Part shown: positions 1-42,101 of the stretch, in pieces
Numbering within the stretch: the stretch's first letter is position 1
How the letters are laid out: every line of letters begins with the position of its first letter
Source: Alphaproteobacteria bacterium
GTDB taxonomy: Bacteria; Pseudomonadota; Alphaproteobacteria; JBCCNR01
DNA: 42,101 nucleotides
Reading direction: 5' to 3'
NCBI GenBank assembly: GCA_047627635.1
Contig: JBLHTX010000003.1
Span: forward strand, 1 to 42,101
Notes under the pieces: model-generated
What the model was told of the DNA's origin: nothing
The model's database searches: none
The model's input: the letters and a program-made list of their open reading frames with translations, nothing else
Made by a program: the position numbers and the translations under genes

Positions 1-921
1 ATCAAGCGTTTGTGAACGATCCGATAAACGGGTTTGAATATCCAGCGTTACGCCCCGATTAAACAAATTACGCCATTGATTGCCCGCACTAAAAATAAAG
101 GCTTCGGTATCAGAAACCCCAAAACCATAATTAAAGGTCCGATGCTTGCGTTCATTGACTTGATAAATCACATCGACAACGGCAACGCCCTCGGCATTTT
201 TTTTATGCGGATCAATTTCATAATAAATATTATCAAATAAATTGGTATTAATCGCTTCCTTAATGGTGGCATTAATGTCTTGCTCGGTATAGCAAGCCCC
301 TTTTTCATATTGAAGCAGTGGCTTAAAAAAATCGAGGTGAATATTTTCAACGCCATCAAACCGACTTGTACCAAACACAGAAGAGGGAGAAACACCCACA
401 TCGAAAATAATATCAGCTGTTTTTTCAAATTCATTTAATTTTACAATATGCTTCACACGTTTAATGTAACGACATTCTGTACCCGTTAAAAATTCAAGAA
501 TGTTTTTTTCAGCCTTAACCAGCTTGTGGCCATCGAATAGATCATCTTTGCGGATTTTAATGAGGTGATAAGGCGTGAACACACTTGATGGTTCATCAAT
601 TTCAATCGATGAAACTTTATATTGCTGTCCTGCATCAATGGTAATGTTATAAATATTATTGGGTTCATTATAGGTAAGATTCAAAAAAGCATCAAAATAA
701 CCCTCAAGATATAAAAGGCTTTTCACCTGCTTCTCGATTTTAATGGGATTAAAGACAAGGTTTTTTGATTCTAGGATTGTTTGTAAATCAGGGTTTTCTT
801 CGATATTCTCTTTTAAGCTATCTGTAACACCAGCAATGACCAAATCAGGAGTCTTGTTGGCATGTGATGCCGTTAAAGACAACACGAAAATAAAAATGAG
901 GAATAGGATTTTATGAAGCAT
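1..921 (-). CDS. Omp85-family outer membrane protein, TamA-like (partial, runs off the window start)
   Basis: Not in the ORF track. Manual translation from ATG at 921 gives a signal peptide (MLHKILFLIFIFVLSLTASHA), a POTRA-type LEGYFDA motif, and ...VNERKHRTFNYGFG...WRNLFNRG at the POTRA/barrel junction; the same frame is open at position 1. Confidence 0.75.
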   Translation of the reverse strand, partial: MLHKILFLIFIFVLSLTASHANKTPDLVIAGVTDSLKENIEENPDLQTILESKNLVFNPIKIEKQVKSLLYLEGYFDAFLNLTYNEPNNIYNITIDAGQQYKVSSIEIDEPSSVFTPYHLIKIRKDDLFDGHKLVKAEKNILEFLTGTECRYIKRVKHIVKLNEFEKTADIIFDVGVSPSSVFGTSRFDGVENIHLDFFKPLLQYEKGACYTEQDINATIKEAINTNLFDNIYYEIDPHKKNAEGVAVVDVIYQVNERKHRTFNYGFGVSDTEAFIFSAGNQWRNLFNRGVTLDIQTRLSDRSQTLD

Positions 922-1168
922 CACTTGAGTTTTTATTGAATAATTATTAGGATTAAAGAATTAAAGACTGTAAATATCATATTTAAAAGATGTAAGGCAA
1001 TTTAGATTTACAGATAATGACATTATAGAAATAATAGCATATTCATCGACAAAAAAGCAAGGGATCGACATAGGCATTGATATATAAGGGTTTTTGACTA
1101 TAAATTTGTTATTTTATAAAGAATACGCAAACTTTTTTAATTTTTATGAAAAAAAACGCAAACAATGC

Positions 1169-1197
1169 TTGTAGTTTTATATTTTATGAATTATAAG
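1169..1197 (+). promoter_or_regulatory. Putative sigma70 promoter of tRNA-Gly
   Basis: TTGTAG-N17-TATAAG ending 24 nt before the tRNA. Confidence 0.45.
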
Positions 1198-1221
1198 ATC
1201 ATTATGCATTAAATTGACAAT

Positions 1222-1296
1222 GCGGGCGTAGCTCAGGGGTAGAGCACAACCTTGCCAAGGTTGGGGTCGAGAGTTCGAATCTCTTCGCCCGCTCCA
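1222..1296 (+). tRNA. tRNA-Gly (GCC)
   Basis: GCGGGCG acceptor stem, anticodon loop ttGCCaa, GTTCGAATC T-loop, encoded CCA end. Confidence 0.97.
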
Positions 1297-1486
1297 ATTT
1301 TCTTGATAACAAGATATTGGAGCGTGACAAATAAAACAATCATTTTTCATTAATATATGTCTTTAGAGATACTGAATATTCAAAAAAATAAAGATTAGAT
1401 TACGATTAGATTGCTTTGCCTGCTAATGCAGACTTGTAATACAAAATCGCAATAACAGAGCTTTATCTTCTTAATATTAATCATCA

Positions 1487-3283
1487 TCACACTGCGATGC
1501 GGCAATCGTCAATAATAAACTGAACGCCATTACTTGTGTGATATGTATCATGTTTAAGACTTCCGATAATATCAATCTTATTTTTCTTATTCAGTAAAAT
1601 ATCACCAACTTCATTGCCAATACAATTAAAACAAATCGCATTTAAGGAGGCTCGGTTTTGATCCATTAATTTTAAACGAATATGTTTATCGTTAATGGGC
1701 TGCATATAAGTAATGGTTAAATTTTCCAGACCAAATGTCGGTGATGGGTTTTCAACACCGAACGGCGCAAGTGCCTCTAGTGCAACTAATAAGCCTGTAT
1801 TTGCGGCCGTAATTGACAAGACAGCGTCAACCTTAATTTTTTTATAAGCACCATGCGTAGCAACATCATTGCCCAAAGCTTGATTAAAATAAGCACGCAA
1901 TGCAGGTATATTATCGCCCTGCACTGTGAGTCCAGCAGCAGCTTTATGGCCGCCCCCTGCCTCAAGGATGCCATCTGTGACAGCTTGTTTAACCGCATCA
2001 CCAATATTAACACCCGATATTGAACGTCCCGATCCTTTGAAAACGCTTTTATTATCCGCATCGCCCCCAAGCACAAAGCACGGCCGATAAAACATATCTT
2101 TGATTCTAGATGCAACAATGCCCACAACGCCATGATGCCAATTATGGCTATGGACAATGATAACGGAATCTTGGCTTAAATTTTCTGTTTCAATTTGCTT
2201 AAGGGCTTCTTCTTTGACTTGATCTTCAATTGTTTTGCGTTCAAGATTGTATATATTAAGCTCGGCTGCGATTTTTTTTGCGGTTTCTTCGCACTCTGTC
2301 GTAAGAAGCTCGAAACCTGCTGAAGCACGACCAACCCGTCCTCCTGCATTAATACGCGGGCCATAAACAAAGCCACAATGATAAGCCGCAATTTTACCCG
2401 TAACCTGTGCAACAAGCCCAAGATGATGGAGGCCAATATTATTCCCCGATTCAATCACTTTAATGCCTTGTGCCACAAATGCCCGATTAAGCCCAATTAA
2501 GGGAGCAACATCGCACACAGTGCCAAGCGCCACCAAATCAAGCAGCATCATAAGGTTTGGCTTGGGGCGGCTATCGATAAAATAATTTTGTTGCTCGAGG
2601 TAACGCACCAACGCCACCGAAAATAAAAAACACACACCTGCTGCTGTTAAAATACCCAATCCAGATAAATCATCAGCGCGGTTAGGGTTTACGGTTGCTT
2701 CGGCCCCTTGTGTATCGCCATCGGTTAAATGATGATCCAGAATGATTGCTTGCAGACCGTTTTCTTTTGCTTGCATCATCACATCGGGGGCACTAGAGCC
2801 ACAATCCACGGTGATAATAATATCAGCACCCTTGTCTTTTAGCTTTAAAAAAGAATGAATATTTGGGCCATAACCCTCGGTCATACGATCGGGGATATGC
2901 ACAAAACACACAGTTTGCAACGCATTAAATAACCGATACATAATGGCGGAAGATGTACCGCCATCAACATCATAATCACCAAAGACACCAATTTTTTTAC
3001 CACTAAGCATGGCATCTGCGACAATTTTTACGGCTTTTTCCATATCTTTTAAATGATACGGGTCGGGCATTTCATGCTTTAATTTTGGTGCTAAAAACTT
3101 CTCAGCTTGCAAGACATTAATACCGCGAGCGCATAGAATATGGGCAATTTGTGGCGGCAAGTCATAGCTTGTGGCAATTTGCTGTACCAGCTTATGCTCC
3201 GAGGTTAAATAATCCCAAACGGCACCCCCTGCTGATAAAGTGGGTGCGTGCTTTTCATCGGTCTTTTGGGCTATTGCTGTCAT
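1487..3283 (-). CDS. recJ: Single-stranded DNA exonuclease RecJ
   Basis: GDYDVDG, TVDCG, DHH, ALGTVCDV, PRINAGGR, GSGRS and GGGH motifs. Confidence 0.96.
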   Translation of the reverse strand: MTAIAQKTDEKHAPTLSAGGAVWDYLTSEHKLVQQIATSYDLPPQIAHILCARGINVLQAEKFLAPKLKHEMPDPYHLKDMEKAVKIVADAMLSGKKIGVFGDYDVDGGTSSAIMYRLFNALQTVCFVHIPDRMTEGYGPNIHSFLKLKDKGADIIITVDCGSSAPDVMMQAKENGLQAIILDHHLTDGDTQGAEATVNPNRADDLSGLGILTAAGVCFLFSVALVRYLEQQNYFIDSRPKPNLMMLLDLVALGTVCDVAPLIGLNRAFVAQGIKVIESGNNIGLHHLGLVAQVTGKIAAYHCGFVYGPRINAGGRVGRASAGFELLTTECEETAKKIAAELNIYNLERKTIEDQVKEEALKQIETENLSQDSVIIVHSHNWHHGVVGIVASRIKDMFYRPCFVLGGDADNKSVFKGSGRSISGVNIGDAVKQAVTDGILEAGGGHKAAAGLTVQGDNIPALRAYFNQALGNDVATHGAYKKIKVDAVLSITAANTGLLVALEALAPFGVENPSPTFGLENLTITYMQPINDKHIRLKLMDQNRASLNAICFNCIGNEVGDILLNKKNKIDIIGSLKHDTYHTSNGVQFIIDDCRIAV

Positions 3284-3411
3284 GGGATTTAATCTCTTGC
3301 CTGATATTATATTATCAAAAACTATATACCATATTTTTCAGATGATACCAATAGACGATTATATGTTAGGGCAGACTTGTTTACAAAACATAAAAACGCT
3401 ATAGAGATATT

Positions 3412-4440
3412 ATGGACACTGTTAATATCATTAAAAATCATTTGTTAAATAATGGCTTTGATCAAGTCAAGGCTATTGCTAAAAAAGATTTCCCCAATAT
3501 TGCATCACAGCTACATCCTTGGCTAGAGGCAGGCTATCACGGTGAATTGCATTGGTTAATTAATAATGCACAAAAACGCGCCTCGGCAGCTTATATTTGG
3601 GATCAGGTACAATCAGCGTTTGTTGTTACCCTTAATTATGCCCCCGAAACCGATCCACGCCCCGATTTTGACCGCAATGACCGCACTTATGTTTCGGTAT
3701 ATGCTCGTAATAATGACTATCATGATATTATGAAAAAACGCCTTAAGCAAGTAACAACCGAACTTAAAGGTATTGTAAATTGCCGCTTTTTTGTTGATAC
3801 TGCTCCCATTGCCGAGAAGCCAATTGCCCAAAAAGCAGGATTAGGATGGCAAGGTAAGCATACGAATTTGGTTTCTCGTGAGTTTGGTTCATGGACTTTC
3901 TTGGGTGTTTTACTAACCGATTTGGTACTTGATAATTCTGACGCGCCCGAAATTGACCATTGTGGGTCTTGCACAAAATGTCTTACTGCGTGTCCAACCG
4001 ATGCCTTTACCAAGCCTTATGTTATGGATGCGCGTCGATGCATCAGCTATTTAACGATTGAATATAAAGGGTATATCCCCGATGATTTAGCCGTAAAATT
4101 TGGCAATCGTATTTATGGCTGCGACGATTGTCTTGCGGCATGTCCATGGAATAAATTTGCGAAGGCCTCCCATGAAATTGGCTTTAAAGCACGCAGTATT
4201 AGTGACAATCCCCCTTATGAAACATTGTTAATGCTGACCGAAGAAACATTTCGCCAGCAATTTTCAAAAAGTCCAATTAAACGGATTGGCTATGAACGCT
4301 TCATAAGGAATGTCTTAATTGCGGCGGGAAACTCGAAAAATCCAGCCCTTATACCTTTTATCAAGCCTTATGGTCACTCAGATAATGAAGTTGTTAAAAA
4401 AACAGCCTTATTTGCCTTAAATCGTATTCAAGATAATTAG
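3412..4440 (+). CDS. queG: tRNA epoxyqueuosine reductase QueG
   Basis: YARNNDYH, VDTAP, CGSCTKCLTACPT, RCISYLTIE and GCDDCLAACPWN motifs. Confidence 0.95.
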   Translation: MDTVNIIKNHLLNNGFDQVKAIAKKDFPNIASQLHPWLEAGYHGELHWLINNAQKRASAAYIWDQVQSAFVVTLNYAPETDPRPDFDRNDRTYVSVYARNNDYHDIMKKRLKQVTTELKGIVNCRFFVDTAPIAEKPIAQKAGLGWQGKHTNLVSREFGSWTFLGVLLTDLVLDNSDAPEIDHCGSCTKCLTACPTDAFTKPYVMDARRCISYLTIEYKGYIPDDLAVKFGNRIYGCDDCLAACPWNKFAKASHEIGFKARSISDNPPYETLLMLTEETFRQQFSKSPIKRIGYERFIRNVLIAAGNSKNPALIPFIKPYGHSDNEVVKKTALFALNRIQDN

Positions 4441-4477
4441 ACCTTATAAATCTATTATTCTATTATTCTGTAGAAAT

Positions 4478-4960
4478 CTATTCTTCTGTGCGTTGCTTGA
4501 GTGCTGCTTTGCGTTTTAATAAATTTGCTTGTAGGGATTTTTTTAAAGCATCTTTTGCAAGTATCTTTTTGTTATCACTACTGACGTCAGTTGGTGATTG
4601 ATTGTTTGTATCATTTTGTTCTGATTTATTATTCATAATGTTTAAAGTGCTCGCATATTTTTGTGCAAAGAGATGGCGAATATGGTCTTTTTTATTATTT
4701 AATGCACGTTGATAAAATTGTTCTTTTTGTGGATGCATGGGCGGGCCATAAACAGTGCTTGGCTCTGTAAATAAAGCTTTGGTATCGGGTAGCTTAACAA
4801 GTAACGCATCCAAGAAAGACAGTTTTTTTGATTGTTGCTTAACCTGAATCACTGCTTTGATGGTATGCTGAAGCGCACCGATTTTTTCTTTTAATTCTAA
4901 ATGTGTTTCAGCAACATAATCATCATCCGATAAAGTATTGCACACATTATGATCTGACAT
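4478..4960 (-). CDS. Hypothetical protein with a basic helical C-terminus
   Basis: 160 aa ORF with a TTGTAA-N17-TACAAT promoter-like sequence upstream; an alternative internal start at 4636 gives a 52 aa protein. Confidence 0.55.
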   Translation of the reverse strand: MSDHNVCNTLSDDDYVAETHLELKEKIGALQHTIKAVIQVKQQSKKLSFLDALLVKLPDTKALFTEPSTVYGPPMHPQKEQFYQRALNNKKDHIRHLFAQKYASTLNIMNNKSEQNDTNNQSPTDVSSDNKKILAKDALKKSLQANLLKRKAALKQRTEE

Positions 4961-5090
4961 TTATAATTTAATTCCCTACTTTTATAATAATAACTTATTA
5001 TATATAATTTTATACTATATTGTATCTAATAATACGCTATTTTACAAGCATTATCACACAATAAATTGAGTTATTTATAAAAAAATACAT

Positions 5091-5116
5091 TTAAATACGC
5101 CTTAATAAGGAATTAT
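5091..5116. promoter_or_regulatory. CtrA-box-like motif upstream of the pilin gene
   Basis: TTAA-atacgcc-TTAA (5091-5105) overlapped by TTAA-taaggaa-TTAT (5102-5116). Confidence 0.5.
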
Positions 5117-5180
5117 TAATCTATATCTATTACTATGATTATACGCGTATTATTATTATAAAATTAAAAGGTTGATAATC

Positions 5181-5351
5181 ATGTCACTTATTAGTAACTT
5201 CTTTAAAGAAGAATCAGGCGTTGCCGCCATTGAATATTGTCTTATTGCTGCCGTCATTAGTCTTGCTATTATTGGCGCAATGGGAACACTTAGTAGTGAA
5301 TTAACAGCAAAGTTTGAAGAAATTGCCACGACACTACAAGATGCATCATAA
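5181..5351 (+). CDS. Flp/Fap-family (Tad) pilin
   Basis: 56 aa, below the ORF track cutoff: MSLISNFFKEESG/VAAIEYCLIAAVISLAIIGAMGTL..., with the prepilin Gly, the +5 Glu-Tyr and a hydrophobic helix. Confidence 0.92.
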   Translation: MSLISNFFKEESGVAAIEYCLIAAVISLAIIGAMGTLSSELTAKFEEIATTLQDAS

Positions 5352-5373
5352 TTATAATTTTTTTCTTAATTTA

Positions 5374-5400
5374 AAGTCGACATTCACAAGTCGACATTCA
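5374..5400. repeat. Direct repeat, 2 x 13 bp (AAGTCGACATTCA)
   Basis: Exact copies at 5374-5386 and 5388-5400. Confidence 0.85.
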
Positions 5401-5428
5401 TAAGCTTTTGTGGTAAAATTTAAGCATT

Positions 5429-5941
5429 ATGAAAATTTATGTAAGTGCATTAACGACAGTACGTCAGGCAGTTATTGACTTTGCCCCTTCTTCTATCATC
5501 AGCTTTGTGGATCAATTATCCGCAAAGCCTTTTTTTTTACATTATGATAAAAACACCCATCTTGCCCTTGAATTTAACGACATTCACCTTAATATTAATC
5601 ACATTAATGATACGCAGCGAATTGCGTGTGCAAGGCTTATTCAGTTTTTAACCAATCATCGTGCACATTCCCCCTTATTAATTCATTGTACGCTTGGCAT
5701 TTCACGCTCTACTGCTGCGGCCTATATTGCCTTAAATTTACATCATCAAAATCAAGAGTTTGAAACTGCACAATATTTACGGGAAAAAATACCGTATGCA
5801 ATCCCCAATAGTAGCTTAATTGCGATTGCCGATACGCTGCTTGGTCGCAATGGACGGATGCAATCGGCAATTTCATTATTATCTGAACCCAAAATGCAAG
5901 AAGTTGGCGGCTGTAAAATGCTCTCGACAGACTTTCTTTAA
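5429..5941 (+). CDS. Predicted protein tyrosine/dual-specificity phosphatase
   Basis: Catalytic loop HCTLGISRSTA (CX5R), upstream FNDI acid loop and downstream PN motif. Confidence 0.85.
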   Translation: MKIYVSALTTVRQAVIDFAPSSIISFVDQLSAKPFFLHYDKNTHLALEFNDIHLNINHINDTQRIACARLIQFLTNHRAHSPLLIHCTLGISRSTAAAYIALNLHHQNQEFETAQYLREKIPYAIPNSSLIAIADTLLGRNGRMQSAISLLSEPKMQEVGGCKMLSTDFL

Positions 5942-6003
5942 TCGTCTATATTTACGGTTAATTTTGATAATAATAATATTGCAATCATAAAGCAGGTGCT
6001 TTG

Positions 6004-6738
6004 ATGTTCCAAGAATTTCCCTATATTGCCGCATTCCTAGGTGGTGCATTAAGCTTCTTATCACCATGTGTTCTCCCTTTGGTTCCCGGGTATTTATCGT
6101 ATATTGCGGGTATCCGTATGGAAGATGCACATTCTGAAGATAAGGCCATTAAGAAAAAAATGTTCTTTTCAGCCTTATTATTTGTTGCTGGATTTTCATT
6201 AATTTTTATTGCCCTTGGTGCAGGAGCATCGGGCATTGCCCCTTTGCTTGCTAGTTATCAAGATATTTTGACAAAAATCGCAGGTATTTTCATCATTATT
6301 CTGGGCTTGCATGTATTTGGTTTGTTTAAAATAAGTTTTTTATATCGTGAATTACGCCTTAATCCTGAGATTGACGAAATGCGTTCTGTGCTTACGCCCT
6401 TTATTCTTGGGCTTGCATTTGGCCTTGGTTGGACTCCTTGTATTGGTCCTATTCTAGCGGGGGTGCTTGTCCTTGCATCCAACCAAAATACAGTTGCAGA
6501 AGGCATGGGACTTTTATCGCTTTATGCGGCAGGCATGGGGATTCCGTTTTTACTTGCGGCAGTCGCCATGAGTAAATTTCAGGCAAAGTCAGGGTTTTTC
6601 AAGCGACATTTAGGCGTTATCGAAAAAATTGCCGGGGTTTTTCTTATTGTCACAGGGTTGTTTATTTTTTTAGGTGAATTGCAATCATTTGGCACTTTAC
6701 TGCTTGACTACTTACCATTTTTAAGTGATTTAGGATAA
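6004..6738 (+). CDS. ccdA: Cytochrome c biogenesis protein CcdA (DsbD transmembrane family)
   Basis: SFLSPCVLPLVPGY and GWTPCIGPIL motifs with multiple hydrophobic segments. Confidence 0.92.
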   Translation: MFQEFPYIAAFLGGALSFLSPCVLPLVPGYLSYIAGIRMEDAHSEDKAIKKKMFFSALLFVAGFSLIFIALGAGASGIAPLLASYQDILTKIAGIFIIILGLHVFGLFKISFLYRELRLNPEIDEMRSVLTPFILGLAFGLGWTPCIGPILAGVLVLASNQNTVAEGMGLLSLYAAGMGIPFLLAAVAMSKFQAKSGFFKRHLGVIEKIAGVFLIVTGLFIFLGELQSFGTLLLDYLPFLSDLG

Positions 6739-6744
6739 TAAAAT

Positions 6745-6807
6745 ACGATGATTACACGATGATTACACGATGATTACACGATGGTGATACGATGATTACA
6801 CGATGAT
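6745..6807. repeat. Tandem repeat, ~5.7 x 11 bp (ACGATGATTAC)
   Basis: Units start at 6745, 6756, 6767, 6778 (degenerate), 6789 and 6800 (partial), directly before the argH ribosome-binding site. Confidence 0.92.
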
Positions 6808-6822
6808 AAAAAGGAATTTAAG

Positions 6823-8217
6823 ATGACGCAAAATGGTTCAAATCAAATGTGGGGCGGACGTTTTGCCGACAAGCCAGATGCCATTATGGAAGCCATTAAT
6901 GCATCTATCGGTTATGATAAGCGTCTTTGGTTGCACGACATACAAGGCTCAAAGGCTCATGCAACAATGCTTGCTGATAATAATATTATTTCTAAACAAG
7001 ATTTAACCGATATTATTAAAGGGCTTAACCAAATTGAAACCGAGATTGCTAATAATCAATTTAACTTCTCCCCTGCCCTAGAAGATATTCACATGAATAT
7101 TGAAGCACGCCTACGGGAAATTATTGGCACTGCTGCTGGACGTTTGCATACGGGGCGTTCTAGAAACGACCAAGTGGCAACCGATACCCGCCTTTGGTTG
7201 CGTGATGCCACAGATCGTATTATTAGCTTACTGGTTCAATTACAAAAAACTTTGCTTGATAAAGCAGAGCACTATCACGATGCTATTATGCCAGGCTTTA
7301 CCCATTTACAAACTGCACAGCCTGTGACATTTGGTCATCATTTAATGGCCTATTTTGAAATGCTGGAACGTGACAAGGGACGCTTTACCGATATGCGTCA
7401 ACGGCTTAATCAATCGCCCCTTGGTAGTGCTGCCCTTGCTGGTACGCCTTACCCCATTGATCGTTTTGCCACTGCTGATGCTTTGGGGTTTTGTGCCCCT
7501 ATGCGTAATTCTTTGGACGGTGTATCGGCACGTGATTTTTCCCTTGAATTTATGGCCGATGCCGCCATTTGCAGCAGTCACTTATCACGCTTCGCTGAAG
7601 AAATTGTTATTTGGATGACCCCTCAGTTTAATTTTATCAAATTATCTGATAAATGGACAACGGGTTCATCGATTATGCCGCAAAAGAAAAACCCCGACGC
7701 CGCCGAGCTTATTCGTGCCAAAACTGGCCGCATGAATGGTAATTTAATGGCGTTATTAACAATTATGAAGGGTCTGCCTTTGGCATATTCCAAAGATATG
7801 CAAGAAGATAAAGAACCTTTATTCGATAGTGCCGATTCAATAGAACTTGTGCTGGCTGCGACACTAGGGATGTTGAAAGAATTAACTGCCAATACGGATT
7901 CTATGAAAAAAGCGGCCGAATCAGGCTTTGCCGTTGCCACCGATCTTGCTGATTGGTTAGTGCAGGAACTTGATATGCCGTTTCGTGAGGCACATCATGT
8001 AACGGGTGCGATGGTTAAGCTTGCAGAAGATAAAAAATGTATGCTGAATGAGCTTGCCCTTGCAGATATGCAGGCAATTAATGCCAAAATAACCGATGCA
8101 ATTTATAAGGTTTTAACACCTGAAGCATCGGTAAATGCCCGCACAAGTTATGGCGGAACGGCCATAAGCTGCGTCTTGGCACAAATTAAAGAGCGTAAAG
8201 AAAATTTATGCGTATAA
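6823..8217 (+). CDS. argH: Argininosuccinate lyase
   Basis: [23 protein letters not shown] and [12 protein letters not shown] motifs. Confidence 0.98.
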
Positions 8218-8549
8218 ACACTCTATTGTTAGCAGTCATAATGCTTGGCTTGTGTGGTTGCGGCATTGATGGCGCGCCACAATCGCCAGCCTATAAAAAA
8301 TCAGGAAATAATTTTGACGCCTTGCTACCCTTTGGCGATCAAGGAGAACAATCTGCTGATGATACACAAGTAAAGCCTCAACAATCCTATACCTCAATTG
8401 GTGATCTGGAACGTATTGGTTATCATTATAATGCAAATTTTGGGCTTGAAAATGATGAGCTTGAAGATGTATTCGAGCGTATTACACCCCAATCAGGGCA
8501 ACCAAGAAGACGTGCTGCCATTATGGCTTTGCACGATAAAAAACAATAA
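8208..8549 (+). CDS. Small lipoprotein (LppL/LptM-like N-terminus)
   Basis: Signal peptide with lipobox LCGC followed by GIDGAPQSP; overlaps the argH stop, where such a lipoprotein commonly sits. Confidence 0.6.
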
Positions 8550-8558
8550 TTCAATTTG

Positions 8559-8999
8559 TTATATTCTGCAATATTTATCAAGGGTCTGAGAAAATTTTTG
8601 AACATCTTTTTTGGAAAAATTCTTGGGCCCACCTGTCTCAACGCCGTCACTGCGTAATTGGTGCATAAAATCACGCATACTGGCGATTGCCTTAATATTA
8701 CTACTATCATAAAGCTTCCCTCGGGGGTCAATGCCCAATGCGCCCCGTTCAACAATTCTAACCGCTAATGGGATATCAGCTGTGACAACCAAGTCACCCT
8801 CTTGACACTGATCGGCAATATAATCATCGGCAATATCGGCGCCATCGGCAACTTGCATAAAACGCACAAAAGGCGATATGGGTAACCGTATAAAACTATT
8901 AGCAACAAAAATTGTGCTATGCTGTAACCGCTCAGCAGCACGGCACACAATTTCTCGGATTACTTTGGGACATGCATCCGCATCAATCCATAAGGTCAT
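8559..8999 (-). CDS. yaiI: YaiI/YqxD (UPF0178) family protein
   Basis: WIDADACP, ADDYI, VVTADIPLA and PRG motifs; GAGGA RBS before the ATG at 8999. Confidence 0.9.
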   Translation of the reverse strand: MTLWIDADACPKVIREIVCRAAERLQHSTIFVANSFIRLPISPFVRFMQVADGADIADDYIADQCQEGDLVVTADIPLAVRIVERGALGIDPRGKLYDSSNIKAIASMRDFMHQLRSDGVETGGPKNFSKKDVQKFSQTLDKYCRI

Positions 9000-9148
9000 A
9001 TATTCCTCAATCATAACTTAGTGTTATGGGTTAAATATCACAAGAGGAATAATAAATCTTTTTTTTCCATAATTATGCTTGCAGTTAGGATTAAAAAAAG
9101 CAAGAATAACGCATATTTTCTTGAATCATTCGTCATAGAGCAGCATTT

Positions 9149-10498
9149 ATGGATACTACCCCTGAGGCATATAAAGAGATTTCACCTGATACATCCCCTG
9201 ATACATTACAGGGGCATCGTCAAAAAGCAGAAGACAAGACAATATCACGCTTGATGTTTAAGTTTCCTAAGTTAACTTATAATATTCAAAGCCGTGGTGA
9301 TGGTCGTAATTCGTCAAAGCTTGCCTTTAATCATCAAACCATATTAATTTGCAGTATTTTGTCATTAAGTTGGGCGGGGCTTGTGATGGCTTATGGTGCA
9401 GGCGTGATTGCAACACTTGGTAACCATGAAATTGCATCTTTTGTGTATGCTTCACTCTCAATGATTATCTTATTTCCAATCGCACTTATTTGGGGCGGAT
9501 TTTTTGTCTATCATTATGCTAATCAATCCCACAAAGCCAATAGTGCAATTCTTGAAGCCGCCCGTGTTTTAGGAAGCCCAGCACTTGTTGCCGCTGATGA
9601 CGTGAAAACCTTATCACTTGCGGTGGGGCATGAGCTTAATCAATTACGAGGCTCGATGCGTGACATTGAAGACCGTATGCATGGTATTTCAAAAAACATT
9701 GATAATGAAATTAATACATTAAACGAAAGCAGTGACAATCTTCATAAAACTTTATGTGATGTGTCAGGCACTATTCGTGCCGAGCGTGATGCGATTGTTG
9801 ATTTAATGAAAATTATAAAAACCGAAAATCAAAATGCACACCATTATCTTGCAGAAAAAAATAAAACCCATATTCAAGTCAGCGATACGCCAACAGATGC
9901 AATTATAGACCCCCCCAAAGAAACAGGTCAAATTGCAGGCGGTGAAATCACTTATATGGGTGATTTACGCCAACCTGTACCACAAAATGCATCATTAAAT
10001 GCATCATTAAATGAATCATTAAATGCATCATTGTCGCAGACCAAAACACGCGTCACACACCCAGTCGAAACAGCCCAACCCATACAGCCTGCAACTCAGC
10101 AAACAGCCCAAAGCACAGTGCAATCTTCTTATGTTGCCAAGCCAGAAGCCCTTATTTTACGTCGCGAGCGTCAGCTTTATGAAGGGGTATGTGCGTTAAC
10201 TGTTGATTTAAATCGGGAATTGGGGATTGTCCTGCCACAAGATTTATGGTCACGTTATATGCGCGGCGAGCGTCATATTTTTGCAGACCATTTATTTACA
10301 AAACTCACAAATGATTTTATGGCATATCAAGAAAAGCTTGATACCGATAATGTCCGTAAATTATGCAATCAATTTATCTCCCGATTCGAAACATTGCGTG
10401 AACGCCTTTTTGATGAGCCAGACATTGCCGTGTCTGAATATCTAGAAAATTCAGGCATTGGCAAAGTTTATAGTGTCTTATCTGTCGAATATGTTTGA
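9149..10498 (+). CDS. Membrane-anchored coiled-coil protein, TipN/GPR(RgsE)-like
   Basis: Two N-terminal TM segments, a coiled coil, a Pro/Gln/Thr linker and a C-terminal LWSRYMRGERHIF...FISRFE...YLENSGIGKVYSVL domain. Confidence 0.6.
   Translation: MDTTPEAYKEISPDTSPDTLQGHRQKAEDKTISRLMFKFPKLTYNIQSRGDGRNSSKLAFNHQTILICSILSLSWAGLVMAYGAGVIATLGNHEIASFVYASLSMIILFPIALIWGGFFVYHYANQSHKANSAILEAARVLGSPALVAADDVKTLSLAVGHELNQLRGSMRDIEDRMHGISKNIDNEINTLNESSDNLHKTLCDVSGTIRAERDAIVDLMKIIKTENQNAHHYLAEKNKTHIQVSDTPTDAIIDPPKETGQIAGGEITYMGDLRQPVPQNASLNASLNESLNASLSQTKTRVTHPVETAQPIQPATQQTAQSTVQSSYVAKPEALILRRERQLYEGVCALTVDLNRELGIVLPQDLWSRYMRGERHIFADHLFTKLTNDFMAYQEKLDTDNVRKLCNQFISRFETLRERLFDEPDIAVSEYLENSGIGKVYSVLSVEYV
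9985..10032. repeat. In-frame tandem repeat, 4 x 12 bp (AAATGCATCATT)
   Basis: Encodes NASL-NASL-NESL-NASL; one mismatch in unit 3. Confidence 0.9.
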
Positions 10499-10563
10499 GA
10501 AAACATAAAAAATGCTTTACAACGACATTAACTCACACTTGAATTCACAATGGACGATAGATT

Positions 10564-11616
10564 ATGACATACAAAGATATTGCCTCTGACAAAGGAAAAG
10601 CACTTGAGCAAGCATTAGGACAAATTGAAAAGGCTTTTGGAAAAGGCTCTATTATGCGTCTTGGTCAAAAAGAGGCATTAAATGTTGAATCAACTTCAAC
10701 AGGGTCTTTGGGGCTAGATATTGCACTTGGTGTTGGCGGCATCCCTAAGGGGCGTGTTGTTGAAATTTATGGGCATGAAAGCTCTGGCAAAACAACACTC
10801 GCATTACACTGTGTTGCCGAATTACAAAAACTAGGCGGCAGTGCTGCCTTTATTGACGCAGAGCATGCACTTGATCCTGTTTACGCCAAAAATATTGGTG
10901 TTGATACCGATAATCTGATTATCTCACAACCTGATACGGGTGAGCAAGCCCTTGAAATTTGTGATACTTTGGTACGCTCAGGCGCAATTAACATGATTGT
11001 CATTGACTCCGTTGCTGCCCTTGTGCCGCGTGCTGAAATTGAGGGCGATATGGGGGCTTCGCTTCCAGGCCTACAAGCACGCCTTATGTCACAAGCACTG
11101 CGTAAATTAACAGGGTCTATTAATCGTTATGGCTGTACAGTTATATTTTTAAATCAAATTCGCATAAAAATTGGTGTGATGTTTGGTAATCCTGAAACAA
11201 CGACAGGCGGTAATGCCTTAAAGTTCTACTCTAGTGTTCGCCTTGAAATTCGTAAAGCAGCCGTTATTAAAAGCGGCGAGGATGTGGTTGGTAATCAAAC
11301 AAAAGTCAAAGTTGTTAAAAACAAAGTTGCACCGCCCTTTAAACAGCTTGAATTTGATATTATGTTCGGCAAAGGAATTTCTCGGGTTGGTGAAGTCATT
11401 GATTTAGGCGTTAAGGCAAATATTATTGAAAAAGCCGGTGCATGGATGTCTTACAACAGTACTCGTATTGGACAAGGTCGTGAGAATGCAAAACAATATC
11501 TGCGGGATAATCCTGAGATGTGGCAAGAAATAGAAGAAAAAATAAAAGCTGCCTCTGGTCTTGTCGCCGAAGTCATGCAAGATGCTTCAATTGCTGATGA
11601 GGCAATTTCGGGCTAA
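10564..11616 (+). CDS. recA: Recombinase RecA
   Basis: [34 protein letters not shown] and GGNALKFY motifs. Confidence 0.99.
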
Positions 11617-11666
11617 TTACTTTATTATACGCATATATATATATATTTAATCATTAAGGCAAATTT

Positions 11667-12542
11667 ATGAACATCATCATTGCTGTCTGCACTTATAAGC
11701 GTTTTGCTTCGCTTATAAGATGCTTGAAAAGCATTCAAGCAATGATCGTCCCCCCAAATATAACACTTGAAATATTGGTTATTGATAATGAACCATCGCA
11801 TCAAGTCTCAAAATTATGTGGCGATTACAAAGTCACTTATGTTGCTGAAAAACAACGCGGTCTTGTTTTTGCACGCAACAGTGTATTGCGATATGCACGC
11901 TCAAAAGAGATTGATTATTTAGGCATTATTGACGATGATGAAGGCGTTAGCCTCGATTGGCTTGTGGATATGCTTGATTTTTTCAAGCACCATGACGCCG
12001 ATGTTGCGGCTGGCATTATTGATATTCAGCTTGCATCTAATATGCCAAGCTATCTTAAACAGGCATATCAATTTAAAAAAGTAACACAGCCAACATCTGT
12101 TAAAACATTGCCAATGGGCAATATTATGCTGAAATCGACCATTATTAATACATCATTTTGGTTCGATACGCAGTTTAATTTTACAGGGGGCGAAGATGTC
12201 GACTTTTTTTCAAGGTTACATAAGAGCGACAAAAAGCTTTATAAAATTCCCAATGCACAAGTTACCGAATATTTAATGCCTGAAAAAGCCTCACTTAGTG
12301 CCTACTTTAAACGTCAAGTGCGGGTTTCACAATTACATTATTCACAAAAATTCCCGTCTTTTTCATTTAAATTTTTCCTTGAATGTCTGATGTCTATTGG
12401 TGAAATTATACTTGTTTGCTTGTTATTACCGACAATTTTCTTTAGTGATCCTTTGAAAATCAAGGTAACAAAAATGTATGCAAAAGCCATTGGTCGTTTA
12501 AAATCAAGAAATACAAAAAAAATACAGGCTTATGGTAAATAG
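11667..12542 (+). CDS. Glycosyltransferase family 2 (ExoM-like)
   Basis: VCTYKR, VIDN, ARN, IDDDE and TGGEDVDFF motifs. Confidence 0.88.
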   Translation: MNIIIAVCTYKRFASLIRCLKSIQAMIVPPNITLEILVIDNEPSHQVSKLCGDYKVTYVAEKQRGLVFARNSVLRYARSKEIDYLGIIDDDEGVSLDWLVDMLDFFKHHDADVAAGIIDIQLASNMPSYLKQAYQFKKVTQPTSVKTLPMGNIMLKSTIINTSFWFDTQFNFTGGEDVDFFSRLHKSDKKLYKIPNAQVTEYLMPEKASLSAYFKRQVRVSQLHYSQKFPSFSFKFFLECLMSIGEIILVCLLLPTIFFSDPLKIKVTKMYAKAIGRLKSRNTKKIQAYGK

Positions 12543-12588
12543 TACACTCATTGTAAATTAACATTATTCTTTTATTATCCGTGGTAAT

Positions 12589-13044
12589 ATGCAACATAAA
12601 ATTTTAATTATTAATGGTCCAAATTTAAACTTGCTGGGCAAGCGTGAGCCAACAATTTATGGCAATGCTTCCCTCAGGGATCTTGAGGATTCGCTTATTA
12701 AAAAATTTAATACAAATAATGTAACCTTAGATTTTTTTCAAAGTAACCATGAGGGCGCATTAATTGATTGCATTCATAATGCCCCTACTGAAAATTATAC
12801 AGCAATTATTATCAATGCAGGGGCTTATACCCACACATCGGTGGCATTGCATGATGCCCTTGCAGGCGTAGCGCTCCCCTTTGTCGAAATTCATATCAGC
12901 AATGTCTATGCCCGTGAAGCATTCAGGCATCATTCTTATTTATCGCCTATTGCTAATGCGGTTATTTGCGGCATGGGCTTTAAGGGTTATGAGTTTGCAA
13001 TACATTATTGCCTTGACTTGCCGCCCGTGAAAACCACACAATAA
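12589..13044 (+). CDS. aroQ: Type II 3-dehydroquinate dehydratase
   Basis: [23 protein letters not shown] and [15 protein letters not shown] motifs. Confidence 0.97.
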
Positions 13045-13147
13045 AATCGTTTAAATTTTCTTTGATCGCCATCTAATTATTAATTATGGACAATTTATTG
13101 TAATAACTTTATAAATAAAACAAGATTTTTAGAAAAATGGTTTTATT

Positions 13148-13741
13148 GTGTATAATATTGCAAATATTTTGACGTTTACGCGGATTGGCTTCGTGCCAAT
13201 TATTATGACTCTTATGTTGGTTTTTCCATATAACGAGTCCGCCCGTATGAGTGCTTTTGTGCTTTATGCAATTTGCGGTATCACCGATTTTCTTGATGGT
13301 TGGATTGCACGTAAATATAATTTACATTCTAACCTTGGGCGTATGCTCGATCCGATTGCTGACAAATTATTAATTGCCATGATCTTGCTTGCATTAACCG
13401 ATTTACAGGAAATAAAAGGCATTCATATTATCCCTGCTGGGATTATTTTATGTCGCGAAATCCTTGTTTCGGGACTACGCGAATTTTTAGCAGGCACGCC
13501 TCTTAAAATGCCGGTCACTAATCTTGCAAAATGGAAAACAACTTTACAAATTTTTGCACTTGGTTTTTTTGTTATTGGCAGTGCCTCTGTTTGGATACAT
13601 CCTTTAATACCGTCACATTTAATTGGTATTATTTGTTTGTGGCTTGCAGCAATTTTAACAGTATACACAGGTTATATTTATTTAAAATCTGGGTTAACGC
13701 ATATTGTTCATCAAGATACGCTCGATAAGGAAACAACATGA
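13148..13741 (+). CDS. pgsA: CDP-diacylglycerol--glycerol-3-phosphate 3-phosphatidyltransferase
   Basis: TDFLDGWIAR...GRMLDPIADK, REILVSGLRE and KWKT motifs. Confidence 0.95.
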   Translation: MYNIANILTFTRIGFVPIIMTLMLVFPYNESARMSAFVLYAICGITDFLDGWIARKYNLHSNLGRMLDPIADKLLIAMILLALTDLQEIKGIHIIPAGIILCREILVSGLREFLAGTPLKMPVTNLAKWKTTLQIFALGFFVIGSASVWIHPLIPSHLIGIICLWLAAILTVYTGYIYLKSGLTHIVHQDTLDKETT

Positions 13742-14160
13742 TGACGCAGCAATATTGGCTCTTTAAGTCTGAACCTTCTGCATGGTCATGGGATCAACAA
13801 AAAGCCAAAGGCACAATTGGCGAGCCTTGGGACGGTGTGCGTAACTATCAGGCTAATAACAATATGAAGGCAATGAAGATTGGGGATAAAGGTTTTTTTT
13901 ATCATTCAATCCATGAAAAATCTATTGTCGGCATTGTCGAAATTATAAAAGAGCACGAGCTTGATGTAACCGACACAAAAGGCAAATTTGGACTTGTAAT
14001 AATCAAAGCACTTTACGATATGCCCAAGCCAATTACCTTGGCAAATATGAAAGACAATCAACAGCTTGAAGAATTACAACTTATCAAACAATCACGGCTT
14101 TCTGTTGTGCCAATATCAAAAATTCACTGGGATATTATTTGTAAAATGGGTCAATTATAA
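13738..14160 (+). CDS. EVE domain protein
   Basis: YWLFKSEP, WDGVRNYQA, FFYHS and RLSV motifs. Confidence 0.93.
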   Translation: MMTQQYWLFKSEPSAWSWDQQKAKGTIGEPWDGVRNYQANNNMKAMKIGDKGFFYHSIHEKSIVGIVEIIKEHELDVTDTKGKFGLVIIKALYDMPKPITLANMKDNQQLEELQLIKQSRLSVVPISKIHWDIICKMGQL

Positions 14161-14164
14161 TAAA

Positions 14165-14578
14165 TTACGAATTTAAATAAATTGATCTAAAAATACGATG
14201 ATTAGCATAATTTGCACACAGCATAATGTCTTCTATAACCATATTATCACTTAGTTTAACCTGATTACTTCGTAGGATTTTCTCACAAACTTGCTTGCGT
14301 GAGGCAATCGATGCACGATATAAATAACCCAAAGCATTACTGGTAAGACACCCTTGTGTTATTTTTTTTAAAATTAATGCACAGCGCAAGGTCTGAATAT
14401 GGTGCAGAATGTCAATTGGCGAAATACCAATTTCTGCCCCTTTATTAATAATGTCCTCAAGAAAAATCCCTAATTGATTGGCAAGCTCAATATCACGATC
14501 GGGCTTATTGGTGAACATATCACTTTTAATAAAATTATCGAGTGATGGAATAGTGCTAATTTCTAATTCTTGAAACAT
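14165..14578 (-). CDS. Hypothetical protein
   Basis: 137 aa ORF filling an intergenic space; no family recognised. Confidence 0.6.
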   Translation of the reverse strand: MFQELEISTIPSLDNFIKSDMFTNKPDRDIELANQLGIFLEDIINKGAEIGISPIDILHHIQTLRCALILKKITQGCLTSNALGYLYRASIASRKQVCEKILRSNQVKLSDNMVIEDIMLCANYANHRIFRSIYLNS

Positions 14579-14613
14579 AAAAAATACCCTGTTAGCTTAA
14601 GAAAATAAATGCT

Positions 14614-14862
14614 TTAATTCAGTGTTCTAGTGCCAAATATATCATCAATGGATATATCTGTTTCATCTCCAAAAACACTTTCAAGCATAAATTCATCTGA
14701 TTCAGATGGGGTTGCTTGATAAGATAAAAATGGTGTTTCTATTTCTTCACCTATATCATCTTGGGGTGTATCAACTTCGGTCCAAGCTTCTTGATTTTCA
14801 ACAAAAGCTTCAGTGTTTGCGCCAACTAGACTAATTGGCATTCCTTTTATATCGTTTGACAT
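14614..14862 (-). CDS. Small acidic hypothetical protein
   Basis: Asp/Glu-rich ORF co-oriented with its neighbours; ATG at 14862 preferred. Confidence 0.55.
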   Translation of the reverse strand: MSNDIKGMPISLVGANTEAFVENQEAWTEVDTPQDDIGEEIETPFLSYQATPSESDEFMLESVFGDETDISIDDIFGTRTLN

Positions 14863-14935
14863 ATATACCACGCACTTTAAATTACTTACTTGGATAAATA
14901 ATATGCAATATATATGCCTAACTATCAGCGATGAT

Positions 14936-15601
14936 TTAATAAAGAGACTTTTTTTCCTCAGAGATAATACGCATCAAAGAGGCTGTTTCGGTAAGGACAC
15001 GTTTATAAAAATTGGCAATTTTTTTATCAATGGTCACAAGATATTGTTCCCATGTCTGCACACCGCTTGAATCTTCCTTGCCGTCACTGATGCCCCTAAG
15101 GCCAATAAGCGGAATTTTGAAATCATACCCAACACGCGCAATGCTATAAGTTTCCATATCAACGCAGTCAGCTTGAATATCATCAAATGTTACCCCTGCA
15201 CTGCCTTGTTTATCAATAACAGCCCCACCAGTCGATAGGCTTGCTGTAGGGACATCGTCAAATAATATCGGTAATGCAAACATAGCAGGATAATCGACCC
15301 ACGGCGTAACACCTTTTTCAAAGCCAAATGCCGAGGCATTCATATCACGATAACTGACAGAAGAAATTTGATAAAGGTCAGCTTGATTAAGCGTTGAACT
15401 GCCTGCTGTGCCGATTGAAAAAATAATATCTGGGAGTGTTTTTTGTTGCTTTTTATCCATTAAAATTTTTGTTGTATTAAAAGCTGCTTCAACTGGACCC
15501 ACGCCAATAATCTCAGCATCTGGAATAACTGCCTTCATTGCAGTACCATATTCTGATTTTGCAGCAATTAATGTTAAAATTGATACACCATCAATAATCA
15601 T
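14936..15601 (-). CDS. MTA/SAH nucleosidase-like protein (PNP/UDP phosphorylase family)
   Basis: GVGPVEAA, IGTAGS, VDMETY and LRGISDG motifs. Confidence 0.82.
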   Translation of the reverse strand: MIIDGVSILTLIAAKSEYGTAMKAVIPDAEIIGVGPVEAAFNTTKILMDKKQQKTLPDIIFSIGTAGSSTLNQADLYQISSVSYRDMNASAFGFEKGVTPWVDYPAMFALPILFDDVPTASLSTGGAVIDKQGSAGVTFDDIQADCVDMETYSIARVGYDFKIPLIGLRGISDGKEDSSGVQTWEQYLVTIDKKIANFYKRVLTETASLMRIISEEKKSLY

Positions 15602-15665
15602 TTCTTATCCCTTGTCGTATGTTCAATAATATTATGTACAATATAGTGCATAGAAAATCTATAAA

Positions 15666-15700
15666 ATAAAGATCACTTATAAACTATAAGCGACCTTTAT
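15666..15700 (-). terminator. Putative intrinsic terminator after purC
   Basis: Minus-strand hairpin ATAAAGGTCGCTTAT/ATAAGTGATCTTTAT (two G-U pairs, 5 nt loop) immediately after the purC stop. Confidence 0.6.
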
Positions 15701-15702
15701 CA

Positions 15703-16569
15703 TTATTTAGTTTTCTTAGATGAAGGTGTCCGAGCATTCGCAGAATTTTTTGATTTTCTTTTTTTTAATGCTGACGCCATAACATCTTGAAGGTGCGTTA
15801 CGGTGGCAAGCTCCTCGGGCTCAGATTTATTAATTTGCGGTAAAATATTCAGACGCTTAGCAACCTCGGTATAGCCAGCGGCTAGATCACCAGTATTTAA
15901 ACGAAATAAATCTTTATCGAATGCTTCGCCTGTTTTTAAATCTCGCAGACGGCAATTATCAGGACTAATTTCATCCGCAAGCACAAGCTCGGGGAAAATA
16001 TCAAGATCTTCAATAAATTTTGTAACACCAAATTCATATTTAATATCAGCCAAATCAAGACCAATTGCCGTGAATAAACCAGATAATATATCGGTAATAC
16101 GCAGTGCTAAGTTATGAATCTGCTCTAGATCCTCTTCCTCGCAAAACCCCAATACAATGGCCGCCTCTGGAGAAATCAAAGGATCACCTAAAGTATCATC
16201 TTTTAAGAAAAACTCTACAAGAGGCTCATCCAGCGTGCTCCCCTCCTCTATGTTGTAACGCTTGCATAATGACCCATAGGCCTTGCGACGCACAACAACC
16301 TCAAGCGGTATAATATCCACAAGCTTCACAAGCTGTTCACGCATATTTAAGCGTTTCACGTAATGCGTTGCAATGCCGCAGCTTTCAAGACGCTCCATAA
16401 TAAAGCTACTAATCATGTTATTCAAAACACCTTTACCTTCAATAAGCGCATGCTTTTGCTTATTGAAAGCGGTTGTGTCATCTTTGAAATATTGAATAGC
16501 AGTCCCTTTTACAGGGCCTTCAAAGATAGTTTTTGCTTTACCTTCGTAAAGCATTTTGCGATTTTTCAT
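15703..16569 (-). CDS. purC: SAICAR synthetase
   Basis: LYEGKAK, FKDDTTAF, PLEVVVR, DIKYEFG and LADEISPDNCRL motifs; start moved to MKNRK at 16569; basic C-terminal extension. Confidence 0.96.
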   Translation of the reverse strand: MKNRKMLYEGKAKTIFEGPVKGTAIQYFKDDTTAFNKQKHALIEGKGVLNNMISSFIMERLESCGIATHYVKRLNMREQLVKLVDIIPLEVVVRRKAYGSLCKRYNIEEGSTLDEPLVEFFLKDDTLGDPLISPEAAIVLGFCEEEDLEQIHNLALRITDILSGLFTAIGLDLADIKYEFGVTKFIEDLDIFPELVLADEISPDNCRLRDLKTGEAFDKDLFRLNTGDLAAGYTEVAKRLNILPQINKSEPEELATVTHLQDVMASALKKRKSKNSANARTPSSKKTK

Positions 16570-16732
16570 GTCATATCCATTTCTGATACGCTCACAAAGG
16601 TTAATAAGATTGTGATCCAAATAGTGTCCTCCAGAAAAGGTAAAAATACCTTTTAAATTTTGTACAAAATATGTTAACAAAACGATAACAGCTATTTAAT
16701 TTATTTTTATTTCTATACTGCAAGGTATTTTT

Positions 16733-17056
16733 ATGCAACCACTTTTATTTCCTATCGATAATCCTGACATGCCACAAGACACCAAAAGACAGGCACAATA
16801 TATGGCACGTATAATGTGGCAATTTGGTATTAAAATTGCTGAAAAAATGTTTCTCTTTGGACAAGATGGACAAGATTATGCAAAAAAAATATTATTTTTC
16901 GAGTTGCATAACACCCATGAAGCCCTTTTTAATCTTATAGAAAAAGATTTCAAAAAACATAACATTAGTTATGACATTACTGAAATAAACTTAATAATTC
17001 AAACCATTCACACTGATTATTCAATAAATTCAGTAGACAAGTGCTTTTATATTTGA
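16733..17056 (+). CDS. Divergent DUF1476 / F1Fo-ATPase zeta-subunit-like protein
   Basis: Core pattern AR-x5-G-x3-AE-x3-LxGxD-x3-YA...LF-x2-I-x2-DF matches the zeta fold; divergent from purC, the usual position of DUF1476. Confidence 0.6.
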   Translation: MQPLLFPIDNPDMPQDTKRQAQYMARIMWQFGIKIAEKMFLFGQDGQDYAKKILFFELHNTHEALFNLIEKDFKKHNISYDITEINLIIQTIHTDYSINSVDKCFYI

Positions 17057-17081
17057 CTTTTAATTAAATACAATATATAGT
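17053..17081 (+). promoter_or_regulatory. Putative sigma70 promoter
   Basis: TTGACT-N17-TATAGT upstream of ORF 17117. Confidence 0.55.
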
Positions 17082-17116
17082 TAAGTATATTTTTATTAAT
17101 TATAGGATTTTTTGAA

Positions 17117-17881
17117 TTGTTAAATAATAATATCAAGTATTGTAAATATTATGGTCCATTGACGCAAAGTGACCATATTAAGCATACGATATTATTAAAA
17201 TTAAATCGACTGAACACAGAAATTACACAGGAAAAAGCGCTCAGTAACCCCATCAGTATTGCACTTAAATCGCCTTATTGGCATAACACAACCAATAATG
17301 CATTAGCAGAATTTAAAGCAATTAAACGCAATCATATTCGCAAAAATATTTTATTAAAACTTGTTAATAACCCCGATAAATCACACTCAAGCCCTATTAC
17401 ACCAAAAAGCAATAAAAAATACAACTACAAACATCATACTCAAAATAATATTTTATATTGCATTATAAAAACATTTTTATTAAATATTTACGATGCAATG
17501 ACAGGCTATGTAAAAAAAGCAAACCAACCAACATTACCTGCCTTAAAAAAAGACCTGATAAATGTTGCAAATACCATAATAGATGGGCAATTCAGTACCC
17601 TAGAAAAACATCCATATTTTAGAAAAAATCACCATATTTTAACGCTTAATTATATGTCTTCTAATAATAATTTCAGTAAAAAACTATTTAAAATTATTGT
17701 GTCAGCCTATATAAAGCGCATTACTATCCACCCCCATGACGCACAAAATACGGATGCCCTATATGATGCATTAAGTGATTACATAGGGCAACTTAAGCAA
17801 CTCCCTAGTCTGAGTGTTTTACCATCACGAAGAACGGGATATTTAAAGCAATATATGCATAATTTAAGTGATCAAACTTAA
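17117..17881 (+). CDS. Hypothetical basic protein (ORFan-like)
   Basis: 254 aa open frame in very AT-rich DNA with its own promoter and AGGA RBS. Confidence 0.65.
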   Translation: MLNNNIKYCKYYGPLTQSDHIKHTILLKLNRLNTEITQEKALSNPISIALKSPYWHNTTNNALAEFKAIKRNHIRKNILLKLVNNPDKSHSSPITPKSNKKYNYKHHTQNNILYCIIKTFLLNIYDAMTGYVKKANQPTLPALKKDLINVANTIIDGQFSTLEKHPYFRKNHHILTLNYMSSNNNFSKKLFKIIVSAYIKRITIHPHDAQNTDALYDALSDYIGQLKQLPSLSVLPSRRTGYLKQYMHNLSDQT

Positions 17882-17891
17882 CGCTTATTTT

Positions 17892-19424
17892 TTATGATAA
17901 TTTTTTTTGCAACATTTCATTCACAGCATCAGGAGACGCTTTCCCGCCTGTTTTTTTCATAACTTGCCCAACAAACCATCCAATTAACTTAACTTTTCCA
18001 GCTTTAAAAGCTGCAACATTATCTGGGCTGTCGGCAATTACTTCGTCAATCACTTTTTCAATGGCTGAAAAATCTGTTACCTGTCTCAAGCCATGCTTCT
18101 CAACAAGGGCTATAGGGGCTTCATCGCTTGTCCACATGATTTCAAAAAGTTGTTTTCCAATTTTGCCTGAAATTGTGTTATCTGAAATCAAGTCAACCAT
18201 TTCCCCTAAATATACTGCACTAATTGGGCTGTTTGTAATGTCTAAATTTTGTTTATTTAAAGCACCAAAAAGCTCGTTAATCACCCAAACACTTGCAAGT
18301 TTAGCATCACGCCCTATGGCAACTTTTTCAAAATAATCGGCATTATCTTTGTCTGCTGTTAAAACATTTGCATCATACAGTGATAAATTAAAATCTTTGA
18401 TAAAGCGTAATTTACGCACATCGGGTAATTCTGGCAACTGAGAAATCGCTTCATCTATCTGCTCTTGGGATAATTGCACAGGCAAAAGGTCTGGATCAGG
18501 AAAATAACGATAATCATGTGCATCTTCCTTGGAACGCATAGTCCGTGTTTCAGCATTTTTCGGATCAAATAAACGGGTTTCTTGGTCTATGATGCCCCCA
18601 TTTTCAAGAACTTGAATTTGACGCTTTGCTTCAATCTCAGCGGCTTGCTTGATGAATTTAACAGAATTTACATTTTTAATCTCGCAGCGTGTCCCAAGCG
18701 GATCGCCTTGGCGACGTACTGAAACATTCACATCGGCGCGCATTGACCCTTGCTCCATATTGCCGTCACACGTCCCGATATAGCGCAGGATTGTCCGTAA
18801 TTTAGACATAAAAGCCCCTGCCTCTTCGGGGGAACGAATATCGGGCTTCGTCACAATTTCCATTAAGGCTGTGCCCGAACGATTTAAATCAATAAAACTC
18901 ATTGATGGATGCTGATCATGGATAGACTTTCCAGCATCTTGCTCAAGATGCAAACGCTCAATCCCGACATAACGGGCGATATTATTTTTAAAATCAAGAA
19001 CAATATGACCTTCACCAATAATTGGATAGGTAAATTGACTAATTTGATAGCCTTGCGGTAAATCAGGGTAAAAATAATTTTTACGATCAAAAACAGAATA
19101 TTTATTAATCTGTGCATTCAAGGCATAACCTGTTTTAATGGCCTGCGTCACACAATATTCATTAATAACGGGTAGCATCCCTGGAAATGCGGCATCAACC
19201 AACGAAACATTACTATTTTCATCGGCACCAAATTCAGTCGATGCACCTGAAAATAATTTGGCCTTCGATGAAATTTGGGCATGAACTTCCATACCAATAA
19301 CAACTTCCCACACATCTTTTTCGCCTTGTATCAAATAAGGTGCTGGCTCTTGAAGATTAAGTTCACGCATGATATTTTGTTGTTTTTGTGTTGCATTTTC
19401 AGCATTTGATGGTGCTTGTGTCAT
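17892..19424 (-). CDS. gatB: Asp-tRNA(Asn)/Glu-tRNA(Gln) amidotransferase subunit B
   Basis: [36 protein letters not shown] and [10 protein letters not shown] motifs; start probably at 19424 or later. Confidence 0.97.
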
Positions 19425-19569
19425 AAACGCTTTTCCATTATCATTTTTATATCTTATCTTTTTAATGCGATGTGACCAAAGATGCAAGAAAAGATGCAAG
19501 CGTTAGATTGATTATTTCTTAAAGATATTATATAGGGACTGTGAAGATTTATGAAAGGCTATGAAATTT

Positions 19570-19680
19570 TGGCTGCCCTTACTGAACGAAATTAGAACCA
19601 ATCCAGAGCAGCGCGTGCTGATAATATATCACAAAATCAATCGTGCAAACAGTAACTTTTTGTATCGGTTGGCGGCGTAG
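19570..19680 (+). pseudogene. Displaced C-terminal tail of the serine recombinase
   Basis: Open frame from the att core: WLPLLNEIRTNPEQRVLIIYHKINRANSNFLYRLAA*, in the same phase (TGG CTG = WL) as the recombinase frame at 21797. Confidence 0.65.
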
Positions 19681-19733
19681 CAAACGTTTTGATATTACTT
19701 CTAATCTTATCTCAATGAGATGGGAGGATTTAC

Positions 19734-19799
19734 ATTTTTTGTAAAAAACAGTCAATCTTAGTACGCGTGCCTACCAAGGAATTTGAGGTAAAAAATTGA
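19734..19799 (+). pseudogene. Decayed N-terminus of a serine recombinase
   Basis: GGAGG at 19723 followed by ...SILVRVPTKE..., which resembles the catalytic (Y/L)ARVSTxEQ motif with Ser replaced by Pro. Confidence 0.45.
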
Positions 19800-19858
19800 C
19801 TTTAAACTAAAAAACTATATATGAGTAGTGTTAGAAACTAGTTTCCCAAAGCGATATA

Positions 19859-20650
19859 ATGAACGAAAAACCATCCCCGATTAACGTCTTTCATATTTCT
19901 CAAGCGACTACTGCTATTTTCCCAGAATTGTATCTGCGCCCCACATTTCTATTCTTTATTCAAAATGGCTCAAAGAGGATTATGAACACGCAAAACGAGA
20001 ACCTCATAGGCAAAGAAAATGACTTAATCATTTGCGCTCCAGGCTCATTCATTACAATGCAAAATAGCCCAAAATTAAATGAAAACTATCAAGCTCTTGG
20101 TCTCTCATATGAAGCGGATGTAATTAAGAAACTTTTCACTGCCCCAAGTAATCACATACCCACAAAGCCGATACAGCTTGTTAAGGACGATGACGAATCA
20201 ACAGGAGCATTGTTGGAGGCACTTCTAGATACGATTAATAGACGAAATAACTTACTGCCAGAGATATATGAATCTAGGCTGATTGAGCCCTTAATTTGGC
20301 TGAAGAAACGAAATTATTTCATTCAAACACCAAAAGGGGACCTCATAGAAAGGGTGCGCAAGCTGCTTGAGACAGATTTAGGTTATCCTTGGAGCGTTAA
20401 AAATGTGTCTGAGCAGTTTGGTATGAGTGAATCAACAATGAGAAGGCGGCTAAGAAAGTCTGGTTATGGCTTTGCTCATATATTGCTAAATGCCCGATTG
20501 GAAAAAGCACTGTCTCTTTTACAAACAACAGATATCCAAATCATCCAAATTGCTTTGGAATGCGGTTTTAAATCACACTCTCATTTTTCTGAAGCGTTCA
20601 AAAAGCGTTTCGGCATAGCCCCTAAAGCAATAAGATTTGTTCAAAATTGA
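19859..20650 (+). CDS. AraC-family transcriptional regulator (YbcM-like)
   Basis: C-terminal double HTH: WSVKNVSEQFGMSESTMRRRL...IALECGFKSHSHFSEAFKKRFGIAP. Confidence 0.93.
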   Translation: MNEKPSPINVFHISQATTAIFPELYLRPTFLFFIQNGSKRIMNTQNENLIGKENDLIICAPGSFITMQNSPKLNENYQALGLSYEADVIKKLFTAPSNHIPTKPIQLVKDDDESTGALLEALLDTINRRNNLLPEIYESRLIEPLIWLKKRNYFIQTPKGDLIERVRKLLETDLGYPWSVKNVSEQFGMSESTMRRRLRKSGYGFAHILLNARLEKALSLLQTTDIQIIQIALECGFKSHSHFSEAFKKRFGIAPKAIRFVQN

Positions 20651-20742
20651 CTGTATTTCGACAAAAAATGACCTTCAGCAAAAAGAGTGTGTTCAAGATA
20701 AGGAGTTATAATCATTATTCTAACAATTTAATTTAAGGAAAA

Positions 20743-21279
20743 ATGATGTTTAAGAAAACAGTATTTACGATAGCAACGCTTATTCTAACCAGCGCAGGTT
20801 ATGCACATGCTGAGGGTTTAAAGTTAACAAGTGACTCCATAAGAGAAGGTGAAAAACTCTCTAATGAACAAGTATTTAAAGGGTTTGGTTGTGAGGGGGA
20901 TAATATTGCACCTAAGCTTTCTTGGTCGGGTGCTCCCGAAGGGACGCAAAGTTATGCCATCACTGTTTATGATCCTGATGCCCCTACGGGCTCTGGTTGG
21001 TGGCATTGGTTCGCATTTAATATCCCATCTGATACTACCAGCATTCCCAAGGGCGGCGAACTTCCATCAGGCGCCATAACATTGAAAAACGATTATGGTA
21101 TCAAAGACTTCGGCGGTGCATGCCCGCCACCTGGAGAAGTTCATCGTTACCAGTTCACAATTCACGCATTGGATACTGAACTCGAGTTAGATTCCTCTGT
21201 GAGTAATGCGTTGGCAGGCTTTATGGTCAATTCACACAGTATTTCAACCGATACAATTACTGCTGTATTTACTCGATAG
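20743..21279 (+). CDS. YbhB/YbcL family PEBP (Raf kinase inhibitor-like) exported protein
   Basis: Signal peptide ending AHA, then YDPDAPTGSGWWHW and GACPPPGEVHRYQFT motifs. Confidence 0.94.
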   Translation: MMFKKTVFTIATLILTSAGYAHAEGLKLTSDSIREGEKLSNEQVFKGFGCEGDNIAPKLSWSGAPEGTQSYAITVYDPDAPTGSGWWHWFAFNIPSDTTSIPKGGELPSGAITLKNDYGIKDFGGACPPPGEVHRYQFTIHALDTELELDSSVSNALAGFMVNSHSISTDTITAVFTR

Positions 21280-21295
21280 TTTCTTAAGCTGTTTA

Positions 21296-21324
21296 CCTCC
21301 AATGCCGTCTATGTGCATTGGAGG
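21296..21324 (+). terminator. Hairpin after the ybhB/ybcL gene
   Basis: CCTCCAATGC / GCATTGGAGG perfect 10 bp stem with a 9 nt loop; no clear U-tract. Confidence 0.5.
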
Positions 21325-21331
21325 GTCCTAA

Positions 21332-21880
21332 AAAAACATTGGTTACCATAATCCAAAACTATTTGATTACGCAATCGAAGCGGTTAAAGAAACAAACAAA
21401 TTCAAGCAGAGCTGGCACGATGCCGAAGTTGCTGCTTTGAAGAAAGAGCATACGGAAAATCAGGCGAAGCTCGACAGGCTTTTAGACCATCTTGCAGATG
21501 GGGTTATTGATAAAAGTGACTTCAAAATGAAGAAAGAATCTATGAAGGAAAGGCAGCCAGAAATTCTTAGATTGATTGATGCCTATGACGGTGCGGATGA
21601 CGCATTTTCGAATACCATGGGAAAACTGCTCAAGTTCGCTTCAGCAGCGCATCATGGCTTCGCAGGTTCGAACATAGAGGAAAAGCGGGAATTGCTGAAA
21701 TTTGTATTTTCGAACCTAGAGCTAAAAGGCTCAACCCTTTGTTATACCTTGAACTTTCCGTTCGACAGCTTCGAGAATTTGGCTAAAACTAAAGAATGGC
21801 TGGGGTACCAGGATTCGAACCTGGGATGGCGGAATCAAAATCCGCTGCCTTACCGCTTGGCTATACCCCAATTTTGTTAA
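21332..21880 (+). pseudogene. C-terminal fragment of a large serine recombinase, reading through the antisense strand of tRNA-Gln
   Basis: Frame is open from 21332 without a start codon: coiled coil KLDRLLDHLADGVIDKSDF and EEKRELLKFVFSNL...FPFD. Catalytic and recombinase domains are absent; the last ~27 aa derive from tRNA antisense sequence. Confidence 0.8.
21797..21870 (-). tRNA. tRNA-Gln (TTG)
   Basis: Reverse complement TGGGGTATAGCCAAGCGGTAAGGCAGCGGATTTTGATTCCGCCATCCCAGGTTCGAATCCTGGTACCCCAGCCA. Confidence 0.97.
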
Positions 21881-22024
21881 ATGCTTATAGCCTCATTTAT
21901 TACGAGATGCAACCCCTTATTACAAAAAAATAACTTTTTTTAAAAACCATCAAAAATAAGATTAATCATTTAAAAAAAATAAATTTACCTATATAAACAA
22001 TAAAAAATCTATGGTGTTTGTCTT

Positions 22025-23239
22025 ATGTCAGCTTCTTTTCCTAACCCCTATAATCTTCCTGATGCACAAGGTCACTTTGCCGAATTTGGCGGTCGATTCG
22101 TTGCCGAAACATTGATGCCTCTTATTCATGCTGTTGAAAAAACTTACTATGATGCAAAAAAAGATCCTGCCTTTAAAAAAGAATTTAACTACTTGCTTAA
22201 ACATTATGTCGGTCGCCCTTCCCCACTTTATTATGCTGAAGGCTTAACTGATTACCTTAAAGGGGCAAAAATTTATTTCAAACGTGACGAGCTTAATCAT
22301 ACGGGCGCACATAAAATTAATAATACCTTGGGGCAAATTTTATTAGCAATGCGTATGGGGAAAAAACGGATTATTGCAGAAACAGGTGCAGGACAGCACG
22401 GCGTTGCCACAGCAACCGTATGTGCACGATTTGGCTTAAAATGCATTGTCTATATGGGGGCAGCCGATATTGAGCGTCAAAAACCGAATGTATTTCGTAT
22501 GAAATTATTGGGGGCACAAATTATTCCTGTAACATCGGGGGCAGGAACCTTAAAAGATGCCATGAACGAAGCCCTCAGAGATTGGGTCACGAACGTCCAT
22601 GATACATTTTATATTATTGGCACGGCAGCAGGTCCACATCCCTATCCTGAAATGGTGCGTGACTTTCAATCGGTTATCGGCACAGAAGCCAAAGAGCAAA
22701 TTTTAGAACAAGAAGGCAGATTGCCCGATTCCCTTTTTGCCTGTATTGGTGGTGGATCAAATGCCATTGGCTTGTTTCACCCTTTCTTAAATGATGAATC
22801 TGTGGCAATTTATGGCGTTGAAGCTGCTGGTAAAGGGATTCATACAACACAACATGCTGCATCTATCGCTGGTGGGCGTTCGGGTGTTTTACACGGCAAC
22901 CGTACTTATTTATTAATGAATGATGATGGTCAAATTCAAGAGGCACATTCCATTTCAGCAGGGCTTGATTATCCTGGCATTGGTCCTGAACATGCTTATT
23001 TAGCGCAATCAAAACGGGTTACCTATTTATCGGCAACCGATCAAGAGGCACTTGAAGCTTTTAAAATATGTTGCAAAACCGAAGGCATTATCCCAGCCCT
23101 CGAGCCATCACACGCATTATCAAAAGTAATTGAGTACGCTCCAAAGCTAGGCAAGGATCATGTTTTAATTATGAATTTATGTGGCCGTGGCGATAAAGAT
23201 ATTTTTACCGTTGCTGAAGCTTTGGGTATTGAGATATAG
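22025..23239 (+). CDS. trpB: Tryptophan synthase beta chain
   Basis: [25 protein letters not shown] and [13 protein letters not shown] motifs. Confidence 0.98.
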
Positions 23240-23275
23240 TTTAATAATAAAAAAATATATAATTTATTTTTAATA

Positions 23276-23304
23276 TTTACTTAATTTTTAATTTAATATA
23301 CAAT
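23276..23304 (+). promoter_or_regulatory. Putative sigma70 promoter
   Basis: TTTACT-N17-TACAAT upstream of ORF 23341. Confidence 0.5.
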
Positions 23305-23340
23305 GAATACATGAAAAATATATTAAATTAGGATTAAATT

Positions 23341-24246
23341 ATGGAAAAAGATCGGGCGATTACTTTAATAAGCAAAAAAGTAAATAACAATGCAGAAAAA
23401 ATGGTATTTTACGCATATCAAATCATGAAAAGATTAAAGCCTAACTCTAAGCCCACTCTATATTTACAAAAATTAAAAAATATTCTCAAGGAAGCGAGTA
23501 AAGGAGATTCAAAAGGTGCTATTCAGCTGATTAAAAATGCTACCGCAGAAATATTAGAAGAAAAAGATAAAACAACAACAAAACTTCTTTCTAGAATCAT
23601 AGAGAAAACGAACTTAAATTCAGGCACGGTGCAAATTATTTGTTGCTTTATGACATCTAAGGTTTTATCCAAAAAACTGCCCGATAAAAATCCTTTAAAA
23701 GAACCTGAAAAATTAACCAATAACACAGATAATCATAAAGCTTTACCTAATGATACTGATTTTCTAGATCAAATCGGATTAGTTGTGGATAATATGTGTG
23801 GTGGTTTTGCTGATAATACACTCGATACTGTTCAAAACAACCTTGTTGAACATATACTTTTAAGTGATGAAGAATATGATGCATTTAAGTTAATTATCAA
23901 AAACAACTATATTTCGGAGTTATTACACAATTTTTTCCCACAAGAGGATAACAAAGCTATAATAAATGCACTCGATAAAAATTTAAATATTACCCCAAGG
24001 TCATTAATAAAAAAGACTTTATCCAATTTATCTCTCTCTAGTATAGGGAGCTCATTGAGCCAAAGATCAATATTAGCAGGGAGGCCCGATGATACTTTTT
24101 ATCGAGAGCAAGAAGCCACACCCAAAACATCAAAAGGCATTAATCCTTTTTCAAGAAGAAATTCAGGGGCATCTCAGTCTTCTGGTCAATCAAGTCAGCA
24201 ACCAACTTATAATTGCATCACTCAAAACCGCTGTATAATCTCATAG
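23341..24246 (+). CDS. Hypothetical protein with a Ser-rich tail and C-terminal CaaX motif
   Basis: 301 aa ORF with AGGA RBS; ends ...TQNRCIIS*. Confidence 0.7.
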   Translation: MEKDRAITLISKKVNNNAEKMVFYAYQIMKRLKPNSKPTLYLQKLKNILKEASKGDSKGAIQLIKNATAEILEEKDKTTTKLLSRIIEKTNLNSGTVQIICCFMTSKVLSKKLPDKNPLKEPEKLTNNTDNHKALPNDTDFLDQIGLVVDNMCGGFADNTLDTVQNNLVEHILLSDEEYDAFKLIIKNNYISELLHNFFPQEDNKAIINALDKNLNITPRSLIKKTLSNLSLSSIGSSLSQRSILAGRPDDTFYREQEATPKTSKGINPFSRRNSGASQSSGQSSQQPTYNCITQNRCIIS

Positions 24247-25263
24247 TTTAGCAATAAATATAAGGTGATTACTTAGGGCCTCAGCACTTAAAAAAGCGGC
24301 CTCAACACCTTGAATATCTTTATGTTCTGTATCTTGGCACCAATCAGCACACACCCCAATATTTGCTGCTGTATCCCATAAAAAGGATTCGTTGATTGGT
24401 TGACTTATTTTTGCATACCGCCATCTATGCGTTGAAATATAATCAACTGTGAGGCTTTCCATATTCAGTAATTTCAAAGTATAATCCCGTAAAAATGCTT
24501 GTTTTTCAGGAATATCATCATCAATATGCGTAAGGGCCCATTCAGCCTGAGACTGTATCAGAAGCGACGCGCCTTGTGATGGTCTATGGGGCTTGTCTGA
24601 ATTGACAATAATTTTATCAATCACAGGATCATCACATATAAAAATCCCTGTCTGTGTTTTTAAAGCATCAGGACTACCCAGCATAAGACAATAAGCAGGT
24701 GCAAGTAGAACATCATCTAGCTTAGGGCGATAGGTGACATGATCCGGTAATAAATGCAAAGTTTGTGGTGCTGGTGCTGTCAGAATAACCGCATCGAAAT
24801 CATCATAGGTTACTTGATTTTTATCTGTAAGTGTTGTTAAATTATTGTTATTTGCAACAGATTGAATTTCAGTATTAAGATGCAAAGTTATCATGTCAGC
24901 AATATTTTTATATAAATATTTCGCAATATCATTCATCCGTGACCAACCCACATAATGGGTTTCAAACCATGCACGTTTAAAAGAGGGCGCATTAAGGCTT
25001 AACGATTCTATTTTAGGATTCCATTCAGCTGCAATTTTATGGTGACAAAGCTGATGCATAAATTCTTTAAATTTTTCTGTGCGTGCCGTAATATAAGGGG
25101 CACCATGATCAAACTCGTATATATCGGCATAACGCGTTGAAGTGCGTCCACTAATGCCGCGTGATTTTTCAAATAATGTAACATTAAATGTATTATGAAG
25201 CTGTGTGGCACACATTAACCCAGAAATGCCAGCACCAATAATTGCAATATTTTTTTTAGTCAT
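24241..25263 (-). CDS. FAD/NAD(P)-dependent oxidoreductase, renalase-like
   Basis: IIGAGISG, FEKSRGISGRTSTR, FDHGA, HRWRYA and GVEAAFLS motifs. Confidence 0.88.
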   Translation of the reverse strand: MTKKNIAIIGAGISGLMCATQLHNTFNVTLFEKSRGISGRTSTRYADIYEFDHGAPYITARTEKFKEFMHQLCHHKIAAEWNPKIESLSLNAPSFKRAWFETHYVGWSRMNDIAKYLYKNIADMITLHLNTEIQSVANNNNLTTLTDKNQVTYDDFDAVILTAPAPQTLHLLPDHVTYRPKLDDVLLAPAYCLMLGSPDALKTQTGIFICDDPVIDKIIVNSDKPHRPSQGASLLIQSQAEWALTHIDDDIPEKQAFLRDYTLKLLNMESLTVDYISTHRWRYAKISQPINESFLWDTAANIGVCADWCQDTEHKDIQGVEAAFLSAEALSNHLIFIAKL

Positions 25264-25414
25264 TTTATCAAAGCTTATCTTGTGAATTTATATTGATTTT
25301 AAGCATATCTAAAATTAAGAATTTTGCCAATATTAAGTTTGATTTGTGAAAATAATGAACCACATAATTAAAAATTGATAAAATAGTAAAAGCTATTAGC
25401 TTATAATTAACCGT

Positions 25415-25429
25415 TTAAGACTAGATTAA
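25415..25429. promoter_or_regulatory. CtrA-box-like motif
   Basis: TTAA-gactaga-TTAA, 17 nt before the start of the J-domain gene. Confidence 0.4.
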
Positions 25430-25446
25430 GACTAATTATTATAGAT

Positions 25447-25929
25447 ATGAGCATTTTAAAAATGACTGACTTTACACTAGGTAAGTTAAAAACCCCCATT
25501 GAGATTCAGCATGTCAATGGTGATGTCACTTTTTGCTTTGTATTTTTAGATAGTCCAGAAAATTTATATGTGTATATAACATCTATAAAAGATTTTTTAC
25601 CTGTCATGATTCTATCGAATGACCTTATGTATATTGCCAAATCTGATATTAAAGCATTTAAAATGTTTAGCAATGAACACTCTCAAAAGGGATATATTTG
25701 GTCTTTTGATCCTTATATTGTCATGGGAGTAGACCCTGAAATATCACTTAAAAATTTACATACACATTATATAGGGCTTTTGAAACAAGTCCATCCCGAT
25801 ATCATTGATGATAAAAAAATACATCATGTTTTCAAAGATATTGCATCTGATATAACGCGTCGTATTATCAGTGCATACGAATTTATTAGAGCAGAAAAAT
25901 TGTCAGAGGAATCTAATCATGACAAATGA
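25447..25929 (+). CDS. Protein with a C-terminal J (DnaJ) domain
   Basis: DPYIVMGV...LLKQVHPD...TRRIISAYEFI. Confidence 0.8.
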   Translation: MSILKMTDFTLGKLKTPIEIQHVNGDVTFCFVFLDSPENLYVYITSIKDFLPVMILSNDLMYIAKSDIKAFKMFSNEHSQKGYIWSFDPYIVMGVDPEISLKNLHTHYIGLLKQVHPDIIDDKKIHHVFKDIASDITRRIISAYEFIRAEKLSEESNHDK

Positions 25930-26422
25930 AACATTTAATTATAGAAACAAAACCCAGCAAGTCCCCAAATTAAGACATGAGATTATTGTTAAAATGTCTG
26001 ATGGTCATGTTTTTTGTGGTCGTATTTTTATTGGCTTCAACGAACGTGCCCTAGATGTTATTAATGATACACGCCCTTTTATCCCAATCGAGCTTGAAAA
26101 TAACCAGATTATTATTATTGCTAAAACACAAATTATGATGATTGATGCAATTGAAAAAACCTCTGAAAATTCTAGTAAATTTGATCCATCGCTTTATAAA
26201 TCGATGTTATTTGATAAGGAACAATATTATAGCAAATCACTAGAAAATAATGAATTACCGAACCTAGAAGACCAAAAAAATCATGCTATTAATCAATATT
26301 GTGAAAAAGTAATGAGCATCTTAAATAATGATTTGTTTCAAGAAAAAAGAAAAATAGACTCCGAATTTGATCAAAATATCAATGATATTATAGAATATTT
26401 AGAATATAAATCTACTGAATAA
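25919..26422 (+). CDS. Hypothetical protein; N-terminal domain paralogous to the upstream gene
   Basis: GAGGA RBS and ATG at 25919; IIVKMSDGHVFCGRIF...RPFIPI...IIAKTQI aligns with IEIQHVNGDVTFCFVF...KDFLPV...YIAKSDI. Confidence 0.7.
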   Translation: MTNETFNYRNKTQQVPKLRHEIIVKMSDGHVFCGRIFIGFNERALDVINDTRPFIPIELENNQIIIIAKTQIMMIDAIEKTSENSSKFDPSLYKSMLFDKEQYYSKSLENNELPNLEDQKNHAINQYCEKVMSILNNDLFQEKRKIDSEFDQNINDIIEYLEYKSTE

Positions 26423-26443
26423 AAAATATACAATGAGGAACGC

Positions 26444-27718
26444 ATGGTAAATTTAACATCTTTAAAAAAAATTGAAAAATCACAAACATTGCTTATTAAT
26501 GAGCAATCACGGTTCTTGGAAAAAGGAGGAGTTGATGTTATTAAGTTTGGCTTTGGCCAATCGCCGTTTTTACCCCCCGAAACAGTGATTAATCAGCTTA
26601 AAGAATCGGCTCACTTAAAAGAATATTCTCCTGTTCAAGGTATTGAAGAACTTAGAGAGCAAGTTGCATTGTTCCATAATAAAATTGATGATTTAAATAT
26701 TACGAAAAAAGATGTCTTTATTGCCCCCGGCTCAAAATCACTCATTTATTCAGTCTTAGCAAGTTTCGACAAAGCTGATGTTTTAATTCCTGCCCCTTCC
26801 TGGGTATCCTATGTACCGCAATCTTATTTGGCTGGGCATCATATTATTACGGTTGAAACAGATTATGATAATCGTTGGCGCATAACACCACAAATGCTAG
26901 AAGATGCGATATCAAGCAAGCATAATATTAATGCGCCGACACTTTTAATTTTAAATTATCCGGGAAATCCTGATGGATTAACATATTCCGAGGCTGAACT
27001 TAAATCATTCTCGCAAATATGTCGTAAGCATAATATTTTGGTTATTTCTGATGAGATTTATGCCTTGCTTAATCATACAGGTAGTCATCACTCGCTTGCC
27101 AAATATTATCCCGAGGGCACAATTATCACATCTGGCTTATCCAAATGGTGTGGTGCAGGCGGTTGGCGGTTAGGTACTGCCTTGTTACCGAGCAACATTC
27201 AGCAAGATTTTAAAGAAACATTACTAGGCATTGCATCTGAAACATATTCATGTGCACCAACGCCCGTGCAAAAAGCCGCAATTGAGGCATATCGCTATGA
27301 TAATACAATTCAAGATTATGTCGTTAATCAAAGAAAAATTCTAAATATTCTGGGGAATTATGCAGCCAATACTTTATCAGATGCAGATATAAAAACTTAT
27401 AGCCCTCAAGGCGCGTTTTACCTGTTACCAGATTTTGAATTACATCGAGAAAAACTAGCCCGCAACCATATTCATACATCAATTGATTTATGTAGTCGCA
27501 TCCTAAAAGATACTGCTGTTGCCCTCTTGCCTGGTACAGCCTTTGGCATGCAGCCGCATTATTTAACTGCAAGACTTGCCTATGTCGATTTTAATGGCAA
27601 TGATGCCCTTAGTGAAATTAATAGCTTGTCAAATAGTGCTGACATTCTCAATCATTCAGGTGCAAAAGTTAAATTAGGCATTGAACGCATCATTAATTGG
27701 GTCAAGCAATTACAATAA
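26444..27718 (+). CDS. PLP-dependent aminotransferase class I/II (aspartate aminotransferase-like)
   Basis: PSWVSY, NYPGNPDG, SDEIY and SKWCGAGGWRLG motifs. Confidence 0.9.
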   Translation: MVNLTSLKKIEKSQTLLINEQSRFLEKGGVDVIKFGFGQSPFLPPETVINQLKESAHLKEYSPVQGIEELREQVALFHNKIDDLNITKKDVFIAPGSKSLIYSVLASFDKADVLIPAPSWVSYVPQSYLAGHHIITVETDYDNRWRITPQMLEDAISSKHNINAPTLLILNYPGNPDGLTYSEAELKSFSQICRKHNILVISDEIYALLNHTGSHHSLAKYYPEGTIITSGLSKWCGAGGWRLGTALLPSNIQQDFKETLLGIASETYSCAPTPVQKAAIEAYRYDNTIQDYVVNQRKILNILGNYAANTLSDADIKTYSPQGAFYLLPDFELHREKLARNHIHTSIDLCSRILKDTAVALLPGTAFGMQPHYLTARLAYVDFNGNDALSEINSLSNSADILNHSGAKVKLGIERIINWVKQLQ

Positions 27719-27728
27719 AATGTTATAT

Positions 27729-28529
27729 TTACCCTTTGGTCAATGTTTGTGCAGTTTGTGAGATTGATTTACCAACATCTACAAAGCCTGATGCATAAAG
27801 AGAATATTCATAACTACTATTCATCACTTGAATATAACTTTCAATTTGTCGGTCAATAGCATTTTGCTCAGATTCTTTGGTTTTTAAGCCACCTGATAGA
27901 CTATCATATTCTGAAATCATGGAATCCTTAGCACGATCAAAGGCAGAACCTTTACTTTTATTCGCTAACATATCCGAGTTCTCTTCATAGGATTGTGTAT
28001 TGGAATGTACTTTTTCAATCAAACCTGACAATGTATCACCTAGGGTATTCGGATTCGTTAAGGATCCAACATCATAAGCAGGCGCTGTAGCATTTAAACG
28101 ATCATAAGTTGTTAAATCTGACGGCAAAGTCGCAGGAGTTGTCGCAAGATCACTCGGAATTTGAGAGTAATTTGTATGCACACCCTCCATTGATATTTTA
28201 ATTGCCTCATCCGAAGGGCTCATATTACCACTATCAACCATGGTGTTATTCATAAAATTAGGCCTTTGCTGTGATTCACGCGCCATATTAGTAACAATTG
28301 TATTACCATAAGAACTGCTAAAGTCACCCATTGAAATTGCCTTGGTAAGACCCGTATCACTGTTGCCAGCATGATAGTTTTGATCCTTAGCAAGCGTTTC
28401 TGCCTCAATTTCATCTCGACGCTTAACGCCAGAACCACCCGTTGACCCTGCCCATTCATGGCTATTATTCATTTGAAAAGATGTGAAATCAGCTGTAAAA
28501 GGCATTGTTGTTGTAATTGCTTCTGTCAT
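27729..28529 (-). CDS. Hypothetical protein with a T3SS inner rod (SctI/YscI/HrpB)-like C-terminus
   Basis: Ser/Thr/Asn-rich N-terminus, LGDTLSGLIEKV helix, and terminal VGKSISQTAQTLTKG*. Confidence 0.5.
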   Translation of the reverse strand: MTEAITTTMPFTADFTSFQMNNSHEWAGSTGGSGVKRRDEIEAETLAKDQNYHAGNSDTGLTKAISMGDFSSSYGNTIVTNMARESQQRPNFMNNTMVDSGNMSPSDEAIKISMEGVHTNYSQIPSDLATTPATLPSDLTTYDRLNATAPAYDVGSLTNPNTLGDTLSGLIEKVHSNTQSYEENSDMLANKSKGSAFDRAKDSMISEYDSLSGGLKTKESEQNAIDRQIESYIQVMNSSYEYSLYASGFVDVGKSISQTAQTLTKG

Positions 28530-29758
28530 AATAATAACTTACTTTTATTTGATTTTTTATGTGTCGCTTTAAGTGCTTTTATCTTTAGGTTTTTAAGAGA
28601 TACTTGAATATCTTCTAATGAATCTTTAGTAAAATCAGCTGTTTTTTTCTTCCAATAATTCATACCGTAATCGACTAAAAGCTGTTCCCCTTTTTTAATG
28701 TCACGGTTAGTTACAAAGGAAACAAGATCAAATTTTTTGGCGTCCTTAACATATTCAAGATCAGGGTATTCAAGCGATTTAGCGTAAATAGCAACAATAT
28801 TACATTTTTTTACAATATCTTGCGCAATGCTATATGCCGTACCTGCATAAACTGTTCCAGAATTTACACAGCTCAAATCATTTCCATACTGAAAACCACT
28901 GACAGATGGTATCTTAACATCTGGGAAAGAATAAACATATGTTTGGAAGCCTGTGCTATGTTTTTTTGCATATTCAAGTTTATCTTCTTGGCTCGTAAAA
29001 TAAAGCCCCGAATAGTAACCAAGCACCGTAAAAGCAGGAATATTTTGTTTCGCAAAAACAGCATTTTGCCCAATTAAAATATCAGGCCATTTTTGTTTTT
29101 TACATTCTTTCTTCGACACTGGCTTCATATCTGTTAATGATTCAAGATATTCACCGCGTTTTTGATCTGATAAATTTGCAACATCATTAAGTTGAACCAA
29201 TAAGTTTTGTTGTTTCTGTGGCGTGTTCAATGTCTGTTTAAAATTTTTAAAATCAATAATAGTTTTAGGAGTATAGACTGCTTCGTTAGGATTATCGTAG
29301 GCACGACAAATTGGCATATTATTTTGGGTTTTATGTTCTTGTAAAATTTTAAAATGAAGAGAGGAGGTAGTGTTTTTATTTTGCTTAATTCTTTGTATTA
29401 TTTTATCGAAGTTTCTTTTTATAGGAGGTGATTTTATAATTCCTATCGATGAAATAGTACTTGGTATAAATAGCAATCCTTTATTGGGGATTGATAAAGA
29501 TGCGGCTTGGTGGCACATTATTTTAAGATTTTTAAATACGCTTAAGCGTATTTTTAGCTCTTTTTGATGCACTATAATATTGTTAAATACTTGACAAAAT
29601 TGAGATAAACTTGCAATAAAACGAGATGTATCATAATTACAAATAATTAAAGCATATATTTCAGTTGTCATTTTTTCAGGATTAATGACTTTTATTTTTT
29701 GGTTGATAAATGGTAAATAACTTTTAACTGAATAATTATTTTGAAGCTGGTGTGACAT
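28526..29758 (-). CDS. SET domain protein (putative lysine methyltransferase)
   Basis: GQNAVFAKQNIPAFTVLGYYSG, GNDLSCVNSG and RDIKKGEQLLVDYGMNYW motifs; Lys-rich C-terminus. Confidence 0.85.
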   Translation of the reverse strand: MSHQLQNNYSVKSYLPFINQKIKVINPEKMTTEIYALIICNYDTSRFIASLSQFCQVFNNIIVHQKELKIRLSVFKNLKIMCHQAASLSIPNKGLLFIPSTISSIGIIKSPPIKRNFDKIIQRIKQNKNTTSSLHFKILQEHKTQNNMPICRAYDNPNEAVYTPKTIIDFKNFKQTLNTPQKQQNLLVQLNDVANLSDQKRGEYLESLTDMKPVSKKECKKQKWPDILIGQNAVFAKQNIPAFTVLGYYSGLYFTSQEDKLEYAKKHSTGFQTYVYSFPDVKIPSVSGFQYGNDLSCVNSGTVYAGTAYSIAQDIVKKCNIVAIYAKSLEYPDLEYVKDAKKFDLVSFVTNRDIKKGEQLLVDYGMNYWKKKTADFTKDSLEDIQVSLKNLKIKALKATHKKSNKSKLLL

Positions 29759-29849
29759 ATACCCTCAATTAACATTATGATTATGCTAATATTAGGATGC
29801 AAATTTTATACCAACTTATCATCATTTATCTAAACAAAAAAATAGATAA

Positions 29850-29899
29850 ATAATATAGTGCCAAATTATTTAGCTTTAAAAAATTTGGCACTATATTAT
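29850..29899 (-). terminator. Perfect 18 bp inverted repeat, likely terminator of the alpha operon
   Basis: ATAATATAGTGCCAAATT / AATTTGGCACTATATTAT with a 14 nt loop, followed on the minus strand by T-rich sequence. Confidence 0.65.
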
Positions 29900-30160
29900 G
29901 AGGGAAAAAAGGGAATTTAATATGACTATGAATAATCTTACTTACTCGAATTAACAATATAACCAAAAAATAAAATAAATACTTTAATGGGGGATATAAA
30001 TAACATATTTTAACTAAAATGATATAATTAGAACGCTAAGGCCTTGATTGCTATGCATATGTATAGGTCAAAATATGTTTTTTATTATATTTAATTTTTT
30101 CAATACTAAACGCATAACTTAAATACCTAAAATATGCGTAAAGAAATATGTTTTATATAA

Positions 30161-30514
30161 TCAAACAAATTCAATTAGGGCGACATTAGCATTATCGCCA
30201 TGTCTTTTACCAAGCTTTAGAACACGAGTATATCCACCTGGGCGTTCAATGTAGTTTTTTGCAATCTCAAAGATATTAAAAATAACATCTTCATTAGATC
30301 TTAATTTACTAGATAACAGACGAAAGCTGGCTTGATTGTTGCCTTTTCTAGCAATCGTAACAAGACGCTCTACATAAGATCTTAAGGCCTTAGCACGCAC
30401 TAAGGTCGTTTTAATTCTCTTATGCTGAACCAAAGATAATGTCATACTATACAATAATGCTTCGGTATAATTTGTATCTTTAGTTAATGTTTTATTCGCA
30501 AATTTATGACGCAT
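30161..30514 (-). CDS. rplQ: 50S ribosomal protein L17
   Basis: MRHK, IKTTLVRAKALR and RPGGYTRVLK motifs; follows rpoA. Confidence 0.95.
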   Translation of the reverse strand: MRHKFANKTLTKDTNYTEALLYSMTLSLVQHKRIKTTLVRAKALRSYVERLVTIARKGNNQASFRLLSSKLRSNEDVIFNIFEIAKNYIERPGGYTRVLKLGKRHGDNANVALIEFV

Positions 30515-30522
30515 ACGGACCT

Positions 30523-31533
30523 CTAAATTTTCTCTTCAAGTTTTTTTGATAAATCTTCAATGTTCTCAGGTGGCCAATCATCAATGATCATACCAAGTGT
30601 TAAGTTTAACTCATTCAAAATTTGTTTAATCTCATTTAAGGATTTTCGACCAAAATTGGGTGTCTTCAACATTTCTGCTTCAGTTTTTTGGACAAGATCT
30701 CCAATATATATAATGTTGTCATTTTTAAGACAATTTGCTGATCGTACTGATAATTCTAGCTCTTCAACACGCTTCAACAAAACAGGATCAAAGGACAATA
30801 CATGTTCCTCTTCACTATTTTCAACAGCGACATCAGAATGTGAAAAATTAATAAAGACTGATAATTGATCTTGTAAAATCTTTGCTGAAATACCAATTGC
30901 ATCTTCTGGCGTAATTGAACCATCAGTTTCGACCTCAAGAACTAACTTGTCATAGTCAAGTTTCTGACCTTCACGTGTTTTTTCAATATCATAGGCCACA
31001 CGTCTAACTGGAGAAAAATATGCGTCTAGGTAAATTTGCCCAACAATATCATCTTTCTCAATCAACGCACTATCTAAATATCCCTTACCACTATCTACCG
31101 TCATATCAATAGATATTTTAACGTTATCCGAAATAGTAAACAAATGATGATCAGGGTTCAAAATCTCAACGCCATCTGGACAAGTAATATGTGACGCAGT
31201 GACCTCAGCTGGACCTGTTATATTCAAATGAATATGCTTACTGCCCTCAACATGTTTAAGAAGAGATAGCCCTTTAATATTCATTAAAATATGAAGAACG
31301 TCTTCTGAGACACCCGAAATAGTAGAAAACTGATGCAAAACCCCATCAATTTTCACAGATGTCACTGCTGATCCCTGAAGTGAAGATAACAGAATACGAC
31401 GCAAGGAATTGCCCAAGGTGATACCATAGCCTGTTTCCAATGGCTCAAAAGCAAACGATGCTTTATCGTAATTATTTGTTTTAACCACGTTTTTTGTAGG
31501 CTTAATTAAGCTAAGCCAATTTTGTTCAATCAC
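30523..31533 (-). CDS. rpoA: RNA polymerase alpha subunit
   Basis: [33 protein letters not shown] and [12 protein letters not shown] motifs. Confidence 0.98.
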
Positions 31534-31576
31534 TTGAAGCCTCTTTTGTTTATTATACCTTTAACATATCTTTAAT

Positions 31577-31969
31577 TTATATACGTCTTCTTTTAGGCAA
31601 TCTACAACCATTATGCGGTATTGGTGTTCTATCACGAATACTTAAAACTTCAAAATCTTGATTAGCAAATGCACGCAGAGAAGATTCTCTTCCTACACCA
31701 GGCCCTTTAATTTCAATCATAACCTTTTTTACTTGAAAGTCTTTTGCCTTACGACAAATTTCTTCAGTTGCAAGTTGAGCAGCATAAGGCGTAGATTTTC
31801 TTGACCCTTTAAAACCATTTGATCCTGAGGTGGCCCAAGCAAGAACATTACCTGCCGTATCCGTTAAAGATACCAAAGTATTATTAAATGTAACATTAAT
31901 TTTTATAATAGCCAAGGGTACATTAATTTTACTTTTTTTAGGGCTTGATGACTTTTTGTTAGCAACCAT
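31577..31969 (-). CDS. rpsK: 30S ribosomal protein S11
   Basis: FNNT, GFKGSRKSTPYAAQ and TPIPHNGCR motifs; start at 31969. Confidence 0.96.
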   Translation of the reverse strand: MVANKKSSSPKKSKINVPLAIIKINVTFNNTLVSLTDTAGNVLAWATSGSNGFKGSRKSTPYAAQLATEEICRKAKDFQVKKVMIEIKGPGVGRESSLRAFANQDFEVLSIRDRTPIPHNGCRLPKRRRI

Positions 31970-31971
31970 GA

Positions 31972-32316
31972 TTATGACACTCTCTTTCGTGTTTTTGCAT
32001 TTGTATGCGTTCTTTGACCGCGACATGGTAACCGTAAGCGATGACGAACACCTCTAAAGCATGCTATATCTTGTAGTCTTTTTATCGCCATTGTTTTTAC
32101 ACGACGCAGGTCCCCTTCGACGGAAACGTTTTGGTCAATATACTCTCTGATTTTAATGATATCTTCACCATTTAAATTTTTAACGCGAGTATTGAGATCA
32201 ATATTAAGAGCAATACAAATCTTTTTTGAAATATGCGAACCAATTCCATAGATATATCTTAATGATACAACTACTGCTTTATCTGTTGGTATATTAACAC
32301 CAGAAATCCTTGCCAT
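31972..32316 (-). CDS. rpsM: 30S ribosomal protein S13
   Basis: [22 protein letters not shown] and RGQRTHTNA motifs; GGAG RBS. Confidence 0.96.
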
Positions 32317-32338
32317 TATTAACTCCAATATATAAGGA

Positions 32339-32998
32339 TTAAACTTTTTCTTTTAAACAATCTATAACTTTAGAAAACTCTTGAGATATTTCATTTACAC
32401 TACCTTTGCAGTCTATGTCAATCAAAACCCCAAGGCTACGATAGTAATTTACGATTGCATCATTTTCATTATGAAAAATAGTCAATCGCTTTTTGATTAC
32501 ATTCTCACTATCATCAGAACGCGTTATAAAATCATTCCCATTACAGTGATCACAGACACCGTTAGTTTGTGGATTTACAAAATATTTATTATAAACAGCG
32601 CCACACTGAGAACATACATATCTGCCTGATATACGTTTTATTAAAACCTCATCATCAAGAGACATATTCACAACAATATCTAACTTTTTATTTATTTTAG
32701 ATAAAATTTTATTAAGTGCAAAAACTTGGTCTATGTTTCTAGGATAACCGTCGAACAAAATGCCCTTACTCACATCCGTTAATTCATTCTCAAGTAAAAC
32801 CTCAACAATGTCGTTAGAAACTAGTTCGCCCTTACTAATAACATTAGAAATTTTCTTACCTAAGTCAGTTTGTAGGCTAGCCTCTCTACGTAAAAGGTTT
32901 CCGGTAGTTATATAATTTAAATTATACTTTCCAACAACAAAACTAGCTTGTGTTCCTTTGCCGACACCTGGAGGACCTATTAATAATATATTTATCAT
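32339..32998 (-). CDS. adk: Adenylate kinase (zinc-binding LID type)
   Basis: [20 protein letters not shown]...CDHC and RSDD motifs. Confidence 0.96.
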
Positions 32999-33000
32999 AT

Positions 33001-34176
33001 TTAATTCATCACCGAATTAGTGTTATGTGAATAACTCATATATTGAATACGACGGACAATATCAATTACAACAACGACCAGAATTACAGCTGATACACCG
33101 GATACGATTACATTAAAACCATTGTAGCGTAATAAATCAGGTGCTAAAACCATTAGACCTAAGTACAAAACAGCTATGTAATTTAGCTTATTAATAACAA
33201 CATCAAGATACTTTTTAGTTGTCAAGCCTGGCCTATTATTTTCTAATATAATATTCGATTTTTTTAAATTATTGGACATTTCTTCGGTATTCATCACAAA
33301 AGGTGTATAAAATGCAACAAAAAAGACAACAAACGCTAATGTTACAAGTGTTAATAGAATTGAAATATCATATCCAAATTTATCAAAAATATAAGGAGCC
33401 AAGGATGTTGATAATAAAGCTGAAAAACTCATTGCAAAAATTAAGGGTAAAACACCCGAGTTGTTGATTTTCAAGGGAAGTATATCAGATTTTTTACCTT
33501 TATTGTAACCATCTCTAAATTTTGTAGATGGATAAGAAAGCTTTAAAGGTCTAAAGGAAAGTTCAATAAGGCATATAACAAAGAGCAAACCAAGGATAAA
33601 TATACAATGACCAGAAAATCCTATTGGCGAAACTTCGCCTGTTTGAACACCGTAAAATAAATCACTCGCTGATAGATAGAGATGCTCAATAATAGATAAC
33701 ATAATTAATATCGAAGCACCATTTCCGAAGCCAAATGTTGTGATTATTTTAGCAAACCAAACCATAATAAAAGATCCAGCAACCAGGAAAACGATAATAG
33801 CAGAGAATTCTATGTATGAGGTATCAACATCAGTAGAGTATTTAGCAAACATAAAGGACTGTATTATTGCAATAATTAAAGTAAACAATAACGTTTGACT
33901 AGATACAAATTTTTTATTTTTTAAATCATTGGCATAATTTGTATCAGAAAGTATGAATTTTAGAAGTTGAACAATTATACCTGCTGTAATGTATGGAATA
34001 ATTCCCAATGTAAACAGTGAAAGCCTTTGTAAGGCTTGCTGATTTAGAACGCCAGTTTTAGTAACTGTTGAAAGGAAATCAGATACAGATCCGTCATTTA
34101 ACATAAACGGAACAGTTATAAAATTTCCCATCCTATACATAAAGAAAACAACAAACATTAAAATAAATATGCGCAT
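33001..34176 (-). CDS. secY: Preprotein translocase SecY (short, divergent)
   Basis: SLFTLGIIPYITAGIIVQLL, GFGNGAS, LPLKINNSGVLPLIFA and RPG motifs; canonical position between rplO and adk. Confidence 0.9.
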   Translation of the reverse strand: MRIFILMFVVFFMYRMGNFITVPFMLNDGSVSDFLSTVTKTGVLNQQALQRLSLFTLGIIPYITAGIIVQLLKFILSDTNYANDLKNKKFVSSQTLLFTLIIAIIQSFMFAKYSTDVDTSYIEFSAIIVFLVAGSFIMVWFAKIITTFGFGNGASILIMLSIIEHLYLSASDLFYGVQTGEVSPIGFSGHCIFILGLLFVICLIELSFRPLKLSYPSTKFRDGYNKGKKSDILPLKINNSGVLPLIFAMSFSALLSTSLAPYIFDKFGYDISILLTLVTLAFVVFFVAFYTPFVMNTEEMSNNLKKSNIILENNRPGLTTKKYLDVVINKLNYIAVLYLGLMVLAPDLLRYNGFNVIVSGVSAVILVVVVIDIVRRIQYMSYSHNTNSVMN

Positions 34177-34232
34177 AATTGTTCCATAAAAGGTTTTAAT
34201 ATAATACTATTCGATAAAATATTATATTTTTC

Positions 34233-34448
34233 TTATTTTTTATTCATGCCACGCTTTGGAAGGCGTCTATGTAAGGGCATTTGACCACCTTCAAATCCGA
34301 CAGATGAATAACCAGACCTAGATTTTGCACCCTTAACACCTCGACAAGAAGTCTTGCCCATGCCAGATCCGATACCACGACCAACTCTTTTTTTTGTCTT
34401 TAGCTTTAACTTAGGTAGTGAATTTAAACTTAATTCATTATTATTCAT
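34233..34448 (-). CDS. rplO: 50S ribosomal protein L15, truncated (N-terminal part only, ~71 aa)
   Basis: [14 protein letters not shown]...[17 protein letters not shown] followed by a stop after MNKK. Confidence 0.88.
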
Positions 34449-34461
34449 AATCATATTCCCT

Positions 34462-34974
34462 TTAAGCAGCACGATTGGAGACGATTTCAGATATTTTTTT
34501 ATCTCTTTTCAATGCGATATAACGCGGTGATGTTTGTTTTTGCAAACCATCAAAACAAGCCCGAACCAAATTAAAAGGGTTAGAAGAGCCTAGTGATTTT
34601 GCAACTATGTCTTGAACACCAAGTAAATCAAAAATTGGTCTCAAAGCAGCACCAGCAATAATACCACGCCCTGTCTTTGATGTTTTCAAAAGAACATTAC
34701 CTGCTCCCCAACGACCAGTGGAGTTATGGTGAAGTGTCTTTCCATCACGCAACGGAATACGAACTAGCGAACTTCTTGCACGTTCAGATGCTTTTCGTAT
34801 TGCATCTGGAACTTCTTTAGCTTTACCATGCCCGAACCCAATACGGCCTTTTCTATCGCCTACGATAACAAGAGCTGCAAAACTTAAGGTACGTCCACCT
34901 TTAACGGTTTTAGAAACGCGGTTTATAAAAACTAATTTTTCGTATAACTCATCTTTATTACGATCATCTGTCAT
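34462..34974 (-). CDS. rpsE: 30S ribosomal protein S5
   Basis: [25 protein letters not shown] and KSLGSSNP motifs. Confidence 0.97.
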
Positions 34975-34978
34975 AAAA

Positions 34979-35332
34979 TTATACCTCTATTCCTTTGATA
35001 CGTATTTGCTCTACAAAATGTTTTACTAATCCATGAAAGCGATAAACTCCGCGATCGAAGGTAATGTTATCAAAACTAGTAAAACCCATGCTCATGATTT
35101 TTTCAGCAAAGCTCTGTGCTAAGTCAGTAACTCTATCACGAGAGGACTTTTCAAAAGAGGATACCATCTGAGTACTCAGTGAAGCAATAACATTTCCAGT
35201 GTTATTTTCAATAAGAGAGGCATAATAATGTTTATTTGATTTCAAAAAATATACACGCAGGCAATCTACAGCGAGGCGATTATCTCTACGTAAAATTTTG
35301 GTTTTTCTTTTTAAAAAAGTAGAACGTTTCAT
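34979..35332 (-). CDS. rplR: 50S ribosomal protein L18 (divergent)
   Basis: SNKHYYA and [10 protein letters not shown] motifs; lies between rplF and rpsE. Confidence 0.85.
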
Positions 35333-35334
35333 AC

Positions 35335-35865
35335 TTATTTCTTCTTACCTTCTTTTGTAATAATAATCTCACCTTGATACAATATACCCTTAGCGTGGTA
35401 GTTATCTGGTATTTTGTACGCACGTATCTCTGCAGCGACTTGACCGACTCTTTGCTTGTCAATACCCTTAATGGTAATAATAGTATCTTTTTCAACTGTT
35501 AATTTTATATCACTTGGGATCAAGTAATGTATTTTATGACTATAACCGAGCGACAAAATCAAAGTATCTTTCTCAATGAGACAACGATAACCCAAACCCT
35601 TTAATTCTAAAATTTTAACATGCCCTAATGTAACGCCAGCAATAGCGTTTTTTAAAAGAGAATGCAAAAGACCAGCATTAGCTGAGGATTTTTTAGGATT
35701 TTCGGTATTAAATTCAATTTGATTATCATTTACAGACAACCCCATAAATGGAAAATTTGGAACGTTAAGAGAGCCCAAATTTCCATTAATAGTACATACT
35801 TCAGAGCCAACTGTTACACTAACGTCTTTTGGCAATAAAATCGGCTTTTTAGATAGTCTTGACAT
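35335..35865 (-). CDS. rplF: 50S ribosomal protein L6
   Basis: MSRLSKKPI, GLGYR, LGYSH and GIDKQRVGQVAAEIR motifs. Confidence 0.96.
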   Translation of the reverse strand: MSRLSKKPILLPKDVSVTVGSEVCTINGNLGSLNVPNFPFMGLSVNDNQIEFNTENPKKSSANAGLLHSLLKNAIAGVTLGHVKILELKGLGYRCLIEKDTLILSLGYSHKIHYLIPSDIKLTVEKDTIITIKGIDKQRVGQVAAEIRAYKIPDNYHAKGILYQGEIIITKEGKKK

Positions 35866-35885
35866 ATAGTTACCTTATCTTAATA

Positions 35886-36272
35886 CTAAAAAACTTGACA
35901 TAATACTTCACCACCAACACCAAAATCTCGGGCTTGGTTATCAGTTAAAATACCTTTTGGTGTAGATACTACGGTAACACCTAATCCATTATAAAAGGAA
36001 GGTATATCCTTAGCACCCTTATAAACACGGATACTTGGCTTTGAAACAACATTAATTTTTTTAATAATTGATTCATTCTTAAGGTATTTAAGATGAACGG
36101 TCACCTGAAAGGTATCTACAACAAACTTTTGTATATATCCCTGCTCTTCAAGTAGCTTTAAAATTGATACAACAATTTTTACATTTGGTAAGATTGTTGT
36201 CAAGTGATTTCGTTGTGCTGCATTTTTAAGGCGAACAACTAAATCACTTACATGATGGTTTGTGAATTTCAT
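35886..36272 (-). CDS. rpsH: 30S ribosomal protein S8
   Basis: SKPSIRVY, GLGVTVVSTPKG and GVGGEVLC motifs. Confidence 0.95.
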   Translation of the reverse strand: MKFTNHHVSDLVVRLKNAAQRNHLTTILPNVKIVVSILKLLEEQGYIQKFVVDTFQVTVHLKYLKNESIIKKINVVSKPSIRVYKGAKDIPSFYNGLGVTVVSTPKGILTDNQARDFGVGGEVLCQVF

Positions 36273-36290
36273 AAAATTTGTCCTAATAAT

Positions 36291-36596
36291 CTACCAACTA
36301 CTTTTCTTTACCCCGGTAATATCGGAAAAAGAAGCCAGTCGGCGAAGTTCATTCCGACATAAGCCGAAACGACGATACACACCACGAGCTCTGCCTGTTA
36401 TAAAGCAACGATTAGAAACACGGGTTGAGCTTGATGCGCGCGGAAGTAATGCAAGTTCTTGACTTAACTTGAAAACCATCTCTGCATTTTCTTTATTTTT
36501 TTGTATTGCAAGCTTAATGTCATGACGCTTGGTAGCATATTTTTGAACAATAATTTTTCTTTTTTCATTACGATTAATCATACATTTTTTTGACAT
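36291..36596 (-). CDS. rpsN: 30S ribosomal protein S14 (long form)
   Basis: [20 protein letters not shown]...GVKKSSW. Confidence 0.96.
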
Positions 36597-37180
36597 TATT
36601 TGCTCGCAGATTTTTTAAATGGAAAATTAAATTGCTCTAAAAGTGCTTTAGAGTGCTCTTTATTAGAAGTACTCGTTACAATAGTAACATTCATACCCCA
36701 TGAAAAATCAATATTATCGTAATCAATCTCAGGAAAAATAGTCTGATCTACTAAACCAAAATTAAAATTAGCGTGATGATCAAAATGTTTATTAGAATCA
36801 TACGCATTAAAATCTTTAATGCGAGGCATTGCAATGTTAATTAATTTATCAAGAAAATCATACATATTATCTTTACGTAAAGTAACCTTAACACCTAAAG
36901 GCATTCCTTCACGCAAGTGAAAGCCAGCTAAAGATCTACGCGCCTTGGTCATTACAGTAGACTGACCTGCTATAAGACTTAACTCACTTGAAAGTTTTTT
37001 TAACTTTTTTGAATCAGTAACAGCTGGACTATAGCAACTATTAAGTACAATTTTTTCTAGGTGTGGAACTTCCATTATATTTTTTAAAGAAAGTGATTCC
37101 TTAAGAAGTGATATAATTTTGCTATTATACTGCTCTCTATAACGAGAAGTATATTTGTCTGATAGAGTATTGCTTGACAT
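36596..37180 (-). CDS. rplE: 50S ribosomal protein L5
   Basis: [21 protein letters not shown] and IFPEIDYD motifs. Confidence 0.96.
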
Positions 37181-37187
37181 AAAAAAC

Positions 37188-37556
37188 CTATAATACTTCT
37201 GGGGCTAAAGAGAGAATTTTTGTCATTTTAAATTGACGAAGTTCACGCATGACTGGACCGAATACACGAGTTCCAATTGGTTCACCGTTATTATTAACAA
37301 GAACGGCGGCATGCCTATCAAAAGTGATATAAGAGCCATCACTACGAAGGTAATTGTTTTTAATGCGAACTAATACCGCTTTAAAAATCTGACCTTTTTT
37401 GACTTTTGAATTAGGAATGGCTTCCTTTACAACGCATACAAAGGTTTCTCCTACCCCTGCAATCTTTTTATGAGAGCCGCCTAATACCTTAATACACATA
37501 ATTTTACGAGCACCACTATTATCAGCGACAGTTACAATGGATTCTTGTTGTATCAT
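37188..37556 (-). CDS. rplN: 50S ribosomal protein L14
   Basis: [15 protein letters not shown] and SLAPEVL motifs. Confidence 0.98.
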
Positions 37557-37557
37557 T

Positions 37558-37974
37558 TTAAATGTCCCAAGCGTTAGAAATAATTTTACATTTTACAGGT
37601 AATTTCATTGCAGCCAAACGCAATGCTTCACGAGCAACGTCTTCAGGGACACCCTTTAATTCAAAGAGAATTCTTCCAGGTCTTACTTTAAAAACATAAT
37701 ATTCAACAGAACCTTTTCCAGAACCCATTCTAACCTCGGCGGGCTTTTTAGTAACTGGAATATCTGGAAAAACACGAATGAAAATTTGACCTTGTCTTTT
37801 CATCTGTCTAGAAATTGCACGTCTTGCCGCTTCGATTTGCCTAGCAGTTATACGCTCTGATTCAATAGACTTTAGACCAAATTCCCCAAAAGCTAATTCT
37901 ACACCGCGTGTTTCGCTACCAGTTATACGTCCTTTGCGCTGCTTACGCCATGCTAATTTTTTTGGCTGTAACAT
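37558..37974 (-). CDS. rplP: 50S ribosomal protein L16
   Basis: [13 protein letters not shown] and [12 protein letters not shown] motifs. Confidence 0.98.
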
Positions 37975-37991
37975 AATTCTACCTTAAACAT

Positions 37992-42101: not shown

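Follow-up and report, generated by a model that had tools for sequence, protein, structure and literature searches.

Absence of four ribosomal protein genes and truncation of a fifth in the S10-spc cluster of a marine alphaproteobacterial lineage

The genes rpmC, rpsQ, rplX and rpmD, coding for the ribosomal proteins uL29, uS17, uL24 and uL30, are missing from the S10-spc cluster of an alphaproteobacterial genome, and only the N-terminal part of uL15 is encoded there. The four-gene loss is real and lineage-wide, with relocation to unassembled DNA as the main caveat. Elsewhere, parts of this combined loss of S17, L24, L29, L30 and half of L15 are known, all of them from extremely shrunken symbionts. 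We consider it likely that a common ancestor lost the four genes from the cluster by deletion, that nothing took their place there and that they are in all probability encoded nowhere.

Empty slots in an otherwise complete cluster

The window, that is the whole stretch of 42,101 nt that was analysed, contains an S10-spc-alpha cluster in which the order S10-L3-L4-L23-L2-S19-L22-S3-L16-L14-L5-S14-S8-L6-L18-S5-L15-SecY is kept, with all members outside the four slots present (L15 in shortened form) and with Adk, S13, S11, RpoA and L17 completing its content. Members outside the Pfam-matched ORFs were named by eye from translation and gene order, and are presumably the genes so named. The features are as follows.

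30161..41973, minus strand: otherwise complete S10-spc-alpha cluster, S10 through L17; 9 of 10 tested ORFs with a Pfam match
41990..42100, minus strand: EF-Tu fragment (36 C-terminal residues) bordering the end of the contig; final letters of the translation ...[17 protein letters not shown]
37558..37974, minus strand: rplP (uL16), 138 aa, normal length; Pfam Ribosomal_L16, E 2e-51
37557..37557, minus strand: 1-nt spacer, slot of rpmC (uL29) and rpsQ (uS17) in relatives
37188..37556, minus strand: rplN (uL14), 122 aa; Pfam Ribosomal_L14, E 1.4e-48
37181..37187, minus strand: 7-nt spacer GTTTTTT, slot of rplX (uL24) in relatives
36596..37180, minus strand: rplE (uL5), 194 aa; Pfam Ribosomal_L5 and L5_C
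36291-36596, minus strand: S14, from the ORF listing
35886-36272, minus strand: S8, from the ORF listing
35335-35865, minus strand: L6, 176 aa
34979-35332, minus strand: L18, 117 aa
34462..34974, minus strand: rpsE (uS5), 170 aa; Pfam Ribosomal_S5 and S5_C
34455..34461, minus strand: 7-nt spacer, slot of rpmD (uL30) in most relatives
34233..34454, minus strand: truncated rplO (uL15), 73 aa, identified by alignment with relatives, without a Pfam match
34177..34232, minus strand: AT-rich 56-nt spacer from truncated rplO to secY, too short for the lost L15 domain
33001..34176, minus strand: secY, 391 aa; Pfam SecY, E 1.4e-57, profile positions 1-306 on residues 53-374

The contig breaks within a duplicated tuf gene, of which we take a gene named by eye on another contig (C4, 33000-34190) to be the second copy. 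SecY is shorter here, with 391 aa, than in the relative G031, with 442 aa.

The slots of the four genes, L16-(L29-S17)-L14, L14-(L24)-L5 and S5-(L30)-L15, are empty. On the minus strand, the L16 stop codon is separated from the ATG of L14 by 1 nt (37557) according to the ORF listing, the sequence and Pfam, and the L14 stop codon from the ATG of L5 by 7 nt (37181-37187), while 7 nt lie between the S5 stop codon and the first ATG of L15 (34454), and 13 nt before the second. No gene remnants were found in these three spacers, which are too small to hold a gene in any frame. The sequence-only reading had described the same three gaps, lacking L29 and S17, L24, and L30, respectively, and free of remnants, and the ORF coordinates, the Pfam matches and the spacer sequences bear it out; its value of about 13 nt for rpsE-rplO fits the second rplO ATG. 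The intervals in 12 relatives from the class were 374-555 nt for rplP-rplN and 307-346 nt for rplN-rplE, and 11 of the 12 had an rpsE-rplO interval of 137-293 nt, the remaining one being a genome without L30 and with an interval of -1 nt. Since the intervals at the same three slots are far longer in the 12 relatives, the short spacing is not a matter of chance.

The genes were also absent from the rest of the assembly (G000), a metagenome-assembled bin of 1,636,984 bases in 131 contigs that is 83.84% complete and has no contigs under 3,015 nt. Across the 131 contigs, the Pfam models for L29, S17, L24 and L30 had 0 matches at E<=10. A second set of class-specific models, each based on 11-12 relatives from the class, was applied with --max to 45,134 segments from the six frames of the same contigs and gave best E-values of 0.26, 5.3, 4.9 and 3.8, respectively; the L29-model matches at E 0.26 and 0.36 fell on fragments of 22 and 26 aa and were rejected as noise. 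A genome-wide HMM search of this kind, with short ORFs covered by the six frames, had been put forward with the sequence-only reading, and no uL29, uS17, uL24 or uL30 emerged from it. Nor was any of the four found in the sister assembly G001, which is 87% complete. L14 was not found in G001, G003, G024 or G038, nor L15 in G001; the S10-spc cluster of G001 is unassembled. That the four genes are missing from these genomes thus reflects an assembly gap at this locus, and none of them is taken as evidence for the junctions. Neither G000 nor G001 has an assembled 16S or 23S rRNA gene.

Recurrence of the junctions and truncation of uL15

A separate JGI contig that is 99% identical (L019) has spacers of 1 nt between L16 and L14 and 8 nt between L14 and L5. 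The corresponding spacers measure 6 and 12 nt on contig L020 of a more distant lineage, for which contig L021 has 8 nt between S5 and L15; the ribosomal proteins of L020 and L021 are 71% identical to those of the window over 1108 columns, and the two lineages are sisters with 100 SH-aLRT support. The L14-L5 spacer consists of a G followed by a run of T in the window, L019 and L020, and its presence in both lineages fits a single ancestral deletion. A 2,440-nt Logan contig from run X1, possibly the source sample, has the junctions with 0 differences, and a 716-nt contig from run X6, from a strain about 94% identical, bridges the L14-L5 junction with one extra A. Two records that extend less than 31 letters past the junctions on one side (X5 record 10 and X6 record 17) were not counted as bridging, and read joints with sides of 20-26 letters were ignored, their source being motifs conserved in other organisms. 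Given that the same junctions are found down to a 71%-identical relative, the loss is old and stable.

With 100 SH-aLRT support, the cluster proteins nest inside the class to which the window belongs, on a long stem of 0.59 changes per site. The genomes around the lineage in the class carry all four genes, and of 396 near-complete class genomes 388 have S17. A contig search with L5 yielded 17 loci, all from other phyla and with a best identity of 50%, and thus no close relative.

The truncation of rplO was missed in the sequence-only reading. Its 79-aa ORF gives about 73 aa from the ATG, a product that comprises the N-terminal Gly-rich extension only, ends in [11 protein letters not shown] and lacks the globular C-terminal domain. 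Aligned with uL15 of the 12 relatives (144-221 aa), it stops exactly at the domain border and keeps both the motif RVGRGIGSG...GQKSRSG...EGGQMPL.RRLPKRG and the slot ahead of secY. No Pfam family, including that of the uL15 globular domain (PF00828), matched the 73-aa product at E<=0.001. In BLASTP comparisons it was 50-75% identical to relatives over the matched stretch, and one homologue (P0002) carries the JGI source annotation 'large subunit ribosomal protein L15'. Of the 14 short homologues that were fetched, with lengths of 68-73 aa, twelve share the terminus [10 protein letters not shown][KR], which is common to at least 12 protein clusters. The contigs that carry the fetched homologues reach 220,831 nt, and two of the short proteins, P0004 and P0010, lie on contigs of 185-220 kb. 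The constant length of the truncated L15 down to about 70% identity indicates that it is under selection.

Comparison with other reduced ribosomes

When ribosomal proteins are lost, this is usually taken to mark the late phase of extreme genome decay, and the losses proceed in a fairly fixed order. The lineage described here breaks this order, having kept proteins that are lost early and dropped uS17 and half of uL15, which belong to those lost last or never. It has in contrast a gene-dense genome, about 87% of the assembly being coding, with biosynthetic and regulatory genes and a size of about 1.6-1.9 Mb when the assembled length is divided by the completeness estimate. Twenty other ribosomal proteins were verified with Pfam in the assembly, including bL9, bL25, bL32, bL34, bL36, bS21 and bL20, and trigger factor and uL1 are present. 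The contig carries recA, argH, purC, aroQ, gatB and an AraC-type regulator; the earlier mention of argH, trpB, purC and aroQ in the window was confirmed for argH, aroQ and purC (15703-16680), with a PALP/trpB-like gene for the fourth. The sequence-only inference of a streamlined ribosome in a genome not obviously reduced is thus supported by the blank genome searches, the recurrent empty slots and the 1.64 Mb assembly. A search for the ATP/ADP translocase (TLC, PF03219) gave no match in G000, G001 or any of 14 control genomes and, being blank in the controls too, says nothing about lifestyle.

Ribosomal gene clusters in mitochondrial DNA have also kept the operon order while small genes are missing, and the missing ribosomal proteins are mostly nucleus-encoded and imported. 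Here, by contrast, nothing suggests a host nucleus, and the contig has recA, argH, purC and the AraC-type regulator.

The closest likeness is to the ribosomes of tiny genomes such as Hodgkinia, Tremblaya and Carsonella (Nikolaeva et al. 2020/21, PMC7782861), from which, in the sections of that paper drawn on here, uL24, uL29 and uL30 are likewise cleanly deleted from S10-spc and the losses likewise hit proteins that are dispensable in E. coli. Those genomes are, however, smaller than 1 Mb, as compared to an assembly of 1.64 Mb at 83.84% completeness here, and the proteins that they lose first are bL9, bL25, bL32, bL34, bL36, bS21, bS1 and trigger factor; the seven compared here, bL9, bL25, bL32, bL34, bL36, bS21 and trigger factor, are all kept. 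Conversely, uS17 and uL15 are among the nine proteins listed as never lost in the same survey of 214 genomes <1 Mb, whereas uS17 and half of uL15 are lost here. The same sections agree with the earlier statement that losses of L24, L29 and L30 are known mainly from extremely reduced symbionts and organelles and that loss of S17 is rarer.

The small ribosomes of CPR bacteria, as described in the main text of Tsurumaki et al. 2022 (PMC9297842), resemble the present one in that uL30 is absent, the genes for uS5 and uL15 lie next to each other, some lineages have lost uL29 and some uL15 proteins are without a C-terminal region. They differ in often lacking uL1 and bL9, which are both present here, and uS17 and uL24 have 0 occurrences each in that main text. 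By its placement within the class in the cluster-protein tree, the lineage would be distinct from CPR; an RcGTA-type gene is also present on contig C43. All five proteins, uL15, uL24, uL29, uL30 and uS17, are individually non-essential in E. coli (Shoji et al. 2011, as cited in PMC7782861). The E. coli strains are single laboratory deletions with growth defects, whereas here the changes are natural and combined across a diverged clade.

Alternative explanations and possible origin of the loss

Non-homologous proteins, extensions of neighbouring proteins or rRNA expansions might fill the vacant positions, so that the particle is remodelled and not smaller. The long stem of the ribosomal proteins would suit such remodelling, as would the Hodgkinia ribosome, which lacks 9 bacterial LSU proteins and gains host proteins according to the portion of a preprint consulted (10.64898/2026.10.18.759926). 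The added Hodgkinia proteins, however, leave the holes of the lost ones unpatched in that same account, and the cluster proteins are here no longer than in relatives (L16 138, L14 122, L6 176, L18 117 and S5 170 aa), L5 alone being slightly longer (194 versus 178-192 aa). We regard functional replacement as unlikely.

Relocation, the alternative raised in the sequence-only reading, would have moved the four genes to DNA recovered in neither assembly, such as a str-operon piece by the tuf repeat. Both assemblies are incomplete: L27, L21 and L13 are absent from G000 and present in G001, and the universal, essential S12 is found in neither, which implies that a gene can be missed in both and leaves some room for this alternative. 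The break inside tuf and the lower size bound of the contigs in the bin add to this, and about 1.1 Mb separates the S10 part from the spc part in the relative G015, so rearrangement of the cluster does occur in the class. Yet at least three excisions (rpmC-rpsQ, rplX and rpmD) and re-insertions would be needed, all into DNA that was missed twice. Three of the four control genes missing in G000 were recovered in G001, and the exception, S12, has a specific cause for being unassembled, the tuf repeat. The four families are absent from the 131 contigs as well as G001, and the truncation of L15 represents real erosion of the same operon. On balance, relocation appears quite improbable. In G001, the sequence upstream of L27 on contig C21 runs for about 360 nt before the contig ends and has no recognisable L21, which is located on another contig.

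A mis-assembled or mis-binned contig, with junctions unreal in a genome of such size, is hardly credible even for a metagenome-assembled bin of 131 contigs, since the same junctions occur in L019, the X1 and X6 contigs and the diverged L020 and L021, the tetranucleotide use of the contig (C3) correlates with the rest of the bin at r 0.989, equal to the median of 59 contigs, and recA, argH, purC, aroQ and gatB lie on the contig itself.

True loss would have involved at least four separate clean deletions (rpmC with rpsQ, rplX, rpmD and the 3' half of rplO) in the common ancestor of a marine, order-level lineage. The ribosome would then be built without uS17, uL24, uL29, uL30 and the uL15 globular domain from an otherwise full bacterial protein set, and we infer from the gene content that the mature particle works without them. 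Tolerable deletions were probably fixed, with purifying selection acting subsequently on the trimmed operon; fixation of this kind is suggested by the fact that the lost proteins make up the S10-spc-encoded part of the set dispensable in E. coli.

The window's stretch was found in ice, seawater and marine metagenome runs, of which four may be the source sample, a habitat reading that excludes the small-share runs X8-X12; none of the runs listed as carrying it is an RNA run. A more speculative suggestion is that life in permanent cold may have made uL24 easier to lose, since bL20, which is present here, can start 50S assembly instead; the evidence for L20 standing in for L24 comes from E. coli at low temperature in vitro, as given in the part of PMC2672003 used here. 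A tentative and rather doubtful extension is that a whole marine order-level clade with normal-sized genomes has a minimised ribosome without substitutes, which could be fixed through permanent cold because bL20 starts 50S assembly and heat-sensitive defects stay hidden. The missing proteins would in that case set an upper temperature limit for the clade, and no natural bacterial ribosome lacking uS17 would have been described before in the literature consulted.

If confirmed, the lineage would let nature show which of the universal proteins are truly required by a bacterial ribosome away from laboratory conditions. It would also be nature's equivalent of the E. coli deletion strains, uniting the five changes in one organism, and a candidate system for folding of the 30S 5'-domain and initiation of 50S assembly without uS17 and uL24. 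A practical consequence is a systematic undercount of the clade in phylogenies based on ribosomal proteins and in completeness estimates from marker genes.

Junctions and genes of the S10-spc cluster

The genome under study (G000) is a metagenome-assembled genome whose 131 contigs total 1,636,984 nt; its completeness is 83.84% and its contamination 0.12%, with 36.9% G+C and a coding density of about 87%. The window makes up contig C3 in its entirety (42,101 nt). In tetranucleotide use C3 correlates with the other contigs of the bin at r 0.989, which equals the median for contigs of at least 10 kb (n=59). The ribosomal cluster fills the right third of the window, where L16, L14, L5, S14, L18, S5, S3, L6 and SecY have Pfam matches.

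30161-41973, minus strand: S10-spc-alpha ribosomal cluster, S10 (41973) to L17 (30161), from ORFs
37557, minus strand: L16 stop to L14 start, 1 nt
37181-37187, minus strand: L14 stop to L5 start, 7 nt
34455-34461, minus strand: S5 stop to first L15 ATG, 7 nt (second ATG: 13 nt)
41990-42100, minus strand: EF-Tu gene (tuf), inside which the contig ends
33000-34190 of contig C4 of G000: second tuf copy

The measured gaps bear out the short spacers at L16/L14, L14/L5 and S5/L15 from which the sequence-only reading had proposed the loss of rpmC (uL29), rpsQ (uS17), rplX (uL24) and rpmD (uL30). In the same region taken from 12 genomes of the class, the corresponding intervals were 374-555 nt (L29 and S17), 307-346 nt (L24) and 137-293 nt (L30), the exception being the complete 1.4 Mb genome G031 (L073), which has no L30 and overlapping S5 and L15 genes. 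Single losses do occur within the class, as in G031 and in the 0.5 Mb genome G020 (L075), which yielded no Pfam match to L29 and has kept S17, L24 and L30. In the complete relative G015 the cluster is divided between its S10 and spc parts, with L29 and S17 about 1.1 Mb away from L24 and L30 (C1, around 380 kb and 1.47 Mb).

The finding is thus genuine, and it is stronger than the sequence-only reading had it. A fifth change had been overlooked: rplO encodes a product of only about 73 aa, without a Pfam match. Its alignment with the 12 relatives, whose L15 proteins measure 144-221 aa from the first start codon, ends at [11 protein letters not shown], the exact border between the end of the rRNA-penetrating N-terminal extension and the start of the globular domain. 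Only 56 nt separate rplO from secY (33001-34176, minus strand), the product of which has 391 aa versus 442 aa in G031, with the Pfam domain beginning at residue 53. The N-terminus of SecY thus looks shortened, possibly by the deletion that also took the 3' half of rplO.

Among 5.8 billion proteins, 4,646 matched the short L15. All 14 homologues fetched from the best 120 of these were 68-73 aa long, the longest of their contigs measuring 220,831 nt; [10 protein letters not shown][KR] forms the C-terminus of 12 and [10 protein letters not shown] that of another, and the remaining one differs. The short state belongs to a clade and to more than one genome, and since the same length is kept across divergence to about 70% identity, the truncated L15 is under purifying selection.

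Search for relocated copies

No Pfam match to L29, S17, L24 or L30 was obtained at E<=10 in the whole G000 assembly, while each of the four models matched in 11-14 of 14 control genomes. Class-specific models, each based on 11-12 class relatives, were run with filters off against 45,134 stop-to-stop segments of at least 20 aa in six frames; the best E values in G000 were 0.26 (a 22-aa fragment), 5.3, 4.9 and 3.8, and nothing was found in the related metagenome contigs. The proposed loss thus held in whole-assembly HMM searches with both sets of models.

The doubt that remains is relocation of the four genes to unassembled DNA, which we regard as very improbable. None of them was found in G001, the sole other genome of the genus (87% complete). 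The entire cluster is unassembled there, with no L14 and no L15, so that G001 bears only on relocated copies and not on the junctions. As a control, four other ribosomal genes missing from G000 were considered: L27, L21 and L13 are recovered in G001. The fourth, S12, is absent from both genomes, which favours relocation and cautions against over-reading a double absence, but this has a specific cause: C3 breaks in the duplicated tuf and the str operon (S12, S7, fusA) lies just beyond, and is therefore missing from the assembly. The bin has no contigs under 3,015 nt. In locus L098 of G001 (C21 9800-11819), the stretch upstream of L27 holds an 81-aa lysine-rich ORF and no recognisable L21, which lies on C239. 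C21 stops about 360 nt upstream of L27, so either a rearrangement or an assembly join may be involved.

The remainder of the ribosome is not reduced. Twenty further proteins were verified in G000 with Pfam (L20, L35, L34, L9, S18, S6, L25, L32, S16, L19, S4, S15, L28, L33, S20, L36, S21, L11, L1 and L7/L12), L10 was identified by eye, and trigger factor is present in both G000 and G001; inspection of G000 by eye did not reveal S7, S9, L31, S2 or S1.

Related DNA and age of the loss

Three of 52 loci from a metagenome scan with L5 were close to the window. Locus L019 (99% identical) has the same junctions, of 1 nt and 8 nt. Loci L020 and L021 represent one relative, 71% identical over 1108 columns of eight cluster proteins, with gaps of 6 nt (L16/L14), 12 nt (L14/L5) and 8 nt (S5/L15); one fetched short L15 (P0011) agrees with that of L021 in the 48 residues that L021 shows. 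A tree built from 26 rows and 1118 columns places this relative as sister to the window (100 SH-aLRT), on a stem of 0.59 changes per site, and puts the pair within the class clade (100 SH-aLRT). Both lineages have a G and then a run of T as L14/L5 spacer, a pattern that a single ancestral deletion would predict. Contigs from Logan are in agreement: a 2,440-nt piece without differences in run X1, maybe the source sample, and a 716-nt piece, about 94% identical, in run X6 that spans L14/L5 with one extra A.

Known simplified ribosomes and a probable mechanism

Across G000 and 40 relatives, L29 was present in 33 of the 41 genomes, S17 in 35, L24 in 36 and L30 in 35. All four were absent from G000, G001, G024 and G038, the last three without the cluster altogether. 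S17 was found in 392 of 401 class genomes, a tally that includes G216 and G041 (flagged unpublished, both with S17, and with no claim resting on either). Of the 396 genomes with a completeness of 90% or more, 388 have it; the other eight are all multi-contig assemblies.

According to a study of 214 genomes below 1 Mb (PMC7782861), only nine proteins are never lost, uS17 and uL15 among them; uL24 and uL29 loss is confined to drastically reduced genomes; the often-lost set comprises bL9, uL24, bL25, uL29, uL30, bL32, bL34, bL36, bS1, bS21 and trigger factor; and E. coli can dispense with uL15, bL21, uL24, bL27, uL29, uL30, bL34 and uS17 (Shoji et al. 2011, quoted therein). CPR bacteria lack uL30, at times also uL29, and at times have a C-terminally shortened uL15; uS17 and uL24 are nowhere mentioned in the main text of that study (PMC9297842). 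Hodgkinia lacks nine large-subunit proteins, including uL24, uL29 and uL30, according to a 2026 preprint (10.64898/2026.10.18.759926). Our literature search found no report of natural uS17 loss, the phrase matches being experimental depletion and, as title and abstract indicate, a review that deals with ribosomal proteins in cancer. The present case adds a new variant to the known ribosome simplifications and does not amount to a novel type of system.

Most probably, several clean deletions reached fixation in a shared ancestor, and the operon has been retained in its trimmed form ever since. What was lost corresponds to those members of E. coli's dispensable set that the S10-spc cluster encodes, and the pattern looks like selective tolerance rather than general decay. 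What the ribosome does in the absence of the assembly initiator uL24 and the 5'-domain binder uS17 is an inference. At low temperature L20 can stand in for L24 as initiator, according to a passage in a review (PMC2672003, citing Franceschi and Nierhaus), and a temperature-sensitive L24 mutation has been described (PMC2770661). G000 has a Pfam-supported bL20, and the stretch is contained in ice, seawater and marine metagenome runs; a link between cold habitat and the loss is a hypothesis that we rate as unlikely.

Elsewhere in the window, argH, aroQ and purC were confirmed as read earlier, trpB as a trpB-like gene, and gatB, recA, recJ, queG and an AraC-type regulator are also present, along with four ORFs of 254-449 aa without a Pfam family (17117-17881, 9149-10498 and 23341-24246, plus strand; 27729-28529, minus strand). 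Three proteins of about 800 aa in G000 (C20 8562-10997, C29 10949-13375 and C33 7629-10034; L105-L107), alike at their N-termini and without a Pfam family, are possibly a lineage-specific paralogous family. A 410-aa protein of the window (28526-29758, minus strand) carries a SET (lysine methyltransferase) domain (E 7.4e-8); bacterial SET-domain proteins are often tied to eukaryotic hosts. An RcGTA-type gene-transfer-agent protein on C43 of G000 (9696-13049, L102; GTA_TIM, E 3.4e-113, and Rcc01698_C) fits the alphaproteobacterial affiliation.
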